NCBI GenBank assembly: GCA_046348035.1
Contig: JAXMEZ010000005.1
Span: forward strand, 13,615 to 77,614
Reading direction: 5' to 3'
Length of the DNA stretch: 64,000 nucleotides
Origin: Rubrivivax sp.
GTDB lineage: Bacteria; Pseudomonadota; Gammaproteobacteria; Burkholderiales; Burkholderiaceae_C
Every line of letters begins with the position of its first letter. Positions within the stretch are counted from its first letter, which is position 1. Under the pieces are notes generated by a model that made no database searches, was not told where the DNA came from, and was given only the letters and a program-made list of their open reading frames with translations. The position numbers and the translations under genes were made by a program. Positions 1 through 64,000 of this stretch are shown here, in pieces.

Positions 1-339
1 GGACGCACTCGCTTGAAGGACGCAAGCACCAAGAGCCTTGCGCTCGAAAGCCGCTTCGACCTCGGCTACAACGCGGCGCATGCCTTGTGCCTGGCTGCAC
101 TGCGATGGCATGGCTACCGCTCGAGCAACCGCTACATCGTCTTCCAGGTCTTGCCGCACACGCTGGGCCTCGGGCCCGAGGTGTGGCGCGTGCTGTCCAA
201 GTGCCACGACATCCGCAATGCCAGCGAATACGAAGGCGATCTTCAGATCAACGAGCGCATCGTCGCTGACCTGCTGAGCGCGTGCAACGCAGTGCGCACC
301 AAGGTCGACGCGCTGACGCCGCCAGCGCCGACGACGTAG
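1..339 (+). CDS. HEPN-like domain protein, 5' truncated by window edge (possible MNT-HEPN toxin-antitoxin component)
   Basis: Frame is open from base 1. Motifs SRFDLGYNAAHALCLAALRWHGYR and CHDIRNASEYEG (R-N-x3-Y) resemble small HEPN-type proteins. Any partner gene would lie outside the window. Confidence 0.55.
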   Translation, partial: GRTRLKDASTKSLALESRFDLGYNAAHALCLAALRWHGYRSSNRYIVFQVLPHTLGLGPEVWRVLSKCHDIRNASEYEGDLQINERIVADLLSACNAVRTKVDALTPPAPTT

Positions 340-379
340 CGGATCGACGAATGTGAAACGACCGGCAACGGCAACGCGT

Positions 380-852
380 TCTTCACGGGACGTCGTTGGA
401 CGTTGCGGCATGCAGCGCGACTGCACGAGACGCCTGCGGGCCGCCACTTCGTCGGCGCGGCTGCGGGCGGACGAGCTCGAGCGCCGGCGCGGCCGTCCGC
501 CTGTAGTAGGCCCAGGCGCCGTCAAGGCTCTCGTGGCCGCTGCGCGGCGCACGAGATCGACGATCTTGTGCTTCAGGATCGCCGTGAGCCAGGTGCGCAG
601 CGTCGCGCGGCCGTCGAAGCGGGCGCGGCCGCTGACCACCGCTTCGAACACGTCGTGCACCAGGTCTTCGGCGAGGCTCGCATCGAGCAGCCGCCGGCGC
701 GCGAAACGCACCAGTGCACCGCGCTCGGCCACGAGCGCCGGCCAGCCGGGCATGGTGGGCGCGGTGGTCGCGGTGGCCGCCGTGGGCGTGGCGGCGGCGA
801 GCGTGACGGAGGTGACAGGGGCAGTGGCGGCGACGGCGGCAACAGGTTCCAT
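380..852 (-). pseudogene. ECF sigma-70 factor, region 2 intact, region 4 missing (not in ORF track)
   Basis: Manual translation from ATG 852: MEPVAAV...ERGALVRFARRRLLDASLAEDLVHDVFEAVVSGRARFDGRATLRTWLTAILKHKIVDLVRR, a typical ECF region 2. Similarity fades by about 440. The frame has no stop before the window edge, so the track omitted it. End coordinate approximate. Confidence 0.75.
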
Positions 853-1061
853 GGCGGCGGCGTTCCCCTGGGGGACCGGCGAACGGTGGCGATGGCTACA
901 CTGTTCCGGCCGCGCCTCGCGCCGCTCTCACCGAAGATCACAGCGAGATCACATCGCGCTGGCATCGCCGGCACGCATCGACAACGCATCCGTAAGAAGG
1001 TGGAGGCGGCGCGCGACCCATGCCTGCATGGCCCCGAACCCGGCGATCGCCGCCGAAGCAC

Positions 1062-1137
1062 CACACTCGGCGCTTGGCGCCGACGCTGCACACTCGGCGC
1101 TTGGCGCCGACGCTGCACACTCGGCGCTTGGCGCCGA
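1062..1137 (+). repeat. 27-bp tandem repeat x~2.8, each unit containing a perfect 7-bp inverted repeat
   Basis: Unit CACACTCGGCGCTTGGCGCCGACGCTG at 1062, 1089 and 1116 (partial). Core is TCGGCGC-TTG-GCGCCGA. Confidence 0.95.
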
Positions 1138-1144
1138 AGCGCCA

Positions 1145-1876
1145 ATGACCGCGCCCCGTATCCTCGTGGCCGAGGACCAGGCCGACATCCGCGACCTCAT
1201 CGTGCTCAACCTGCAAGGTGCGGGCTACGAGGTGCAGGCGGTGGCCGACGGCGCGGCGGCGCTGGAAAGCCAGGCCGAGCGCGCCAGCGACCTGCTGGTG
1301 CTCGATTTGATGATGCCGGCGCTCGACGGCCTGGAAGTGTGCAAGGCGCTGCGCGCGCGCGGCCGCGCGACGCCGATCCTGATGCTCACCGCCAAGGCCA
1401 CCGAACTGGACCGCGTGCTCGGCCTTGAACTCGGCGCCGACGACTACCTCACGAAGCCGTTTTCGATGGCCGAGCTGCTGGCGCGCGTGAAGGCGCTCTT
1501 GCGGCGCGCGTCGCTGCTGCGCGCGGCGCAGCAGCAGGGCGGCAGCGGCAGCGCCGCCGGTAGCGGCGCGGCGCCGGTGCGCAACGGCGAGCTGGAGATC
1601 CTGCCGGCGCGGCGCGAAGTGCGCGTCGGCGGCCGCAGCGTCGAGCTGACGGCGCTCGAATTCGACCTGCTGCTGCACTTCGCCAGCCACCCCGGGCGCG
1701 TGTTCTCGCGCGCGCAGCTTCTCGACGCGGTGTGGGGCTACTCGCACGAAGGCTACGAGCACACGGTGACGACGCACATCAACCGCGTGCGCGCCAAGAT
1801 CGAAGCCGACCCGATGCGGCCGCGCTTCGTGCTCACTGTGCGCGGTGCGGGCTACAAGATGCGCGACGCCCCATGA
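1145..1876 (+). CDS. OmpR/PhoB-family response regulator
   Basis: RILVAEDQ, DLLVLDLMMP, MLTAK, GADDYLTKPF, and winged-helix tail LTALEFDLL...TVRGAGYK. Start could be 1028 if the tandem repeat is translated. Confidence 0.95.
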   Translation: MTAPRILVAEDQADIRDLIVLNLQGAGYEVQAVADGAAALESQAERASDLLVLDLMMPALDGLEVCKALRARGRATPILMLTAKATELDRVLGLELGADDYLTKPFSMAELLARVKALLRRASLLRAAQQQGGSGSAAGSGAAPVRNGELEILPARREVRVGGRSVELTALEFDLLLHFASHPGRVFSRAQLLDAVWGYSHEGYEHTVTTHINRVRAKIEADPMRPRFVLTVRGAGYKMRDAP

Positions 1877-1933
1877 AGGCGCGAATGAACCTGCTGCGCG
1901 ACGGTTCCTTCACGCCTTCATGACGAGAGCGCG

Positions 1934-3550
1934 ATGACCGTCCGCCTGCGCCTGGCGCTCACCGTGCTGCTGACGGGGCTGGCCACGGCGCTCGGCGTGC
2001 TCGTGACCGTGGCGCTCGCCTTCGAGCGCTTCGAGCGCGAAGCGGCCTATGCGCGCGCCGACGCCTTCCTCGGCCGCGTCGTCGCCGAGCACGCCGACCT
2101 GCCGGCGCAGCAGAAGCGCGACCCGCAGGCGTTCATCGTGTTCCTGCGCAGCCTCGTGCTGTTCGAACCGGCGAGCCAGCTGTACCTGCTCGCTGCCGAC
2201 GGCACCGTGCTCGCCAGCACCGGCAGCAAGCCGCTGGCAAGCGACTTCCGGGTGGCGATCGCGCCGGTGCGGCAGGCGGCGGCGGCCGCCGCCGGCGCTG
2301 CGGCGCGTCGGCGGCAGCGCCGCCTACGTGATGGGCGACGACCCCGAGTACATGGAAGAAGACGCGGTCATCGCGGCGCGCGCGCTCGTGCTGCCGTCGA
2401 TCCACGCTGGCGCCGGCCCCGCGGGCTACCTCTACCTCGTGAGCCGCAAGCCGGGGCTGCCGGCCAGCCGCCTGGCGCGCCTCGCGGCCCAACTCGCCGG
2501 GCCGGCGCTGGCGCCGGTGCTCGCGGTGGTGCTGCTGGCCACGGCACTGGCGGCGTGGATCATCGCCGCGGTGACGCGGCCGCTGGCAGTGCTCAGCGCT
2601 GCGGTGGATGGCGCCGCGCGTGCTGGCTTCGACGAAACGGCACCGGCGGCGATGCCGGCGCTGGCGGCACTCCACGCCGGCCGCGTCCGCCGCCAGAGCC
2701 TCGCCGGCGACGACGAATTCAGCCGCCTGCACCGCGGCTTCCAGGCGCTCTTGGCGAAGCTGCATGCGCAGTGGGACCGCCTGCGCCGGCTCGACGCCTT
2801 CCGCCGCGAGAGCGTGAGCAACCTCTCGCACGACCTGCGCTCGCCGCTCACCGCCGCCGCTGCGAGCCTGGAGACGCTGCAGCAGCGCTGGCGCGAAGGC
2901 GCCGCGGCCGAAGACCTGCGCCTGCTGGACGTGGCGCTGCGCAACACGCACAACGCGGCACGCCTGGTGCGCTCGCTCGGCGACCTGGCGGTGCTCGACG
3001 AGGCGAGCTTCCGCCTGCGCCTGGCGCGGCTGGATCTCGCCGAGATGCTCTCCGACATCGCGATGCGCTTCGCCGAGCGCGCGGCGCGCCAGGGCGTGAC
3101 GCTCGCCTGTGACATCGAGGGCGAAGCCGAAGGGCAAGGCAACGGAAGCACGTCGCCGCTCGTGGCCGAGGTCGATGTCGAACTCGTCGAGCGCGCGCTC
3201 GCCAACCTCATCGACAACGCGCTCGCGCACACGCCCGCCGGCGGGCGCGTCGTGCTGGCGGCGCGCGCAGCCGAGGCGGTGCAGAAGCGGCCGGCAGCGT
3301 GCGGCTCAGCGTCAGCGACACCGGCGACGGCATCGCCGCCGCCGATCTCGAACATCTCTTCGACCGCCATTTCCGCGGCGGCGGCGCCGCTGAACGCGCG
3401 CGGGCGACGGCGCGCACCGACGGCGGCAAGGGCCTGGGCCTCGCGATCGTGCAGCGCATCGTCGAACTGCACGGCGGCCGCGTCGCCGTCACCAGCGAGC
3501 CCGGCCGCGGCACTTCGGTGATGCTCGAATTGCCGGTGCAGCCGGGCTGA
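1934..3550 (+). CDS. Membrane sensor histidine kinase (HAMP, HisKA, HATPase); two frameshifts near 2290 and 3295
   Basis: TM1 in ORF 1934. TM2, HAMP, H-box SNLSHDLRSPL and N-box LANLIDNAL in ORF 2049. G boxes VSDTGDGI, FDRHFRG and GKGLGLAIV in ORF 3299. Confidence 0.9.
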
Positions 3551-3576
3551 TACCGAATCGCATTCGTTCCCAGACA

Positions 3577-3669
3577 CCGTTCGCGCTGAGCCCGTCGAAG
3601 CGGCTTCGAAGGGCGAGGAGAGGCTTCGACAGGCAGGTCCTGAGCTCGTCGAAGGGCTCAGCCCGAACC
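3577..3669. repeat. REP-like palindrome family A, copy 1
   Basis: Arms CCGTTCGCGCTGAGCCCGTCGAAG and CTTCGACAGG...GCTCAGCCCGAACC. Same family as copies at 26.1, 38.8, 47.8 and 50.9 kb. Confidence 0.85.
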
Positions 3670-3780
3670 GACTCCTCTCCTTGCACATCACCGCTGCCGG
3701 CCGCGCCGGCCCGGATAAGCCCGCCAAACCGGCGCCTGCTCCGCCGATCGGCGGCCGGCCCGCGGCCCGAGACTGCAAAG

Positions 3781-5568
3781 ATGACAGTCGATGCGGTCCT
3801 CGTGCTCCAGCGCAGCGACGTGGCGCGCATTGCGGCCGCGCCCGAGCGCCTGGCCGGCGCGCGGCTGGTGTTCGTCGACCCGGGCCTCCTGGACGACGCC
3901 GCGCAGCGCGGCCTGACGCAGCGCTTCGCCTACGAGTACCGGCGCCTGGACCTGGGGCCGGACATGCAGGCGCGCGCCGCCAGCGAAGCCATCGCCCGCG
4001 CCACGCTCGTCGATCTGCAACTCAGCGCCGAGCGCGAGCGGCTCTTCGGTGGCGGCGCCGCCGATCCCGGTGCGCCTGCCACGCCGTTCACCGGCTGGGA
4101 CGTGGGCCTCTTCTTCCTCGCGCTGCAGCGCGCCGCCGTGGCGCGCGCGCTGGCGCAGGCGATCGCCGCCAGCTTCAAGGAATCGAGCATCGGGCTGCTC
4201 AGGCCGAGCAACGCGCAGCAGATGTACTTCGATTCCTTCATCTCGGCCGACCTCGTCGGCCGGGATCCGCAGCGCTTCTCGATCGTCGACCGCTACGACG
4301 ATGCGCGCTGGCAGCGCCCCGACGCCTACGACCAGGTGCTCGACGCGCAGGCGATGGGCGCGCTCCTGGCCCGCGGCGTCATCTCGCTCGTGAGCCACGT
4401 GCCCACCTGCTTCTACGACCGCGCCTGGCTGGCCGACGAAGTGGCGCGCTCGCACGCCTTCACGCTCGACCTGCCGAGCCCCTTCTGGGACGTGCCGCTG
4501 CACCGCGGCGCGCCGCTGCTGGTGCCGCGCACGAATCTCGCCGCCGAGGCCGACGTTGCCGAATACGGCGCCCGCGCCCTGCGCATCTTCGACACGCTGC
4601 TCGGCGACCTGCTGCCGCAGCAGCGCGCGCGCGAGGAGCAGTTGAACGCGTGGGCGGCGCGCGCGCGCTGGCAGGCGCTGAACTACCTGCAGCTTCGCAA
4701 CGCCTTCGCACGCATGGCCCAGGTCACCGCGGTGCCGCAGTTCCTGCTCGCCGATCAGGACACCGGGCTCAACGGGCCGCTCTTCTCGACGGCAGCGCGC
4801 ATCGGCGCGGCGATCACCGTCGTGCCGCATTCGGGCCATGTGTCGATGCTGCTGCCGCACGGCCAGCGCGTGCAGGTGGTCGAGCGCGCCGGCTACGGCT
4901 GCGCGCCGCGCACGCTGCTCGGGCAGGCGCTGCCGGTGCGGCCGGTGCGCTTCAACCAGCAGGCGGCGCGGCGGCCGCTGCACACGGCGCCGCACGCGCC
5001 GAGGCGCGCGGCGACGCTGTGCCTGCTGCTGAACAGCTTCAACACCGAGGGCTTGAGCCACGTCGACGCACATGCGCTGGCCGAGTTCTACCGGCCGCTG
5101 GCAGCGTTGTGCGAACGGCACGGAGTCAAGCTCGTGCTGCGCCCGAAGCCCGGCGCGCCGGCCTTGGCTGTGCTGGCGGGGGCACTGGACGTGCCGCCGG
5201 CGCAACTCGCCGGCGCGGTGCAGCAGCCGCTGGCCGAGCTCGCGCAGGCGAGCGACCTCTGCATCGCCTGGGGCGAGCCGACGACCGGCATCGCCCCGTT
5301 TCTCGACGCCGGCTGCCTCGTGCTGCAAGTGATGCGAGAACGCTGGCCGGTGGACTACCTCGTGTGCATGCCGCTCGTTCGCGACGGCGTCGTGCCGACG
5401 CTGGCGCCGGCCGCGGCGCTGGAACTGGTGAAGCGCCAGCTCGAGCAGCCCGCGCTGCTGGCCGCCGACACGGCGCGCCAGAGCGCCGCTTTCGACGCTC
5501 GCGCCGCCGGCGCGCACGAGCACCTGTTCGACCACACCATCGAGCCGCTGCAGCGCGCCGCCGCCTGA
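3781..5568 (+). CDS. Uncharacterised 595-aa protein, probable GT-B-fold glycosyltransferase linked to the nonulosonate cluster
   Basis: Long clean ORF directly upstream of pseB. C-terminal half LVLRPKPG...ELAQASDLCIAWGEPTTGI...LDAGCLV resembles GT-B C-terminal Rossmann domains. Function is inferred. Confidence 0.5.
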   Translation: MTVDAVLVLQRSDVARIAAAPERLAGARLVFVDPGLLDDAAQRGLTQRFAYEYRRLDLGPDMQARAASEAIARATLVDLQLSAERERLFGGGAADPGAPATPFTGWDVGLFFLALQRAAVARALAQAIAASFKESSIGLLRPSNAQQMYFDSFISADLVGRDPQRFSIVDRYDDARWQRPDAYDQVLDAQAMGALLARGVISLVSHVPTCFYDRAWLADEVARSHAFTLDLPSPFWDVPLHRGAPLLVPRTNLAAEADVAEYGARALRIFDTLLGDLLPQQRAREEQLNAWAARARWQALNYLQLRNAFARMAQVTAVPQFLLADQDTGLNGPLFSTAARIGAAITVVPHSGHVSMLLPHGQRVQVVERAGYGCAPRTLLGQALPVRPVRFNQQAARRPLHTAPHAPRRAATLCLLLNSFNTEGLSHVDAHALAEFYRPLAALCERHGVKLVLRPKPGAPALAVLAGALDVPPAQLAGAVQQPLAELAQASDLCIAWGEPTTGIAPFLDAGCLVLQVMRERWPVDYLVCMPLVRDGVVPTLAPAAALELVKRQLEQPALLAADTARQSAAFDARAAGAHEHLFDHTIEPLQRAAA

Positions 5569-5647
5569 GCGAGCCGCGCCGCCGACGCCTTCCTTTCCCT
5601 GCCCTCAGCCACAAGAACACGAATCGACTTTCCTCCCTCGCACCGCC

Positions 5648-6664
5648 ATGCTCAACGACCAGTCCCTCCTCGTCACCGGCGGCACCGGCAGCTTCGGCCG
5701 CGCCTTCGTCCGCACCGTGCTCGAACGCTTCCCGCGCGTGAAGCGCCTCGTCATCTTCTCGCGCGACGAGTTGAAGCAGTTCGAGATGGCGCAGCAGTTT
5801 CCGAAGACGCAGTACCCGTTCCTGCGCTTCTTCATCGGCGACGTGCGCGACGCCGCGCGCCTGAAGCGGGCGATGGAAGGCATTGACATCGTCGTGCACG
5901 CCGCGGCGCTGAAGCAGGTGCCGGCAGCCGAATACAACCCGATGGAGGCGATCAAGACCAACGTGCTCGGGGCGCAGAACGTCATCGAGGCCTGCCTCGA
6001 TTCGGACGTGAAGCGCGTCGTCGCGCTGTCCACCGACAAGGCCGCCGCGCCGATCAACCTCTACGGCGCCACCAAGCTGTGCAGCGACAAGCTCTTCGTC
6101 GCCGCCAACAACATCCGCGGCAGCCGCGACCTGCGCTTCTCGGTCGTGCGCTACGGCAACGTCATGGGCAGCCGCGGCTCGGTGATCCCGTTCTTCCTCG
6201 GTCAGCGCGAGCAGGGCGTGCTGCCAATCACGCACCCGGACATGACGCGCTTCAACATCTCGCTGGACGACGGCGTGGCGATGGTGCTGTGGAGCATCGA
6301 GCACGCCTGGGGCGGCGAGATCCTCGTGCCCAAGATCCCGAGCTACCGCATCACTGACGTCGCCGACGCCGTGGCACCGGCGGCGCGCAAGCGCATCGTC
6401 GGCATCCGCCCGGGCGAGAAGCTGCACGAGGAGATGATCACCGCCAGCGACAGCCCCAACACGGTGGACCTCGGCCGCTACTTCGCCATCCTGCCCGGCG
6501 GCGCCGACTACGCGATCGACGACTACTGCGCCCGCATGGGCGGCACCCGCGTGCAGCCCGGCTTCAGCTACGACAGCGGCAGCAACAACGACTTCCTCTC
6601 GGTGCCGCAGCTGCGCGCGCTCATCGACAAGCACGTGGAGAACCCCCTTGTTGCCCATCACTGA
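5648..6664 (+). CDS. pseB: UDP-N-acetylglucosamine 4,6-dehydratase (inverting)
   Basis: TGGTGSFG, SRDELKQ, HAAALKQVPAAEYNP, LSTDKA..P.NLYGATKL, RYGNVMGSRGSV, GIRPGEKLHEEM. Confidence 0.95.
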   Translation: MLNDQSLLVTGGTGSFGRAFVRTVLERFPRVKRLVIFSRDELKQFEMAQQFPKTQYPFLRFFIGDVRDAARLKRAMEGIDIVVHAAALKQVPAAEYNPMEAIKTNVLGAQNVIEACLDSDVKRVVALSTDKAAAPINLYGATKLCSDKLFVAANNIRGSRDLRFSVVRYGNVMGSRGSVIPFFLGQREQGVLPITHPDMTRFNISLDDGVAMVLWSIEHAWGGEILVPKIPSYRITDVADAVAPAARKRIVGIRPGEKLHEEMITASDSPNTVDLGRYFAILPGGADYAIDDYCARMGGTRVQPGFSYDSGSNNDFLSVPQLRALIDKHVENPLVAHH

Positions 6665-7673
6665 ACGCACGCAGCCGCAGCCGCGGCCCGAACCGGTTGC
6701 CGCACAGCGCGGCCCCGTGGTCGTGCTCGGCCACACGGGCCTGCTCGGCCAGGCGGTCATGCGCGTGGCGGCTCAGCGGGGCCTGCGCACGCTCGGCATC
6801 TCCAGCCGCACCGTGCCGGGGCTCAACCTGGCGCGCCAGGCGGACCTGGCGCCGTTCCTCGACCCGCTGGCGCCGTCGCTGGTGATCAACGCGGCCGCGA
6901 TCACCGACTTCGCCGCCAACGAGGCCGACCCCTCGGCGGCGCACGAAGTGCACGTGCGCCTGCCCGGGCTGCTGGCCGACTGGGGCCGGCATCGCGGCGT
7001 GCCGTGGGTGCAGGTGTCCACCGACCACTACTGGAACGACATCGAGAACGAGCTGCACGACGAAGCGGCGCCGGTGAGCCCGCCCAACGTCTACGCGCGC
7101 AGCAAGCACGCCGGCGAGGAGCTGGCGCTGCGCGACCCGTGCTGCCTGGTGCTGCGCACCAACATCGTCGGCTTCCGCGGCCGCGCCGGCGCACCGACGT
7201 TCGCCGAGTGGGCCGTCAACGCACTCGCCGGCGGCCAGCCTTTCGACGCCTACACAAACGTGTGGGCCAGCAGCATCGAGGTGGGCCAGTTCGCCGAGGC
7301 GCTGTTCGACCTCGTGCAAGGCGGCGTGCGCGGCTTGCTGAACCTGGCCAGCCGCGACTCGCTGTCGAAGGCCGACTTCATCGCCGCGCTGGCACGCGCC
7401 GCCGGCTACGACCCGCAGCTGGCGCGCCGCACCGAGCGCCCGAGCCGCCAATGGCCGCGCCGCGCCAACGCGATGGGCCTGGACGTGACGCGCGCCGAGG
7501 CGCTGCTCGGCCGCGACCTGCCCACCGCCGACGAAGTGATCGAGGCGATCGTCGCCAACCCGGCGATGCCCAAGGTCACGCTGCGCTTCGACCTCGGCGC
7601 CAGCACCGTGCCGGCACCGCTGATGTCGCTGGCGCCGCTGGCCGACAGCGCCGCTTCGGACGGCGGCGAATGA
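6648..7673 (+). CDS. RmlD-like NAD(P)-dependent sugar-nucleotide 4-keto reductase (extended SDR)
   Basis: GHTGLLG, INAAA.T, VQVSTDH, P.NVYARSKHAGE (YxxxK), VLRT. Confidence 0.85.
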   Translation: MLPITERTQPQPRPEPVAAQRGPVVVLGHTGLLGQAVMRVAAQRGLRTLGISSRTVPGLNLARQADLAPFLDPLAPSLVINAAAITDFAANEADPSAAHEVHVRLPGLLADWGRHRGVPWVQVSTDHYWNDIENELHDEAAPVSPPNVYARSKHAGEELALRDPCCLVLRTNIVGFRGRAGAPTFAEWAVNALAGGQPFDAYTNVWASSIEVGQFAEALFDLVQGGVRGLLNLASRDSLSKADFIAALARAAGYDPQLARRTERPSRQWPRRANAMGLDVTRAEALLGRDLPTADEVIEAIVANPAMPKVTLRFDLGASTVPAPLMSLAPLADSAASDGGE

Positions 7674-7748
7674 CGAGGACCGAAGCGATGCCGCTCGCCC
7701 ACTCCGCTGTCTCCGCAAACCTCTGCGCAATCGCCGCAGCCCGAGCCC

Positions 7749-8879
7749 GTGCGCATCGGCCAGCGCCTGCTCGCGCTCGATGCGCCCACCTACTTCATCG
7801 CCGACATCGCCGCCAACCACGACGGTGACCTCGAGCGCGCGAAGGCGCTGATCTGGCTGGCGCGCGAGGCCGGTGCCGACTGCGCCAAGTTCCAGCACTT
7901 CAAGGCCGAGAAGATCGTCAGCGACCGCGGCTTCAAGGCGCTGGGCGCCCAGCTCGGCCACCAGGCGAAGTGGGACAAGCCGGTGTTCGACGTCTACCGC
8001 GCCTACGAACTCAACCGCGAGTGGAACGACGAACTCGCAGCCACCGCGCGCGCCGCCGGCATCCACTTCATGACCACGCCGTACGACGTGGAAGCGGTGG
8101 CGAGCGTCGACGCGCTCGTGAGCGCGTGGAAGATCGGCTCGGGCGACATCACCTGGGTCGAGTTCATCCGCCAGGTCGCCGGCACCGGCAAGCCGCTGCT
8201 GCTGGCCACCGGCGCCAGCCAGATGGCCGATGTCGAGCGCGCCGTGCGCGCGGTGCTCGCCGTCAACCGGCAGCTCGTGCTCATGCAGTGCAACACCAAC
8301 TACACCGGGTCGCTCGCGAACTTCCGCCACATCAACCTGAACGTGCTGAAGACCTACGCGGCGCGCTGGCCTTCGGTGCTGCTCGGCCTGTCGGACCATT
8401 CGCCCGGCCACGCCACGGTGCTGGGCGCGGTGGCGCTCGGCGCGCGCGCGGTGGAGAAGCACTTCACCGACGACAACGCGCGCACCGGCCCCGACCACGG
8501 CTTCGCGATGAACCCGGCCACGTGGCGCGAGATGGTCGAGCGCACGCGCGAGCTGGAAGCCGCGCTCGGCGACGGCATCAAGCGCGTCGAGGCCAACGAG
8601 GTGCAGTCGGCCGTGCTGCAGCAGCGCTGCCTGCGCGCGCGGCGCGATCTCGCCGGCGGCACCGTGCTCACTGCCGACGACCTGGAGCCGCTGCGCCCGG
8701 CGCCGGCCGGCGCGGCGCGGCCGTACGAGCTCTCGGCGCTCATCGGCCGCCGGCTGCGCCATGCGCGCCTGGCCGGCGATGCGCTCGCTTTCGACGACCT
8801 CGAGCCGGCGAGCGTGGACCCGCGCACCGCGGCCACGCTCGCGCGCAAGGCCGAGCCGAGCGCCGTCGTCGCGCACTGA
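7749..8879 (+). CDS. NeuB/PseI-family nonulosonic acid synthase with C-terminal SAF domain
   Basis: FIADIAANHDGD, GADCAKFQ, KIGSGDIT, LATGAS, QCNTNY, GLSDHS, EKHFT, GPDH, and a SAF tail. The true start may be ATG 7670 with an indel. Confidence 0.9.
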   Translation: MRIGQRLLALDAPTYFIADIAANHDGDLERAKALIWLAREAGADCAKFQHFKAEKIVSDRGFKALGAQLGHQAKWDKPVFDVYRAYELNREWNDELAATARAAGIHFMTTPYDVEAVASVDALVSAWKIGSGDITWVEFIRQVAGTGKPLLLATGASQMADVERAVRAVLAVNRQLVLMQCNTNYTGSLANFRHINLNVLKTYAARWPSVLLGLSDHSPGHATVLGAVALGARAVEKHFTDDNARTGPDHGFAMNPATWREMVERTRELEAALGDGIKRVEANEVQSAVLQQRCLRARRDLAGGTVLTADDLEPLRPAPAGAARPYELSALIGRRLRHARLAGDALAFDDLEPASVDPRTAATLARKAEPSAVVAH

Positions 8880-8911
8880 TCGACGCGGCCACGCGAGAAA
8901 GGACGCCAGCG

Positions 8912-9514
8912 ATGCTCTGCGGCAAGACCGTCGGCCTGCGCGCGATCGAATCGCACGACCTGCCGCAACTGCTGGCCTGGCGCAACGACCCGCGCCTGCG
9001 CCGCTACTTCCGCGAGGTCCGCGAGCTGAACCTGGCGCAGCAGCGGCAGTGGTTCGAAACGCGCGTCAACAACGACCCGGCGACGCGCATGTTCGCCATC
9101 GTCGAGCGCGGATGCAGTGGCGGCCACAACGCCGGCCGCCTGCTCGGCGCCTGCGGCCTGTGCTACATCGACTGGGTCAACCGCACGGCCGACTTCAGCC
9201 TCTACATCGGCGCCGACGACCTCTACATCGACGAGCGCTTCGCACCCGATGCCGCGGTGGCGATGATCGACTACGGCTTCGACGAGCTCGGCCTGCACCG
9301 GCTGTGGTCGGAGATCTACAGCTTCGATGCGCCGAAGCAGCGCTTGTTCGCCGCGCTCGGCTTCGCGCTCGACGGCCGCCACCGCCAGACGCACTGGGCC
9401 GAAGGCGCGTGGCACGACTCGCTGTACTACTCGCTGCTTGCCACCGACCGCCGGCCTGAATTGCCGGTAGCACCGGCGCCGCCGGCGACGGAAAGCAAGG
9501 CCGAAGGAAAGTGA
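8912..9514 (+). CDS. GNAT (RimJ/RimL/PseH-like) N-acetyltransferase
   Basis: MLCGKTVGLRAIESHDL, WRND, IDWVNRTADFSLYIG, YGFDELGLHRL, LGFALDG. Preceded by AGAAAGGA. Confidence 0.85.
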   Translation: MLCGKTVGLRAIESHDLPQLLAWRNDPRLRRYFREVRELNLAQQRQWFETRVNNDPATRMFAIVERGCSGGHNAGRLLGACGLCYIDWVNRTADFSLYIGADDLYIDERFAPDAAVAMIDYGFDELGLHRLWSEIYSFDAPKQRLFAALGFALDGRHRQTHWAEGAWHDSLYYSLLATDRRPELPVAPAPPATESKAEGK

Positions 9515-9522
9515 CCCCTCCG

Positions 9523-10203
9523 ATGAAGAACCTCGCCGTCATCCCCGCCCGCGGCGGCAGCAAGCGCATCCCGCGCAAGAACATCCGCGCCTTCGCCGGC
9601 TTGCCGATGATCGCCTACGCCATCGCCGCCGCGCGCGCGAGCGAACTCTTCGACGAGGTCGTCGTCAGCACCGACGACGACGAGATCGCCGCCGTCGCCG
9701 CCGCGCACGGCGCGACGGTGCCGTTCCGCCGCCCGGCCGAGCTGGCCGACGACCAGACGACGACGGTGCCGGTGATCGCGCACGCGGCGCAGTGGTTCGT
9801 CGAGCGCGGCCGCGCGCCGGCGGCGGTGTGCTGCATCTACCCCTGCGTGCCGCTCCTGCGCGCCGAAGACCTGCGCGGCGCGTACGAGATGTTCAGCGAA
9901 CGCGGCGCCGAGTACGTGTACCCGGTGGTGCAGTTCCACAGCTCGCCGTGGCGCGGCATGCGCCGGCCGGAGAACGGGCCGATGCAGTTCGTGCACCCCG
10001 AGTACGAGCTGACGCGAACGCAGGACCTGGAGAAGATGTACTTCGACGCCGGCCAGTTCTACTGGGGTAAGGCCTCGGCCTGGTGCGCGGGGCTGCGCAT
10101 GCACTCCAACGGCCACGGCTACGTGGTCGAGGGCCACCGCGTGGTGGACATCGACACGCCCGAGGACTGGAAGCGCGCCGAGCTGATCGCCCGCGCGCTG
10201 TAG
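9523..10203 (+). CDS. pseF: Pseudaminic acid cytidylyltransferase (CMP-nonulosonate synthetase)
   Basis: VIPARGGSKRIPRKNI, VSTDDDEIA, RTQDLE, DAGQFYWG, DIDTPEDW. Confidence 0.92.
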   Translation: MKNLAVIPARGGSKRIPRKNIRAFAGLPMIAYAIAAARASELFDEVVVSTDDDEIAAVAAAHGATVPFRRPAELADDQTTTVPVIAHAAQWFVERGRAPAAVCCIYPCVPLLRAEDLRGAYEMFSERGAEYVYPVVQFHSSPWRGMRRPENGPMQFVHPEYELTRTQDLEKMYFDAGQFYWGKASAWCAGLRMHSNGHGYVVEGHRVVDIDTPEDWKRAELIARAL

Positions 10204-10244
10204 CGGCGCGGCTCTGCTGCGCGCTTCTCTTCCGGCGCTGCTGC

Positions 10245-11506
10245 CTAACGCGCAGGACGCGCGGGACTTCCGGGCAGGCGCGCGAGCGGATTCGCGAGAG
10301 CGCTTGCGGCAGCAAGCCGCCGCGCCCGGTGAGCTGGCGCGTGATGGCGGCCTTCACCACGCTGCTGAACGGCGGCAGCCGCTCGGCCGCACCGAGCAAT
10401 GCGCGCCGCGCCAGCTTCGCGGGCCGTGCTCGTCGGTGAAGAGCTTGACGATCGCGTTCGTGCCGAGGTAGGTCGGCAGCGTCGTGCGCCGGTGTTCGTC
10501 GCCGTAGCGCGCGAGCACGGCCGCGTCGCCGATGTCGCGGCCGGCGGCGCGCGCAGCAGCGAGTTCGCGCGCCAGCACTTCCACGCCGTAGAGGCCGAAG
10601 TTGTAGCCGTGCGCGGTGACCGGGTGCATGCCCACGGCCGCGTCGCCGATGAGCGCGAAGCGCGGTGCGGTGAAGCGGTGCGCGTACACGCCCACCAGCG
10701 GGTAGTGGTGGCGCGGCCCGGCAGCGCCGCTGATGCGGCCGAGCGCGGCCGGCGCCTGCGCCTGCACGCGGGCGGCGAAGGCAGCGTCGTCCAGCGCCAG
10801 CCATTCGCTCGCGCGGTCGGAGGCCAGCGTCACCACGGCCGAGGACCGGCGGCCGTTCAGCGGCAGCAGCGCCAGCGTGTTGCCGTAGCGGAAGCATTCC
10901 AGGCGATGCCTTCGGCGTCGTTGTCGTGCGCGACGCGGCCGACGACGACGCTGCGCGCGAAGTCGTGCATCGAAGCGCCGATGCCCGCGAGCCGCCGCAT
11001 CTGCGAGAAGCGGCTGTCGGCGGCGACCATGAGCTTCGCCGCGTGCGTGCTGCCGTCGGCGAGCGTCAGGCGCGCCGCGTCGGCGCCGAGCGCAACGCCG
11101 TGACGCGCGCATCGGACAGCACCTCGACGCCGCGGCGGCTCTCGGCGGCGCGCAGCGCGGCGTCGCGGATCAAATGGTTGGGCACCAGCCAGCCGAGCGC
11201 TTCGAGCCCGCTGCCTTGCGACGAGAAGCGCAGCGCCGCCGGCGAGTCGCCGTCGAGCACGCGCGCTTCGCGCAGCGGCGCGATCTCGTCGGCCGCGATG
11301 CGCTTCCACAAGCCGAGCTTCTCCATCACCGCGCGTGCGCGGTGCGTCAGCGCGATCTCGCGCCCGTCCTCGGCCGGGTTGTCGAGCGCGGTGCGGGCGG
11401 CCTGCTCGAGCACGCGCACGGAAAGGCCGGCATCGGCCAGCGCGCAGGCCAGCGCCAGGCCCGCGGGGCCGGCACCGACGACGAGGACATCGAAGGGTTC
11501 GCTCAT
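10245..11506 (-). CDS. ubiM: FAD-dependent ubiquinone-pathway hydroxylase UbiM; frameshifted (about 3-4 indels)
   Basis: VVGAGPAG, DGREIALTH, VAADSRFS, LIGDAAVGMHPVTAHGYNFGL, TNAIVKLFTD, spread across successive frames. End approximate. Confidence 0.8.
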
Positions 11507-11567
11507 GATCCGGCGAATCATGGCCGGCGGTCCTGACAGCGGCCTTGACCGAAGTCATCGGGCCACT

Positions 11568-11684
11568 CCTCTCCCGCACGCGAAGCCGCAGGCTTCGCTC
11601 GAGTGCGGCAGAGGGCAGGTGAGGGCTCGCTCGTCTGCGGAACATCCGCTCTCGCCCCAACCCTCTGCCGCGCCGCGGAAAGGG
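11568..11684. repeat. Degenerate CCCTCTCCC/GGGAGAGGG-type intergenic palindromic repeat
   Basis: CCTCTCCCGCAC...GTGCGGCAGAGGGCAGGTGAGGG...CTCTCGCCCCAACCCTCTGCCGC forms nested hairpins. Confidence 0.6.
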
Positions 11685-11694
11685 TGCGAAGGCG

Positions 11695-12363
11695 TCAGGC
11701 CGGCACGACGCGGAACAGGTACTGGAACACCTCGGCGTCGGCGGCGGCCTGGTCGGCGTCGCTGCCGGCGGCGCGCGCGATGGCGCGGATGCCGTGCATC
11801 AGCTCGGCCGGCGGCGTGGCGGCAACGCGCCGCGCGACGCCGGTGTCGACGCGCCAACCGGCATCGCGCCACATCTCGAGCAGCGTCGTGCGCGTGAACC
11901 AGCGCAGGTGCGTGCGGTCCAGGAGGCCGCTGTCTTCGTAGCGGAAGAGCCCCGTGGCCAGCCGCATCTGCACGCTCCAGTGCTGGCCGTTGGGGATGCA
12001 GGCGACGAGGCAGCCCTCGGGCGCGATGCGCTCGCGGATGCAGCGCAGCAGTCGCCACGGGTCGCGCAGGTGCTCCAGGCAGTCGCCGAAGACCCAGCAG
12101 TCGCTCGGGAACAGCACCTCGAACTTCTCGTCCTCGAACTTCTCGATGTCGCCGGCGAGCGCCGTGTCGCAATGCGTTGCCGCGGCGGCGGCGTAGTCGG
12201 GGTCGATGTCGATGCCGGTGTAGCGCGTGCCGGGGTTCGCGCTTCGGTATGCGGCGGCGAGCGCGCCTTGCATGCAGCCGACCTCGACGACGTGGCGCGC
12301 GCCCTCGGGCATCAGCGCCAGCAGGTCGCGGTTGACGACGTTGTGCGCCGGCGTCTGCTTCAT
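11695..12363 (-). CDS. Class I SAM-dependent methyltransferase (surface-glycan-associated type)
   Basis: VVEVGCMQG, TGIDID, FGDCLEHLRDPW, CIPN, GLLDRTHLRWFT. Its start overlaps the TolC stop. Confidence 0.88.
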   Translation of the reverse strand: MKQTPAHNVVNRDLLALMPEGARHVVEVGCMQGALAAAYRSANPGTRYTGIDIDPDYAAAAATHCDTALAGDIEKFEDEKFEVLFPSDCWVFGDCLEHLRDPWRLLRCIRERIAPEGCLVACIPNGQHWSVQMRLATGLFRYEDSGLLDRTHLRWFTRTTLLEMWRDAGWRVDTGVARRVAATPPAELMHGIRAIARAAGSDADQAAADAEVFQYLFRVVPA

Positions 12364-13760
12364 CAACGCAGCCATTCGCTCACTCCCCGGCCGAGCGAAA
12401 TCAGGTTCGCGTTCAGCTCCTGCCCGTCGGCCAGCGCGTTGACGACGCTCACGCGCAGGTTGAAATGGTCGGCCTCGGCGGCCATCACGTCGAAGAGGCT
12501 GCGCCGGCCGAGCTGCTGCCATTGCTGCAGCGTGGCGTTGCGCACCTGCTGCGAGTCGCGCAGCACGGCTTCGGTGCGGCGCAGGCGGTCGAAGCTCGCC
12601 AGCGCCTGCTCGTGCACTTCGGCGACGCGGAAGCGCTTGGCCTCGATGGTGTCGGCGCGCTGCATCTCGGCAGCGCGGGCGCGCTTGCGCGCCGCGTCGG
12701 TGGCCGGCGGCACACCGGGGCTCGTGAGCGGGATGTTGACGTTGATGCCGATGGCGTAGCTGCTGTTGCGCACCGAGCCGCGCGTGCCGCCGCGGCCCCA
12801 CGACTGCGTGCCGCTGACGTTCCAGCCCACCTGCGCTCTCGTGCCCGCGGCCACCGCGTCGACGTAGTGGTGCATCGCCGCCGCCTGCGCGGTGAGCGCG
12901 GCCACTTCGCTGCTGCGCTCGACGTCGGCCACCAGCTGCGGCAGCGGTTCGACATCGAGCAGCAGCGAAGGCAAGCCTTCGCCGCTGGGCAGCGTGTCGC
13001 CCACCAGCCGCTTCAGCCGCCACTCGGTCTGCTTCAACTGCGACTGCGCACCGGCGAGCGAGATCTCCGCCTGCTGCAGCGACTTCTGCGCCTGCGACAG
13101 TTCGCTGGCGCGGCCGCGGTCGGCGCGCACGATCGTCTGCAGCGCATCGACGAGGCAGGCCATCTTGCGCACATACTGGCTGTAGACGACGCCTTGCTGC
13201 TGGTAGCGGCTGCGCTCGAACGCCAGCGATACGGTGGTGAGCGCGATCTGCTCCTGCACGTTGAGCTGGCCGTGCCGCGCCGATTCGGCCATCTGCGTGC
13301 GCCAGTCGACCAGGCGGTCGATGCGGCCGCCGTCGTAGAGGATCTGGCCGACGTTGACCGAGCCGCGCAACTGCACGGCCGAGGTTTCGCTGCCGGCCAG
13401 CGACTGCGAGCCGCCGGGGCCGACGCCGCCGCCGACACTCGCCTGGACGGCCTTGGCGGCGCGCGTCTCGCGGATGTCGTCTTCGGCCGCGTCGGCGAGC
13501 AACTGCGCCGCGCCGACCTGGTGGCTGCGGGCGATGGCATCGCGAACGAGCGACTGGAGCTGGCCGCGTGCGAGCGTGGCGGCGCTCGGCACGGCGGCCG
13601 CGCTGGAAGCGGCGGCAGCGGCTGCGGGGGCGGCGTCCTCGTCGATGCAATTGGCTGAGGCGCTGGCCGCGGCGCACGCTGCGACTACGGCGGCAGCAAG
13701 GCGCGCGAACGTGCGCGGCGAACGAAGCGAGGGAAGCGAAAGCAAAGCGGAGCGCGACAT
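12363..13760 (-). CDS. TolC-family outer-membrane channel (T1SS LapE/AggA-like)
   Basis: Signal peptide, QILYDGG, helical heptads, GRRSLFDVMAAE motif. Confidence 0.88.
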   Translation of the reverse strand: MSRSALLSLPSLRSPRTFARLAAAVVAACAAASASANCIDEDAAPAAAAAASSAAAVPSAATLARGQLQSLVRDAIARSHQVGAAQLLADAAEDDIRETRAAKAVQASVGGGVGPGGSQSLAGSETSAVQLRGSVNVGQILYDGGRIDRLVDWRTQMAESARHGQLNVQEQIALTTVSLAFERSRYQQQGVVYSQYVRKMACLVDALQTIVRADRGRASELSQAQKSLQQAEISLAGAQSQLKQTEWRLKRLVGDTLPSGEGLPSLLLDVEPLPQLVADVERSSEVAALTAQAAAMHHYVDAVAAGTRAQVGWNVSGTQSWGRGGTRGSVRNSSYAIGINVNIPLTSPGVPPATDAARKRARAAEMQRADTIEAKRFRVAEVHEQALASFDRLRRTEAVLRDSQQVRNATLQQWQQLGRRSLFDVMAAEADHFNLRVSVVNALADGQELNANLISLGRGVSEWLR

Positions 13761-13874
13761 CGTCGAAACAAGAGCGCGGCGACGGACGGCCGCGCCGCCA
13801 CAGTCTGGCCGCCGCCTGTGCCCGCATTCGCCGGATGTCGAGGGGGAAGGCGGCGCTTTTCGGAGGGCGTGGCG

Positions 13875-14115
13875 GCAAAGGGCCGCGCGGGCAGGGCGCG
13901 GCGCTTATGTTCGGCGGCTCCTCGCTGGCGCTCGGAGCTGCCCTGCGCTGCTCGAACTCCTGGCCCGCGGCCAACTCGCTTCGCTCACTTCGTTCGCTCC
14001 GCTCAGACAGTGGCCGCGAGTCAGTCTTGGATGCGCGTGAGTACACGCGCGGCCAGGAGTTCTGCGCTGCTCGGCGCCTTCGTGCGCGCCGCACCCTGCC
14101 CGTGCGGCCCTTTGC
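13875..14115. repeat. Long intergenic palindromic element (~240 bp)
   Basis: Arms GCAAAGGGCCGCGCGGGCAGGGCGCGGCGC and GCGCCGCACCCTGCCCGTGCGGCCCTTTGC, inner stem GAACTCCTGGCC/GGCCAGGAGTTC, core AACTCGCTTCGCTCACTTCGTTCGCTCCGCTCAGACAG. Confidence 0.8.
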
Positions 14116-14189
14116 GGCACCGGCGCTGGTGCTCCAAGGATCTCGGCGCCACCGCCTGCGCCGAACGCAGAAATCCGAGGCGACGGGAA

Positions 14190-15164
14190 TCAGCCCGGCC
14201 GCACGCCGAACAACCACGCCAGCGTGCTGAAGCTCGCGAAGGCGAGCACGGTGCTCGTGAGGATGATGCGCGCGATGCGGCCGTTGTCGGCGCCGAACCG
14301 TTCGGCCAGCAGCGACACGTTGCTGGCGCTCGGCAGCGCCGCGGCCAGCGTCAGCGCCACGAGCTGCGTGGCGGTGAGCGACAACCCGAGCGCGCGCACC
14401 GCCAGGCCGAGCGTGAACACGAGCAGCGGGTGCAGGAAGAGCTTCACCAGCGCCACCGGCACGAAGTCGATGGGCGCGGTGCGATGGTGCGCGTGCTGGC
14501 CGGCGCGGAACAGCACGGCACCGATGGTGAACAGGGCCACCGGCGTGGCCGCGTCGGCGAGCAGCCGCACCACCACCTCCACCGGCCCGGCGAGCTTGAA
14601 GCCGCCTGCGGAGGCGAGCGCGCCGAGCGCGATGGCCCACGGCAGCGGGTTCGACACGGCGGCGCGCAGCGCCCGCGCCAGCGCCGCACGCGCGCCGGCG
14701 CCGTGGTCGGCGGCCGCCGTGGCGGCCTCGGCCAGCGCGATGCACAGCGAACTCGTGACGAAGAGGTCGACGAGCAGCGTCGTCATCACCGGCGCTGTGG
14801 CCGCCGGGCCCAGCAGCGCGGCCAGCATCGGCAGGCCCATGAAGCCGGTGTTCGGGAACGCGGCCACCAGCGCGCCGAAGCTCGCGTCCTTCAACCGCAC
14901 GCGCGCGTTGAGCGAGAACGCGAGCGTGACGAAGACGATCAGGAGCGCCGCCAGCAGCCACACCGCGAACGCCGCCGGGTTCAGCGATTCGAGCACCGGC
15001 GCGTTGTTGCCGAAGCGAAAGAGCATGCACGGCAGCGCGAAGTACAGGACGAACGCGTTGAGCCCGGGAATCGCGCTTTCGGGCAGCACATGCCGGCGCG
15101 CCGCCAGGTAGCCGGCGAGCACGAGCGCGAAGAAGGGCACCGTGACGGCGAGGATGGCTTGCAT
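14190..15164 (-). CDS. AEC (auxin efflux carrier) family transporter
   Basis: LNAFVLYFALP, FPNTGFMGLP, SNPL, ALFTIG, ALPSA. Multiple TM segments. Confidence 0.9.
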   Translation of the reverse strand: MQAILAVTVPFFALVLAGYLAARRHVLPESAIPGLNAFVLYFALPCMLFRFGNNAPVLESLNPAAFAVWLLAALLIVFVTLAFSLNARVRLKDASFGALVAAFPNTGFMGLPMLAALLGPAATAPVMTTLLVDLFVTSSLCIALAEAATAAADHGAGARAALARALRAAVSNPLPWAIALGALASAGGFKLAGPVEVVVRLLADAATPVALFTIGAVLFRAGQHAHHRTAPIDFVPVALVKLFLHPLLVFTLGLAVRALGLSLTATQLVALTLAAALPSASNVSLLAERFGADNGRIARIILTSTVLAFASFSTLAWLFGVRPG

Positions 15165-15301
15165 GGCGCGGCGCGCGAGTATCGCCGCCGGGCAGGATTG
15201 CATGGCGGGCCGCGGGCGCACCGCGCGGCCGCTGGCTATGCTTGCCGCCCTCGTTCGCAACTGCCGGGCGCCCAGCCGCGTGAGCCCGCGCCCGATCTGC
15301 C

Positions 15302-17249
15302 ATGGCCATGATCGAATCCTCGCCCCCGCCTTCGGGCCGCTCGCCCGTGCGGCGTTTCTTCTGCGGCCTCGCGGCGCTGCTGGACGGCACGCGGCGGCTC
15401 GTGCTGAACCTGTTGCTGCTGCTCGTCGTGGCCTTGATCGCGGCGCTGCTCTGGCAGCGGCTGCATACGCCGGCGCTGGCCGAGAAGACGACGCTGGTGC
15501 TGGACCTTTCCGGGGCCATCGTCGACCAGCCGCGTACCGGCAGCCTGCGCAGCCGCCTGCTGGCGCAGCTGCGCGGACAGGGCGGCGCCGAAGCGCAGAC
15601 GCGGTTGCGCGACGTGCTGGCGGTGCTCGATGCCGCGGCGCACGACGAGCAGGTGACGCAGGCGCTGCTGCTCACCGACGACCTCGGCCCCACGGGCCTC
15701 GCCACACTGCGCGAGGTGGCCGCCGCCATCGAGCGCTTCAAGGCCGCGGGCAAGAAGGTCGTGCCTGGGCAGCGGCTACGAGCAGCGCCAGGATGGCCTT
15801 GCCGCCTTCGCCGACGAGGATGCCCCGGATGGGCACGGTGTACATCGAGGGTTATGGCCGCTACCGCACCTACTACCGCGAGGCCTTCGACCGCTGGGCG
15901 TGAGCGCCAACGTCGTGCGTGCCGGCAAAAAGTTCAAGAACGCCGCCGAGAACTTCGGCGGAACGGGCCGAGCCCGGAGACGGTGGAATCGGACTGGGCG
16001 CTGTACGGCTCAAGGACGAGCTGGACCGCCGGCACGAACGGGTGCGCGGCAAGCTGCCCGCCGGAAGCGTGATGGCCTACATCGACGGCCTGCCTCGGCA
16101 CGCTGCAGGCGGTGGGCGGCGACACCGCGAAGCTCGCTGTCGCGAGCAAGCTCGTCGATGCGCTGAAGACGCGCGACGAGGCGCAAGCTCCTCATCGAGC
16201 GCGGCGCCGAGGACACCGCGGCGAAGACGTTCCGGCAGGTGTCGCTGGCCGAGTACCGCGCGCGACATCGATCCGGACAAGGGCACGACGGCTCGGCGAG
16301 GCGATCGGCGTCATCGTCGCGCAGGGCGAGATCGTCGACGGCCGCGCCGGCCCCGGCACCGTGGGCGGGCTTTCCACCGCCGAGCAGATCCGCAAGGCGC
16401 GCGAAGCCGACGACGCAAGGCGATCGTGCTGCGCGTCAATTCGCCTGGCGGCAGCCCTCGCCGGCAGCGAACTCGTGCGCCGCGAACTCGAGCTGGCGCG
16501 CGCCGCCGGCAAGCCGGCGGTGTCGATGGGCGATGTCGCGGCCTCGGGCGGCTACTGGATCTCGATGGCCGCCGACGAGGTGATCGCCGACGAGGCGACG
16601 ACCACCGGCTCGATCGGCGTCGTCGGCATGATGCCCAGCGCCGAGGAGGCGCTCGGCAAGCTCGGCATCCACAGCGCCGGCACGACGACCACGTGGCTGG
16701 CCGGCGCGATGGACGAGCTGCGCAAGCCCGAGCCGCGCCTCGGTGGCGGCGGTGCAGTCGACGATCGACCACGCCTACGACCACTTCGTCGGCCTCGTGG
16801 CCGCGCAGCGCAAGCTCACGCGCGAGCAGGTCGAGGCGGTGGCGCAAGGGCGCGTGCGGAGCGGCAAGGACGCGCGCGAGCGCGCGCTCGTGGACCGGCA
16901 AGGCAGCTGGGCCGACGCAGTGGCCGCGGCGCGCCAGCGCCAAGCTCGGCGCGACGCCGCGACTGCGCTACTTCGAGGCCGACCGGGCCGGCTGCGCGGC
17001 TGCTGGCGGCGTTCGGCGTGGACGAATGGCGCGGCTGGCCGCCGCGGCGCTGGCGGTGCTGTGGGCGCGAAAGCGACGTCGGCGAGTCGTCGAGCATCAC
17101 CGGCGCGATGCCGGCCGGCACGGTTGCAGCAGCGCTGCCGCCAGCGGCGACGCAACGGCGTGGCTCGCCGAACTGGGCTGGCTCGCCGACGTGGCCACGC
17201 GCCGGTGCCTTTCGCCACCGCGACCCATTGCCTGTGCGCGGCGCCGTGA
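15302..17249 (+). CDS. sppA: Signal peptide peptidase SppA (long form); heavily frameshifted
   Basis: Fragments LVLDLSGAIVDQ, FKAAGKKV, VIVAQGEIVDG, IVLRVNSPGGS, SMGDVAASGGYWIS, TGSIGV, VAQGRV, and C-terminal HCLCAAP. Confidence 0.85.
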
Positions 17250-18126
17250 ATGGCGCGGGCAGTGGCGCCATGAATGGCGTTGTGAATGGCGCCGTGATCG
17301 GCCGCGTCGGGCGCGCCGTCGCTGCGGCGTCGTTGCTGGCAGCCGCACTGCTGGCGGCAGCGCCGACCGCGCACGCCCAGGACGAAGTGCTCTTCATCAC
17401 CACGCCCGACCGCGACCGCGGCGATGCTCGAACTGGCCGCGGTGAACGAGCGCGATTACGTGCTCGACCTCGGCTCGGGCGACGGCCGCATCGTCATCAC
17501 CGCGGCGAAGCGTTTCGGTGCCAGCGGCTCGGGCGTGGAGATCGTTCCCGACCTCGTGCGCAGAGCCGCGACAACGCGCGGCCGGCGTCGCGGCGCGCGC
17601 CGAGTTCCGCGAGCAGGACCTCTTCGCCACCGACCTTTCGCGCGCGACGAAAGGTGGACGATGTACCTGCCGCCTGGAGGTGAAACCTGCAGCTTCGTCC
17701 GCGCCTGCTGGCAATGGCGCCGGGCACGCGCATCGTCTCGCACGACTGGGACATGGGCGAATGGCAGCCCGACCGCGAGCTGACTTTGGATGTACCCGAC
17801 AAGGCGATCGGCCGCGAGAAGAAGTCGCGCGTGATGCTGTAGGTGGTGCTGGCGCTCGTGCAGGGCACGTGGTGCAGCGCCGGCCGAGGCGCGACGCCGG
17901 CGGCAGCGACAAGCACGATTTGCGTTCGACCTCGACGCAGCGTTTCCAGCGCTCGGCCACGCTGCAACAGGTGCGCGGCACGAATGGCGCCGGCGACTAC
18001 CCGGCGCCGGTGGCCGTGTTCGACGGCCGCATCGACGGACTCAACCTGCGCATCGAGAGCGACGACGGCGCAGGCGCAATTGCGCGCCGCGCCCTGAAGG
18101 CGCAACGCTGCAATTGGTGCAAATGA
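17246..18126 (+). CDS. SAM-dependent methyltransferase with N-terminal signal peptide; frameshifted
   Basis: AHA/QDEVLFITTP, MLELA, VLDLGSGDGRIVITAAKRFGA, TMYL, RIVSHDWDMGEWQPD. Confidence 0.75.
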
Positions 18127-18229
18127 GCGGCGCCGGCGCGGGCTATGCCGGCCGTGTGTTCCGCCGCGCCGCCGCGGCCGGCTGCTGGTGCGCAAGCAAC
18201 CCGCGGCGTTTCGGGCGGGTTGCGCAGCG

Positions 18230-18602
18230 CTACTTGATCGCGAAGTCTTCGAGCTTGCGGCTCGGCGGCCAGCGCGGTGCGCAGCCACACCGGCCGTTTG
18301 CCGCGGCCGGCCCAGGTGTTGCCGTTCTCGTCGCGGAATTTCGGGGCCACCTTGCGGCCGCTCGCCGACGTGGCCTTGCGCGGCCGCCCGGGTCAGGTCG
18401 GGCTTGCGCTGCTCCTTGGCGCGGCGTTGCGCGTGCCGCCGAAGCCCAGGTCACCAGCGGTCAGGCCGTAGGTGTCGATCGCGCCGCGGATCTTGGCGAT
18501 CACGTCGCTGACCTCGGAGCGGCGCTGCTTCTCGGCTTCGACCTTAGCGCTGGGCCTGCGATTCCGTTTGGAGGGATCTGGTTGATACGTCTTCTGCGTC
18601 AT
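18230..18602 (-). CDS. H-NS family nucleoid-associated protein; frameshifted
   Basis: EVSDVIAKIRGAIDTYGLTAGDLGF and KVAPKFRDENGNTWAGRGKRPVWL...LEDFAIK. Confidence 0.85.
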
Positions 18603-18811
18603 TTCATTTCCGGTGTGGGAAGGAAAACTCCCTGGCTCGCTTCTATCGCGCCCCGCTTGCTTTGCTCGCCCGCTCGATCCCGGGGCGAACGCATTCTAGG
18701 CACGATATTCGCAATCGAACGAGGGGCGTGGTCATTCGGCGACACGTCGAGACTTCGACATTTTTGGGGGGCATGCCCCGGCGCGCGGGGAGGCCGTGCC
18801 ATCATCGCACC

Positions 18812-19465
18812 ATGATCACGCTGCACTATTACCCGGGCAACGCCAGCTTCGCCGTGCACGTTCTGCTGCGCGAAATCGGCGTGCCGTTCGAACTGCAACT
18901 CGTCGATCGGGCGAAACAGGCGCACAAGGCCGAGGCCTACCTGAAACTCAATCCGAACGGCCTCATTCCGGTGCTCGTCGATGGCGCCGACGTGCTGTAC
19001 GAAACAGCGGCGATCCTGCTGCACCTGGCCGACACGCACCCGCAAGCCGGCCTCGTGCCCGCCCTCGGCAGCCGCGAACGGGCGCATTTCTACAAGTGGC
19101 TGTTCTGGCTGAGCAACACGATGCAGGCGGCGATGCAGCCGTTCTTCTACCCCGACCGCTGGGTGGACGATGGCAACAAGGCCGGTGCGGCGCAGGTGAA
19201 GGCGCGTGCGCAGGCGCGCCTGGACGGTTGCCTGCAACAGGTGGATGCGCACCTCGCCAGCCACGGCGGGCCGTGGTTCCACGGCAGCCGCTACAGCGCC
19301 GCCGATCCGCTCGTGTTCATGCTGTGCCGCTGGACGCGTGGCTTCACCGGCAGCCGGCCGGCGCGCGACTATCCGGCCATCGGCCCGTACCTGCAACGCA
19401 TGCTCGAACGCACGGCCGTGAAGCAGGTTTTCGAAGCGGAGAAACTGGCGCCGCCGCTGGTTTGA
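18812..19465 (+). CDS. Glutathione S-transferase
   Basis: YLKLNPNGLIPVL, YETAAILLHLAD, YSAAD. Confidence 0.92.
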   Translation: MITLHYYPGNASFAVHVLLREIGVPFELQLVDRAKQAHKAEAYLKLNPNGLIPVLVDGADVLYETAAILLHLADTHPQAGLVPALGSRERAHFYKWLFWLSNTMQAAMQPFFYPDRWVDDGNKAGAAQVKARAQARLDGCLQQVDAHLASHGGPWFHGSRYSAADPLVFMLCRWTRGFTGSRPARDYPAIGPYLQRMLERTAVKQVFEAEKLAPPLV

Positions 19466-19495
19466 GCGTCGCGGCGAAAGCCCGCCGCGCCGCCT

Positions 19496-19891
19496 TCAGA
19501 GCGAACCGCTGCCGCGCAGCTTCTCGAGCCGCAGCGCGAGCGCCTGCCGTTTCTCCGACAAGCGCTGGCGCAAGGCGCGCGCTGCGGCTTCGTCGCAGCC
19601 GGGCTGGGCGGCCATTGCATCGAGCTCGGCTTGCAGCGCGGCGATTTCCTGCATCGCCTCCACCTCGGGCGGCACGACGCCGGCGTCCTTGAGGATCTTC
19701 ATCGGCATGCGGAATTCGACCGGCGTTTCCGCGTAGCCGTCGCCCAGATCGAGCGGTTTGCCGAAACTCGGTGCGCTGCGCAATTCGCCGCTCTTCTCGC
19801 TTTCGGCGAGATGGCGGCCGATCTCGTCCTCGACGAGGCGCAGGCGCTGTTCCTTCTTCTCCTGCGCCGTTGGCTTGTCGGGCGAACTCAT
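19496..19891 (-). CDS. DUF1992 (DnaJ-related) family protein
   Basis: GKPLDL, TPVEFRMPMKILKDAGVVPPEVE. Confidence 0.8.
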   Translation of the reverse strand: MSSPDKPTAQEKKEQRLRLVEDEIGRHLAESEKSGELRSAPSFGKPLDLGDGYAETPVEFRMPMKILKDAGVVPPEVEAMQEIAALQAELDAMAAQPGCDEAAARALRQRLSEKRQALALRLEKLRGSGSL

Positions 19892-19925
19892 CGCGGCACC
19901 TTCGCGCTGCGCGGGCGCGGGCCGA

Positions 19926-21287
19926 TCAGGCCCGTTCCCCGCCCGAATCGCCCAGCGCCTGCAACCAATGGCGCGTCAGCGGCGTCACCGGCTTGCTCAT
20001 GCCGCGTTCGTTGACGAGCGCGCGGCCCATGCCGCGGTGGCCGCCGCCGGCCGCGGCGGCGAGCAGCGTCAGGTCGATCAGGTCGCGCTGTGCGTGGCTG
20101 CCGCCGAAGCGCTGCGCCAGCGTGCGGATCGGGTAGATCTGCTCGCAGGCGGCAGCCGCTGCGCCGCGCTGCCAGGCGAGCAGGCCGCGCATCAGCGGCA
20201 GGCCCACTTCGCGCGCCATCTGGTGGTTGGTGCGGCGCGCGTCTTCGGGGGTCATCGCGCGTTCGGCGCAGCGAGCCACCCACGCTTCGGCGCGGTGCAG
20301 TTCGCCGGCACCCAGCATCGCCAGTACCGCGTGCACGTCGTTGAACGCGTAGTAGCCGGCGGCACCCGCACCGCCGTGCTCGCCGAGGTCCCAGCCTTGC
20401 AGCAAGGCGGCGCAGCGCTCGGACACGTCCTCGCCCAGCAGGTGCAGCCGCCACAGCATCGCCGCGGCGTCCACGCGCTGCAGCGTGATCTGCAAAGCGA
20501 GAGCCGCAGGAGTGGCCGTCGACGACGCGCAGCACGCCGGCGATGTCCAGCGCTTGCCTTGAAGAGCGCCTTGTGCCACCACAGGTGCCCCGCGGCCGTT
20601 GCCTTCGCTCCACACGCCCTGGTGCTGGCGCAGCCACGCCCCGCCTTCCTCGAAGCGGCCCTGCATCTCCATCACGTGTGCCACGGCATGCACCGCCCAC
20701 GGCGCGCGCGGCTCGATGGCGAGCGCGCGCCGGCCCGCTTCCTCGGCCTGCGGCTGCAGATTGCATTCCTCCAGGCCGAAGGCGTACAGCGCCAGCACGT
20801 GTGCGTACAGCGGGTCGCCTTCGTCCCACTCGGGCAAGGCGCGCGCGGGCCGGCCGCGCAGGCCGGCGGCGTCGCCGCGGTAGAAGTCCCACAGCTGCGC
20901 CCATTGCAGCGCCAGCGCGTCGCGCGGGTGCTCGACGAGCAATTCGTCCCAGGTGCGGCAGGCGTTGTGCCAGCGGCCTTCGAGCACCTGCTGCACCGCT
21001 TCGAGGTGGGCGCGTTCGCGCGGCGTCGCGTGCTCGGTGCGGTCGCGCGCGGCGGCCAGGTGCGCCGCGGCTTCGGGCACGAGGGCCGGCTCGGTGAGGC
21101 TGAGCAGGAACCCCGCCTTCATCAGGTGCGGCAGCGCCCAGCCGGGGTCGGCGGCGATCGCCGTGTCGAGGTCGGCGAGGGGCACGTCGTAGAACGACAT
21201 CATCCGCCACAGCGCGCGCTCGGCCGCTTCGCGCGCCGCGGCGCTGCCGCTCGCGCAGGGGTTGCCGCGGGGATCCTGGTGCGCCAT
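19926..21287 (-). CDS. TTC38-like tetratricopeptide repeat protein
   Basis: HPRDALAL, AFGLEE, WAVHAVAHVMEMQGR, FNDVHA, FGGSHAQRD. Compensating indels near 20520-20590. Confidence 0.85.
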   Translation of the reverse strand: MAHQDPRGNPCASGSAAAREAAERALWRMMSFYDVPLADLDTAIAADPGWALPHLMKAGFLLSLTEPALVPEAAAHLAAARDRTEHATPRERAHLEAVQQVLEGRWHNACRTWDELLVEHPRDALALQWAQLWDFYRGDAAGLRGRPARALPEWDEGDPLYAHVLALYAFGLEECNLQPQAEEAGRRALAIEPRAPWAVHAVAHVMEMQGRFEEGGAWLRQHQGVWSEGNGRGAPVVAQGALQGKRWTSPACCASSTATPAALALQITLQRVDAAAMLWRLHLLGEDVSERCAALLQGWDLGEHGGAGAAGYYAFNDVHAVLAMLGAGELHRAEAWVARCAERAMTPEDARRTNHQMAREVGLPLMRGLLAWQRGAAAAACEQIYPIRTLAQRFGGSHAQRDLIDLTLLAAAAGGGHRGMGRALVNERGMSKPVTPLTRHWLQALGDSGGERA

Positions 21288-21401
21288 TCGGCCGGACTGT
21301 AGCGCGAGGAGGCAGCCGGCTCTTCCGGCGCCGCGGCCTGCCTTGACGAAGCAACCGGCCGCAGCGTAACATCAGCGTATTACGAAACGTATCACGCTCT
21401 C

Positions 21402-21671
21402 ATGACGACGATGCTCTCGCTTCGGCTCTCCAGCGAACAGGAGAAGCGGCTGACGACGCTGGCGGCGCGGCGTGGGATGACGCGCAGCGAATGGCTGCGC
21501 ATGGCCATCGAGCAGCAGATGGCCGCCGCCGATGCGGCCGTGGACAGCCACGCGATCTATCTCGAACTGACGGCGCCGCTGGCCAACCTGCCCGGCAGCG
21601 GCCGCACCGACGCGGCACGGCAGCACAGCCGGGTACTGAAGAGCAAGCTGCATGCGGCCCGTCGTCGTTGA
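21402..21671 (+). CDS. CopG/ribbon-helix-helix antitoxin
   Basis: MLSLRL...LAARRGMTRSEWLRMAIE. Overlaps the PIN gene. Confidence 0.8.
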   Translation: MTTMLSLRLSSEQEKRLTTLAARRGMTRSEWLRMAIEQQMAAADAAVDSHAIYLELTAPLANLPGSGRTDAARQHSRVLKSKLHAARRR

Positions 21672-22078
21672 TACCGGGCCCCTGGTGGCCTATTTCGACC
21701 GCGACGATCACGACCATGCCAGCGTGCACGCCTGGTTTGCCGGCCAGGCCTCGAAGCACCGGCTGCTGACGACCGAGGCCGTAGTCACCGAGGCCACGCA
21801 CCTGCTCGATTTCAACGTTGCCGTGCAGACCGCGTTCCTGGCCTGGGCCGCACGGGCGATGGTCGTCACGGCGGTGCCGCAAGCCGTCTATGAAGAGCTG
21901 GCGGCCTGGATGACCGGATACACCAAGGTACCGATGGACTTCGCCGACGCCACCGTGCTGTGGCTGTACCGCGAGACCCGTGAAGCGCAGATCCTCACGC
22001 TCGAATAGCGCGGCTTCGGTCTTCCGGCTGCCGGGCCAGGGCAAGAAGCGGCCGGCGACGGTGCAACTCGCTGGCTAG
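21652..22078 (+). CDS. PIN-domain (VapC-like) toxin; C-terminus probably disrupted near 22005
   Basis: VVVDTGPLVA, TEAVVTEA, MDFADA, ILTL. The ORF as called stops at 22008, but RGFG/FRLPG-like sequence continues to about 22078. Confidence 0.8.
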
Positions 22079-23522
22079 AGGCGCCGGCAGCCGCACGGCC
22101 AGGCCTTCAGCGCAGCGGCCGGGCGCAGCGCATGAAGGCGCGCCAGGCGCAGCGCCGAGATCGTCGTGGCGCCGGCCGATGATCTCGTCTGCAGGCCGAT
22201 CGGCAAACCGGCGCTGTCGTGCGCACCAAGGCACGCTCACCGCCGGCTGCTCGCGCTCATGTTGTACGGCAGCGTGAAGGCGATGTGCGCCATCGTCGTC
22301 AGCGGGTCGTTGGTGGGGCTCGCCACTCGGCCGGGTAGGTGACGACCGGCGACACCGGCGAGAGAACGAAGTCGGGCGGCGCGCGGCCACCGCTGCCTCG
22401 CGCGCAGCATGCCGATCTGGCTGAAGCCGTGGAAGAAACCGGCCGTACTCGTGCGCTCGCCCATGGCCGCCCACTGGCGGATGTACGGCAGCACCTTGTC
22501 GCGCCGCGCCGCGGGCAGGGCGCCGATGTCGACCAGCTGCGCACGCGCCAGAAGAGGTTGATGCCCTCGGCCATCTCGGCGGTGAGGAAGGGCTTCATCG
22601 GCACGATGGCGGCACCGGCCTGTTCGAACAGGCGCGCGGCGCGCTGCAGCGCGGCGGCGGTGTCGGCACTCGGCGGCAGGCCCCAGCCGGCCTCGGCCAG
22701 GACGCCGATCCTGAGCCCCTTCAGCGCCTCCAACCCCTTTACTTCCTTTACTCCCTTCAGTCCATTCACTTCGAGCGTCAGGTCGCCCCAGGCGATGTCC
22801 TCGTGCGGCAGGCTCGTCGTGTCGCGCCAGTCGGGGCGGGCGAGTGCGGCCATCATCAGCGCGGCGTCGGTGACGGTGCGCGTCATCGGCCCGGCGACGC
22901 GGCCGATGTAGGGTGGCTTGATCGGCACGCGGCCGTTGCTCGGCTTGAGACCGACGACACCGCACCAGCCGGCGGGCAGGCGGATCGAGCCGCCGATGTC
23001 GGTGCCCACGTGCAGAGGGCCGTAGCCGGCCGCCGCGGCGGCGCCGGCGCCGGCGCTGCTGCCGCCGGGGTTCTTCGACAAGTCCCACGGGTTGCGCGCC
23101 AGCGCGTGGAAGGTGGAAAGGCCCGAGCTGAGCATGCCGTAGTCGGGCATCGTCGTCTTGGCCAGCAGCACGCAGCCGGCTTCGGCCAGGCGCGCCGCGG
23201 GCGGTGCGTCTTCGGCTGCGGGCGTCAGGTCGGTGGCCGCGGTGCCCAGCGGCACCGGCGTGCCCTTCGTCGCGACGTTCTCCTTGATCGTCACCGGCAC
23301 GCCGTCCAGCGGCGAGCGCGGCGCACCGCGCTGCCAGCGCGCTTCGGCCTCCTTCGCTGCCGCGAGCGCGCGTTCGGGCGCGTAGGCGTAGAGCGCGTGC
23401 AGATGCGGTTCCCAGCGCGCGATGTGGGCGATGACGGCCTGCGTCACCTCCACCGGCGAGAGGCGCTTGGCGGCGTAGGCGGCCGAAAGCTCGGCGGCGC
23501 TGAGGTCGTGAAGGTCGGCCAT
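22075..23522 (-). CDS. Amidase signature family enzyme; 3' third frameshifted
   Basis: LDGVPVTIKEN, NPGGSSAG, GTDIGGSIRLPA, FTLPYNMS, IIGRRHDDL. End approximate. Confidence 0.88.
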
Positions 23523-23609
23523 CGTGTGCGTGTTCGTCTGCTGTTTGTGGGGGTCGTCGTATTCGCGCGCGGCAGCGAAGCAGGCCGTGAGCGAGGCGTC
23601 AACGAAGCG

Positions 23610-24122
23610 CTAAAGATGCGTGGCGCGAAAGCGCGCCAGCCGCTCGGCCGCCTGCTTGCGCACGTAGCTGCGCATCGGCGGCAGCGCGCCGAAGAGGCGC
23701 CCCGGCCAGCCGAGCGCCTGCGCGGCCCAGGCGCGGAAGTCGAAGCGGTCGACGTGGCGGAGGATGAGCCCGTCGGCGCTGAACTCGAAGGTCGAGTCGA
23801 CGACGTTGCGCACCGGGCGGTCGTCGGTGCCGTAGAGGTACGTCACCTCCCAGTGGGCGCTGCCCTCGAGGCCTTCGACGTGGATGTCGCCGGCCTCCAG
23901 CGACCACATGTCGCCGCTGCGCTTGCGCGCCGAGCGGCACAGCATGCGCCACATGGCGCCGATCTCGGCCGCGCCGTGCAGCGAGAACAGCGGGTCCTCG
24001 AACGTCGCCTGCGGCGCGTACAGCGCCTGCATCGCCTCGCCGTCGCGCTTCTCGAACGCGGCGTAGAGGCGCTGCAACGTGTGCAGGCGGCCGGCGGCGA
24101 GGCCGGCCTCTTCGAGCATCAT
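23610..24122 (-). CDS. NTF2/SnoaL-like protein
   Basis: ATFEDPLF, GAMWRML, AHWEVTY, ILRHVDRFDF. Confidence 0.85.
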   Translation of the reverse strand: MMLEEAGLAAGRLHTLQRLYAAFEKRDGEAMQALYAPQATFEDPLFSLHGAAEIGAMWRMLCRSARKRSGDMWSLEAGDIHVEGLEGSAHWEVTYLYGTDDRPVRNVVDSTFEFSADGLILRHVDRFDFRAWAAQALGWPGRLFGALPPMRSYVRKQAAERLARFRATHL

Positions 24123-24129
24123 GGCGGGC

Positions 24130-25635
24130 TCAGCCCCAGCTCACCGCGCCCATGTCGTTGGCGAAGATCGGCGAGCTGTTCCACAGGCCCTTCAGGCCGC
24201 GCTTGAACACCGCCACCTGCGCCGGGTTCCAGATGAAGACGTTGACGCAGTCCTCGGCCAGCTGGCGCTGGATGGCCTGCCACAGGCGCGCCTTCTCCTT
24301 CGCGTCGCTGGTGGCGGCGAGCTGGCTCACGAGGCCGCGGAACTTGGCGCTGTCGTAGCCGAAGTAGTAGTTCGGGTCGGCGTACGCGGTGGCGTAGTCC
24401 AGCGGCTCGACGTGGTTGATGATCGTGAGATCGAAGTTGCCCTTGAACGGCCCCGACAGCCACTGCGCCCACTCGACGTTCTCGATCTTCGCGTTGATGC
24501 CCACCTTCGCGAGTTGCGCCGCGATGATCTCGCCGCCCTTGCGCGCATACGGCGGCGGCGGCAGCGTCAGCGTCACGTTCAATGGCGTCGCATCGCCGGC
24601 TTCCTTCAGCAGTGCCTTGGCCTTCTCGGGGTCGTACGGGTACATCTTCGTCAGGTCGAGGTACCCGGCGTCGGTGGGCGCGAAGTGGCTGCCGATGGCA
24701 CGCCCCAAGCCCTCCTGCGCGCCGTCGATGAACGCCTGGCGGTCGACGGCATGCGCCAGCGCGCGGCGAACGCGCACGTCGTTGAACGGGGGCTTGCGGT
24801 TGTTGACCGACATGATGCCCTTGCCGGCCGTGCTGCCGATTTCGACGACGAAACGCTTGTCGGCCTGGAACTGCTTGAGCGACTGGAAGGCGGCGAAGCG
24901 CGGCATGCCGTCGATGTCGCCGGCCAGCAGCGCCGCCACCTGCGCCGCGGGGTCGTTGATGAAGCGGAAGGTCGCCTTGGCGAGCTTCACCTTCGCCGCG
25001 TCGCGATACGTGGGCGACTTCGCCAGCACGACCGAGCTGCCCTTGTTCCACGCCTCGACGACGAAGGGGCCCGTGCCCACCGGCTTGCTCGCCGCCTGCG
25101 CGACGCTGCCCGGGTGCAGGATGACGGCGGTGTTCTCGCCCAGGCGGAACGGCAGCGAGGCGTCGGGCTGGTTCAGCACCAGCGTCAGCGAATGCGGGTC
25201 GTGCACGACGACGCTGGAGATGTTCTCGAACAGCGCCTTCTTCGCCTTGTTCGTGCTCTTGGGGTCCTTGGCGCGCTCGAAGCTGAACTTCACGGCGTTG
25301 GCGTCGAAGGCGGCGCCGTCGCTGTACTTGACGCCTTTCTTCAGCTGGAAGGTGCAGGCCTTGCCGTCCGGCGCCAGCGTCCAGCTCTCGGCCAGGAGCG
25401 GCGTCACCGCGCCGTCCATGCCGATCTTCGTGAGCCCTTCGAGCACGTTGTAGTGGACGATCTCGCCGATGGCCGCGGCGGCGCCGGCCGTGGGGTCCAG
25501 CCCCGGCGGCTCGAGCACCATGCCGAGCACGACCGCGTCGCGGCGCCGCTGCGCGAAGGCGGCAGGCCCGGCGATGGTCAGCGGCACGGCGGCGGCCAGG
25601 CTGTGGATCACGGTGCGGCGTTTGACGTTCGGCAT
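24130..25635 (-). CDS. Peptide/nickel ABC transporter substrate-binding protein (family 5)
   Basis: Twin-arginine-like leader KRRT, LEPPGLDP, PVGTGPF, PFNDVRVRRAL, YDPEKAKALL. Confidence 0.93.
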   Translation of the reverse strand: MPNVKRRTVIHSLAAAVPLTIAGPAAFAQRRRDAVVLGMVLEPPGLDPTAGAAAAIGEIVHYNVLEGLTKIGMDGAVTPLLAESWTLAPDGKACTFQLKKGVKYSDGAAFDANAVKFSFERAKDPKSTNKAKKALFENISSVVVHDPHSLTLVLNQPDASLPFRLGENTAVILHPGSVAQAASKPVGTGPFVVEAWNKGSSVVLAKSPTYRDAAKVKLAKATFRFINDPAAQVAALLAGDIDGMPRFAAFQSLKQFQADKRFVVEIGSTAGKGIMSVNNRKPPFNDVRVRRALAHAVDRQAFIDGAQEGLGRAIGSHFAPTDAGYLDLTKMYPYDPEKAKALLKEAGDATPLNVTLTLPPPPYARKGGEIIAAQLAKVGINAKIENVEWAQWLSGPFKGNFDLTIINHVEPLDYATAYADPNYYFGYDSAKFRGLVSQLAATSDAKEKARLWQAIQRQLAEDCVNVFIWNPAQVAVFKRGLKGLWNSSPIFANDMGAVSWG

Positions 25636-25825
25636 CGCTTCTTCTCCTCTTGGCATCAGGGGCATCAGGGGGCGTGAGGGCGGGGCGGGCGGCGGCAAGG
25701 AATTGCGGAATTGCGCAGCCCGGCGACGGCGGATTCTGCGACAGCGGCAGAAGGCGGCCGGCAAGCCGGTATTCGCGGCGGTATTCGGCGCTTGGCCGCC
25801 GCGGCCCGGCGGGCACGATGCCGGC

Positions 25826-26062
25826 ATGTCCTCCGCGCCGGAGGCCGGCATGCCGGCCGCCCATTCGTTGCAGCTGCTGCCCGGCGAGCGCCTGGTGCTG
25901 TTCTTCGTGCGACTCGATCGCGCGGCAACGGTGCTCACGGCGCGCCCGCCGCGCTTCCTGGAGGGGCTGCGCGCGGCGGTGGATCTGCTCGGGTTCGCCG
26001 AGTTGCAGCGCGAGGAAGAAGACCGGCTCGACGAACTGTTGCCCTGGGCGGGCGCGGTCTAG
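25826..26062 (+). CDS. Small hypothetical protein (78 aa)
   Basis: MSSAPEAGMPAAHSLQLLPGERLVLFFVRLD... with GC3-biased codons typical of the genes here. Antisense within the ABC operon gap. Confidence 0.45.
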   Translation: MSSAPEAGMPAAHSLQLLPGERLVLFFVRLDRAATVLTARPPRFLEGLRAAVDLLGFAELQREEEDRLDELLPWAGAV

Positions 26063-26065
26063 GGC

Positions 26066-26163
26066 CCGTTCGCACTGGCATCTTTGGTGTGAACGGTACT
26101 CGCCCTTCGATACGCCGGCAGGCGTACCCTGTCCTGAGCTTGGCGAAGGATCAGGGCGAACGG
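26066..26163. repeat. REP-like palindrome family A, copy 2 (rearranged)
   Basis: CCGTTCGCAC...GTGTGAACGG hairpin, then CCCTTCGATAC...GTCCTGAGCTTGGCGAAGG ATCAGGGCGAACGG. Confidence 0.7.
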
Positions 26164-26975
26164 TGGTTCTCAACGCCAGGCGCTGCCGCCAGCAGCCGCT
26201 GGTGTGTAGGTGCTCCGGCGCGCGGAAGAGGCGGTCGGGGTCGCCGCGTTCGACGACATGGCCGTTCTGCAGCACGATCACCTCGTCGCACACCAGGTCC
26301 ACCACCGCGAGGTCGTGGCCGATGAAGTTGAGTAGCCAGACCGTAGCGGTCCTGCAGATCCTGCATCAGGTTGAGCACCTGCGCCTGCACGCTCACGTCG
26401 AGCGCGCTCACCGGTTCGTCGGCGACGATGAGCTTCGCCGCGTGATGAGCGCGCGCGCGATGGCGATGCGCTGGCGCTGGCCGCCGCTGAACTCGTGCGG
26501 ATACTTCTGCGAGGTCGCTGGCGCGCGCAGGCCCACCGCATCGAGCGCCTCGCCGGCGCGCTCGCGCCGTTCGGCGACTCCGGCGCCGTGCAGCACGGCC
26601 ACCGGCTCCGACACCGTCTGCAGCACCGTGCGCCGCGGGTCGAGCGAGCCGTAGGGATCCTGGAACACCATCTGCAGCTTGGCGCGCTGCTGGGCGCAAG
26701 GCGGCGGCGTCCAGCGCGTGCAGGTCCACGCCATCGAGCCGCACCGTGCCGGTCGTTGCGTTCGAGCGCCATCGCCGCGCCGCCGTGCTCTTGCCAGAGC
26801 CCGATTCGCCGACGATGCCGAGGCTCTTGCCCGCGTGCAGCGTGAAGCTCACGCCGGCGAGCGCCATCACCTCGGGCGCAGGCGAGAACAGGTTCTGGCG
26901 CGGCAGGCGGTAGCGTTGCCCAGGTGCTCGGCGACGAGCAGTGCGCGCCTGGATGGTGCTTGCACTCGCGCTCAC
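26151..26975 (-). CDS. Peptide ABC transporter ATP-binding protein (OppF/DppF-like); frameshifted
   Basis: [59 protein letters not shown]. Confidence 0.88.
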
Positions 26976-27977
26976 GCCACACCGCCCACCGCTTCTTGCA
27001 CCGGCTTCGCGGTGAACACCGCATCCATGTGCAGGCAGCGCGCCGCGTGGCCGGGGCCAACCACCACCTCCGGCGGCAGGCGCCGCGCGGCACCGTCGGC
27101 CACGCGCGGGCAGCGGTCGGCGAACGGGCAGCCCGCGGCAGGGTCAGCCAGCTCCGGCACGCGGCCGGGAATCGTCGCCGGCGTGCCGCGCGCCAGCCCG
27201 AGGCGCGGCCGGGCCGCGAACAAGCCCTGCGTGTACGGGTGCGCGCGCTTGTCGAACAAGCTCCGCCGTCGGCCCGCTCTCGGCCACCGTGCCGCCGTAC
27301 ATCACGTGCACGCGCTCGACCATGTCGGCCATCACGCCCAGGTTGTGGCTGATCAGCACGAGGCCCATGCCGTCCTCGCGCACGAGTTCGCTGATGAGGT
27401 TCAGCACCTCGCGCTGGATCGTCACGTCCAGCGCCGTCGTCGGCTCGTCGGCGACGAGCAGGTCGGGCCCGCAGGCCAGCGCGATGGCGATCACCACGCG
27501 CTGCCGCTGCCCGCCCGAGAGCTGGTGCGGCCAGGCATCGAGCCGCGCCTTCGCCTGCGGCAGCTGCACGCGTTCGAGCAGCCGCAGCGCCTCGGCGCGC
27601 GCGGCCGAGGCGCCAAGGCCCTTGTGCAGCCGCAGCGGCTCGGCGATCTGGTCGCCGACGCGATGCAAAGGGTTCAGCGCCGTCATCGGCTCCTGGAACA
27701 CCATGCCGATGCGGTTGCCGCGCAGCTTGCACAACTCGGGCTCGGGCAGCGTGGTGAGCTCGATGCCGTCGAAGCGGATCGACCCGGCCACGCGCGCCCC
27801 TTCGGGCAAGAGGCCCATCAACGCCAGCGCCGTGATGCTCTTGCCGCACCCCGACTCGCCGATGAGCCCGAGCGTGCTGCCCCGTTCGAGCGCGAACGAC
27901 ACCTCGCGCAACGCATCCGCCGGCCCGCGCTGCGTTTGCAGCGTGACGCGCAGGCGGGAGACTTCGAGGAGGGGCAT
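26972..27977 (-). CDS. Peptide ABC transporter ATP-binding protein (OppD/DppD-like); one frameshift near 27260
   Basis: [50 protein letters not shown]. Confidence 0.9.
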
Positions 27978-28013
27978 GCGGGGGGACGATAGCGCAGGGG
28001 GGAAGTGCTTCGA

Positions 28014-28283
28014 TCAACGGGCGGCGCTGGGCCGGAGACGATCGTCCTCGCCGAAACCAAGCCAGCCGACAGCTGGCTCGATCCGGCCGCGCTTGGCCGC
28101 GCGTTCGAAGGCGCCCAGCACCGCGTCGTCGCTGCGCTCGTAGTAGTCGCGCGCGGTGACGACGTCGAATTCGTCCTTGCCGGCGACAACCAGACGGCCC
28201 CAGCACTCGCTGTTGTTGCGCAGGACGAACAAGAGAGCGCGCTGGCCTCGAAAGGTGATTTCACGACAGGCGCTGATGAGCAT
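28014..28283 (-). CDS. Small hypothetical protein (89 aa) downstream of the helicase-nuclease
   Basis: ATG 28283 is preceded by GGAGG and lies 16 bp after the helicase stop. No recognisable motif. Confidence 0.5.
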   Translation of the reverse strand: MLISACREITFRGQRALLFVLRNNSECWGRLVVAGKDEFDVVTARDYYERSDDAVLGAFERAAKRGRIEPAVGWLGFGEDDRLRPSAAR

Positions 28284-28299
28284 GATTGCAACCCTCCGA

Positions 28300-31200
28300 T
28301 CACGCGCCACGCAGCACGCTGAACTCGCGGAACAGGCGCGCCGGCAGCGGAACGGCGAGTCGCCACACGATACTCATCGGCCGCTCGCCTTCAGCCGATT
28401 CGAGCGTCAGTGGTCCGCAGGCGCGATAGGCATCGCCCTTCCTTGCTCTGACAAAGAGCTGGAAAGTCCATCCGTTGGCCGGGCTTTCGAGATAGCGCCT
28501 GCCGCGCTTGGTGTGTGGGGCGGTGCTGTTCGGTGTTTGCCAGTGGAACTGCTCCGGACTGATGGCAAAGTCCTTGTACGAAACGCGCTCGTGAAACCCT
28601 TCGCTCTTGTCCAGAGTGACGAAGAACAGTTCCCGGCGTTGGTCCAACTGCGAAAGCACGCCGCCATCGAACGGCAGCCGCTGTTGCGCGGTCAGCCAAC
28701 CGACGGCCGTCAGCACTTCGCGCACGCCGTACGCGGCGTGCAGGCACAGCGGCGTGGCCTCGAGTCCGGGCATCGCTGTCGAGACAAGATCCGAGCGCGC
28801 CTCCAGCAGCGGCCAAAGCTCATTCAGTTCGTCGCGGATCGCCGGATGGGCGCCGAGGCGACCGAAAAACGCGATGGGATCGCCCAGTCGCTCGCGGCCG
28901 GCGTCGACTTGGTAGGCGAGCATCTGCGCCAGCACGACCTGCTGCGGATCGACAGGCGCCGCGGTCGCCTCGCCGCGGGCCGCCTTGGCCAGCATGCTCA
29001 GGCGTCGAGGGTCATCGACATGCAGCAGGCTCGCCAGCCGGCGGCTGAAGTACTGCTCCTCGGGACCCGGCTCCGCGACGATGAGCCCGGCGCTTCGGCG
29101 CAGCGTCGTCCAGCCGCTCAACTGCTTGCCGGTACTGGCGCGGTAGACGTCTTCGAGTTCAAGGGCCTGGTGATCAAGGAACTCGCGCAGCGGCGGCGCC
29201 TGGACCGTTCCCCTTAGCGCCATGTAGGCCAGCAGCTCGGCTGTCAGGCGCGGCCAGCTGTTGACCGTCAGCGTGCGCAGCGAGGCCAGCACCTGCTGCC
29301 GCGTCTTCGGTTGCAGCTCGATATGGCAACCGGGCGGCAGGCGACCGAACCCTTGTTCGCATTGTTCGACGAGTTCGCGCCGCGAGAGACCGGTCAGCGT
29401 GGACAGCAGGCGATCGAAGCGGTAGTCGGTTCGATGCTGGCCGACGAAATCGAGGACGAGGCACGATTCCTTCTTCGGCGGCGCCAGGCGCAGCCCGCGT
29501 CCGATCTGCTGCTGGAAGAGCACCGGGCTTTGCGTCGGCCGCAGCAGCAGCAGCGTGTCGACCATCGGCAGGTCGATCCCTTCGTTGTAGAGGTCCACCG
29601 TCACCAGCGCGCACAGCTTGCCGGCCATCAGGAGCTTGGGCGCGTCATCCCGCTCGTCCCTGGGCGTGTCGCCGAAGACGCAGCGGGCGGGCAGCCCCGC
29701 CGCGTTCAGCGTCGCTGCCATGAAGCGGGCATGTCGGACAGTCACGCAGAACACCAGGGCCTTGCATGCGCGCGGGTTGGCGGCCAGTCGCCGCCATTCG
29801 TCGATGACGAGCTTGGCGCGGACGTGGTTGTCGGAAACGAGGACGTCGAGTGCCGCAACTTCGCCCGGCATGTGCCAAGGGACGTCACGGAAGTCCGTCT
29901 GATCGTCGCACGCGAAGTACTCGAACGGCGCGAGCAGCTGGAGGTCGAGGGCGTGCCACAGCCGCAACTCGACCGCGGGCCGACCGTCGGGCCGCGCGTT
30001 GAAGTGCTGAAGAATCGGCCTGCCGTCGGTTCGCTCAGGTGTCGCCGTCAGCCCGAGCAGCACCTTCGGTTCGACGGCGGTGATGAACGCCTCGAAGCGG
30101 TCAGCGGCCAGGCGGTGGCACTCATCGACAACAACGACGTTCCAGTGCGCCGCGCCGAGCTGGGCGACCAAGCCTCGCGCGTGCACGCCGTCGATGGTGG
30201 CGAAGAGGTGGTCGTGGCTGGCGGGTTCCTCGCCGCCGGCCAGCAGGGTCCCGAAAGTTCGGTCGCGCAGCACTTCGCGATAGGTGCGTTGCGCCTGCTC
30301 CAGGATCTCGCGCCGGTGGGCCACGAAGAGCAGCCTCGGGTAGCCCCCTTGCTCGCGGTGCAGCCGCCGGTAGTCCAGGGCGGCCAGCACGGTCTTGCCG
30401 GTCCCGGTGGCGGCAACGACGAGGTTGCGCCACCGGCCGTGCGCCCTTTCGCTGGCGAGCTGGTCGAGCATCTCCTGCTGGTAGCTCTTGGGCTGCAGAT
30501 CGAAGAACGTCACAAGCGCCGCGCTGGCGCCATCCGGCCGCTCCTGCTGCAGCGCTTCTCGCAGCTTCGTGCGATGAGCTTCGCTGCCCGCATCGAAATG
30601 CTGGAACTCGGGGTCGGCCCACAGCGTTTCGAAATGCGCAACGGCATGCTCGAAGAGCGCCGTTTGCGAGCGCTGGGCGATCTTGACCGTCCATTCCAGG
30701 CCGCCGGTGAGCGCGGCGCCCGTCAGATTGGCGCTGCCGACGTAAGCGCTGCCGAAGCCCGTCGCGCGGCGAAAGATCCAGGCTTTCGCATGCAGGCGGG
30801 TGCGCCGGCCGTCGAGAGAGACGCGCACTTCGCAACCCGGCAGCCGTGCCAGCCGTTCCAGCGCTTCGGCCTCGGTGTTGGCCATGTAGGTCGTGGTCAG
30901 CACCCGCAGCCTCGTCCGCGTCTGGCCTTGCGCGTCAAGCGCAGACAGGCGGCTCAATTCGCCTTCGAGTTTGCGCAAGCCGGAGACGGTGATGAAGCTG
31001 ATGAGAACGTCGACGTGGTCGGCCGAGTCGAGCTCGCGCCGCAGTTCCTGCAAGAGCGATGGCGTGCCGCGGCCGGCTGTGAAGAGCCAAGGTGCCGACA
31101 GGCCGAGTTCGGGCGCAGGCCGGCCCGCGGTGTCTCCGCCCAGCGCGACGAGGCGGCGCGGCGGTGCGGCGATGAGGTCGATGACTTCGGCGGCGCCACG

Positions 31201-31452
31201 AGCGTCAGCCCCCAAGCCCGCCAGACGCTCGCGCAATGCGACGAGCAGTCCGTTGACCAGAGCCAGTTCGTGCTGTTGCCGCTGGCCGTCGGGAAGGTCG
31301 TCCAGCGCGTCGCCGAGTTGCCGCGCCAGCGCCTCGGCCAGATAGGCCGTCGCTTCGGCGGCTAACGGCTGCAAGTCCGCGGCTTCGCTACCGAGACGTG
31401 ACGAAATGCCTTCGGTAACGAGCAGGTCGTACAAGCCCTTGGGCAAACTCAT
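28300..31452 (-). CDS. PLD nuclease-SF2 helicase-DUF3427 protein (SauUSI-like type IV restriction candidate)
   Basis: PLD motif LHAKAWIF...GSANLT, Walker A AATGTGKT, DECH, GLTATPERTDG, NEGIDLP, QQIGRGLR, and C-terminal FFVTLDK...YKDFAISPEQFHWQT (DUF3427-like). Confidence 0.88.
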   Translation of the reverse strand: MSLPKGLYDLLVTEGISSRLGSEAADLQPLAAEATAYLAEALARQLGDALDDLPDGQRQQHELALVNGLLVALRERLAGLGADARGAAEVIDLIAAPPRRLVALGGDTAGRPAPELGLSAPWLFTAGRGTPSLLQELRRELDSADHVDVLISFITVSGLRKLEGELSRLSALDAQGQTRTRLRVLTTTYMANTEAEALERLARLPGCEVRVSLDGRRTRLHAKAWIFRRATGFGSAYVGSANLTGAALTGGLEWTVKIAQRSQTALFEHAVAHFETLWADPEFQHFDAGSEAHRTKLREALQQERPDGASAALVTFFDLQPKSYQQEMLDQLASERAHGRWRNLVVAATGTGKTVLAALDYRRLHREQGGYPRLLFVAHRREILEQAQRTYREVLRDRTFGTLLAGGEEPASHDHLFATIDGVHARGLVAQLGAAHWNVVVVDECHRLAADRFEAFITAVEPKVLLGLTATPERTDGRPILQHFNARPDGRPAVELRLWHALDLQLLAPFEYFACDDQTDFRDVPWHMPGEVAALDVLVSDNHVRAKLVIDEWRRLAANPRACKALVFCVTVRHARFMAATLNAAGLPARCVFGDTPRDERDDAPKLLMAGKLCALVTVDLYNEGIDLPMVDTLLLLRPTQSPVLFQQQIGRGLRLAPPKKESCLVLDFVGQHRTDYRFDRLLSTLTGLSRRELVEQCEQGFGRLPPGCHIELQPKTRQQVLASLRTLTVNSWPRLTAELLAYMALRGTVQAPPLREFLDHQALELEDVYRASTGKQLSGWTTLRRSAGLIVAEPGPEEQYFSRRLASLLHVDDPRRLSMLAKAARGEATAAPVDPQQVVLAQMLAYQVDAGRERLGDPIAFFGRLGAHPAIRDELNELWPLLEARSDLVSTAMPGLEATPLCLHAAYGVREVLTAVGWLTAQQRLPFDGGVLSQLDQRRELFFVTLDKSEGFHERVSYKDFAISPEQFHWQTPNSTAPHTKRGRRYLESPANGWTFQLFVRARKGDAYRACGPLTLESAEGERPMSIVWRLAVPLPARLFREFSVLRGA

Positions 31453-31571
31453 CGCGGGCGCAGGATAACGGCGAACAGCGGCACGGCAAGTCGCACGTTC
31501 TGCAGCCGCTACCGGCTGGAGAAGCATCGCGGGCGCGGTTGCAGCGGCTCGCCGAGCGACCGACGACGCCC

Positions 31572-32210
31572 TCACCCTTCCGCCGCAATCTGCCTCAACG
31601 CCCTCTCGAACACCTCTGGCGTCTGCGCCCCTTCGATGAGGTGGCGCCGGTCGACGACGATGGCGGGCACGGCATGGATGCCGGCCTGTTGCCATTGCTG
31701 CTCGGCCGCGCGCACTTCACTGGCGTACTCGTCGCCGTCGAGGATCTGTGCGGCGCGCGTGGCGTCCAGGTCCACGCGGGCGGCCAGGTCCAGCAGCACT
31801 TCGCGGCTGCCGGGGTTGCGGGCTTCGCCGTGGTAGGCCTGCAAGAGCGCCGTCTTGAGTTCGCGCTGCTTGCCTTCCTCGCCCGCCCACATGAGCAGGC
31901 GGTGCGCGTCGAAGGTGTTCCACACGTGCGGCCGTTCGCCGAAAGTGAAGCCGACCGCGGCGCCGCGCTCGCGGATGCGGTCCTGGTTGACGCGGATCTG
32001 CGCTTCGTCGAGGCCGTCTTTCGCGCCGCGGTAGGCCACGGTGTCGGCGCCCTCGGGCGGCATGTCGGGGTTCAGCTCGAACGGCTGGAAGTGCCATTCG
32101 ATCTCGATGTCGGGCGCGACGCGGCGCGCCGCTTCGGCCAGCGAATGCAGGCCGATGGCGCACCAGGGGCAAGCCACGTCGGAGACGAAGTCGATTCTGA
32201 GGGTGCGCAT
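31572..32210 (-). CDS. DsbA-family (FrnE-like) oxidoreductase
   Basis: SDVACPWCAIG (CxxC), PFELNPDMP, NTFDAHRL, GIHAVP, GAQ. Confidence 0.92.
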   Translation of the reverse strand: MRTLRIDFVSDVACPWCAIGLHSLAEAARRVAPDIEIEWHFQPFELNPDMPPEGADTVAYRGAKDGLDEAQIRVNQDRIRERGAAVGFTFGERPHVWNTFDAHRLLMWAGEEGKQRELKTALLQAYHGEARNPGSREVLLDLAARVDLDATRAAQILDGDEYASEVRAAEQQWQQAGIHAVPAIVVDRRHLIEGAQTPEVFERALRQIAAEG

Positions 32211-32348
32211 GAAGACGGTTCCTTGGTCGGCGAGTCGTCCGCCGGTCTGCCGGGCGGCCTCGCGGCCGGCGGCCTGGCGGCCAGGCGGCCTCAGCGTACA
32301 GGCGACGCGACCGCCTTGCGCGGCCGCCAGGGCAGAGGCTGCGGCCGA

Positions 32349-32376
32349 TTGACGGACACAACACAAATGTTTAATC
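32349..32376 (+). promoter_or_regulatory. Putative sigma70 promoter/operator of hicAB
   Basis: AT-rich patch TTGACG-15 bp-TTTAAT containing the imperfect palindrome AACAcaaaTGTT, about 11 bp before the hicA ATG. The spacer is short. Confidence 0.45.
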
Positions 32377-32386
32377 TGCACCAGGC

Positions 32387-32562
32387 ATGAACTCGGCCGA
32401 GTTCAAGCGCTGGCGCGCCAGGCAAGGCGCCACGTTCTCGCCCGGCAGAGGTTCGAACCTGAAGGTCACGCTCAACGGCCGCCATTCCGTCTGCCGATGC
32501 ACTCCGCGGAACTGAAAACAGGCACCGTCGAGGCGATCAAGAAGCAGCTCGGACTCAAGTGA
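32387..32562 (+). pseudogene. hicA: HicA-family toxin, frameshifted near 32490 (not in ORF track)
   Basis: Manual translation MNSAEFKRWRARQGATFSPGRGSNLKVTLNGRHSV/LPMHSAELKTGTVEAIKKQLGLK*. Confidence 0.8.
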
Positions 32563-32573
32563 TGCCCAGGACC

Positions 32574-32993
32574 ATGTTCGACTATCCCGTCGTCCTTACG
32601 CCGCAGCCCGAAGGCGGCTATACGGTCGCCTTCCCCGACGTTCCTGAAGCCATCACCCAGGGCGAGGACGAAGACGAGGCGCTGCTGTACGCCGTCGACG
32701 CCCTCGAAGCGGCGTTGTCCTTCTACGTCGACAACCGCAAGCCGGTGCCGACGCCGAGCAAGCCTCGGCGCGGCCAGAGGGTCGTGCACCCGAGCGCGCT
32801 GGAGTCGGCGAAGCCGGCGATCTACACCGAGATGCTGGCGCAAGGGGTGCGCAAGTCCGACCTTGCCCGCAAGCTGGGCTGGCACCTGCCGCAGGTCGAT
32901 CGCCTGCTCGATCTGAACCACGCCAGCCGCATGGAGCACCTCGAATCGGCGGCGCGCATTCTCGGCAAGGAACTGCGGCTGTCGGTCGTGTGA
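32574..32993 (+). CDS. hicB: HicB-family antitoxin with C-terminal HTH
   Basis: YPVVL, VAFPDVPEAITQG, LARKLGWHLPQVDRLLDL. Confidence 0.92.
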   Translation: MFDYPVVLTPQPEGGYTVAFPDVPEAITQGEDEDEALLYAVDALEAALSFYVDNRKPVPTPSKPRRGQRVVHPSALESAKPAIYTEMLAQGVRKSDLARKLGWHLPQVDRLLDLNHASRMEHLESAARILGKELRLSVV

Positions 32994-33014
32994 GGACGCG
33001 CTCTCACTACACCC

Positions 33015-33908
33015 TCACCGCTGCCGCGCCAGCTTCGGGTCGAGCAGGTCGCGCAGGCCGTCGCCCATCAGGTTCAGGCCGAGCACGCTGAGCATGATGG
33101 CCACGCCGGGGTACACCGCCAGCAGCGGCGCCTGGAACATCTGCGTCTGCGCTTCGTTGAGCATGCGGCCCCAGCTCGGCTGCGGCGGCTGCGTGCCCAG
33201 GCCCAGGTAGCTCAGCGCTGCCTCGGCGAGGATGGCGGTGGCGAACGAGATGCTCGCCTGCACGATCAAAGGGCTCGCGATGTTGGGCAGCACGTGGTCG
33301 ACGGTGATGCGCCACGGCCCCTTGCCCGCAGCGCGCGCGGCGGTGACGTATTCGCGCGCCCACACCGCGTTGGCGCTGCCGCGCGCGATGCGCGCGAAGA
33401 CCGGGATGTTGAAGATGCCGATGGCGACGATGCTCATCACGAGCCCCGGGCCGTAGATGGCGGTGAGCATGATCGCCGACAGCAGCGCCGGGAAGGCGAA
33501 GGTGAAGTCGCTGGCGCGCATCACGAGTTCTTCGACCCAGCCGCGGTTCTCGGAGCGCGATGCCGAAGCGAGGCAGCCGAGCGCGACGCCGATCAGGAGG
33601 CCGATGCCCACCGCGATGACACCGACGACGATGCTGTTCTGCGAGCCCACCAGCAGCTGCGAGGCGATGTCGCGCCCGAGGCTGTCGGTGCCGAGCCAAT
33701 GTGCCGCCGAGGGTGGCAGCAGCTTCTTCGGGATGTCGATCTCGGCCGGCGGGTAGGGCGACCAGAAGAGCGACACGAACGCCGCCAGCGCCAGCGCTGC
33801 GCTGAGCAGCCCACCGACGACGAAGCTCGGATGCCGGCGCGCGCGCCACCAGAAGCCGCGCGCGGAGCCCGACGCCGACGGTGCAACGGAAGCGAGGCTC
33901 GTGCTCAT
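33015..33908 (-). CDS. Peptide ABC transporter permease (OppC/DppC-like)
   Basis: HWLGTDSLGRD, EYVTAARAAG, HVLPN, EAALSYLGLG, PSWGRML. Confidence 0.93.
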   Translation of the reverse strand: MSTSLASVAPSASGSARGFWWRARRHPSFVVGGLLSAALALAAFVSLFWSPYPPAEIDIPKKLLPPSAAHWLGTDSLGRDIASQLLVGSQNSIVVGVIAVGIGLLIGVALGCLASASRSENRGWVEELVMRASDFTFAFPALLSAIMLTAIYGPGLVMSIVAIGIFNIPVFARIARGSANAVWAREYVTAARAAGKGPWRITVDHVLPNIASPLIVQASISFATAILAEAALSYLGLGTQPPQPSWGRMLNEAQTQMFQAPLLAVYPGVAIMLSVLGLNLMGDGLRDLLDPKLARQR

Positions 33909-33912
33909 GCCT

Positions 33913-34875
33913 TCAGGCGGAAGCCACGCGCAGCCGCGGGTCGATGACGGCGTAGAGCACGTCGACGACGAAGTTCACCACCACCACCACCGCCGCCAGC
34001 AGCATCACCACGTCGCGCACGACGATGAGGTCGCGGTTGCTGATGGCCTGGAACACGAGGCGGCCGATGCCCGGCAGCACGAACACGTTCTCGACGACGA
34101 TGGTGCCGGTGACGAGGTTGGCGAACTGCAGCCCGGCCACCGTCAGCACCGGGATCAGCGCGTTGCGCAGCACGTGGCGCCACAGCGCCTGCCGCTTCGA
34201 AAGGCCCTTGGCGCGCGCGGTGCGAACGAAGTCCTCGCGCATCACCTCGATCACTGCCGAGCGCGTGACGCGGGCCAGGATGGCTGCCTGCACCAGTGCC
34301 AGCGCGATGGCGGGCAGGATGAGCGCCTGCAGCCCTTCCCACGGGCCGCCGCCTTCGTCTTCGGTCCAGCCGGGGAAGCCGCCGGCGCTCACCCATTGCA
34401 GTTGCACGGCGAACAAGAGGATCAGGAGGATCGCGAACCAGAAGTTCGGGATCGCGATGCCCACCTGGCTCGCGGCCATCACGCCGACGTCGCCTATTCT
34501 GTTGTGCCGAGCCGCGGCGTAGAGGCCGAGGCCGAGCGCGAGCACGACGGTGAGCGCCATCGCCATGATCGCCAGCGGCAGCGTCACGCGCATGCGTTCG
34601 GCGATGAGCTCGGCCGTGGGCGTGTCGTAGCTGATGCTCTGCGCCGTGCGGCCTTGCAGCCAGCCGCCCACCCAGTCGGCGTAGCGCGTCGCCGCGGGGC
34701 GGTCGAGGCCGAGCTTGGCTTCGAGCGCGGCGATGGATTCCGGCGTTGCCGTCTCGCCGAGGATCACTTCGGCGGCGTTGCCCGGCAGCAGTTCCAGCAC
34801 TGCGAAGACCACCAGCGAAGCCACGGCCAGCGTGGCGAAGAAGGTCGCGAAGCGCTTGAGGAGGAAGAGGCCCAA
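33913..34875 (-). CDS. Peptide ABC transporter permease (OppB/DppB-like)
   Basis: LPGNAA, LGLDRP, AIPNFW, EDFVRTARAKGL, HVLRNALIP, VENVF..PGIG. TTG start. Confidence 0.93.
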   Translation of the reverse strand: MGLFLLKRFATFFATLAVASLVVFAVLELLPGNAAEVILGETATPESIAALEAKLGLDRPAATRYADWVGGWLQGRTAQSISYDTPTAELIAERMRVTLPLAIMAMALTVVLALGLGLYAAARHNRIGDVGVMAASQVGIAIPNFWFAILLILLFAVQLQWVSAGGFPGWTEDEGGGPWEGLQALILPAIALALVQAAILARVTRSAVIEVMREDFVRTARAKGLSKRQALWRHVLRNALIPVLTVAGLQFANLVTGTIVVENVFVLPGIGRLVFQAISNRDLIVVRDVVMLLAAVVVVVNFVVDVLYAVIDPRLRVASA

Positions 34876-34963
34876 CGGGAGGAAACGGAAGGGAAACAGG
34901 TTCGAGGCAGCGGTCTATGATGCCTCAAGCTGACGCACTTCCTCCTCGGTGGCGGCCATGGCC

Positions 34964-36418
34964 ATGAAGCAAGTTCCTTTCGACAGCACCCAGGTGTTCA
35001 TCGGCGGCCGCTGGCGCGCCTGCGATTCGGGCGAGACGTTGCCGCTCGCGAACCCTTCCGACGGCAGCGAGCTCACGCGCATCGCGCGCGGCGGCGTCGC
35101 CGACATCGATGCGGCTGTGGCCGCAGCGCGCGCGGCACTCGAAGGGCCGTGGGGCGCGCTCACTGCCGCCGAGCGCGGCCGGGTGCTCTTGAAGATGAGC
35201 GCGAAGGTGCTGGAGCAGGCCGACGAGCTGGCGCGTCTCGAAGCGCTGGACGTCGGCAAGCCGCTGAAGCAGGCGCGCGCCGACGCGGTGGCGCTGGCGC
35301 GCTACCTCGAGTTCTACGGCGGCGCGGCTGACAAGGTGCACGGGCAGACGATCCCGTTCGCCAACGGCTACACCGCGCTGACGCTGCGCGAGCCGCACGG
35401 CGTCACGGCGCACATCGTGCCGTGGAACTACCCGATGCAGATCATCGGCCGCAGCGTCGGCGCGGCGCTGGCGATGGGGAACGCCTGCGTCCTGAAGCCC
35501 GCCGAGGAAGCGTGCCTCACGGCGCTCGCGTTCGCGCGCATCGCCGGCGAGGCGGGCATCCCGGCCGGGGCGCTGAACGTGGTCCCGGGCCTCGGCGAAG
35601 AGGCCGGCGCGGCGCTCGCCGCCCACAAGGGCATCAACCACATCTCGTTCACCGGCTCGGTGGCGGTGGGCGCGCTGATCCAGGCCGCGGCGGCGAAGAA
35701 CGCGGTGCCGGTGACGCTGGAACTCGGGGGCAAGAGCCCGCAGCTCGTCTTCGCCGACGCCGACCTCGACGCGGCGCTGCCGTTCCTCGTCAACGCCGGC
35801 ATCCAGAACGCGGGCCAGACCTGCTCGGCGGCCAGCCGCATCCTCGTTGAGCGCCCGGTGTTCGACGAAGTGGTGCGGCGCATGGCCGAGCGCTACGCCG
35901 CCTTGCGCATCGGGCCGGCGCTCGACGATCTCGACGTGGGCCCGGTGATCTCGGCGCGCCAGCGCGAGATCGTCATGGGCTACCTCGAAGTGGTGAAGAC
36001 GAGCGGCCTGAAGGTCGCGGCCGCGGCGCCGATGCCGGCAACGCTGCCGCGCGGCGGCTACTACGTGCCGCCGACGCTGGTGGCCGACGTGAACCCGGCG
36101 CACCGCATCGCGCAGGAGGAGATCTTCGGCCCGGTGCAGGCGGTGATCCCGTTCGACGGCGAAGCCGACGGCGTGGCCATCGCCAACGGCACCGCCTACG
36201 GGCTCGTCGCGGGCTTGTGGACGCGCGACGGCGGCCGCCAGCTGCGCCTGGCGCGCAAGCTGCAAGCGGGGCAGGTGTTCGTCAACAACTACGGCGCCGG
36301 CGGCGGCATCGAGCTGCCGTTCGGCGGCGTCAAGCACTCGGGGCACGGGCGCGAGAAGGGCTTCGAGGCGCTGTACGGGTTCTCGACGCTGAAGACGATC
36401 GCCATCAAGCACGACTGA
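34964..36418 (+). CDS. Aldehyde dehydrogenase
   Basis: PWNYP, FTGS, LELGGKSP, NAGQTCSA, EEIFGPV, PFGGVKHSG. Confidence 0.95.
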   Translation: MKQVPFDSTQVFIGGRWRACDSGETLPLANPSDGSELTRIARGGVADIDAAVAAARAALEGPWGALTAAERGRVLLKMSAKVLEQADELARLEALDVGKPLKQARADAVALARYLEFYGGAADKVHGQTIPFANGYTALTLREPHGVTAHIVPWNYPMQIIGRSVGAALAMGNACVLKPAEEACLTALAFARIAGEAGIPAGALNVVPGLGEEAGAALAAHKGINHISFTGSVAVGALIQAAAAKNAVPVTLELGGKSPQLVFADADLDAALPFLVNAGIQNAGQTCSAASRILVERPVFDEVVRRMAERYAALRIGPALDDLDVGPVISARQREIVMGYLEVVKTSGLKVAAAAPMPATLPRGGYYVPPTLVADVNPAHRIAQEEIFGPVQAVIPFDGEADGVAIANGTAYGLVAGLWTRDGGRQLRLARKLQAGQVFVNNYGAGGGIELPFGGVKHSGHGREKGFEALYGFSTLKTIAIKHD

Positions 36419-36472
36419 CGACCAGACAACGGGCGCGCCGCGCGCACGCCCATCCACGAGGAGTTCTTTCCC

Positions 36473-37252
36473 ATGCGACTCGCAGGCAAGGTTGCCGTCG
36501 TCACCGGCGGCGGTTCGGGCTTCGGCGCCGGCATCGTGCGCAAGTTCGTCGCCGAAGGCGCGCGCGTGCTGGTGGCCGACATCAACGGCGACGCGGCCAA
36601 CGCAGTCGCCAAGGACGTGGCCGGCGCGGCTGGCGAGAAGGCGGCGCAGGGCCTGCGCGTCGACGTGGCCAACGCCGCCGACGTGCGCGCGATGATGGAC
36701 ACCGCGCAGCAGCGCTTCGGCCGCCTGGACATCGTCGTCAACAACGCCGGCGTCACGCACCTGCCCGCGCCGCTGGAAAGCGTCAGCGAAGCCGACTTCG
36801 ACCGCATCGTCGCGGTCAACATGAAGGCGATCTACTACGCGATGCGCGAAGCGGTGCCGCGCCTGAAGGCCAACGCGCCGGGCGTGCACGGCATCCGCGG
36901 CGTGGTGCTGAACATGGCCAGCACGGCCGGCGTGAGCCCGCGGCCGCGCCTGGGTTGGTACAACGCGAGCAAGGGTTGGGTGATCACCGCCACGCGCGCC
37001 AACGCGGTGGAGCTGGCGCCGTTCGGCATCCGCGTCGTCGCGCTGAACCCGGTGGCAGGCGAGACGCCGCTCCTGAAATCGTTCATGGGCGAGGACACGC
37101 CCGAGGTGCGGGCGAAATTCCTCTCCACGATCCCGATCGGCCGCTTCTCTCAGCCCGAGGACCTGGGCAACGCGGCGTGCTTCCTGTGCAGCGACGAGGC
37201 CAGCATGATCACCGGCGTGTGCATGGAAGTGGACGGCGGCCGCTGCATCTGA
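36473..37252 (+). CDS. Short-chain dehydrogenase/reductase (FabG-like)
   Basis: TGGGSGFG, NNAG, YNASK, VDGG. Confidence 0.93.
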   Translation: MRLAGKVAVVTGGGSGFGAGIVRKFVAEGARVLVADINGDAANAVAKDVAGAAGEKAAQGLRVDVANAADVRAMMDTAQQRFGRLDIVVNNAGVTHLPAPLESVSEADFDRIVAVNMKAIYYAMREAVPRLKANAPGVHGIRGVVLNMASTAGVSPRPRLGWYNASKGWVITATRANAVELAPFGIRVVALNPVAGETPLLKSFMGEDTPEVRAKFLSTIPIGRFSQPEDLGNAACFLCSDEASMITGVCMEVDGGRCI

Positions 37253-37272
37253 CGGCCGCCGCCGGGGCCCGG

Positions 37273-37527
37273 CTAGCGGCCGCCGATGTGGCGGTCGGCG
37301 GCGGCGAAGAGGTCGGAGGCGAACGAGGGGTCGTAGCGGGCGATGCCCGCGGCCACGCGGCGCAGCGCCGCGGCTTCGTCGAAGCGGCGCATCTCTTCGT
37401 TGTGCGCACGCCAGGCTTCGAGGCTCTTGCGCACGAATCGCAGCAGCGCGGCGAAGGCGGCGGCCGCCAGCGGCGCGCCGCGCGGCACGGCGATCGGCGC
37501 CGGGGCGTGCAGGGTGATTTCGGTCAT
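37273..37527 (-). CDS. Small hypothetical protein divergent from LysR
   Basis: 84-aa ORF with GGAAAGGGAA upstream. C-terminus DPSFASDLFAAADRH. Confidence 0.6.
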   Translation of the reverse strand: MTEITLHAPAPIAVPRGAPLAAAAFAALLRFVRKSLEAWRAHNEEMRRFDEAAALRRVAAGIARYDPSFASDLFAAADRHIGGR

Positions 37528-37700
37528 GGTGTCTGTTCCCTTTCCTGTGCTGCCCCGCGGCTGAAGCGGCTGGCTTCGTTGCGCGGGGCGGGTGCCTTCA
37601 CTTCGGCGCCCAGTGCTGGGATATTAGGGTTACTACCAATGCTCACACGATGAAAGTTCATCAGGAGTGACATGAGCGCTGTTCATATCAGAATCGGCGC

Positions 37701-38648
37701 ATGCCGACGCCGGCCGCCAACTTCCGCACCCTCGACCTGAACCTGCTGCGCGTCTTCGACGCCGCGATGGCCGAAGGCAGCCTGACGCGCGCTGCCACGA
37801 CGCTGGCGATGACGCAGCCGGCGGTGAGCCATGCCATCCGGCGCCTGCGCCAGGCGCTGGGCGACGAGCTGTTCACGCGCACCGCGCAAGGCGTGCGGCC
37901 CACCGCGCTGGCCGAGAGCCTGTGGCCGCAGGTGCGCCAGGCGCTGGCCACGCTGCGCCAGGCGATCGCGCCGGGCGAATTCGACGCCCAGCGCGACGCG
38001 GTGACCTTCCGCCTCGCGATGGCCGACGCCACCGCGGCGCTCCTGGTGCCGCCGCTGGTGACGGCGATCGAGGCCGAGCACGCGCTGGCGACGCTGCGCG
38101 TGCTGCTGCTGACCACGCGCGACCCGCGCCGGCTGCTGCAGGCGCAGGCCATCGACCTCGCGGTGGGTTCGTTCCCCGAGGTGGCCGCGGCATTGCGTTC
38201 CGAAGGCGGCGAGCCGGCGCTGCGGCAGCGGCCGCTGTACGACACGCGCTACGTCTGCGTGATGCGCCGCGGCCACGCTCTGGCCAAGCGCGGCGCGCTG
38301 ACGCTGGAGGCCTACTGCGCCGCGGCGCATCTGCAGGTGAGCTTCTCGGGCCGCGGTGTCGGCGCGGTGGACCAGGCACTGGCCGCACTCGGCCGGCAGC
38401 GGCGCACGGTGCTGACGGTGAACCAGTTCTTCACCGCCGGGCGCGTGGTGGCGCACAGCCATCTGCTCACCGTGCTGCCGGAGAGCTTCCTGGACGCGAC
38501 CGGCTACCGCGGCGAACTGGCCATCGCCGAGCTGCCGCTGGCTTTGCCCACGGTGCACGTGGGCATGCTGTGGCACCTGCGGCACGACGCCGACCCCGCG
38601 CACCGCTGGCTGCGCGAGCGCGTCGCGGCAGCGGCGAAGCCGCGCTGA
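37701..38648 (+). CDS. LysR-family regulator (NodD/LeuO-like)
   Basis: LDLNLLRVF, SLTRAA..L.MTQPAVSHAIRRLR, DPAHRWLRE. Confidence 0.95.
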   Translation: MPTPAANFRTLDLNLLRVFDAAMAEGSLTRAATTLAMTQPAVSHAIRRLRQALGDELFTRTAQGVRPTALAESLWPQVRQALATLRQAIAPGEFDAQRDAVTFRLAMADATAALLVPPLVTAIEAEHALATLRVLLLTTRDPRRLLQAQAIDLAVGSFPEVAAALRSEGGEPALRQRPLYDTRYVCVMRRGHALAKRGALTLEAYCAAAHLQVSFSGRGVGAVDQALAALGRQRRTVLTVNQFFTAGRVVAHSHLLTVLPESFLDATGYRGELAIAELPLALPTVHVGMLWHLRHDADPAHRWLRERVAAAAKPR

Positions 38649-38807
38649 AGCGCGGGGCGGCGGCGTCGGCACGCGTTGCAGGACACCGCGCATCGTCGGC
38701 CTCGCACGCCGAGGTTGTGGCGCGCCAAGGACGCCGGGGTCGGCTCCGCTCGTGTCCTCTTTCGGCCGCCCGGCTCGCTGCGCTCGCAGGGCGCCCGAAT
38801 GCCCCCT

Positions 38808-38982
38808 CCTGATTAGCGACGAACCTCAGCACCGTTCGCCCTGAGCAGGCGACCGAGCTTGTCGAGGGCGCCGTGTCGAAGGGCCGTGTCGCACGGTCCT
38901 TCGGCAGGCTCAGGAAGGGGCTTCGACAAGCTCAGCCCGAACGGAGTCGATGCGCACATGCTGAGGTTCCTCGCCAATCAGG
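38808..38982. mobile_element. 175-bp MITE-like element with 24-bp TIRs and 8-bp target-site duplication
   Basis: Left TIR CCTGATTAGCGACGAACCTCAGCA (38808-38831) and right TIR TGCTGAGGTTCCTCGCCAATCAGG (38959-38982) match at 22/24. TGCCCCCT flanks both ends (38800-38807, 38983-38990). Confidence 0.8.
38832..38944. repeat. REP-like palindrome family A, copy 3 (inside the MITE)
   Basis: CCGTTCGCCCTGAGC...GTCGAAGGG...CTTCGACAAGCTCAGCCCGAACGG. Confidence 0.85.
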
Positions 38983-39312
38983 TGCCCCCTTTACCTCGCT
39001 GAGCCGACCCCCCGGCATCCTTGGCGGGCACCGGGGTCTGTCTTCCAAGAGGGGCGTGCGATGGTGATGACGAAGGCCCTGGGTCTTCTCGTCGAACGCC
39101 ACCGTGGGTGCTCGATCGGGACGGTGGGGTGCTCTGCTTCGTGAGGTAAAGGGGGCATTCGGGCGCCCTGCGGAGCTTGCGGAGCAGGGCGGCCGAAAGA
39201 GGACACGAACGAAGCAGGGCACCCCGCCGGCCCGATCCCGCCACGAACCGTCGAGGGCGATCTCCCGCTCCCGCAGTCTCGCGATCCCGTTTGCCGACGA
39301 CATGGCGTCGGC

Positions 39313-40516
39313 TCAGTGCAGTTCTGTCGATGACCGCCGCCATCGCCGTCGCCGTGAGCTCGACGTTGTTCGTGTTCAGCCCCGCCACGCAGATGCGCCC
39401 GGAGCGGATGAGGTAGACGCCGTACTGCTCGCGCAGCCGGTCCACCTGCGTTGCGCTCAAGCCGGTGTAGCTGAACATGCCGCGCTGGGTGAGGAAGTAG
39501 CCGAAGTCGCGCCCCGGCTTCTTCGCTGTGAGCGTGGCGTGCAGGCTCCTGCGCATTGCCTGGATGCGCTGGCGCATTGCCGCCACGTCGGCTTCCCAGG
39601 CGGCGCGCAGCTTCGGCTCGCCGAGCACGCGCGTGACGATGCCCGCGGCGTGGATGGCCGGGCTCGAGTAGTTGCGGCGCACGGTGGCCTGCAGCTGGCC
39701 GTAGACCAGTTCGGCCTCGGCCGCGTCGGCGCAGACGACACTGAGCGCGCCGGCGCGCTCGCCGTACACGCTCATGCTCTTGGAAAACGAGTTGGCGACG
39801 AAGAACGACAAGCCGCTGTCGGCGAGCAGCCGCACCGCGAACGCGTCCTCGGCGATGCCGTCGCCGTAGCCCTGATAGGCGAGGTCGAGGTAGGGCAGCA
39901 GTTCGCGCCGGCGCAGGAGCGGCACCAGCTGCTCCCATTGCGCGCGGCTCAGGTCGACGCCGGTGGGGTTGTGGCAGCACGCGTGCAGAAGCACCACGCT
40001 GCGCGGCGGCAGCTTGGCGATCGCTTCGCACATCGCGTCGAAGCGCACGCCGCCGGTCGCGGCGTCGTAGTACGGGTACGTGTTCACCGAGACGCCGGCG
40101 CCTTCGAACATTGCGCGGTGGTTGTCCCAGCTCGGGTCGCTCATCCACATGCCGCTGTCGGGCAGCCAGCGCTTGATGAAGTCGGCGCCGACCTTGAGGC
40201 CGCCGCTGGAGCCCACCGTCTGCAGCGTGACGATGCGGCCGGCCTTCAGCGAAGGATGGTCGGCGCCGAAGAGCAGCTGCTGCACGGCAGCGCGCATCGC
40301 CGGCGCGCCGGCGATCGGCAGGTAGGGCTTCGGGCCGCTCTCGGCCAGCATCTGCGCTTCGGCGTCGCGCACGCATTGCAGCACCGGGATGCGGCCTTCG
40401 TTGTCGAAGTAGATGCCGATCGAGAGGTTGACCTTGTCCTTGCACGGGTCCTTCTGGAACTCGTCGTTGAGGCTGAGGATGGGGTCGCCGGCGTAGCGGT
40501 CGAGGTGCTGGAACAT
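39313..40516 (-). CDS. tyrB: Aromatic amino acid/aspartate aminotransferase
   Basis: GDPILSL, KVNLSIGIY, LHACCHNPTGVD, DLAYQG, SFSKSMSVYGERAG, QRGMFSYTGL. Stop probably at 39313 via an indel; otherwise the frame reads through to 38978. Confidence 0.9.
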
Positions 40517-40566
40517 GGCGCTGTGGGTTGTCGTGAAGTCGGGGAAGGAGAAGATCGCGATGGCGC

Positions 40567-41073
40567 TCAGGCCGCAGCCGGTGCCGGCGCGGCAAGCGCG
40601 CTTTCGATGTCGGCGCGCATCGACTCGGGCGTGTCGCGTGAGCCGTAGCGCTTGATGACGTGGCCGTCGCGGCCGACGAGGAACTTGGTGAAGTTCCACT
40701 TGATCGCTTCGCTGCCCAGCATCCCCGGCGCTTCGGCCTTGAGCCACTGCCACAGCGGGTGCGCGTCGCTGCCGTTGACCTGCACCTTGGACATCATCGG
40801 GAAGCTGACGCCGTAGTTCATCTCGCAGAACGACGAGATCTCTTCGTTGCTGCCGGGGTCCTGGCCGCCGAACTCGTTGCTCGGGAAGCCCACCACGACG
40901 AGGCCGCGCGCGGCGTAGTCGCGCCAAAGTTCTTCCAGGCCCTTGAACTGCGGCGTGAAGCCGCACTGGCTGGCCGTGTTCACCACCAGCAGTACCTTGC
41001 CGCGCTGGCTGGCGAAGTCGGCGTTGCGGCCCGCGATCGACAGGGCCTGGAAGTCGTAGATCGTGCCGGACAT
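40567..41073 (-). CDS. Glutathione peroxidase
   Basis: VNTASQCGFTPQ, GFPSNEFG, IKWNFTKFL. Confidence 0.95.
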   Translation of the reverse strand: MSGTIYDFQALSIAGRNADFASQRGKVLLVVNTASQCGFTPQFKGLEELWRDYAARGLVVVGFPSNEFGGQDPGSNEEISSFCEMNYGVSFPMMSKVQVNGSDAHPLWQWLKAEAPGMLGSEAIKWNFTKFLVGRDGHVIKRYGSRDTPESMRADIESALAAPAPAAA

Positions 41074-41273
41074 GGTGTGGGCCGCTCCAGAGGGTGGAAG
41101 CGGCATCGTAGCGCCGCGGCATGCCGATTGCCGTTCACGCGGGCTATCGATCAACCCCCACGGGCCGGCCTGCGCAGGGCGCCATCCATCCGCGGAGCGA
41201 TTGACTTCACCGCGGGCGGCCCGGACGATGCCCTGCGTGCGCCGGCAACCGGACTACCCGGATGGCTGCGACC

Positions 41274-42257
41274 ATGACGACCCTGCACCGCATCGCCCTG
41301 CTCGGCTTCAGCGCTTTCGAGTGCGAGACGCTGGCGTCGTGTTTCCGGCTCGCCAGCACGCGCGAGCCGCGCTACGAGCTCGTGCAGCTCATGCTCGGGG
41401 CCGACTTCGTCGTCGCCGACGCCGACCATCCGCCTTCGGTGGAACTGGTGCTCGCGGTCGAGCGGCTGCCCGAGACGGTGTTCGTCGGCGCCGAGCCACC
41501 CGAAGGCGCGGTGGCCTGGCTGCAGCGGCCGATCGACCCGCTGCGCGTGCTGCGCGAGCTGGACGCACTGGCCAGCCGGCGCATGCAGTCCACGCTGCCG
41601 GCGCGCGCCGCGGCCCTGGCCCGCCGCCGCGGCGCCGAAGCCGAAGCGCGCCGGCGCACGGTCATCCAGCCCGTCCGCCCCGAGCGGCCCGAGCCGCCCG
41701 AGCACTTGCTGCAGCAGCAGCAGGAGCACCGCGACGGCGGGGCGGGGGTGGACTTGCCGCTGCCGCTGGAACATCTGCCACCCTCAGCGCAGCCTGCGTC
41801 GTCGACACCGGCCGCGCACTTGGCGCCTGCTGTCGTCCGCCACGCCAGCGCGGCCACCGGGCCCACCGCGCTCCTCGTCGACGACAGCGAAGTGGCGCTG
41901 CGCTTCCTGCAGAAGAAGCTGGCGCCGTTCGGCCTGGTGGCCGACTGCGTGCGCCACAGCGACGCGGCGATCGAGCGCCTGGCGCAGCGGCGCTACGACT
42001 TCATCTTCCTCGACATGGAGCTCGGCGACCGCAGCGCCCTCGATGGGCTGGGCCTGTGCCGGCGCATCAAGCGCAGCGCGAGCGGCGCCAACGTGGTGAT
42101 GGTCACCGCGCACCACAGCGAACTCGACCGCGTGCGCGGGGCGCTGGCCGGTTGCGACGGCTTCCTCGGCAAGCCGCTGGCCGAGGACGAGCTGGCGCTG
42201 TACCTGGCGCGCTGCGGCGTGCACGCGCCGGTGGCCGCGAGCGCGGCGCTTTCCTGA
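41274..42257 (+). CDS. Response regulator: degenerate N-terminal receiver, linker, C-terminal receiver; no DNA-binding domain
   Basis: C-terminal LLVDDSEV, FIFLDMEL, DGL, VMVTA, AGCDGFLGKP. Confidence 0.8.
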   Translation: MTTLHRIALLGFSAFECETLASCFRLASTREPRYELVQLMLGADFVVADADHPPSVELVLAVERLPETVFVGAEPPEGAVAWLQRPIDPLRVLRELDALASRRMQSTLPARAAALARRRGAEAEARRRTVIQPVRPERPEPPEHLLQQQQEHRDGGAGVDLPLPLEHLPPSAQPASSTPAAHLAPAVVRHASAATGPTALLVDDSEVALRFLQKKLAPFGLVADCVRHSDAAIERLAQRRYDFIFLDMELGDRSALDGLGLCRRIKRSASGANVVMVTAHHSELDRVRGALAGCDGFLGKPLAEDELALYLARCGVHAPVAASAALS

Positions 42258-42319
42258 GCGGCGGCGAGCGCGGTGCGAACGGCGCCGTTGCGCCGTACGG
42301 CCGGTGCGCCGTTGGGCCT

Positions 42320-43263
42320 TCAGCCGCGCGCCGCCAGCAGCGAAGCGCCGACGATCAACGCCGCGCCGAGCGCCAGCGCCGGCGTGAATGTGCTGGCGCC
42401 CAGCAGCACGGCGCTGCCGCCGGCGAACACCACTTCGCCGACCATCACCACCGCCGTCACGTTGGCGCGCACGCGCGCGGCGCCGTACCAGGTGCAAGGT
42501 TCGCAGCGACGAACCACACCGAGAGCAAAGCAACGCCGACGAGCCATGCCGACGTGGCCTCGGGTAGCGGCACCCGGCCGCCGGTGCCGTCGCCACTTCC
42601 GCTGCCACCGCTGCCGCTGCTGACCTCACCGCCGAGCGCCAGCGCCAGAAGCGTGGCGACGACGGCGCCGCCGAGGAACATCGCCAGCGCGCGCGCCGCC
42701 TCGGGCTCGGCGGCATGGCGGCGCAGCAGCACGTTGGTGAGCGCGAAGGCGAAGCCACCGGCCAGGCCCAGCCACTCCGCGAGCGTGTGCGGCAGCGGCC
42801 AGCGCGCGCCGCCGGCGCTGCCGGCAGCGTCGGCCGGCCAGAGCACGATGGCCGCACCGGCGAGCGACATCGCCAGCCGGAGCGCGGCGCCCGCGGTCAG
42901 CGGCTCGCGCAGCAGCCAGCGCGCCAGCAGCACCGCCCACAGCGGCATCAGGTAGAACAGCAGCACCACGCGCACGACGTCGCCGATCGTCACGCCCCAG
43001 TTGAAGGTGGCGTTGGTGGCGCCCGACGCGAGCACGAGCCACGCCAGCGCCGGCGCGTGCGCGAGCTGGCGCCAGGCGGCCGGCCGCGCGACACCGATGA
43101 CGAGCACGCCGGCCGCGTAGACGATGGCTGTCGCCCACAGCGGGTGCAGGCCGCGCTCGCCCAACTCGCGCAACGGCCACCACGACACGCCCCAGGCGAA
43201 GGCGTTGAAGAGAAGGCCGGCGATCGCCCACGCGTGCCGGCTGCGTGCGCGTGCCTCGGTCAC
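42320..43263 (-). CDS. DMT/EamA-family transporter; frameshift near 42490
   Basis: WGVSWWPLR, VVRVVLLFYLMPLW, YGAAR...AVVM.GEVVFA. Confidence 0.85.
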
Positions 43264-43330
43264 TCAGCTTCCCGCGGCAGTCGCTTTGCCTCGAGTGCGC
43301 TGGGCCGCGCACCGGGCAGGCGCAGAGCCT

Positions 43331-44608
43331 TCAATGCCCATCGGTGCGCGCGATCGCCAGCAGGTGCTCCACCTCGGCGCGGTGCGTGCGCAGGTTGCGC
43401 AGGTGCCAGCGGCGGATCAGTTCCATCGTGCCGGCCACGGCGATGCCGAAGATCGCGATCGCGCCGAAGGCCGAGAGGCCGAAGCGCGTCATGCCGGCGT
43501 AGAACGCGCCGAGGCCGAGGATGCAGGCCTGCTCGTTGAAGTTCTGCACGGCGATCGAACGGCCGGCGCCCATCAGGTTGTGGCCGCGGTGCTGCAGGAG
43601 CGCGTTCATCGGCACGACGAGGAAGCCGCCGAGTGCGCCGAGCATCGTGAGGAACGGCGCCGCGACCCACACGTTGTCGATGGCGACCATGCCGATCACG
43701 AGCACGCCCATCGCCGTGCCGAGCGGGATGACGCCGGTGGCGCGGTCCAGCCGCATCAACGCGGTGGCCACCACGGCGCCGATGGCGGTGCCGATGGCCA
43801 CCACGCCCACCAGGCGCGAAGCCTGCGTCGTGTCGAAGGCCAGCGCCGCTGCTGCCCAGGCGAGCACGATGTAGCGCAGGTTGCCGGCCACACCCCAGAA
43901 GAGCGTCGTCGTCGACAGCGAGATCTGCCCGAGCCGGTCGTGCCACAGGCGCGAGTTGCAGTCGGCGAAGTCGCGCACCAGCACCGCGAGCTTGGCGTTG
44001 AACGGGATCAGCGGCGCTTCGGTGCGCGGGATGTAGAGGTTGAAGATGGCCGCGAGCACGTAGACGAAGACGAGGACGCTGATCGCCGCCTCGGGCGGCG
44101 TGTCGACGCCGGTGTCCAGCATCGGGAAGTCGAAGCCCAGCAGCATCGCGGCCACGCGCGGGCCGATGAGCTGGCCGCCCAGCAGCACGCCGAGGATGAT
44201 CGAGGCGATCGTCAGCCCTTCGATCCAGCCGTTGGCCTTGACGAGCTGCGAGGCGGGCAGCAACTCGGTGAGGATGCCGTACTTGGCCGGCGAGTACGCC
44301 GCCGCGCCGAGGCCGACGATGGCGTAGGCGAGGATCGGGTGCGAGCCGAACAGCATCATCAGGCAGCCGACGATCTTGATGCTGTTGGAGACGAACATCA
44401 CGCGGCCCTTCGGGATGCAGTCGGCGAAGGCGCCCACGAACGGCGCCAGCACGACGTAGAAGAGCGCGAACATCGGCACCAGCGCGGCGCGCTGCCATTC
44501 GGCGGCGCCACCGCTGCGCAGCAGCTCGACGGCGGCGACGAACAAGGCGTTGTCGGCCAGCGAGCTGAAGAACTGCGCCGACATGATGGTGGAGAAGCCT
44601 CGTTTCAT
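43331..44608 (-). CDS. lplT: Lysophospholipid transporter (MFS)
   Basis: [54 protein letters not shown]. Confidence 0.93.
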
Positions 44609-44847
44609 CGTCGTCGGCGTGCGCGCAGCGAAAGGGATTCGCTGCGAAAGGTTCTCCTCGGGGCAGGGCGCGGGCTTGGGGACTCTCGGCTCTTGGTGGC
44701 CGGCCGGCCTGCGGGGCGGCGGTTTATAGCACGCGCATTTGCGGTGCCAGAATCGCCGCGCCCCATTCAAGGCCCCGTGCCTCCGGGGGGATTCGCATCC
44801 GTTGGCGCTCCCTCGCTTCAATCCTCTCCTTCGCTCTCCTTATCCGC

Positions 44848-45966
44848 ATGCCGCGCCCGATCGAAGCGCTGATCCACACCGCCGCGCTCGCGCACAACCT
44901 GGCGCGCGCGCGCACCGCCGCGCCCGGCGCCCGCCGTTGGGCGGTGGTGAAGGCCAATGCCTACGGGCACGGCATCGAGCGCGCCTACGAAGGGCTGCGC
45001 GGCGCCGACGGCTTCGCGCTTTTGGACCTGGCCGAAGCCGAACGCGTGCGCGCGCTCGGCTGGCGCGGCCCGGTGCTGCTGCTCGAAGGCGTGTTCGAGC
45101 CGCGCGACCTGGAGACGGTGTCGCGCCTGGCGCTGTGGCACACGGTGCATTGCGCCGAGCAGATCGACTGGATCGCCGCGCACAAGACCGCGGCGCCGCA
45201 GCACGTGTTCCTGAAGATGAACAGCGGCATGAACCGGCTCGGCTTCCGGCCGGCGAGCTATCGCGCTGCGTGGGCGCGCCTGAACGCCTTGCCGCAGGTG
45301 GGCGAGATCGGCCTGATGACGCACTTCTCCGATGCCGACGGCGAGCGCGGCATCGCGGCGCAGCTGGAGGCCTTCGTCGCCGCGACTCGCGACCTGCCCG
45401 GCGAGCGCACCGTGGCCAACAGCGCTGCCATCCTGCGACACCACGGCAAGGGCAGCCTGCTCGCCGGGCCGAACAGCGGCGACTGGGTGCGCGCCGGCAT
45501 CATGAGCTACGGCAGCGCGCCTGATTTCCCCGAGCACGACGCCGCGCACTGGAAGCTGATGCCGGCGATGACGCTGCGCACGCGCCTCATCGCCGTCCAG
45601 CAGCTCGCCAGCGGCGACAGCGTCGGCTACGGCAGCACGTTCGTCGCTGCGCGCCCGATGCGCATCGGCATCGCCGCCTGCGGCTACGCCGACGGCTACC
45701 CGCGCCACGCCGCGCACGGCACGCCGGTGCTCGTGGGCGGCGTGCGCGGCACGGTCGGCCGCGTGTCGATGGACATGCTCGCGGTGGACCTCACGCCGTT
45801 GCCCGCGGCCGGCGTCGGCAGCGAGGTGACGCTGTGGGGCTGTGGCGGTGCCGACGGCAACGCCATCCTTTCGATCGATGAGGTGGCGCGCTCGGCGGCT
45901 ACGATCGGCTACGAACTGATGTGCGCACTGGCCCAGCGGGTGCCGGTGCGCGCGGTGAGCGAGTGA
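44848..45966 (+). CDS. alr: Alanine racemase
   Basis: [42 protein letters not shown]. Confidence 0.95.
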
Positions 45967-46008
45967 GGTTCGGAGACGACAACCACCCGTGCCAGGAGCG
46001 CAAAGAAC

Positions 46009-46278
46009 ATGGAACGCGGAATCTTCATGACCATCGTCGTCGGCCTCGTCGTGGGCGCCATTGCGCGCTTCGTGATGCCGGGCGACCAGAAGATGGGCTG
46101 GATCCTCACCTGCCTGCTCGGCATCGGTGGCTCGCTGGCCGCGGGCTTCATCGGCCAGGTCGTCGGCTGGTACCAACCGGGCGAAGGCGCCGGCTGGATC
46201 GCCTCGATCGTCGGCGCGCTGGTGCTGCTGTTCATCGTCGGCAAGCTGAAGGGCTCCTCGGGCGGCTCATCGACGTGA
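46009..46278 (+). CDS. GlsB/YeaQ/YmgE family membrane protein
   Basis: GLVVGAIARFVMPG, LGIGGS, WIASIVGALVLL. Confidence 0.88.
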   Translation: MERGIFMTIVVGLVVGAIARFVMPGDQKMGWILTCLLGIGGSLAAGFIGQVVGWYQPGEGAGWIASIVGALVLLFIVGKLKGSSGGSST

Positions 46279-46347
46279 CAGGCGTGGTCCGCGTGACCGT
46301 CTCGGCGGCACGCTGAGGCGGCGGCGCCGCGGCACCAGAATCGCCGC

Positions 46348-47727
<1,380 letters not shown>

Positions 47728-47754
47728 GGCGGATTCGCCGCCGATCGCGCAGCA

Positions 47755-47835
47755 AACCGTTCGGGCTGAGCCTGTCGAAGCCTCGCCTGGGCTGCCGAGG
47801 GAGACGGCGCTTCGACAAGCTCAGCGCGAACGGTT
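47755..47835. repeat. REP-like palindrome family A, copy 4 (simplest form)
   Basis: AACCGTTCGGGCTGAGCCTGTCGAAGC...GCTTCGACAAGCTCAGCGCGAACGGTT. Confidence 0.9.
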
Positions 47836-47960
47836 GTGGAATCGAGCGACCCCGCGCCGCGCCGGGCTTCTTGTCATCGGCGCAAGATGCCCTCACGTTG
47901 CAGCCCAGCCGCCGGTTCCGGCGGTGCGGTTGTCACCCGAGTGCTGGAGGACCCAAGGCC

Positions 47961-48236
47961 ATGTGGAAGCGCTTGTCCGTGCTGTGGACCGTGGTGCGCG
48001 GCGACGCGCGGCTCTTGTGGCGCGCGCTGCGCCACCCGCACTCGCCAGGCTGGCTGAAGCTGGGCACGCTGGCGATCGTGGCCTACGTGCTGTGGCCGGT
48101 GGACCTGATCCCCGACTTCATCCCGTTCCTCGGCGCCGTCGACGACATCGTCCTCGTGCCGCTGGCGATCCGCTTCCTGCTCGACCGCCTGCCCGGGGCG
48201 CTGCGCGCCGAGATCTCGCAGCAGCCGCTCGCTTGA
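47961..48236 (+). CDS. YkvA/DUF1232 family membrane protein
   Basis: YVLWPVDLIPDFIPFLGAVDD. GGAGG upstream. Confidence 0.9.
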   Translation: MWKRLSVLWTVVRGDARLLWRALRHPHSPGWLKLGTLAIVAYVLWPVDLIPDFIPFLGAVDDIVLVPLAIRFLLDRLPGALRAEISQQPLA

Positions 48237-48252
48237 ACGTGCCGCGCGCTTC

Positions 48253-49032
48253 CTATTCGCCGCGGCCGGCCAGCAGTTCGCGCGCTGCCTGCGTGAGCCC
48301 GTAGCCGGCGCGCCGGATCTCGTTGCCGAAGCGGTAGGCATACGTGCTGCCGCGCTTCCACTTCGCGAACTTGCGGTTCGACGCCACCACGATGGTCGAG
48401 GCGATCGCTTCGTCGTGCCCGCACGGCGTGGGCGTGACGAGGCGGAACTTGAGGCCGAAGCGCCAGCCCTGGTCGAACACGTGGTCGTACGGCAGGCTCA
48501 TCGGCAACAGGCCCTCGACGTAGGCCGCGGCGGCCTTGCGGTTCATCAGGTACGCGCTCGAACCGGTGCAGCGCGAGAGCATCACCGCCAGCGAGTGCCC
48601 CGGGGCCACCTCGAGGTAGGGCACCGGCGTGCCCGAGTGAACCGCCGAGAGCTTGGCCACGTCCCAGCGCTCGCTGCGCGCCACGAGGCCCTCCAGCACC
48701 GCCGGCAGGCTGGCGTGCAGCAGCACGTCGTCTTCGAGCACGAGCGCGAACTCGAACGGGCTCGCCAGCAGCGCGCGCATCACCTCGACGTGCGACAGGT
48801 AACATCCCAGCTCGCCCAGCGACGGCGCCATGCCGTGCTTGCGCCGGTAGGCCGGCTCGTCGAGCGCGGCGGCCTGTTCAGGCGTCAGCGCGCGCGCATC
48901 GACGGCGGCCAGGCGCGTCCAGGGCAGGCCGAGGCCATCGAGCTGGGCGCGGATGCGCGCCAGGCGCTCGGGCGCGCGATCGAGGTTGATGACCCATGTG
49001 TGCAGGCTTTGCAGTCGGTGCGGCTGATTCAC
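48253..49032 (-). CDS. Glycosyltransferase family 25
   Basis: WVINLDRAPER, AVDA, GELGCYLSH, LVLEDD. Confidence 0.9.
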   Translation of the reverse strand: MNQPHRLQSLHTWVINLDRAPERLARIRAQLDGLGLPWTRLAAVDARALTPEQAAALDEPAYRRKHGMAPSLGELGCYLSHVEVMRALLASPFEFALVLEDDVLLHASLPAVLEGLVARSERWDVAKLSAVHSGTPVPYLEVAPGHSLAVMLSRCTGSSAYLMNRKAAAAYVEGLLPMSLPYDHVFDQGWRFGLKFRLVTPTPCGHDEAIASTIVVASNRKFAKWKRGSTYAYRFGNEIRRAGYGLTQAARELLAGRGE

Positions 49033-49137
49033 GGCGCGATTCTCTTGTCGCGCGCGCTGCGTTCGACACGGGGGTTTCATGAGCCTGCGTTGTTGCCCGC
49101 AGGGCGCATGCCGCGGCGCGCAGCGCGGAGGCACCCG

Positions 49138-49611
49138 ATGACCGCGCCGCTCGGCTGGGCGCTTGCCGTGCTGGCCGTGGCGGTGGGCTACATCGGCTGG
49201 GGCTGGCCAGGCGTGGCGCTGGCCATCACGGTGGTCGTCTTCTGGCTGCTGCTGCAATTCAGCCGCGCCTTGCGCGTGCTGCGCGAAGCATCGGGCCGGC
49301 CGGTGGGCAGCGTCGACAACGCCGTGATGCTGCACGCCAAGCTGCACCGCGGCCTGCGGCTGCCGCAGATCCTGAAGTTCACGCGCAGCCTCGGCCGCAA
49401 GGAGCCGGGGCCGGAGGGCGCTGCATCAGGGGCCGAGGAGCGCTTCACCTGGACCGATGCGGCCGGCGATAGCGTGCAGGCGGTGCTGCGCGACGGCCGC
49501 CTCAGCGAATGGACGCTGCTGCGCGCGGCGGCTGCCGGGCCCACAGCGCAGCCGCCGCCGCCGTCGCCAGGCCCTGCCACCGAGCAAAGCCCCGGCGGCC
49601 CCGGAACCTAG
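49138..49611 (+). CDS. Conserved hypothetical membrane protein
   Basis: Two N-terminal TMs, then FWLLLQFSRALRVL, PVGSVDNAVMLHAKL, TRSLG, WTD. I recall this family next to ilvE in Burkholderiales; function unknown. Confidence 0.75.
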   Translation: MTAPLGWALAVLAVAVGYIGWGWPGVALAITVVVFWLLLQFSRALRVLREASGRPVGSVDNAVMLHAKLHRGLRLPQILKFTRSLGRKEPGPEGAASGAEERFTWTDAAGDSVQAVLRDGRLSEWTLLRAAAAGPTAQPPPPSPGPATEQSPGGPGT

Positions 49612-49690
49612 AATCTCCGCTTCCCCTTCGTCAATTCCGCATTCGCTGCCGGCGCCTTCGAAACGCCCGGCGGCCCCAGGAGCAAACCCC

Positions 49691-50617
49691 ATGTCGATGT
49701 CCGACCGCGACGGCAAGATCTGGATGGACGGCCGCCTCGTCGACTGGCGCGACGCCAGGATCCACGTGCTGACGCACACGCTGCACTACGGCTGCGGCGC
49801 CTTCGAAGGCGTGCGCGCCTACAAGACGGCCAGCGGCAAGACAGCCATCTTCCGCCTGCGCGAGCACACCGAGCGGCTCTTCAACAGCGCCAAGATCCTG
49901 CGCATGAAGATCCCCTACAGCCGCGAGCAGGTGATGGACGCGCAATGCGAGGTGGTGCGCGCCAACAAGCTGGAGAGCTGCTACCTGCGCCCGCTCACCT
50001 GGATCGGCTCCGAGAAGCTGGGCGTCAGCCCCAAGGGCAACACCATCCACCTGATGATCGCCGCCTGGGCCTGGGGCGCCTACCTCGGCGAAGAAGGCAT
50101 GAAGCGCGGCATCCGCGTCAAGACCAGCAGCTACACGCGCCACCACGTCAACATCACGATGACGCAGGCCAAGGCGGTGAGCAACTACACCAACAGCATC
50201 CTCGCCAACATGGAAGCCACCGACGAGGGCTACGACGAGGCGCTGCTGCTCGACGCGGCCGGCTTCGTCTCCGAAGGCGCGGGCGAGAACCTCTTCGTCA
50301 TCAAGAACGGCGTGGTCTACACACCGGATCTCTCGGCCGGTGCGCTCAACGGCATCACGCGCAACACCATCTTCGCGATCTGCCAGGACCTGGGCCTCCA
50401 GCTGGTGGAAAAGCGCATCACGCGCGACGAGGTCTACATCGCCGACGAGGCCTTCTTCACCGGCACCGCCGCCGAGGTCACGCCGATCCGCGAACTCGAC
50501 CGCATCGAGCTCGGAAGCGGCTCGCGTGGACCCGTCACCGAGAAGATCCAGAGCGCCTTCTTCGACATCGTCAACGGCCGCAACGCGAAGTACGCCGAGT
50601 GGCTGGCGCCGGTGTGA
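49691..50617 (+). CDS. ilvE: Branched-chain amino acid aminotransferase
   Basis: LHYGCGAFEGVRAY, AKAVSNY, SEGAGENLF, LNGITR, EAFFTGTAAEVTPI. Confidence 0.97.
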   Translation: MSMSDRDGKIWMDGRLVDWRDARIHVLTHTLHYGCGAFEGVRAYKTASGKTAIFRLREHTERLFNSAKILRMKIPYSREQVMDAQCEVVRANKLESCYLRPLTWIGSEKLGVSPKGNTIHLMIAAWAWGAYLGEEGMKRGIRVKTSSYTRHHVNITMTQAKAVSNYTNSILANMEATDEGYDEALLLDAAGFVSEGAGENLFVIKNGVVYTPDLSAGALNGITRNTIFAICQDLGLQLVEKRITRDEVYIADEAFFTGTAAEVTPIRELDRIELGSGSRGPVTEKIQSAFFDIVNGRNAKYAEWLAPV

Positions 50618-50636
50618 GTGCAGGGAGAACCGAAGA

Positions 50637-50861
50637 ATGAGCCGTGCCGCCGATCCGACTGCACCGAAGGCCGTCGTCGAACTCGCCGCCGCCGATCTCG
50701 TCGGCCCGGGCGTCGTCCACTGCCCGAACCCGAAGATGCCGCTGTGGAGCACGCACCCGCGCGTCTTCATCGACGTGGCGACCACGGGCGAAGGCCGCTG
50801 CCCGTACTGCGGCACCGCCTACCGCCTGAAGGCCGGCGAGAAGGTGCACGCGGCGCATTGA
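50637..50861 (+). CDS. zf-CHCC zinc-finger protein
   Basis: HCPNP.MPLWSTHPRVF...CPYCG. Confidence 0.9.
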   Translation: MSRAADPTAPKAVVELAAADLVGPGVVHCPNPKMPLWSTHPRVFIDVATTGEGRCPYCGTAYRLKAGEKVHAAH

Positions 50862-50890
50862 GGCCGATTCGCCATCAATCGCATAGGAAT

Positions 50891-50988
50891 CCGTTCGGGC
50901 TGAGCTTGTCGAAGCCCCTTCCAGCCCCGTCGAAGGGCGGCGCTTCGACAAGCTGTCCTGAGCTCGTCGAAGGGCTCAGCGCGAACGG
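50891..50988. repeat. REP-like palindrome family A, copy 5
   Basis: CCGTTCGGGCTGAGCTTGTCGAAGC...GCTTCGACAAG[CTGTCCTGAGCTCGTCGAAG]GGCTCAGCGCGAACGG. Confidence 0.9.
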
Positions 50989-51058
50989 TTCTTGAGGATC
51001 ATGCGCGACCCGGTATGAGCGCGTGATCGCCGCGCGCCCCGCGGCAACCCGCCGCGCC

Positions 51059-52332
51059 CTAGAGCGCGTCGATGATCTCGCGCCGCTTGCGCTGGTATTC
51101 CTCTTCCGTGATGAGGGTTCGCTTCGCGCAGCCGGCGCAGCGCGAGCAGGCGGCGTTCCTGCTCCTCCAGGTAGGCCGCGTCGCGCACGCGCGGCGGCGC
51201 CGCGGAGCGGCGGCAGGCGCCGGTGCGCTGGTAGCCGCGGAAGCAGAAGCGGCGGCTGAAGCGGGCGCGCGCGCGGCGGTCGCTGTCGCCGCTGCGGCCG
51301 TTGGTGTGGACGATGTGGACGGGGCCGCCGCTGCGGCCGCGCCGTCGAGAAGCTTGGCGCTCAACGCCCGCTGCAACCAGGATTCACCGGTGCTGCTGCG
51401 CCCGGTGCCGGCGCCGCGCCGCCGGCGGCCAGACCGACCAGCACGCCCGGAGCGCAACTGCGCGCGCTGCTGCGCCTCGTCGGCAGCGAGCAGGTCGACG
51501 ATCGCCGTGGCCGGCGGCTGCGCGCTGCGGTAGCCCATCGCGAGCGCCGGCCGCCCCCGCCTCGGGTGCCGCCACGCCGAGCGGCAGGCGCGCGATCGGC
51601 GCTTCGGCCGCGACTTGCTGCCGCGCCGAGGGTGGCGATCCAGTCCGATTCGATGCTGAGCTTCGCCGCGGTGACCACGGCGATCAGCGAAGCGCCGGCG
51701 AGCGCGCGCGCGCCCACGAAGCGCGAGGGCACCGTGAACGAAACGGTGCGGCCGCGCACGCGCACGTCGGTGGCGAAGAAGATCTCGGCGTCGATGACGG
51801 CATCGACATCGGTGCCGGCCGGCACGCCGCCGTCGCCGAGTGCATCGCGCAGCTGGCGCCGCATCAGCTCCGGCCGCGGCGTCAGCACGATCGCCCGCTC
51901 CCACGCGTGCGCGGCGTCGGTGCGGGCGCGCCGCCCGGGCAACAGCGCCGTGTGCCCCGAGCCGGCGACGCGGTCGAGGTCGAGGTAGATGTCGAGGTTG
52001 AAGGCGTAGAAGCCGCGCCGCGCGAACAGCGACAGGTCCTCGTTGCCGAGCAGGCCCGACTTCACCTGCGCCGGATCGCGCACGACGTTGGCGAAGGTGG
52101 CCTCGAAGCGCAGCCGTTCGCCTTCGTCGAAGACGCGCAGCGTGCGCAGGTCGAGGTCGCCCGGCTCGACGATCGGCTCACGCGGCGGCACGAGCGTGCC
52201 GTCGCCATTGTCGTCGCCGGCCGCATCGGCGAGCTGGAGCAGCGGCTGCTGCGGCTGCGCGGGCGCCGGCAGCGGTGCGGCCAGCGACACCACCGTCAGG
52301 CACAGCGCCGCGGCGAGGAAACGGGTCTTCAT
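51059..52332 (-). CDS. Secreted glucodextranase DOMON-like domain protein with C-terminal SHOCT-like motif; frameshifted
   Basis: Signal peptide, DAAGDDNGDG...P...GDLDL, FNLDIYLD, LLPGR, WERAIVLTP, Ala-rich linker, LITEEEYQRKRREII. Confidence 0.7.
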
Positions 52333-52495
52333 CGGCAAAGCGTCCTGGCAGGAAGGCGGCGAAGCGTAAGGCAAGAAGGGCCCGCATCCGCGAGCGGATG
52401 GGGCCCCCTCGGCTTTCTCGGCTTTCTTGGCTTTCTCGGCTTGCCTATGTTGGCTCGCCTATTCGTGAAGCGGCGGCGCGAGCCGCCGGCAGCGT

Positions 52496-54295
52496 TCAGA
52501 AGATCGCCTTCACGAACGCCTTCAGCCGGTACTGCTTGATGCTCGAACGCACGCCCGTCTCGCCCGGGTCGCCGTCGCCGCTGATCCACTGCGACAGCAG
52601 CCCCGTCTCGAAGCCGGCGAGGTTGTACGCGAGGCGGATGCCGGTGATGCTCTTCTCGTTGTCGATGCTGAGCGCGGCGGTGCGGATGTCGCGCGTGTAG
52701 CGGCCGTAGGACACCGTGCCGTAGAGGTCGCCGAAGAGCTGGTTGCCGGCCGAGAGCGTGTAGCCGCTGTCGCGCGTCTCGCGGTCGTCGGCGGCGCTGG
52801 CGAGCGAGAAGTTGTTCTTGTCGAGCACGCGCTTGACCTTGGCGCCCAGCTCGATGCCGCCCATCGCCGGCACGACGTAGCCGATCTTGAACACGCCGAT
52901 GTTCGTGCGGCGGTCGTTGCTGGCGGCGAAGAAGTTCGCCAGCGCGCTGGTGACGGTCTCGCGGTTGTAGTTGTAGCCGATGCGCGTCAGCTCCAGCGAC
53001 ATCGGGATCTTCGCCACCTCGTAGTTGACGAGCACGGTGTGGCCCTTCCAGCCTTGCACCGACTCGGCCGGCGCTTCGTCGAAGTCCATGAAGTCGTTGT
53101 CGACCAGGCCGTTGGCGCCGGGCGCCAGGCCGCTGTCGCTGCGGCACACGCCGCCGCCGCTGACGAAGCACTTGGCCGACGAGGGCGCCTGCTGGTAGTC
53201 CTTGGCCGCGCCGCCGAGCCAGATCGACTGGCCCCAGCGGTGCCAGGCCGCTTCCGAGCCTTCGGTCAGCAGCACGTCGACCTCGCGGCGCGAGGCGGTG
53301 TTGCTGTAGAAGCCGGCGCCGATGTTGAAGTACTGGTAGTTGACCGACAGGCCCGTCACCGGCAGCGAAGCGAAGCTCGCATCGAGCTTGATCGCCTTGC
53401 CGCGGATATCGGACTTCGGCGAGTTGATCCACGGCTGGTCGAACAGCGGCGCCTTGTACGTCGAGCCGTACAGCGCCCCCTTGAGGTCGATGCCGGCGAC
53501 GGAGCCTTCGCCCTTCAGCATCGCCACCTGGCTCTTGGCGAACGTGCGGCTGGAGCGGCCGTTGAGGTCGGTGCCGTCGGTGTCGTCGAGGATGCGGTCG
53601 TTGAAGAACTGGTAGCTCGTGGCCAGCTTCACCGGCCCGAGCGTGCCCTTCAGCTGGCCGATGTAGACGCCTTCGTTGTACTGCGTCTCGTCGCTGCTGC
53701 AGCACGCGGCGCCCTGGCCGTAGTTGCTCTGCAGGTAGTTGGGCAGCGACAGGCGGGCGAACTCCCAGCTCGCGCCCGGTGCCGGCAGCGGCCCCTTGAA
53801 GTACAGGCCGTTGTAGTTGTCGCGGTCGATGTAGCGCACCTGGCCGACGGTGAAGGGGTCGAACGTGCCCCAGTCGCTGCTGCCGATGAGGGCCTGGTCG
53901 AGCCACTTGTAGCCCGGCGTCAGCAGCACGTAGGCGCCGCGCAGCTTCATGAACTTGCTCTGCGTCGGCCGCGCGTTGGTGTCGGTGAAGCCCTCGTTGT
54001 TGGCGAAGCCGAAGTTCGTCCAGTACGACGCCGAGCTGCGGCTTTGCAGCCGCACGCCGGCCTCGACCTGGCGCGAGATGGTGGCCTTGATGCGCAACTC
54101 GAACTCGGTCCACTGGCCCTGGTCGGAACCGCTGGCCGTGTCGGCGCTGCTGTCGCTCGCGCGGCGCTGGTCGCCGTCGAGGAACTTCATGTAGATGTTC
54201 GAGCCGCTGAAGTCGAGCTTCTGCGCCATGGCGCCGCCGGCGGCCAGGGCCAGCATCGCCGCGGCGGCGAGGGGCTTGAGAGCGTGGGTTTTCAT
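52496..54295 (-). CDS. Unassigned 599-aa outer-membrane beta-barrel-like protein (candidate alpha-glucan porin)
   Basis: Sec signal ending AMA/QK. Many alternating amphipathic strands rich in Y/F/W/G/N. C-terminus YRLKAFVKAIF ends in Phe. Co-oriented within the mal locus. Confidence 0.7.
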   Translation of the reverse strand: MKTHALKPLAAAAMLALAAGGAMAQKLDFSGSNIYMKFLDGDQRRASDSSADTASGSDQGQWTEFELRIKATISRQVEAGVRLQSRSSASYWTNFGFANNEGFTDTNARPTQSKFMKLRGAYVLLTPGYKWLDQALIGSSDWGTFDPFTVGQVRYIDRDNYNGLYFKGPLPAPGASWEFARLSLPNYLQSNYGQGAACCSSDETQYNEGVYIGQLKGTLGPVKLATSYQFFNDRILDDTDGTDLNGRSSRTFAKSQVAMLKGEGSVAGIDLKGALYGSTYKAPLFDQPWINSPKSDIRGKAIKLDASFASLPVTGLSVNYQYFNIGAGFYSNTASRREVDVLLTEGSEAAWHRWGQSIWLGGAAKDYQQAPSSAKCFVSGGGVCRSDSGLAPGANGLVDNDFMDFDEAPAESVQGWKGHTVLVNYEVAKIPMSLELTRIGYNYNRETVTSALANFFAASNDRRTNIGVFKIGYVVPAMGGIELGAKVKRVLDKNNFSLASAADDRETRDSGYTLSAGNQLFGDLYGTVSYGRYTRDIRTAALSIDNEKSITGIRLAYNLAGFETGLLSQWISGDGDPGETGVRSSIKQYRLKAFVKAIF

Positions 54296-54343
54296 GGTTC
54301 TCCTCGGTCGTTTCGTGGTTGGGTTCTGGGTGTCGGGTGTTGG

Positions 54344-55135
54344 TTACTTGCGGACCATCTTCAGCGTCGCCATCTTCTTGCTCTCGCCGTTGGGGCCGCA
54401 CTCGTAGGCCAGCATCTCGGCCTGCTTGGCGTCGGGACCGTCGAGCACGTCCATCACGTGCGGGTCGCAGTCGCCGTCGTGGCCGCCGCCGAAGCGGTGC
54501 TGGCCTTCGTACTCGTTGACCTTGCGCGTCAGGAAGTCGGTGGCGGCCGGGAAGCCCTCGTTGGACTGCATCACCACCTGGTACGACCAGCCGTCGACGT
54601 TGCCGTCGCCGCCGAGGTCGGCCAGCGGGATCGAGCCGGTGATCGTGCGGCCGCGGCCGCGCGTGAGGTTGGGCACCAGCACGTCCTTGGCCAGCGCGCC
54701 GAGCTTGGCGTCGGCCTCGCTGGTGACGCGCGCCTTCTTCTGCGGCGACAGCACGATCACCTTGTTCCACTCGTGGCCGGGCGCGAACTTCACGTTCAGG
54801 CCGGTCCACGTCTCGGCGCGGCCGCCGGGGGCGCCGGTCTTGACGAAGATGAAGATCATCTGTACCGCGAAGCCGCCGCCCATGCCCCACGGGTCTTCGA
54901 GGTTCGAGGCGACGTCGACGGCGAAGTCGACGCTGGTGCCGCTCTTGACGGCGCTGAACTTGACGATGTCGAACGAGCCGCTCTTGTAGACGCCGTCGGT
55001 GGGGTAGGTGTAGTTGCCGGGGCCCTTGTCGTCGCCGCGCGGGTCGGTGAACTCGACGGCACCGGCGCTGGCGCCGACGAGCGCCAGCGCGGCGGCCGCG
55101 GCCAGCGTGCGCAGGGTGGGTTTGAAGCGATTCAT
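54344..55135 (-). CDS. Secreted stand-alone glucodextranase DOMON-like (amylopullulanase C-terminal type) domain protein
   Basis: Signal peptide, FTDPRGDDKGPGNYTYPT...GSFD, DPWG..GGFAVQMIFIF, RFGGG.DG..DP.VMDVL. Confidence 0.8.
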   Translation of the reverse strand: MNRFKPTLRTLAAAAALALVGASAGAVEFTDPRGDDKGPGNYTYPTDGVYKSGSFDIVKFSAVKSGTSVDFAVDVASNLEDPWGMGGGFAVQMIFIFVKTGAPGGRAETWTGLNVKFAPGHEWNKVIVLSPQKKARVTSEADAKLGALAKDVLVPNLTRGRGRTITGSIPLADLGGDGNVDGWSYQVVMQSNEGFPAATDFLTRKVNEYEGQHRFGGGHDGDCDPHVMDVLDGPDAKQAEMLAYECGPNGESKKMATLKMVRK

Positions 55136-55215
55136 GCGGGTTCTCCTCTGAGTGGTCTTCGGGGGACAAGGGGACGTGAAGCGCGGCGCGGGCCCTCGGG
55201 ACGAACGGGCACACC

Positions 55216-56088
55216 TCACTTGACGCTGCCGGCGGTGAGGCCGGACACGAGGTACTTCTGCAGGAACATGAACAGGATGACCACCGGCAGCGAGACGATC
55301 ACCGAACCGGCGGCGAAGAAGCCCCACTGCGAGCTGAAGCCGCCGACGAAGAAGCGCAGCCCCACCGGCGCGGTGTAGTTGGCCTCGCTCTCCATGAACA
55401 CCGAGGCGAGGATGAACTCGTTCCACGCCGTCATGAACGAGAACAGCGCCGTGATGGCGATGGCGGGCTTCGCGAGTGGCAGGATGATGCGCAGGAAGAT
55501 CGTCTGCGCGCTGGCGCCGTCGATGCGGGCGCTCTCCTCGATGTCGATGGGAATGGTGTCGAAGTAGCCCTTGAGCATCCAGACGCTGAAAGGGATCGCC
55601 GTGGTGGCGTAGACGATGACGAGCCCGAGGAAGTTGTTCCCGAGCCCCAGCCACTTGACGATGATGATGAACAGCGGGATCAGCATCAGCGTGCCGGGGA
55701 ACATCTGCGACACGAGGAAGGCGAGCATGCCGCCCTCGCGCCCGGGGAAGCGGAAGCGGCTGAAGGCGTAGGCGGCGGTGCAGGCGAGGAACACGCCGAG
55801 CAGCGTCGTCAGCGCCGACACGATGACGCTGTTGAGCAGCCAGCGGCCGAACGGTTGCTCGGTCATCACGTCGGTGAAGTTGCGCAGCGACAAGTGCGCC
55901 GGCCACGGCACGATGCCGCGCGCCCGCTCGAGGAAGCCCGGGTCCTTCGGCAGGTCCACGAGGCCCACGCTCTGCTGGCCGGAGAAGGCGAGCGCCAGCA
56001 CCCACAGCACCGGGTACACGGTGAGCAGCGTGAAGCTGATCAGCGTGGCGTGCAGCCACAGCGGGTTCTTCGGCCGGCCGAGCGCCAT
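55216..56088 (-). CDS. malG: Maltose/maltodextrin ABC permease MalG-like
   Basis: AYAFSRFRFPGR, QMFP, WMLKGYFDTIP, EESARIDGA, FMTAWNEF, GLTAGSVK. Confidence 0.9.
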   Translation of the reverse strand: MALGRPKNPLWLHATLISFTLLTVYPVLWVLALAFSGQQSVGLVDLPKDPGFLERARGIVPWPAHLSLRNFTDVMTEQPFGRWLLNSVIVSALTTLLGVFLACTAAYAFSRFRFPGREGGMLAFLVSQMFPGTLMLIPLFIIIVKWLGLGNNFLGLVIVYATTAIPFSVWMLKGYFDTIPIDIEESARIDGASAQTIFLRIILPLAKPAIAITALFSFMTAWNEFILASVFMESEANYTAPVGLRFFVGGFSSQWGFFAAGSVIVSLPVVILFMFLQKYLVSGLTAGSVK

Positions 56089-56104
56089 TTCTCCCCCTCG
56101 CTTT

Positions 56105-58136
56105 TCAGTAGCTTTCCGTGGCGCGCGTGAGGCGGGTCTGGAAGTACCCGTACACGAGCAGGATCACGAAGATCACCGTGGAGTAGGCCGCAGCGTAGGC
56201 GTACTGGTATTGCTCGAACGCAATCTTGTACGCCTTCGTCACCAGGATCTCGTTGGCGCCGCCCGGCTCGCCGCCGGAGACGAGGAAGATGATGTTGAAC
56301 ATGTTGAAGGTCCACACCACCGAGATCACCACCGCCGGCACCAGCGTGGGGCGCAGCAGCGGCAGCGTGATGCGCCGGAACTGCTGCCAGCGGCTGGCGC
56401 CTTCGACATCGGCAGCCTCGTACATGTCGCGCGGGATCGACTGCAGCGCGCCGAGGATGACGACCATCATGAACGGGAAGCTGAGCCAGCCGTTGGTGAC
56501 GAGGCCGGTCATGAACGAGCTGACGACGCCGTCGAACCAGCGCACCGGCGCGAAGCCGAACATCTGCAAGGCCTGGTTGATGACGCCGAACTGCGGGTGG
56601 AACATGCCGCGCCACACCAGCGCGGTGATGTAGTTCGGAATCGCCCACGGCAGGATCAGCAGCACGCGGTAGGCGGTCTTGCCGCGCAGGCCCTCGGTGT
56701 TCAGCGCCAGCGCGAGCAGGAAGCCGAAGGTGACGCCGACGGTGACGTTGGTGACGGTCCAGATCACCGTCACCATCAGCGTCCAGTAGAAGTTCTGGTA
56801 GTTGACGACGGTGCCTTCGGCGCTCGTCTTGACGATGTCGAAGTCGCCGAGGATGCTGGCGAAGTTGGCCAGGCCCACCCAGCGCTCGCGGAAAGGCAGG
56901 TTCTCGTTGAAGAGCGTCGTGTCGGTGAACGCGAGCGTGATGCCGTAGAAGAACGGGAAGAACACCAGCACCAGCATGCCGAGCATCGCCGGCGCGACGT
57001 AGGCATAGGCGAGCCGGTTCGCGCGCACGGCGCGCGCTGCGCGCCGCGTAGCCCTGCACGAAGAACAGCAGCACCGCGAGGCCGACGACATCGATGACCA
57101 CGAACGCCTGGGCCAGGAACAGAGCGGTGCGAGGCGGCGGCGCGGTTCGCCTTGTCGAGCGGCCGGCCTTCGGGCGAGACGAGGCGAAGCGCGCGGCCGT
57201 AGGCGTCGGTGTCCCAGGCGCTGGCTGCTGCTCGGTCCGGCGAGCCGGTGGCGGCTCCGGTGGCGGGGGCGGCAGGGGCCAGGTCCGGCGCCCGGCGATT
57301 CCGCCGCGCCGCTGCGCAGATACGTCGCCGCGGCTGCGGCCTGAAGCGCCGCCACGGCGCCGTCGCCGGCGGCCGTGCCCGCGGCCATGCGGGCCAGATG
57401 CTGCTGCTGGAACCACGCCGCCGTGGCCAGCAGCAGGACCACTTTGCGATGCCGCGCCCGAGGTCGAAGCGCCGCTCGCTGTCGAGCGGCAACAGGGTGC
57501 CGAGCACGAGCGCGGCAGCGACCAGCACGGCTGCGAGCGCCCACGACGACGTGCCGCCGGAACCGGGCGCAGCGCCGGCATCGATCGGCGAGTTCGCCTT
57601 CCGCCAGCCGCACGCGCGCCTGCACCATGCCCTCGATGCCGTCCTTCGAGCGCAGCGGCACGCTGACGACGAGATCGCCGCGCGCACCGCCGGTGTCGCC
57701 GGCGTGCTCGACGCGCAGCGTCTCCTGCGCGCCGCGCCTTCGCTGGCGTTGGTCTCGTCGGCCGCGCGCAGTTCCTGCGCCAGGTCGAAGAGGGCTTCTC
57801 TTCGCGCTTCAGCGCGCGGGCCTTCGTCGGCCGGCCACGGTGGAGGCGCGCAGCTCGCGGCCGGCGATGACGCGCACTTCGCGCAGCGCGCCGTGCTCGC
57901 GCTGCCACAGCGCCAGCCGCGGCGCCGTCGCCGCTTCGTCGGCACCGGCCAGCGACGCGGCCACTGCGTTGGCCAGCAGCATCGCGGCGCGCTCGCGCTG
58001 GCCGGCGGCGAGGTCGCCGGCGACGCCCGCGTGCAGCCAGCCGCTGGCGGCCAAGCACGACGGCCAGCGCCGCCGCCAGGCCGAGCGGCAGCGGCGACGT
58101 GATGCGCGAGAGGGTGATCTGCCTCAGCCAGTCCAT
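56105..58136 (-). CDS. malF: Maltose/maltodextrin ABC permease MalF-like with long N-terminal extension; frameshifted in the 5' half
   Basis: Core YAYVAPA, YRVLLILPWAIP, WLSFPFMM, LQSIP.DMYEAADVEGA, WTFNMFN. An extra ~350 codons lie upstream, starting MDWLRQITLS. Confidence 0.8.
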
Positions 58137-58203
58137 CGCTGCGCAGCCGGGTTGAAGGGAAGTCGCGGGTGCAGGCGGAGTGGCTCGATCAGCCGCGGGC
58201 CAC

Positions 58204-59468
58204 TCACTTGCCCCGGCGCAGCGCGGCGACGCTTTCCTGCACGCTGCCGGCCGCTTCCTTCAGCGCCGCCTCGACGGTGGCGTTGCCCTTCACGATCTTG
58301 TTCATCGCCGTCGTGCCGGCGACCACACCATCGTCATCTCGGGCCGGTTGGGCATCGGCTCGGCGTTCTCCAGTTGCGCGCGGAACGCCTGCAGCACCGG
58401 GTCGCCGCTCACCTTCGGGTTGGCGTAGACGGCCTTGTTCGTGTGCAGCTGCCGGCCTTCGAGCGCGAGCACCAGGCCCGCCTCTTCGCCGGTGAGGTAG
58501 CGCGCGAACTCGTAGGCCACCTCCTTGTTCGCCGAGCTGGCCGCCACGTACGCGCCTTCGATCGTCATCCACGGGCGCAGCGGCTTCTTCGTCGCGTCGA
58601 GCATCGGCAGCGGCGCGAAGCCGACGTTGATCTTCTTGTCGATGTCGCCGACGAACCAGGGCCCGTTGATGACCATCGCCGCCTTGCCCTCGTTGAACAT
58701 GGAAGCGATCAGCGCCTCGCTCGGCTCGGCGGGCAGCACGCCGTCCTTGAACCACTTCATCATCTGGTTCAGCGATGCGACGTTGGCCGGGCTGTCGAGC
58801 ACGAGCTTGCCATCCTTGTCGAACACGGCGCCGCCGAAGGCGTTCATCAGCGCCGAGTGGAAGTAGAAGTTCGTGTACCAGTAGGCGAGGCCGTAGCGGC
58901 CGCTGGCGGCGTTGGTGAGCGACTTGGCCAGCTTCACCATCTCGTCCGTCGTCTTCGGCGGCGCCTTGACGAGGTCCTTGTTGTAGATGAGCGTGGGCAT
59001 CTTGTAGTTGATCGGCAAGCCCCACACGCCGCCCTTGTAGGTCATCGCCGCCAGCATGCCCGGCAGCAGGCTGTCGCGCGTGGCCTTGTCGAGAAAGAAG
59101 TCGATCGGCTCGACGGTCTTGCCGGCCTCGATCCAGCCGCCCAGGCGGTCCTGCGCGTAGATGAACACGTCGGGGCCCTTGCCGCGCGGCACCGCGGCGC
59201 TGATCTTGTCGGCGTAGGCGTCGTACGGGATCGCCAGCGTCGAGACCTTGAAGCCCTTGGCGGCAGGCGTCTTCGCGAAGTTCTCGACCACCTTCTCGAA
59301 CGCGGCCTTCTCGGCGGCGCGGTAGGCGTGCCAGACCACGAGTTCCTTGGCCGCGCCCTGCGCAAAGGCGCTGCCGGCGCCGGCCAGCGTTGCAGTGGCC
59401 AGCGCGAGGCCAAGCGCGGTGCGCCGCGAGTGCAAGGGCTGCAAGGGCTGGAAGGTGGGCTTCTTCAT
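58204..59468 (-). CDS. malE: Maltose/maltodextrin ABC substrate-binding protein MalE-like; frameshift near 58320
   Basis: RR leader, LVVWH, GPDVF..QDRLG.W, LIYNKDLV..PP.T, AMVINGPW, PMPN.PEM..VW. Confidence 0.88.
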
Positions 59469-59524
59469 CGTCGTCTCTCCTGGCTTGTTCAGTGGCGGCG
59501 GGGCTGCGTGCCGAGGAAGGCCCG

Positions 59525-60646
<1,122 letters not shown>

Positions 60647-60667
60647 CGCGTTCCTGCTCTCGTGTCT

Positions 60668-62293
60668 TCAGCGATCGGCCGGCACGACGATGCGCACCGA
60701 CTTCGGCGCCAGCGTGATGCGCAGCCGGCCTTCGCCGACGCTGGCCGGCTCGCCGCTCAGGCTGTCGCGCGCGGCCGCCGCGGCCCAGGCCGGCGGCAAG
60801 GCGATGTCGGCGGCGAGCGCCTCGTCATCGCGGTTGGCGAGCACGATCACCGCGTCGCCGCTGGCGGCATCGCGGCGCATGAAGGCGAGCACGCGGTCGG
60901 CCGGCTGCGTCAGCATCGTGTAGTCGCCGCGGCGCAGGGCGGGGTGCGACAGGCGGATGCGGATCAGCTGGCGGTAGGTCTCGCGCAGCGCTTCGTCGCG
61001 CGCCACGCCGCGGCCGGGCAGGATGTCGCGCTCGCCCCAGGGCATGTCGTTGCGGTTGAACGGCCACACGTTGCCGCCGCGGGCGACCTCTTCGCCGTAG
61101 TAGACGACCGGCATGCCCAGCGACGTCATCTGCAACGCCACGCACAGGCGGAAGCGCTGCCGGTCGCCGCGCAGGTTGGCCAGCATCATCGGCTCGTCGT
61201 GGCTCGAGAGGTAGTGCGCCAGCACGTGGCCGGCGCGCACCTGGTGCCGGCCGCGCAGGTAGGCGGCATAGGCGACGCTGCGGCCACGGCCCGTGACCCA
61301 GCCTTCGCAGCTGCCCTTGAAGCTGAAGTCGAAGCCGGCATCGACCTCGTCGCGCTCGAAGAAGGCATCGAGCGACTGTGCCGTGCCGCCCCAGTCCTCG
61401 GCAAGCAGGAAGAAACCAGGGCCGAGCTCGGCGCGCGTGCGCCGCCGGTGTTCCTGCCACACCGCGCTCTCGACGTGCTTGTAGGTATCGAGGCGGAAGC
61501 CGTCGATGCCGGAACGCCGGGCGAGCGCGATGTTGGCATCGAGGAGGTAGTCGCGCACTTCGGGAAGGTCGGTGCGAAAGTCGGGCAGGCCGCCGACCGC
61601 GCATGTCACCGGGTTGGCGTCGCAGTTGCCTTCGCCCACGCGCAGCCACGGCACGCCGGCGGCCGTGCGGCGCGCGGTGTAGGCGTTCGTGTAGCCGGCG
61701 TGATTGACGACGACATCGAGCAGCACCTTGATGCCGCGGCGATGCGCTTCGTCGACGAGGCGCTTCAGGTCGGCCTCGGTGCCGAAGTGCGGCTCCATCT
61801 GCGTGAAGTCGGCGATCCAGTAGCCGTGGAACGGCTCGTGCATGAAGCTGCCCGCGCCCGGCGCCGTTGCCGTCATGCCCCGCGCCTGCTGCAGTTGCAC
61901 GGGGTTGATCCACAACGCCGTCACTCCGAGGCTCTTCAGCTCGTCGAGCTGCGCCGTCAGGCCCTTCAGGTCGCCGCCGTGCCAGCCGCCGGGATTGCGG
62001 CGATCGACGCCACGGTTGTTGGTGGGGTCGCCATCGGCGAAGCGGTCGATGAGGACGAAGTAGAGGACTTCGTCGGCCCAGGTGCGAGAGGCCAGCGGTG
62101 GCAGGTCGGCAGCAGCGGCCGGTGACGGCGCAGCGACCGGCGTCGGGTTGGTACCGGTGGGTGCCGTGCAGGCAGCCAACAGCAGCGAAAGCGTCCACGG
62201 CACCAGCATCGCGCACGGTCTCGCGGCGATGTCGCGCAGCAGTGACGGCCGCCCGCGGGCGCCCGCCGTGCCTCTACCGCCGCGCTGGAACAT
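60668..62293 (-). CDS. GH13 alpha-amylase-family glycoside hydrolase, probable lipoprotein
   Basis: YFVLIDRFADGD, FHGYW, LDVVVNH, GFRLDTYKHV (nucleophile Asp), LAEDW (Glu), SSHDE (Asp), YYGEE. Lipobox LLAAC. Start uncertain (62208-62305). Confidence 0.92.
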   Translation of the reverse strand: MFQRGGRGTAGARGRPSLLRDIAARPCAMLVPWTLSLLLAACTAPTGTNPTPVAAPSPAAAADLPPLASRTWADEVLYFVLIDRFADGDPTNNRGVDRRNPGGWHGGDLKGLTAQLDELKSLGVTALWINPVQLQQARGMTATAPGAGSFMHEPFHGYWIADFTQMEPHFGTEADLKRLVDEAHRRGIKVLLDVVVNHAGYTNAYTARRTAAGVPWLRVGEGNCDANPVTCAVGGLPDFRTDLPEVRDYLLDANIALARRSGIDGFRLDTYKHVESAVWQEHRRRTRAELGPGFFLLAEDWGGTAQSLDAFFERDEVDAGFDFSFKGSCEGWVTGRGRSVAYAAYLRGRHQVRAGHVLAHYLSSHDEPMMLANLRGDRQRFRLCVALQMTSLGMPVVYYGEEVARGGNVWPFNRNDMPWGERDILPGRGVARDEALRETYRQLIRIRLSHPALRRGDYTMLTQPADRVLAFMRRDAASGDAVIVLANRDDEALAADIALPPAWAAAAARDSLSGEPASVGEGRLRITLAPKSVRIVVPADR

Positions 62294-62500
62294 TGCCACG
62301 TCCACCCCCGGGCTGCCGGCAGCGGGACGAAGGCGCTTATCCTCTGCCGCTTGCCACTGTGATTGAGCCGGCGACTGCCGGATTGAGATAGCTCAAGACG
62401 GCTGGCCGTTGGCGCATCACTGTGCTGCCGGCGCAACTCGGCGCATTCTGTTCTGCGGTGCGGTCGACGAGACGCGCGGCTGTCGCGTTCGGGACCCCAG

Positions 62501-62533
62501 AAAAAGAAAGGCAGGGTTCGCACCCTGCCTTTT
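62501..62533 (-). terminator. Rho-independent terminator
   Basis: Minus strand AAAGGCAGGGT-GCGA-ACCCTGCCTTT followed by CTTTTT, about 60 bp after the 62594 stop. Confidence 0.85.
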
Positions 62534-62593
62534 CCTGACTCCCCGGCGCAGCGGCTTCGCGGCCGCTGCATCCGGATGAGCGCCGGTTTCGAA

Positions 62594-62830
62594 TTACTTC
62601 GAAGCGGCCGGAGCCGCCGGCTTGGCGGGCTTGTCGGCAGCGGCGGCCGGCTTGGCGGGCTTGGCCGGCTTGTCGGCGGCCGGCTTGGCCGGCTTCGCGG
62701 GCTTGCTGGCGGCCGGCTTGGCATCGCTGGCCTTGGCGCCCGGGGCAGCGGCGGTGTGCGAAGCGGCCTGCGCGGTGAACGCGGCGGCAGCGAAGGCCGT
62801 GGCGACGAGGGCGGCGAAGATCTTGCTCAT
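62594..62830 (-). CDS. Small secreted Ala/Lys/Pro-rich protein
   Basis: Signal peptide MSKIFAALVATAFAAAAFTAQA, KPA repeats, upstream GAAAGAGA, downstream terminator. Confidence 0.85.
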   Translation of the reverse strand: MSKIFAALVATAFAAAAFTAQAASHTAAAPGAKASDAKPAASKPAKPAKPAADKPAKPAKPAAAADKPAKPAAPAASK

Positions 62831-62946
62831 GTGAAAGGTCTCTTTCGAAAGATGTGGGGAAGGTCGACAAAGAAAGCCGGGCGCTGGACCCGACCGCGCA
62901 TTAACGGGGCCGGCCAGGGGCCGTTGACAGGCCCGCTGTCACCGGG

Positions 62947-64000
62947 GGTATCGGGCGCCGCCGCGGGCGCCATCGCTGCCGGGTTGCTGGCGGGCGTCCT
63001 TGCCGGCGCCGGCGCCGCTGCCACCGGCCAGGCTCGGGCGGCCGCGCCGCGCACACCGGCGGCGGACACCGAGGTGCTCGAACGCGTGTCGCCGCGCGCC
63101 ACCGACCCGCAGGCGCGAGCACTGGTCGGCTTGCGCGCGAGGCTTGGCGGCGCGACTCGGGCGATGCCGCGGCGGCGCTGGCGCTGGTGCGCCACTGCCT
63201 GGCGATGTTCGCCGGCGACGGCACCGCGCCGCCTGGGCTGCGCGCAGGCAGCGCTCGGGCGCTGGTGGGCGCTGGCCGACCTGCCGGTGGACCTGCGCAT
63301 CCAGCGCGGTGGTGCTGCAGTTCAGCCATCGTTTCGATGCCGCGCTGGCCGACCTCGATGCCGCGGTTGCGCGCCGACCCGCAAGCGTACGAAGCGCGGC
63401 TGTGGCGTGCCGCGATCCTGATGGTGCAGGCCCGCTACGCCGAAGCGCGCGAGGCCTGCGAGCGCGCCGCGCCGCTGACCACGCCGCTGGCGGGCATCGG
63501 CTGCTGCGCGCAGGTGGACGCGGCCACCGGCGCCGCCGAGGCGGCCGCGTGGCGCTCGTTGCGCGCGGCACTCGCGGCCAACGAAGGCGCTGCTGCGGCG
63601 CGAGCCCGGCTGAGCGCGCCTGGGTGCCCGCGCGCCTGGCCGAGACCGAAGCGCGCCGCGGCAACGCCGCCGCCGCCGAAGCCGCGTACCGCGAAGCGCT
63701 CACCATCGATGGGCGCGACTTCTACCTGCTCGCCGCCTACGCCGATTTCCTGCTCGACCAGGACCGCGCCGCCGACGTGCTGCACCTGCTGGCCGGCCGC
63801 GAGCCGTCGACGTGCTGCTGCTGCGGCTGGCGCTGGCGGCTGGGCGCTTGCAGGACCCGTCGGCCGCGGAATACCGGCGCGAACTGGCGGCGCGCTTCGA
63901 CGCCGCGCGGCGCCTGGGCGAGGCACTGCACCAGAAGGAAGAAGTCGCTTCGCGCTCGGCGCGCTGGGCGACGCACAGCGCGCGCTGGCCTTGGCGCGCA
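62947..64000 (+). CDS. TPR-repeat protein, frameshifted, runs off window
   Basis: Fragments PAADTEVLER, DGTAPPGLR/LGCAQAALGRWW, LQFSHRFDAALADLD, AILMVQARYAEAR, YLLAAYADFLLDQ. Start approximate. Confidence 0.65.

Follow-up and report, generated by a model that had tools for sequence, protein, structure and literature searches.

Nonulosonic acids cap flagella, capsules, lipopolysaccharides and S-layers, where they affect how phages, lectins and the immune system carry out recognition. Three established routes, Neu, Leg and Pse, lead to these sugars. The Pse pathway of Campylobacter jejuni and Helicobacter pylori leads from UDP-GlcNAc to a CMP-activated sugar through PseB, PseC, PseH, PseG, PseI and PseF. 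The legionaminic route (LegB, LegC, LegH, LegG/NeuC, LegI and LegF) uses a retaining dehydratase, an aminotransferase, a hydrolysing 2-epimerase and a NeuB-family synthase to reach a 9-deoxy nonulosonate. In the WbvB/WbvR route to UDP-L-RhaNAc and the RmlD route to dTDP-L-rhamnose, a 4,6-dehydratase makes a beta-L 4-keto-6-deoxy sugar nucleotide, whose keto group at C4 is then reduced by an RmlD-fold extended SDR. Fusaminic acid (5-acetimidoylamino-3,5,9-trideoxy-L-glycero-L-gluco-non-2-ulosonic acid) is known by its sugar structure only, and no published biosynthetic route to one-nitrogen 3,5,9-trideoxy nonulosonates of this type was found in the literature searched.

We analysed a 64,000-nucleotide stretch of DNA (the window) from a wastewater Rubrivivax-like bacterium. 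Positions 5648-10203 of its forward strand carry a cassette of five intact genes that encode PseB, an RmlD-like reductase, a NeuB-family synthase, a GNAT-fold protein and PseF (Table 1). The first-pass annotation had named these five genes and described their junctions as overlapping or tight, and both points hold. The PseB and reductase genes overlap by 17 nt (provided that the reductase starts at the TTG at 6648) and the GNAT and PseF genes by 4 nt; gaps of 75 nt and 32 nt separate the reductase from the synthase and the synthase from the GNAT gene. One reading frame was corrected: codon-position GC places the GNAT gene at 8912-9514. The alternative, longer ORF at 8761-9459 is in the wrong frame and has no family match. 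Contigs derived independently from Illumina data (run X1) show no indels within the cassette. Metatranscriptome contigs from two studies map onto all five genes, a weak hint that the cassette is expressed. The two-component regulator and kinase encoded upstream are syntenic with the cassette in relatives (the regulator in locus L006, the kinase order in L006 and L007). The true start of the regulator is probably later than 353, as its domains occupy residues 270-503 of the ORF.

Table 1. Genes of the cassette and its upstream neighbourhood, in window coordinates.
Feature	Position	Strand	Basis
OmpR-type response regulator	353..1876	+	PF00072 + PF00486
Sensor histidine kinase, partner of the response regulator	2049..3521	+	HisKA match + histidine-kinase families
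595-aa protein with predicted GT-B fold	3781..5568	+	No Pfam/NCBIfam match; predicted structure
PseB, inverting UDP-GlcNAc 4,6-dehydratase	5648..6664	+	TIGR03589
RmlD-like extended SDR, putative C4 ketoreductase	6648..7673	+	PF04321
NeuB-family nonulosonate synthase	7749..8879	+	PF03102 + SAF
GNAT-fold protein, 200 aa, ATG start	8912..9514	+	PF13302
PseF-type CMP-nonulosonate synthetase (cytidylyltransferase)	9511..10203	+	TIGR03584

The first and last enzymes are those of the Pse pathway at equivalog level. PseB scores 511 bits against TIGR03589 (cut-off 408) and only 252 bits against the FnlA profile (cut-off 730); from this family membership, its product would be UDP-2-acetamido-2,6-dideoxy-beta-L-arabino-hexos-4-ulose. 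PseF scores 277 bits against TIGR03584 (cut-off 206). The cassette also resembles the Pse pathway in its NeuB-family synthase and PseH-like GNAT fold, and would likewise start from UDP-GlcNAc and end in a CMP-activated sugar. Unlike that pathway, the cassette lacks PseC and PseG and has an RmlD-like reductase in the place of PseC. This protein matches PF04321 with 99 bits over residues 24-302, and its best solved relatives are RmlD enzymes (2ggs and 1kbz). It retains the Rossmann GxxGxxG motif (as GHTGLLGQ), STDH and YxxxK (as YARSK), all kept in 15 of 17 aligned homologues, and with them the RmlD catalytic residues (Thr in STDH, Tyr and Lys in YARSK). RmlD enzymes act on nucleotide-hexoses and reduce a beta-L 4-keto-6-deoxy sugar nucleotide, and we propose that the cassette enzyme may be an NAD(P)H-dependent C4 ketoreductase for the PseB product. 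It shares the RmlD extended-SDR fold with RmlD and WbvR, but differs in its own STDHY motif, in scoring below the RmlD equivalog cut-off (TIGR01214, 101 versus 224 bits) and in being coupled to a nonulosonate synthase rather than to a glycosyltransferase pathway for the hexose. From this gene content, we consider it probable, if only slightly so, that the cassette is a module for a CMP-activated one-nitrogen nonulosonate, a rare kind of surface sugar, made by reduction rather than amination at C4.

The synthase belongs to the NeuB superfamily, with a NeuB TIM barrel (PF03102, 232 bits) and a C-terminal SAF domain (PF08666, 28.6 bits), and its solved relatives are SpsE, NeuB and PseI. It is neither a NeuB/LegI (TIGR03569, 256 bits versus a cut-off of 400; a branch with support 100 separates the NeuB/LegI sequences) nor a PseI (TIGR03586, 205 bits versus a cut-off of 340; placed outside the PseI clade). 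Identity is 28-37% to bona fide PseI and NeuB/LegI, and 55-94% to other synthases encoded beside such a reductase. In the phylogeny that the first-pass annotation had called for, all 73 of 73 reductase-linked synthases fall, as predicted, in one clade (SH-aLRT 100, stem of 1.27 substitutions per site), outside of which lie 24 PseI, 21 NeuB/LegI and 9 intermediate sequences. An active-site signature sets the clade apart; the cassette synthase has the motifs IADIAANHDGD and KIGSGD, the latter where PseI has KIASFE. The KIGSG glycine is shared with the Neu and Leg enzymes, although the cassette encodes none of the retaining dehydratase, aminotransferase and hydrolysing 2-epimerase of the legionaminic route. 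A glycine also replaces a phenylalanine of PseI that is thought to suit the altro C2 configuration (PMC7371886), leaving the configuration of the synthase's substrate uncertain.

Across genomes, we identified 80 loci of the reductase family in 10 phyla, including archaea. The synthase gene directly follows the reductase gene in 77 of these, a PseB-like gene is present in 71, and the GNAT gene comes after the synthase gene in 59 of 72. DegT-type aminotransferases are encoded in only 19 of the 80, several of them WbpE-like. Since close relatives of the host repeat the five-gene order and the reductase-synthase pair is so constant, the arrangement is far beyond chance. Carriers include the culturable Paenibacillus psychroresistens, Desulfosporosinus fructosivorans and Euryhalocaulis caribicus as well as abundant activated-sludge bacteria, and a flagellin-glycosylation context is common in other lineages. 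Sister loci carry a WbuX amidotransferase, which would give the 5-acetimidoyl form of the nonulosonate. The reductase gene lies next to the synthase gene, often with an overlap, a feature that would also suit the same chemistry in another order, with condensation first and the RmlD-like enzyme then reducing a 7-keto nonulosonate, either free or bound to CMP. Such an order would agree with the lack of an evident hydrolase for a reduced UDP-sugar, yet UDP release would still be required and RmlD-family enzymes act on nucleotide-linked hexoses. Moreover, a PseG-like gene adjoins the reductase gene in a few variant loci (L053 and L063), consistent with a reductase that yields a UDP-sugar. We regard reduction after condensation as highly improbable.

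The absence of pseC and pseG from the window, described in the first-pass annotation, extends to the whole contig, on which we found no PseC or PseG family match. Neither is detected above the curated cut-offs in any of five close relatives, and both are missing from four of five cassette-bearing isolate genomes. The exception is Paenibacillus psychroresistens, whose genome also has a full canonical cluster (PseB-PseC-PseG-formyltransferase-PseI) at a distance of 1 Mb from the cassette, so that both pathways exist side by side, each separate from the other. Extending the search to the host genome (61% complete) again gave neither above cut-off: the PseG profile TIGR03590 has no match, and the best PseC match (230 bits versus a cut-off of 423.5) is a LegC (TIGR04181, 532 bits). 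The LegC gene lies with NeuC in a separate legionaminic-type cluster (C74/C20) that has its own NeuB and NeuA. LegC and NeuC could in principle act in trans on the cassette pathway.

These two enzymes, and the DegT-family aminotransferases found in every genome tested, leave some room for a 5,7-diamino (pseudaminic-type) product, for which an aminotransferase encoded elsewhere would supply the amine, the GNAT would be PseH and the reductase would have a side role, for example making UDP-6-deoxy-L-HexNAc as a second sugar for the same glycan. The Pse equivalogs at both ends of the cassette are also consistent with such a product. We nevertheless consider it unlikely. PseC above cut-off is missing from nine of ten cassette-bearing genomes, as is PseG, and two isolates lack both PseG and NeuC. 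A side role does not fit a reductase fixed beside the synthase, the synthase is not a PseI, and P. psychroresistens keeps its canonical cluster besides the cassette.

The same NeuC bears on another possibility, that the cassette serves two separate functions. By the logic of WbvB/WbvR, the PseB/FnlA-like dehydratase and RmlD-like reductase would supply a polysaccharide with UDP-6-deoxy-L-HexNAc, which is related to L-QuiNAc or L-RhaNAc, while the synthase and PseF would use another precursor from the legionaminic-type cluster. This combination is at odds with a reductase-synthase pairing that holds across 10 phyla, with the two cassette-bearing isolates that have neither NeuC nor PseG, and with a legionaminic-type cluster that has a NeuB and NeuA of its own; we give it little credence.

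The GNAT-fold protein (PF13302, 78 bits) is the component that most resembles an amination pathway. PseH/SpeG-type enzymes in sugar pathways N-acetylate 4-amino sugars, and a conserved protein of this fold would imply an amine, which C4 reduction does not make. Its best NCBIfam match is PseH (TIGR03585), with 44.7 bits versus a cut-off of 93, and the AlphaFold2 model (pLDDT 88.8) superposes on SpeG (TM 0.75) and on H. pylori PseH (4ri1, TM 0.74), which would favour a diamino product. The family is highly conserved, with 54-96% identity from Rubrivivax to methanogens. We compared it with the general-acid tyrosine and acetyl-CoA-site residues described for PseH (PMC4363471). All 23 aligned family members have Phe or Leu where PseH has Tyr138, and the glycine-rich Q/RxxGxG/A CoA loop is replaced by Y-I-D-x-x-x-A. 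Lacking both features, the protein is not an orthodox PseH, a distinction that is new here and that argues against the diamino product. Given these losses and a proposed pathway with no amine to acetylate, a former PseH-like acetyltransferase might have become a new UDP-sugar hydrolase or an obligatory partner of the synthase; we offer this as a speculation of rather low probability, in which the GNAT would be the leading candidate for a new kind of UDP-releasing enzyme. The GNAT gene is absent from four of the five loci that have a PseG-like gene, a weak hint of a role in UDP release.

No recognisable UDP-sugar hydrolase is encoded within the cassette module, and a second candidate lies directly upstream. 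The 595-aa protein has no sequence-family match in Pfam or NCBIfam. Its AlphaFold2 model is of moderate confidence (pLDDT 72, pTM 0.70), and Foldseek relates it with probability 1.0 to VldE, GtfA, OtsA, OGT and HMW1C. Residues 198-590 of the model match Asp1, SenB, MurG, BshA and UDP-GlcNAc 2-epimerases (VIA Z 10-11.4); the 2-epimerases, including 6vlc, are at Z about 10, tied with many transferases. On the predicted structure, residues of about 198-590 are thus assigned a glycosyltransferase-like GT-B fold, which is new here. The protein may either transfer the activated sugar or act as a UDP-sugar hydrolase of the PseG/NeuC kind. Homologues are encoded upstream of PseB in 15 loci, and directly upstream without exception in the Rubrivivax-like group.

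In the C4-reduction pathway that we favour, PseB, by its equivalog-level family membership, would convert UDP-GlcNAc to the 4-keto sugar named above, and the RmlD-like enzyme would reduce C4 with NAD(P)H to give a UDP-6-deoxy-L-HexNAc of altro or ido configuration. UDP would then be removed, for which the 595-aa protein and the atypical GNAT are the local candidates. The synthase would join the free 6-deoxy-HexNAc to PEP, yielding 5-acetamido-7-hydroxy-3,5,9-trideoxy-non-2-ulosonic acid ('7-hydroxy Pse' or its C4 epimer, fusaminic acid), and PseF, from its family, would form the CMP-sugar. Finally, the GT-B protein probably moves the sugar onto an acceptor, under the adjacent two-component system. 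The predicted product differs from Pse in bearing OH instead of NHAc at C7. A. baumannii PseF is Pse-specific, yet position 7 is tolerated (PMC11040635). As for the earlier proposal that a 4-keto reductase replaces PseC and leads to a one-nitrogen, 7-OH nonulosonate, the gene-level tests support it (motifs, clade and missing PseC and PseG), and the chemistry is deduced from gene content.

Fusaminic acid has the pattern predicted for the cassette product: one nitrogen, 7-OH and 9-deoxy. As the C4 epimer of 7-hydroxy Pse, it too would derive from 6-deoxy-L-AltNAc, and this shared origin means that the cassette product could be fusaminic acid itself. For the first-pass suggestion of a probably different stereoisomer, the genes give no support in either direction. 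According to PMC7371886 (citing Vinogradov 2017), the O-antigen of F. nucleatum 25586 contains 6-deoxy-L-AltNAc, the free-sugar intermediate predicted here, together with a 5-acetimidoylamino-3,5,9-trideoxy nonulosonate.

The cassette thus provides a concrete, cloneable candidate for a route to one-nitrogen 3,5,9-trideoxy (fusaminic-type) nonulosonates, with its own synthase clade and a distribution across at least 10 phyla and archaea. Both the atypical GNAT and the missing step of UDP release indicate that one or more enzyme activities await discovery. If the proposed pathway is true, the labels 'dTDP-4-dehydrorhamnose reductase' and 'N-acetylneuraminate synthase' would have to be revised for many genes that now carry one of them, nonulosonate signals of ~275 Da, which may be mis-assigned in mass surveys, would be accounted for, and enzymes for CMP-activated 7-hydroxy analogues would be gained.

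Raw lists of open reading frames (ORFs) are rich in spurious frames at the window's G+C content of ~71%, so genes were called from codon-position G+C. Five real genes lie on the forward strand between 5648 and 10203 and form the cassette: PseB, an RmlD-like reductase, a NeuB-family synthase, a GNAT and PseF (see table). The PseB and reductase genes overlap by 17 nt and the GNAT and PseF genes by 4 nt, with gaps of 75 nt between reductase and synthase and 32 nt between synthase and GNAT. No match to the PseC or PseG families was found in a profile search of the window's contig. The family matches and the contig search thus bear out the first-pass annotation, which had described a five-gene cluster with tight or overlapping junctions and without pseC or pseG. 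The reductase, synthase and GNAT fall below the cut-off of every NCBIfam model. Another ORF considered as the GNAT gene (8761-9459) is in the wrong frame, has zero family matches and was rejected.

Features of the cassette, its surroundings and related clusters, with the supporting family matches
Feature	Position	Strand	Evidence or content
595-aa protein	window 3781-5568	+	zero matches in Pfam and NCBIfam
PseB	window 5648-6664	+	TIGR03589 511 bits (curated cut-off 408); FnlA only 252 vs 730
RmlD-like extended SDR	window 6648-7673	+	PF04321 99 bits; TIGR01214 101 bits, below cut-off 224
NeuB-family synthase with SAF domain	window 7749-8879	+	PF03102 232 bits; NeuB 256, below 400; PseI 205, below 340
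GNAT	window 8912-9514	+	coding frame by codon-position G+C; ATG start; 200 aa; PF13302 78 bits
PseF	window 9511-10203	+	TIGR03584 277 bits vs cut-off 206
UbiM-like ubiquinone hydroxylase	window 10354-11554	-	split into overlapping ORFs 10354-11169 and 11066-11554
1138-aa protein	window 28300-31716	-	PLD-like nuclease domain, ResIII/DEAD helicase, DUF3427
Legionaminic-type cluster (L156)	contig C74 ~64700-73200		LegB, LegC, NeuC, own NeuB, NeuA-like, WbuX (387 bits), WbuZ
Extended cassette, sister Rubrivivax locus	L008 6726-13416
Canonical Pse cluster, Paenibacillus psychroresistens	L158 1.153-1.158 Mb		PseB, PseC, PseG, formyltransferase, PseI

Reductase homologues occur in Rubrivivax and Burkholderiales MAGs, on contigs that repeat the order GT-B protein (the 595-aa protein encoded just upstream of PseB), PseB, reductase, synthase, GNAT, PseF, and a 46%-identical homologue lies in an EPS locus with the same gene set in shuffled order. 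A pattern scan using one genome per species gave 80 loci (76 from bacteria, 4 from archaea) in 10 phyla; the carriers include isolates (Paenibacillus, Desulfosporosinus, Euryhalocaulis and a Neisseriaceae bacterium). In 77 of the 80 loci the synthase gene comes immediately after the reductase gene (one of the exceptions is cut off where its contig ends), and in 59 of the 72 loci with room for a GNAT, that gene is the next after the synthase. A PseB-like dehydratase was found in 71/80. Only 19 of the 80 loci have a DegT-type aminotransferase within 10 kb, several of these being part of a WbpB/E/D-like add-on. The cassette is also accompanied by a KdsB-like or PseF-like cytidylyltransferase, a WbuX amidotransferase and the TIGR03587 'pseudaminic acid biosynthesis-associated methylase' (274 bits).

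Some loci differ in composition. Sister Rubrivivax loci (L008, L025-L035, L055) carry an extended cassette with a WbuX amidotransferase (315 bits), an amidase, a Gfo/Idh/MocA oxidoreductase, a DegT aminotransferase and a second GNAT, an add-on that looks as if it would form an acetimidoyl group and attach a further acetamido group. In seven loci (including L077, L089, L058 and L078), the cassette adjoins a gene for a DUF4910/DUF2172/M28-like protein that also has a winged-helix domain. In one Magnetospirillum sp. MAG (L064), PseB, Maf and an aldo-keto reductase accompany the reductase-synthase pair. A 2026 preprint (10.64898/2026.04.20.719630) reports unassigned C10 CMP-ulosonic acids from M. 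gryphiswaldense. With a low-GC homologue of the reductase from Selenomonas as query, no Fusobacterium names were seen among the 120 listed of 511 homologues, where names are so sparse that this is uninformative. Of the window's sampled words, a fraction of 0.6-0.8 is present in metagenomes of activated sludge, wastewater, sludge and biofilm from at least seven studies. Short metatranscriptome contigs from two studies match all five cassette genes at 95-100% identity, which hints only weakly at transcription, since libraries of this type can contain contaminating DNA; on the 595-aa gene there are only a few short pieces, and missing cover there proves nothing.

The synthases were placed in a tree of the window's sequence and 128 others, comprising 74 NeuB-family sequences from reductase loci, 24 PseI, 21 NeuB/LegI (both above cut-off) and 9 intermediates, with the references taken from 250 genomes of the class. 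One group (SH-aLRT 100, stem of 1.27 substitutions per site) unites the window's synthase with 72 reductase-locus synthases and contains zero reference sequences, and the expectation that reductase-linked synthases form a clade was confirmed. The two remaining reductase-locus sequences (L042 and L063) are second paralogues and fall outside. Identity of the window's synthase is 28-37% with the references and 55-94% with reductase-linked synthases of other phyla. At otherwise conserved positions, the clade invariably has D for E in IADIAANHDGD and KIGSGD, as well as H50, Y112, A153 and T186. The substitution in KIGSGD matches E134D, known from archaeal and eukaryal synthases (Vieira et al., PMC8208679). 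A Phe of PseI has been related to the C2 configuration (Bloch et al., PMC7371886), and the clade has Gly at this position and shares other columns with PseI. The reductase-linked synthase is a third kind, neither a drifted PseI nor a drifted NeuB.

Because the window's MAG is only 61% complete, the search for PseC and PseG suggested in the first-pass annotation was extended to other genomes. Among five close relatives with a syntenic cassette (5.2-7.3 Mb), none has PseC or PseG above cut-off. Among five isolates, both are present only in Paenibacillus psychroresistens, in a complete canonical Pse cluster ~1 Mb from the cassette, so the two pathways coexist in this genome and each has a synthase of its own. 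The formyltransferase stands at the PseH place in the P. psychroresistens cluster and predicts Pse5Ac7Fo, so this genome offers no PseH for comparison. The window's own genome encodes the aminotransferase LegC (532 bits) and the UDP-sugar hydrolase NeuC (409 bits), again in a separate cluster, of legionaminic type. Part of that cluster is duplicated in cleaner form on contig C20 (L157; 96.9% identity, 38 gaps in 3.5 kb); the C74 copy therefore has many frameshifting indels, and the MAG contains a duplicated stretch. NeuC is above cut-off in 4/5 close relatives, within their legionaminic-type clusters, and in 0/5 isolates, and was rejected as a general shared hydrolase. The Euryhalocaulis and Neisseriaceae isolates have neither PseG nor NeuC in the genome profile search.

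These observations bear on two other readings of the cassette. One is that it makes a diamino sugar, with an aminotransferase supplied in trans and the GNAT acting as PseH; the fixed pairing of reductase and synthase, the separate synthase clade and the genomes without PseC, PseG and NeuC argue against it, and we regard it as unlikely. The same three observations weigh against two unrelated functions for these genes, which we consider highly improbable.

The reductase itself has the RmlD Rossmann motif (GHTGLLGQ), the catalytic Thr (STDH) and YxxxK (YARSK). Its nearest solved relatives are RmlD enzymes, and a look-up in the ESM Atlas returned only generic RmlD-like clusters. The RmlD substrate, dTDP-6-deoxy-L-lyxo-4-hexulose, is a beta-L 4-keto-6-deoxy sugar nucleotide that resembles the PseB product in overall shape, and for this reason reduction at C4 would be the chemically natural assignment. 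Two homologues from Rubrivivax MAGs (P0038 and P0042) have Leu and Trp in place of the Tyr and Lys of YxxxK (NMLARSW) and may be inactive copies.

The route that we consider most likely would start with PseB acting on UDP-GlcNAc, a step based on equivalog-level family membership. The RmlD-like enzyme would then reduce C4 to give a UDP-6-deoxy-L-HexNAc, a further enzyme would release UDP, and the clade-specific synthase would join the free sugar with PEP to form a 5-acetamido-7-hydroxy-3,5,9-trideoxy nonulosonate. PseF, also an equivalog-level member of its family, would add CMP, and a transferase, here probably the GT-B protein, would use the CMP-sugar. That the reduction instead follows the condensation seems improbable to us.

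The GNAT is the cassette member that fits this scheme least. The family is highly conserved, with identities of 54-96% from Rubrivivax to methanogens. The predicted structure, a confident model (pLDDT 88.8), has a TM-score of 0.75 to SpeG and 0.74 to Helicobacter pylori PseH (rmsd 2.0), and since the two tie, the fold does not give the function. In 23/23 aligned members, the general-acid position (Tyr in SpeG, Tyr138 in PseH) is Phe or Leu and the beta4-alpha3 CoA-pyrophosphate loop reads Y-I-D-x-x-x-A, not Q/R-x-x-G-x-G/A. Some GNATs function without the general-acid Tyr, so its absence alone is no proof of inactivity. PseH Glu126 and Asn131 have retained counterparts in Glu134 and Asp139 (PseH residues from PMC4363471). 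On the PseH model the GNAT scores 44.7 bits, below the cut-off of 93, so it is not an orthodox PseH.

For the release of UDP, a PseG-like gene (weak PF04101 match) is present in five loci and adjoins the reductase gene in L053 and L063, which fits a UDP-sugar as the reductase product. The GNAT is absent from four of these five loci; this alternation is a weak hint, because a further 10 loci lack both genes and the loci are not independent of one another.

Upstream of the cassette are three co-oriented genes, for an OmpR-type response regulator, a histidine kinase and the 595-aa protein. The latter has no BLASTP similarity to Maf/PseD or to a 583-aa protein of the distant locus L009. In a model built from an alignment of 13 orthologues (pLDDT 72, pTM 0.70), residues ~198-590 are predicted to adopt a GT-B fold, with Foldseek probability 1.0 to VldE, GtfA, OtsA, OGT homologues and HMW1C, and VIA Z-scores of 10-11.4 to Asp1, SenB, MurG, BshA and UDP-GlcNAc 2-epimerases. 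As the GT-B class takes in glycosyltransferases and also PseG and NeuC, the protein may be either a transferase or the missing UDP-sugar hydrolase, the fold alone fitting both.

Downstream, on the opposite strand, are genes for a UbiM-like hydroxylase, a TolC-like protein and a membrane transporter. Comparison of the window with an Illumina-derived contig (run X1) shows six indels of 1-2 nt at 10233-10419, and the split of the UbiM-like gene is probably an assembly indel error, not a pseudogene. The remainder of the window holds housekeeping genes, and no flagellar, pilus or O-antigen genes were found within it. The 1138-aa protein resembles defence-type nuclease-helicases.

Pseudaminic acid has the L-glycero-L-manno configuration and fusaminic acid L-glycero-L-gluco; they differ solely at C4 and both derive from an L-altro hexose, so the product could be either fusaminic acid or the epimer of it at C4. 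Consistent with the proposed route, the O-antigen of Fusobacterium nucleatum 25586 holds both 6-deoxy-L-AltNAc and a 3,5,9-trideoxy sugar, according to a reference in PMC7371886, and PseF of Acinetobacter baumannii shows tolerance at position 7 despite its specificity for Pse (PMC11040635).

In the literature searched, we found no biosynthetic pathway leading to fusaminic acid or to any other 3,5,9-trideoxy nonulosonate, no pathway paper for 6-deoxy-AltNAc or 9-deoxy-Neu5Ac, and no description of this five-gene cassette. Compared with the canonical Pse pathway, the cassette fails at PseC, PseG, PseH and PseI; we group it with the PseB-initiated nonulosonate pathways, outside canonical Pse. The loci of Firmicutes and Alphaproteobacteria have FliD, flagellins and Maf/PseD as neighbours, and in these bacteria the module belongs to flagellin glycosylation islands.

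Follow-up and report, generated by a model that had tools for sequence, protein, structure and literature searches.

The window analysed here, a stretch of 64,000 nucleotides from Rubrivivax sp., carries on its minus strand, from position 62305 to 51059, an alpha-glucan cassette of eight co-oriented genes, recognised by translation and by Pfam and NCBIfam profiles (Table 1). In order, these encode a GH13 enzyme, MalK, MalE, a long MalF, MalG, a Glucodextran_C (DOMON-like) protein, DOM1, a barrel of 599 aa and a second Glucodextran_C protein, DOM2; the eight co-oriented genes of the original prediction are all present on this strand. From the GH13 gene to the barrel gene the spacers measured from gene coordinates are 16-80 nt, an operon-like packing, and the cassette is probably co-transcribed. 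The terminator-like hairpin upstream of the GH13 gene could be the end of a preceding unit and the upstream edge of the cassette, but it serves as no more than a positional cue, since shuffled sequences contain no fewer such sites than the region does. No sigma-70-like site was found in a promoter scan of the region. The tandem repeat in the spacer between the barrel and DOM2 genes is missing from the alignment at two other loci, L010 and L011. No Pfam match to LamB, OprB, Plug or TonB_dep_Rec was obtained anywhere in the locus, nor was LamB (PF02264) found by profile search in the whole genome, which is 61% complete.

Table 1. Features of the alpha-glucan cassette, with positions counted from the first nucleotide of the window
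Feature	Position	Strand	Evidence or remarks
Terminator-like hairpin, then T-run	62507..62532	-	11-pair stem, 6 GC pairs; upstream of GH13
GH13, alpha-amylase/neopullulanase-like	60668..62305	-	Pfam Alpha-amylase E 5e-48, 165 bits; Malt_amylase_C
malK, ABC ATPase	59525..60646	-	ABC_tran, OB_MalK, TOBE_2
malE, MalE/CycB-type solute-binding protein	58204..59468	-	SBP_bac_1 E 2e-41; NCBIfam MalE 182 bits
malF, long MalF-type permease	56105..58136	-	BPD_transp_1; NCBIfam MalF profile positions 265-517
malG, MalG-type permease	55216..56088	-	BPD_transp_1; NCBIfam MalG 177 bits
DOM1, 263 aa, secreted stand-alone Glucodextran_C (DOMON/CBM9-like)	54344..55135	-	PF09985 E 1e-56
Barrel, 599 aa	52496..54295	-	Signal peptide, 22 predicted strands, no plug, C-terminal Phe
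9-nt tandem repeat, 3.9 copies	52408..52442	.	Barrel-DOM2 spacer; specific to this lineage
DOM2, secreted Glucodextran_C + Ala/Pro-rich linker + SHOCT-like C-terminal helix pair	51059..52332	-	PF09985 E 3e-20

The GH13 translation contains the motifs DVVVNH, GFRLDTYKH, EDWG and SHDEP, which we take to be regions I-IV of the family, and the catalytic Asp/Glu/Asp can be read from it. Its nearest solved relatives are the Geobacillus/Anoxybacillus amylases 4e2o (E 6e-66) and 5a2a, followed by the TVAII neopullulanases. The likely start lies near position 62209 and is followed by a lipobox, L-A-A-C, in keeping with the membrane-anchored hydrolysis first proposed for this locus. This anchoring is, however, specific to a lineage: a lipobox is found only in the clade of the window and a few others (L010-L012, L048, L061). 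Because most GH13 orthologues have ordinary signal peptides instead, the enzyme is most simply regarded as periplasmic.

The importer has the parts of a MalEFGK2-type carbohydrate system: a solute-binding protein, a pair of BPD_transp_1 permeases, and an ATPase bearing the MalK OB/TOBE tail. The Pfam and NCBIfam matches were obtained with malE taken as 58302-59468 and a malF core taken as 56105-57661. The NCBIfam MalE, MalF, MalG and MalK models give the best or near-best matches, but all score below their equivalog cut-offs, and the exact substrate is therefore not fixed; for MalK the score is 405 bits, below that cut-off, while the UgpC subfamily model is passed. MalG is 86-92% identical to its orthologues. 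In malF a conserved core (56105-57100) is preceded by a cassette-specific N-terminal extension of ∼340 aa (57100-58136) that has no Pfam match. Intact MalF orthologues, of 637-655 aa, have extra transmembrane segments and a non-hydrophobic stretch of ∼150 aa, which we infer to be periplasmic. The original prediction was silent on this extension and on the broken reading frames of malE, malF and DOM2 that are considered below.

DOM1 and DOM2 each begin with a plain type-I signal peptide and score well above the PF09985 cut-off of 22 bits, at 192 and 73 bits respectively, and homologues are labelled 'carbohydrate-binding DOMON domain-containing protein' in the source databases. To our knowledge, sugar binding has never been demonstrated for a Glucodextran_C domain. 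The DOM1 model (pTM 0.82) superimposes on domain C of glucodextranase 1ulv (residues 775-1018) with Z 21.3, rmsd 2.8 Å over 218 aligned residues and 28% identity. The second match, moderately above background at Z 8.4, is the CBM74 of Sas6 (7uwu, residues 252-569), a module that binds alpha-glucan in both single and double helices (bioRxiv 10.1101/2022.11.20.514607); weaker matches are to ethylbenzene dehydrogenase gamma (2ivf_C, Z 5.5) and CBM9 (1i82, Z 4.8). This ranking hints at the DOMON/CBM9-like superfamily, although at low scores. From this fold resemblance and the genomic context we propose DOM1 as a putative barrel-bound, alpha-glucan-binding partner. The C-terminal tail of DOM2 is less certain. 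Two DOMON-like proteins had been predicted, the second with a SHOCT domain, and PF09985 is indeed found in both; the SHOCT-like tail (PF09851), however, reaches only 16.1 bits (E 0.009) against a Pfam cut-off of 27, and 24.5 bits in an intact DOM2 orthologue (L008:13104-14378). DOM2 proteins of proteobacteria share the tail motif, which is missing at L058 and L074.

The AF2 model of the barrel (pLDDT 83, pTM 0.83) has 22 strands by DSSP, which for this predicted structure is the count of TonB-dependent transporters and not the 18 of LamB. Strand 1 (residues 26-41) follows directly on the signal peptide, the periplasmic turns are short, and the invariant residues lie in long loops, with residues 326-415 modelled as a single conserved loop of 90 residues. 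No plug domain or TonB box is recognisable, and there is no Plug or TonB_dep_Rec Pfam match. In hmmscan against Pfam at E<=0.01 the barrel matches Porin_4 (PF13609) only, with the LamB profile unmatched; the match, over residues 465-575, reaches 32.0 bits against a cut-off of 27 but is partial, covering profile positions 139-241 of 310. Some barrel homologues, too, carry a precomputed PF13609 assignment. As judged by profile, this match places the barrel in the porin superfamily without giving it a functional family, and the original description of the barrel as unassigned needs amending to that extent; it still holds in that no specific structural relative emerges. Searched against all PDB chains, the barrel profile gave no sequence match at E<=10, and Foldseek and VIA-align returned a flat list of unrelated barrels (TMq <= 0.41, Z from 15.4 down to 11), none of which could be assigned as its structural family. 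Maltoporin 1mpr aligns over 307 residues with Z 14.3, tied with many unrelated barrels, and barrels of TonB-dependent transporters align over 370-400 residues with Z 11-13.7, not above other barrel types. The family is small: a search of 1.8 billion proteins at E<=1e-3 gave 145 clusters. Profiles, barrel model and structure searches agree that, as predicted at the outset, the pore is not LamB, and that it is not a TonB-dependent receptor either.

Is the cassette functional in this strain? Because malE, malF and DOM2 are frame-broken as assembled, it may not be. In malE a 1-nt deletion at 58314 leaves the last ∼35 codons in another frame; it is present in the sister assembly L072 and absent in L010, L011, L012, L029 and the sister assembly L071. 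Compared with orthologues, the malF extension has ∼8 frame-breaking indels between 58053 and 57121, and DOM2 has ∼5 between 51624 and 51117 and is read in three frames. These indels could be real, the cassette decaying and its transporter non-functional. Some ∼14 frame-changing indels, scored against 2-4 orthologues, cluster in three genes, and malF and DOM2 are likewise split in two sister assemblies of 98.7% identity; a clear case of a decayed cassette is known elsewhere (L062). The completeness of 61% was considered as a mark of an indel-rich assembly and rejected, since rpoB and rpoC were not found in the assembly; the figure represents truly missing genes and so gives no sign of a genome-wide excess of frameshifts. 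Against decay, one and the same site can carry different indels in the three sister assemblies, as at 57445 with its three versions, malE is intact in L071, and the indels fall in the most GC-rich stretches (0.76). The GH13, malK, malG, DOM1 and barrel genes are free of frame-breaking indels, and what separates the sisters in these same genes is mostly single-base substitutions, with many G/C exchanges among them. We therefore regard decay as rather unlikely; the indels in malE, the 5' part of malF and DOM2 are probably assembly noise.

The cassette is conserved well beyond this genus. Of the 41 barrel-anchored loci that have at least 7.9 kb of upstream flank, from three proteobacterial classes, 38 retain the order GH13-malK-malE-malF-malG-DOM1; DOM1 lies directly upstream of the barrel in 53/53 loci, Myxococcota included, and a DOM2-type gene lies downstream of it in 45/50, counts that overstate independence because the barrel served as the means of finding the loci, which are moreover mutually related. 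Across taxa, mal and GH13 genes are thus tightly linked with the genes for the barrel and the DOMON proteins, whereas a lack of such linkage elsewhere had been named in advance as grounds for abandoning the original prediction. Carriers among the Burkholderiales in the wide sense are Rubrivivax, Rhodoferax, Ideonella, Gallionella, Sideroxydans and Thiobacillus; others belong to the Hydrogenophilales, the Gammaproteobacteria, one Rhodospirillaceae genome and the Myxococcota, the last as had been guessed (L058, L059, L063). Beside distant barrels, of 27-30% identity (L057, L074, L075), a Glucodextran_C gene is still found directly upstream, and at L057 neither GH13 nor mal genes accompany the DOM1-barrel pair within 10 kb. 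In an unbiased sample of 400 genomes of the order, two strong PF09985 genes occur together only in the two barrel-positive genomes, and in both these genes flank the barrel. P0131 sits on a contig of 2.5 kb, and its context is uninformative.

Two natural proteins bear directly on the relationship between DOM1 and the barrel. P0147 (877 aa, seen on two contigs) and P0168 (959 aa), from two distant lineages, consist of a signal peptide, a Glucodextran_C domain, a Pro/Ala linker of ∼30 aa and a barrel, the linker joining the DOM1-type domain to the N-terminus of the barrel. The possibility that they are gene-calling artefacts was rejected, as there is no internal signal peptide, the linker runs directly into strand 1, and P0147 was found on more than one contig. 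One fusion adjoins a GH13 gene; the other lies near a below-threshold GH13 match and a GH15 gene. Long ORFs at L058 and L059 in Myxococcota were also considered as fusions and rejected, the matches being in different frames and the ORFs a GC-rich artefact. Co-folding of the barrel with DOM1, a check proposed with the original prediction, gave ipSAE 0.62, 0.57 and 0.45, with all three controls at 0.00; the median of 0.57 counts as weak support, since scores <= 0.60 frequently mislead where there is no good prior. The partner pLDDT was at least 85 and shared contacts at least 74%, and in calibration the mark was reached by 58/80 solved complexes and 2/110 mismatches. The co-fold gave no interface, and DOM1 cannot be placed from it. 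Taken together, the fusions and the co-fold indicate that DOM1 is probably attached to the barrel, and the DOMON proteins are probably not the free helpers that had been envisaged.

How might these components work together? We think it on balance likely that the cassette imports alpha-1,4-glucan oligosaccharides through a barrel channel with bound periplasmic DOM1, to be processed by a periplasmic GH13 and taken up by the MalEFGK-type importer; the predicted substrates are maltodextrins and possibly cyclodextrins. The barrel would be an outer-membrane channel specific for its substrate; loops L3 and L7, extracellular or in the lumen, hold its conserved aromatic and charged residues. DOM1 would be exported to the periplasm and held at the periplasmic end of the barrel, where in the fusions the Pro/Ala linker on strand 1 would tether the DOM1-type domain. 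There it could bind the emerging glucan chain, as a gate or a ratchet, before handing it on. The GH13 would trim the chains, from the periplasm in most lineages and from a lipid anchor in this one, and the MalE/CycB-type binding protein would bring the products to MalF-MalG-MalK2. DOM2 and the N-terminal extension of MalF would be further envelope parts and may form a bridge between outer-membrane unit and importer. A bolder form of this scheme, which we hold only tentatively and think will more probably prove wrong, makes barrel-DOM1 a third glycan route besides passive glycoporins and SusC/MalA-type TonB-dependent transporters, in which a 22-strand barrel the size of a TonB-dependent transporter would have a glucan-binding, CBM9/DOMON-like domain in place of its plug, in trans or fused, gating the channel and ratcheting alpha-glucan chains inward without TonB, and DOM2 and the long MalF would complete a trans-envelope relay to the ABC importer.

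A simpler account would make the barrel an ordinary passive glycoporin, an analogue of LamB or OprB, with DOM1 and DOM2 as soluble periplasmic glucan binders, MalM-like in position and not bound to it. The partial Porin_4 match, the generic porin-like structural matches (such as that to maltoporin), the plain signal peptides of DOM1 and DOM2 and the weakness of the co-fold support are all consistent with this. It does not, however, sit easily with fusions in two distant lineages, with the unbroken DOM1 adjacency, kept even where mal genes lie elsewhere or are absent, or with co-fold controls that all gave 0.00. Known passive glycoporins have 12-18 strands, and a plug-less 22-strand barrel would be far wider. 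We consider this account improbable. Still less probable is a DOM1 that reaches the cell surface by means of the barrel or through it, as an outward starch-capturing lid or passenger in the manner of SusD or an autotransporter. The fusions have the order of classical autotransporters, in which the passenger is N-terminal to a C-terminal barrel, with a flexible linker between; a CBM-like fold would suit the capture of polymeric starch outside the cell, and conserved barrel residues lie in extracellular loops. Proteobacterial DOM1, however, has no lipobox or known surface-export signal, and barrel N-termini are periplasmic by the usual topology rule, with Pro/Ala-rich hinges typically tethering periplasmic domains, as in OmpA. 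Export or anchoring of a cell-surface alpha-glucan by the barrel and DOMON proteins, for which one might cite AlgE and PelB among the generic structural matches and the cell-wall anchoring proposed for glucodextranase domain C in its Pfam description, is very hard to reconcile with a cassette that encodes a binding-protein-dependent importer and a hydrolase and has no glycosyltransferase, synthase or Wza/Wzc-type gene in its conserved block.

For oligosaccharides beyond the size limit of general porins, only two ways across the Gram-negative outer membrane are known: passive channels of the LamB/CymA type and TonB-powered transporters of the SusC/MalA type. A wide, plug-less barrel that is always paired with, and sometimes fused to, a CBM-like domain is therefore a testable candidate for a further one. 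In the literature on Glucodextran_C proteins, and on DOMON domains with maltodextrin or porin, we found no published account of the cassette, in agreement with its original designation as a candidate for an undescribed system. New here are the two natural proteins in which a DOM1-type domain is fused to the N-terminus of the barrel, both near alpha-glucan hydrolase genes, and the cassette gives a first functional context for the stand-alone Glucodextran_C proteins, which are numerous and uncharacterised. Since its carriers include wastewater bacteria of the Rubrivivax/Leptothrix type and iron-oxidising Gallionellaceae, it bears on carbon uptake in those ecosystems. At least one carrier, Rubrivivax sp. 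RP6-9, has a complete, isolate-type genome record, so that genetics and biochemistry may be feasible.

Finally, comparison with known systems shows where the cassette follows precedent and where it departs from it. As in the maltose regulon of E. coli (malK-lamB-malM, malEFG, malS), a channel gene shares the operon with malK, the periplasmic protein encoded beside the E. coli channel, MalM, has a counterpart in position, and a MalE-MalFGK2 importer is accompanied by a periplasmic GH13 amylase, there MalS. The parts themselves differ, however: LamB has 18 strands compared with the 22 modelled here, DOM1 and DOM2 belong to Glucodextran_C and are not homologous to MalM, the GH13 resembles Geobacillus/Anoxybacillus amylases more than it does MalS, and the ∼340-aa extension distinguishes the cassette MalF from that of E. 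coli. The cym cluster of Klebsiella oxytoca likewise combines a dedicated non-LamB channel for bulky alpha-glucans, CymA, with a CycB/MalE-type ABC importer (CymE/F/G/D) and a neopullulanase/cyclodextrinase-like GH13. CymA, however, which gives a generic structural match to the barrel model (4d5b, Z 13.9), is a monomer of 14 strands that uses its own N-terminus as a gate, whereas the present barrel is modelled with 22, and a separate domain of 237 aa is the candidate gate or partner. The gltBFGK-oprB operon of Pseudomonas, for glucose uptake, also ends a sugar ABC importer operon with a carbohydrate-selective porin gene, but has neither DOMON partner nor hydrolase, and OprB is a 16-strand protein of another family (no PF04966 match in the barrel; 4gf4, Z 11.0).

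The fusion forms resemble Caulobacter MalA and Bacteroides SusC/SusD in having a 22-strand barrel after an N-terminal globular domain, and as in SusC/SusD-type systems a glycan-binding partner, here a putative one, is encoded beside the barrel. In contrast to those systems there is no Plug, TonB_dep_Rec or recognisable TonB box, the N-terminal domain is a putative CBM9/DOMON-like sandwich that is usually a separate protein, and DOM1, unlike SusD, lacks a lipobox. LptD-LptE provides a precedent for a large barrel with a second, separately encoded protein in its lumen or at its periplasmic end, although it serves LPS insertion, its sequences are unrelated, LptE is a lipoprotein, and the lumen is only a candidate placement for DOM1. 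The fold of DOM1 is that of domain C of Arthrobacter globiformis glucodextranase (1ug9/1ulv), with the helical alpha-glucan-binding CBM74 of Ruminococcus bromii Sas6 as the next best match. In those proteins, however, the domains are modules of large secreted Gram-positive enzymes or scaffolds, whereas here they occur in diderm bacteria, either standing alone or fused to the barrel.

The eight genes of the cassette are transcribed from the minus strand in the order GH13, malK, malE, malF, malG, DOM1, barrel, DOM2, where DOM1 and DOM2 are stand-alone Glucodextran_C (PF09985; DOMON-like) proteins encoded on either side of the barrel. Because the region has a G+C content of ~70%, spurious long open reading frames are abundant, and the genuine genes were chosen through family matches and third-position GC. 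These matches confirm the original prediction of eight co-oriented genes without LamB or a TonB receptor, and in a Pfam profile search the locus gave no match to LamB, OprB, Plug or TonB_dep_Rec. Intergenic gaps from GH13 through the barrel are 16-80 nt, and the spacer before DOM2 is ~160 nt. This barrel-DOM2 spacer contains a 9-nt tandem repeat (52408-52442; unit CTCGGCTTT on the plus strand, 3.9 copies), adjoined by a GC-rich hairpin; the repeat is absent from the loci of the closest other species (L010, L011). Neither flank is related to the cassette: downstream lie genes for a class IV aminotransferase and a GT25 glycosyltransferase, and upstream there is a weak TPR match.

Features of the alpha-glucan cassette, in window coordinates
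Feature	Position	Strand	Remarks
GH13	60668-62305	minus	
malK	59525-60646	minus	
malE	58204-59468	minus	
malF, long form	56105-58136	minus	
malG	55216-56088	minus	
DOM1	54344-55135	minus	PF09985, E 1e-56
barrel, 599 aa	52496-54295	minus	
DOM2, SHOCT-like end	51059-52332	minus	PF09985, E 3e-20
terminator-like hairpin	62507-62532		just upstream of GH13

The AlphaFold2 model of the barrel (38-sequence alignment; pLDDT 83, pTM 0.83) has 22 transmembrane strands by DSSP. The first follows directly on the signal peptide, so that the protein is modelled, with this strand count, as a barrel of the size of a TonB-dependent transporter (TBDT) with no plug on its own chain. Periplasmic turns are of 2-8 residues and the external loops are long, as in L7 (residues 326-415); many Trp, Phe, Tyr, Arg and Asp residues are invariant, concentrated in L3 and L7, and the C-terminal residue is Phe. 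A sequence search against all PDB chains gave no match. Structural comparison of the model returned generic barrels only, both in Foldseek (MtrB, TBDTs and ushers, with TMq at most 0.41) and in VIA-align, where Z declines continuously, from 15.4 to 11, through OprD-type channels, maltoporin, MtrB, CymA, ushers and TBDT barrels. The protein fails the membership tests for both LamB and TBDTs. Its earlier description as unassigned needs qualifying for a partial Porin_4 match (32 bits, residues 465-575). The barrel lies outside every described functional family.

The family is small, with 145 clusters (50% identity) at E<=1e-3 among 1.8 billion representatives, 29 of which reach E 1e-30. Where homologues have named sources these are Rubrivivax sp. 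and Burkholderiaceae or Burkholderiales MAGs, and all are labelled 'hypothetical protein'. Occurrence is patchy (5/25 genomes of the genus, 2/400 sampled genomes of the order). All eight proteins were mapped onto 54 loci obtained by a pattern scan, with one genome per species. A DOM1-type gene lies directly upstream of the barrel in all 53 loci with upstream sequence, the order GH13-malK-malE-malF-malG-DOM1 is kept in 38 of the 41 with at least 7.9 kb upstream, and a DOM2-type gene follows within 1.5 kb in 45 of 50; these counts are descriptive rather than statistical, since the loci are mutually related and the barrel was used to find them. Among the carriers are Rubrivivax, Rhodoferax, Ideonella, Gallionella, Sideroxydans, Sideroxyarcus, Thiobacillus, Hydrogenophilales, Sinimarinibacterium and other Gammaproteobacteria, as well as a Rhodospirillaceae MAG with a barrel at only 29% identity. 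Three Myxococcota loci (L058, L059, L063) have the DOM1-barrel core beside GH13 genes, in L058 with malEFG a few kb away. Even barrels at 27-30% identity (L057, L074, L075) have an upstream Glucodextran_C gene: L057 carries the pair with no mal or GH13 gene within 10 kb, and L074 has a MalK fragment, DOM1, barrel and DOM2. The invariant module is DOM1-barrel, usually with DOM2, most often in the company of alpha-glucan hydrolases and a MalEFGK-type importer.

In an unbiased sample of 400 genomes, two strong PF09985 genes occur only in the two barrel-positive genomes, where they flank the barrel. The remaining five matches are weaker and single; their open frames span 250-950 aa (549-949 aa in four cases), as would fit domains within larger proteins. 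Among 14 control genomes, one, Thermus thermophilus, has a PF09985 match. The distant modules L057:9204-11896 and L074:1616-5532 adjoin Ser/Thr protein kinase genes, not a full mal cassette. Some Thiobacillus/Hydrogenophilales-type loci have a third Glucodextran_C gene after DOM2 (L043:13191-13946, L045:13076-13879, L052:13247-13759). In a Rubrivivax MAG (L062:9500-11500) GH13 and the mal genes are intact and DOM1, barrel and DOM2 are short fragments, which looks like decay or deletion of the outer-membrane module.

Does DOM1 act on the barrel itself? Matches to the barrel query include two natural single-chain fusions, P0147 (877 aa) and P0168 (959 aa), in which a signal peptide is followed by a Glucodextran_C domain (E 1e-46 and 3e-49, respectively), a Pro/Ala-rich linker of ~30 residues and barrel strand 1; no internal signal peptide was found in either. 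Such fusions are Rosetta-stone evidence, suggesting that DOM1 and the barrel function as a single unit. A GH13 gene follows P0147 on two contigs, and P0168 lies near a GH15 gene and a weak, below-threshold GH13 match. Both fusions come from metagenomic bacteria (fusion locus L073:2152-5031). When the barrel and DOM1 were co-folded as mature proteins, the scores were 0.62, 0.57 and 0.45, with 0.00 for all three controls; the partner reached a pLDDT of 85 or more, and the runs had 74% or more of their contacts in common. By the tool's rating this is weak support, and no interface was returned. Because adjacency and fusion already provide a strong prior, the co-fold makes it quite probable that DOM1 is physically associated with the barrel. 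The fused domain is joined to the barrel N-terminus, which by the usual topology is periplasmic and is the end at which TBDTs carry their plug. A DOM1 plug within the barrel lumen is a tentative reading; DOM1 is no less likely to be a tethered periplasmic adaptor or ratchet, since the Pro/Ala hinge resembles that of OmpA.

Conservation among DOM1 orthologues (~261 aa, type-I signal peptides) is high: column identity averages 63%. The DOM1 model (pTM 0.82) matches domain C of glucodextranase (Z 21.3) and next Sas6 residues 252-569, the CBM74 module (Z 8.4), followed by a heme-DOMON subunit (Z 5.5) and CBM9 (Z 4.8). The Sas6 CBM74, itself CBM9-like, binds single and double helical alpha-glucan (bioRxiv 10.1101/2022.11.20.514607). 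A role for DOM1 in glucan binding is plausible from these fold matches. Its two most conserved motifs, GPGxYxY and NEYEGQHRFGGG (residues 38-44, 207-220), are modelled with the lowest confidence (pLDDT <50), as expected of loops that may become ordered only upon binding of ligand, metal or barrel. DOM2 has the same fold, with a variable low-complexity linker and a SHOCT-like end conserved in proteobacteria.

The four conserved GH13 regions are readable in the GH13 translation, whose closest relatives are Geobacillus/Anoxybacillus amylases and neopullulanases. Membrane-anchored hydrolysis, part of the original prediction, does not carry over to the system at large: a lipobox is confined to the clade of the window and a few further ones, and most orthologues have ordinary signal peptides, so that lipid anchoring is not a defining feature. 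Many relatives (L013, L017, L019, L024, L026, L027, L028) have a second, divergent GH13 gene, 25-28% identical to the cassette GH13, ~1.5 kb downstream of DOM2 on the opposite strand and convergent with it; the window has the aminotransferase in this place. MalF orthologues are 637-655 aa long, with a conserved N-terminal extension of ~340 aa (window 57100-58136; intact in L024:6367-7380) comprising one TM segment, ~150 non-hydrophobic residues that are presumably periplasmic, 2-3 TM segments and ~80 residues. The extension has no match in a Pfam profile search, and in a word-limited search it turned up only in 47 MalF proteins, 593-663 aa in length, several of them on cassette-bearing contigs.

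All eight genes are present, but three are frame-broken as assembled. Relative to 2-4 orthologues, malE has a frame-breaking indel at 58314, the malF extension about eight such sites between 58053 and 57121, and DOM2 about five between 51624 and 51117; GH13, malK, malG, DOM1 and barrel have none. Decay of the cassette through real mutations is the less likely explanation. Two sister assemblies (L071, L072; 98.7% identity) disagree with the window, and also between themselves, at several of the sites, malE being intact only in L071 and position 57445 existing in three versions, and the affected stretches are the most GC-rich (0.76). That three assemblies from a single population have conflicting small indels at the same GC-rich sites suggests that the indels are probably errors of consensus or strain mixture. 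The source assembly (4.3 Mb, 139 contigs) is 61% complete; rpoB and rpoC were not found in it, so that low completeness reflects real gene absence, not frameshifting.

We conclude that the system is most likely a dedicated outer-membrane channel coupled to an ABC importer. Linear, and possibly cyclic, alpha-glucan oligomers would pass the outer membrane through the barrel; DOM1, held at its periplasmic end, would bind the chain and gate or ratchet it inward; GH13 would shorten it, and a MalE/CycB-type protein with MalF-MalG-MalK2 would import the products. A distinct gated architecture is less probable. A literature search found no precedent for an obligate DOMON-type barrel partner, and we know of none. 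The overall logic resembles that of the E. coli mal regulon, the Klebsiella cym cluster and the Pseudomonas oprB operon. The channel itself belongs neither with LamB nor with the TBDTs, whose size it shares while missing a plug of its own.

Follow-up and report, generated by a model that had tools for sequence, protein, structure and literature searches.

The window analysed here comprises 64,000 nucleotides of contig JAXMEZ010000005.1 from Rubrivivax sp., and its minus strand carries a cluster of eight genes, the seventh of which encodes an outer-membrane beta-barrel protein. The cluster runs in the order GH13 lipoprotein, MalK, MalE, MalF, MalG, GdC1, barrel and GdC2, with the following features:

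60668 to 62305, minus strand: GH13 alpha-amylase-family enzyme with a lipoprotein signal (LLAAC)
59525 to 60646, minus strand: MalK/UgpC-type ABC ATPase with OB_MalK/TOBE domains
58302 to 59468, minus strand: MalE-like periplasmic sugar-binding protein (best NCBIfam name)
56105 to 57661, minus strand: MalF-like ABC permease, 518 aa, close in length to E. coli MalF
55216 to 56088, minus strand: MalG-like ABC permease (best NCBIfam name)
54344 to 55135, minus strand: GdC1, a Glucodextran_C/DOMON-like beta-sandwich of 263 aa, secreted, non-lipoprotein
52496 to 54295, minus strand: outer-membrane beta-barrel protein (P0002), 599 aa, ATG-to-stop open reading frame
51059 to 52332, minus strand: GdC2, a divergent second Glucodextran_C protein whose Ala/Pro-rich linker leads into a SHOCT-like C-terminal helix

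For the GH13 enzyme, whose true start is probably the ATG at ≈ 62209, the best NCBIfam matches were MalS-type alpha-amylase and cyclomaltodextrinase; these names, like those of MalE, MalF, MalG and MalK/UgpC, all lie below the equivalog cutoffs.

Among species-representative genomes, a scan identified 53 loci, ≈ 45 of which show the identical eight-gene order, most of the others being short or broken contigs. The cluster or its GdC1-barrel-GdC2 core is present in ≈ 50 species, including relatives at 27–35% identity, and over this whole range the alpha-glucan context holds from which the original prediction had derived a porin. Carriers of the eight-gene order comprise Rubrivivax, Burkholderiaceae, Rhodoferax, Gallionella, Sideroxydans, Thiobacillus and Hydrogenophilales, and furthermore some Gammaproteobacteria and one Rhodospirillaceae MAG; in Myxococcota, the GdC1-barrel pair is retained beside GH13 genes. 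Larger barrel relatives (700–740 aa, 34–35% identity) reside in the eight-gene order or in the three-gene core, the order being unchanged around a 740-aa relative of 34% identity. At one distant locus (L004), the three-gene core is accompanied by a MalK-like fragment at the contig edge, and beyond this fragment the available stretch holds no GH13 and no permease genes. The constant unit is GdC1-barrel-GdC2, almost always tied to alpha-glucan genes.

The complete genome of Rubrivivax sp. RP6-9 encodes a true LamB elsewhere, as recognized by the Pfam LamB model, and the notion of the barrel as a simple replacement of LamB is in this respect only partly tenable; in the other four of the five carrier genomes searched, LamB was not found. 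The RP6-9 locus adjoins a pullulanase and a second GH13 gene, and these neighbours, taken with the separate LamB, may hint at substrates larger or more branched than those handled by LamB. Several carriers are iron-oxidizing lithotrophs, organisms in which starch uptake is unexpected, and the literature searched on Gallionellaceae and Sideroxydans makes no mention of maltose, starch or glycogen.

The last gene of the cluster encodes GdC2, which matches Pfam Glucodextran_C with E 2.9e-20. Its orthologs (357–503 aa) begin with a signal peptide and a divergent Glucodextran_C domain, which a low-complexity Ala/Pro linker joins to a SHOCT-like helix at the end of the protein, and the motifs YxYPTD and NEYEGQ of GdC1 are missing from GdC2; both GdC1 and GdC2 carry Sec signals without a lipobox. 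In the window, the GdC2 gene spans 1274 nt, which is no multiple of three, and comparison with the closest ortholog places several frame-breaking indels between ≈ 51624 and 51380, with the N-terminal domain and the tail each intact in separate frames. These breaks reflect either an assembly error or decay.

Sequence, fold and family of the barrel protein

The barrel gene is read from the minus strand, the plus-strand translation of 52496–54295 giving no sensible protein. Its GC3 of 0.96, in a genome of ≈ 70% GC, is typical of a real gene, and the sequence GAGGAG lies 5 nt 5' of the ATG. The signal peptide, the early strands, the terminal Phe, the two cysteine motifs and the ≈ 575 mature residues described earlier are all found in this reading frame: residues 1–24 form the signal peptide, ending in AMA and followed by QK, and the C-terminus reads KAIF. 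The motif AACCSS (196–201) contains the vicinal pair Cys198–Cys199 in loop L4, and the motif KCFVSGGGVC places Cys376 and Cys384 in loop L7. Orthologs have 0, 2 (CC only) or 4 cysteines, many of them the adjacent CC pair alone, and the C-x8-C pair is gained or lost jointly, for which reasons the cysteines are read as two disulfides; judged by this pattern, the pairs behave like disulfides.

The most conserved loop of the barrel is L3 (141–160, DWGxFDPFTVGxVRYIDRDN), with a mean identity of 0.84, and parts of the 91-residue loop L7 (326–416), which includes the motif SRRExDVLLTEG, are strongly conserved as well. Both loops abound in invariant residues, namely Trp, Phe, Tyr, Arg, Asp and Glu. 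Among the periplasmic turns, TPGYxWL reaches a mean identity of 0.73, and the turn AG within YNLAGFE 0.77. The barrel gene is real and conserved.

An AlphaFold2 model calculated from a 40-sequence alignment (pLDDT 73, pTM 0.70) is of moderate confidence, with several loops below 50, and features a transmembrane barrel of 22 strands in which turns of 2–8 residues alternate with longer loops. A complex prediction run separately from this monomer model gave contacts at both termini and in ten clusters at the turns, consistent with the same strand number. The first strand of the model begins at residue 26, leaving no plug domain, and Pfam returned neither Plug (PF07715) nor TonB_dep_Rec (PF00593), in agreement with the earlier remark that a TonB plug was not obvious; POTRA or usher-like domains were not found by Pfam either. 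In outer-membrane barrels, the short turns and both termini usually face the periplasm, and the placing of the docking face described below depends on this rule.

The suspicion that LamB, OprB and alginate-export motifs are absent was borne out by Pfam, which at E ≤ 10 gave no match to LamB (PF02264), OprB (PF04966) or AlgE. The one family returned was Porin_4 (PF13609), with 32 bits against a cutoff of 27. Taken at face value, this score above the Pfam cutoff would make the barrel an ordinary 16-stranded general porin with oversized loops, a reading that is scarcely credible in view of the following. The match is confined to residues 465–575 (111 of 599) and to profile positions 139–241 (103 of 310), only 15 of 49 relatives share it at E ≤ 0.01, and no other family recurs among them. 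Furthermore, the two predictors agree on 22 strands for 575 mature residues, as opposed to 16 strands and 300–400 residues. In the same vein, a VIA-align comparison of the model with 48,161 chains showed that the 18-strand Occ channels cover residues 24–517 only, whereas 22-strand receptor barrels cover 26–599, aligning 340–415 residues at Z 11–15.

The VIA-align list as a whole is flat (Z 11–16), AlgE (Z 13.8) and OprB (Z 11.6) appearing in it as generic barrel neighbours, and Foldseek retrieved unrelated generic barrels with TM ≤ 0.41, the best-ranked being Deinococcus SlpA complexes at TM ≈ 0.28. Since these neighbours are generic, kinship with SlpA, ushers, MtrB, Occ channels or TonB receptors is not claimed. 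NCBIfam yielded no family, and sequence and profile searches of the PDB nothing relevant, a single chance match (E 1.2) occurring in the sequence search; thus, no full-length match to a characterized porin family emerged from Pfam, NCBIfam, the PDB searches, Foldseek or VIA-align. A word-indexed protein search recovered 427 relatives of ≈ 590–620 aa, all 'hypothetical' or unnamed, and an exhaustive search of 1.8 billion representatives gave 145, only 29 of them at E ≤ 1e-30. A 972-aa hit on a 4.5-kb contig (P0018), in which the barrel is joined to HypF domains, looked like a gene-calling or assembly artefact and was set aside. A paralogue was not found in the genome to which the window belongs, although in a MAG of 61% completeness such an absence counts for little. 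In the full-text literature searched, neither the barrel family nor an association of stand-alone GdC proteins with a barrel was found described.

The family is new: it stands outside the LamB, OprB, AlgE and TonB-receptor families, and its membership of Porin_4 is formal and partial. As modelled, the barrel has the size of a receptor, lacks a plug of its own and belongs to no recognizable family. Of the proposal of a new carbohydrate porin family, the new barrel family and the sugar context have stood, but the 22 predicted strands give it the size of a TonB receptor and not that of LamB.

GdC1 and its predicted docking to the barrel

The gene directly upstream of the barrel encodes GdC1, which matches Pfam Glucodextran_C (PF09985) above the cutoff (E 1.1e-55) and is, along its entire length, a homologue of domain C of the Arthrobacter glucodextranase (1UG9; E 2.7e-26). 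The GdC1 model (pLDDT 82.6) likewise retrieves glucodextranase domain C in Foldseek with E 1.5e-12 and no other clear PDB neighbour. Two motifs, DPxGDDxGPGxYxYPTD and NEYEGQHRFGGG, are invariant. The mature protein begins at the first beta-strand (VEFTDP...) without an N-terminal extension that might carry a TonB box. The Glucodextran_C family, labelled 'SLH-like' in Pfam, is part of the DOMON-like/CBM9-like superfamily, and several alpha-glucan enzymes carry such a domain; a kinetic study suggests that it recognizes alpha-glucan chains, sugar binding being putative (PMC10074034).

Several lines of evidence tie GdC1 to the barrel. Wherever a locus extends far enough, GdC1 is found directly upstream of the barrel. 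Of 401 genomes sampled evenly across the order, 3 carry the barrel, this one counted (2 of 396 high-quality genomes), and strong GdC1 matches (E ≈ 1e-142) are confined to these three barrel-carrying genomes, where they adjoin the barrel. Moreover, nature provides fusions in two lineages, P0148 (877 aa) and P0169 (959 aa), in each of which a signal peptide and a GdC domain are connected by an Ala/Pro linker to the barrel; both are encoded beside GH13 and GH15 genes.

The layout of these fusions, with an N-terminal domain and a linker ahead of the barrel, is shared with OmpM/SlpA, and on this ground the barrel could be conceived as an analogous envelope-tethering or structural protein, whose 'SLH-like' GdC domain would bind the cell wall while the sugar genes are mere neighbours. 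The Pfam term, the SlpA complexes at the top of the Foldseek list (though at a TM of only ≈ 0.28) and the stretch of L004 devoid of GH13 and permease genes point the same way. This reading is nevertheless very improbable, as the link to GH13 and MalEFGK spans phyla and every branch of the family, the fusions with their GH13/GH15 neighbours included, the structural matches are generic, and a family so rare and patchy (2 of 396 sampled genomes) is unlike a core envelope component.

The complex of the barrel (residues 25–599) with GdC1 (residues 27–263) was predicted in three runs and set against three controls. Each of the three runs gave an ipSAE of 0.63, against 0.00 for the best-scoring control; in calibration, 58 of 80 solved complexes attained the ipSAE mark, as did 2 of 110 mismatched pairs, counts that are approximate here because the barrel-GdC1 prediction used its own alignments. 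The runs share at least 84% of their contacts, with a partner pLDDT of at least 85. On the barrel, the contacts comprise the N-terminus, all ten short turns, the C-terminus, residues 140–144 where L3 begins, and the L7 residue D340, which is invariant. The GdC1 side of the interface includes the invariant YPTD and NEYEGQ motifs. The contact residues of the barrel are more conserved than the rest (0.69 vs 0.59, permutation p ≈ 0.007), and those of GdC1 are no more conserved than the remainder of the protein, the entire GdC1 being highly conserved. Among the PDB neighbours of the GdC1 model, no solved barrel complex of its fold was found, which makes it unlikely that the prediction reproduces a solved complex. 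The docking geometry also fits the fusions, whose GdC domain comes before strand 1, at the periplasmic side. GdC1 is thus predicted to dock on the periplasmic mouth of the barrel, and adjacency, co-occurrence, fusions and complex prediction jointly support a physical link between the two proteins.

The same observations bear on the question whether the barrel works alone. It may be argued that it is a stand-alone passive sugar porin, with GdC1 and GdC2 as free periplasmic or secreted glucan-binding proteins that are not bound to it: the gene context favours sugar passage, L3 and L7, both conserved and internal, could suffice to constrict the lumen, and a gene neighbourhood by itself is no proof of GdC1 binding. 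We regard this as unlikely, given that natural GdC-barrel fusions exist, that adjacency and co-occurrence of GdC1 and barrel are strict, that the complex prediction passes its controls, and that the periplasmic turns TPGYxWL (0.73) and AG in YNLAGFE (0.77) show a degree of conservation that is unusual in porins. Of the earlier porin reading, the barrel has survived, but a solitary one is improbable in the light of the adjacent GdC1, the two fusions and the predicted periplasmic docking.

A further possibility inverts the relation of the two proteins, the barrel serving as a dedicated export or display device that would move GdC proteins to the cell surface or anchor them there for the capture of alpha-glucans, comparable to Slam or to two-partner systems, and not as a path for sugar. 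A wide barrel with a dedicated soluble partner does resemble translocator-cargo pairs, and both GdC proteins have Sec signals and no lipobox. The predicted docking, however, involves the face with the short turns and both termini, that is, the periplasmic one, in the fusions strand 1, which begins on the periplasmic side, is preceded by the GdC domain, and Pfam found no POTRA or usher-like domains, all of which renders such a device decidedly improbable.

A putative alpha-glucan channel and its relation to known systems

On this evidence, the barrel is most readily understood as an outer-membrane alpha-glucan/maltodextrin channel that would work together with GdC1 as periplasmic cap or plug, a reading to which we assign a probability of roughly 60%. 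The role as an alpha-glucan channel is well supported by the context, and the predicted two-component architecture is supported by the fusions, the co-occurrence and the controlled complex prediction. Substrate and direction of transport we infer from gene context, and the role of GdC1 may be that of a gate or of a passive receiving or ratchet module.

In such a scheme, the barrel would take the slot of LamB in the E. coli mal system, by means of a different machine. Its lumen would be narrowed by the conserved aromatic and charged loops L3 and L7, and the separately encoded GdC1 would occupy its periplasmic opening. Alpha-glucan chains would enter via the barrel and then reach GdC1 at the periplasmic exit, whereupon the lipoprotein GH13 amylase would trim them, MalE capture the products, and MalFGK2 import them.

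A more elaborate and rather doubtful version joins all parts into a two-piece, TonB-independent 'plug-and-barrel' glycan translocon. Here, GdC1 would be a detachable beta-sandwich plug that, at the constriction, binds the incoming alpha-glucan chain and controls its entry as a ratchet or a gate, and GdC2, by its Ala/Pro linker and SHOCT tail, would tether the outer-membrane complex towards MalFGK2. If this version were true, Burkholderiales, Gallionellaceae and Myxococcota would possess a new class of trans-envelope sugar conduit.

Two routes are known by which glycans cross the outer membrane, namely small specific porins, such as LamB, ScrY, ChiP, CymA and OprB, and TonB-energized 22-strand receptors, such as SusC and MalA. 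Judging from the context, the job of the present barrel would be of a known kind, namely substrate-specific passage of sugar across the outer membrane. The predicted architecture, on the other hand, a plugless 22-strand barrel with a separately encoded DOMON-like cap, was not found in the libraries or the literature searched. If correct, the channel reading would add a third glycan route, in which a receptor-sized barrel without its own plug is complemented at the periplasmic mouth by a separate carbohydrate-module-like partner. Such a reading would furthermore provide a function for several hundred 'hypothetical' proteins and the first cellular role for free-standing Glucodextran_C proteins, and would suggest alpha-glucan uptake by some iron-oxidizing 'autotrophs' (Gallionella, Sideroxydans). 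The idea is directly testable, as Rubrivivax sp. RP6-9 is a cultured carrier with a complete genome.

With LamB and the E. coli mal system, the present locus shares an outer-membrane protein encoded together with MalE-, MalF-, MalG- and MalK-like genes and a MalS-like envelope amylase, as well as inward-facing loops with conserved aromatic and charged residues. LamB has 18 strands and ≈ 420 residues, in contrast to the 22 modelled strands and ≈ 575 mature residues of the barrel, which shows no sequence or profile similarity to LamB (PF02264). In addition, a dedicated partner is predicted for the barrel, and one carrier genome also has a true LamB.

The TonB-dependent glycan transporters, among them Caulobacter MalA and the SusC-type proteins, are 22-stranded barrels, and the barrel model has the same strand number, a likeness of size and fold only. 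The globular domain predicted at the periplasmic opening is a second point of resemblance, and in the fusions this domain precedes the barrel as a plug does. In contrast to these transporters, the barrel has no Plug or TonB_dep_Rec match and its strands start from residue 26, and the domain predicted to occupy the opening is a Glucodextran_C/DOMON-like beta-sandwich of ≈ 237 residues, usually encoded by a separate gene.

The MtrAB complex (PDB 6R2Q) offers a parallel of another sort, a large barrel whose periplasmic side is inserted into or capped by a separately encoded soluble periplasmic protein, and MtrB is among the best structural neighbours of the barrel, though not distinctly so. GdC1 differs from its MtrAB counterpart in lacking haems, the context is one of sugar uptake, the barrel is modelled with 22 strands in place of 26, and there is no sequence similarity. 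Finally, glucodextranase domain C (PDB 1UG9/1ULV; PF09985) is homologous to GdC1 over the full length, including the motif DPxGDDxGPGxYxYPT; whereas in the glucodextranase this domain is a C-terminal module of a glycoside hydrolase, in the family described here it is free-standing and secreted, or fused to the barrel itself.

The cysteine pairs of the barrel

The 22-stranded outer-membrane barrel predicted for this gene carries in its loop L4 two adjacent cysteines, Cys198 and Cys199 (window 53699-53704, minus strand), which are nearly invariant and constitute the sole cysteine pair in many of its orthologs. Because of this conservation, and because no other pair accompanies them in those orthologs, the sequence implies a putative vicinal disulfide, a rare feature, at this position. 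A second pair, C376/C384, is located in a clade-specific insert.

Edges of the eight-gene unit and the GdC2 frame

The following elements lie within the unit or at its edge:
62507-62532, minus strand: strong terminator-like hairpin with an 11-pair stem and a T-run after it
52333-52495, minus strand: spacer between barrel and GdC2, 163 nt
51059-52332, minus strand: gene of GdC2, the second Glucodextran_C protein, 1274 nt
51380-51624, minus strand: several indels in GdC2 relative to the L005 ortholog, not multiples of three

The hairpin directly precedes the GH13 gene, marking where the unit begins. In the spacer, AAGCC(G/A)AGA is repeated in tandem about four times, and the repeats lead into a GC-rich imperfect hairpin and then TTCTT; this element, which was not detected by the consensus terminator scan, may act as an attenuator or terminator uncoupling the expression of GdC2 from that of the barrel. 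The GdC2 gene itself is out of frame; its N-terminal domain and its SHOCT-like tail are both intact, each in a different frame. The frame breaks could stem from an assembly error in the GC-rich, low-complexity linker, or from real decay.

Other carriers of the locus

The database relative P0018 (972 aa, on a 4.5 kb ENA contig) combines 96% identity to three quarters of the barrel with HypF carbamoyltransferase domains, and probably represents a chimera produced by gene calling or by assembly. In the distant locus L059 the position of GdC2 is taken by a 925-aa protein (10232-13009) comprising Glucodextran_C and a Peptidase_M49-like region. In the cultured Rubrivivax sp. RP6-9 (CP187368; barrel locus L002/L022), glucokinase genes precede the locus, and a DUF4394 protein, a second GH13 and a 1182-aa pullulanase follow it (13253-19666 of L002); the same genome encodes a true LamB, ≈ 2.3 Mb from the barrel locus.
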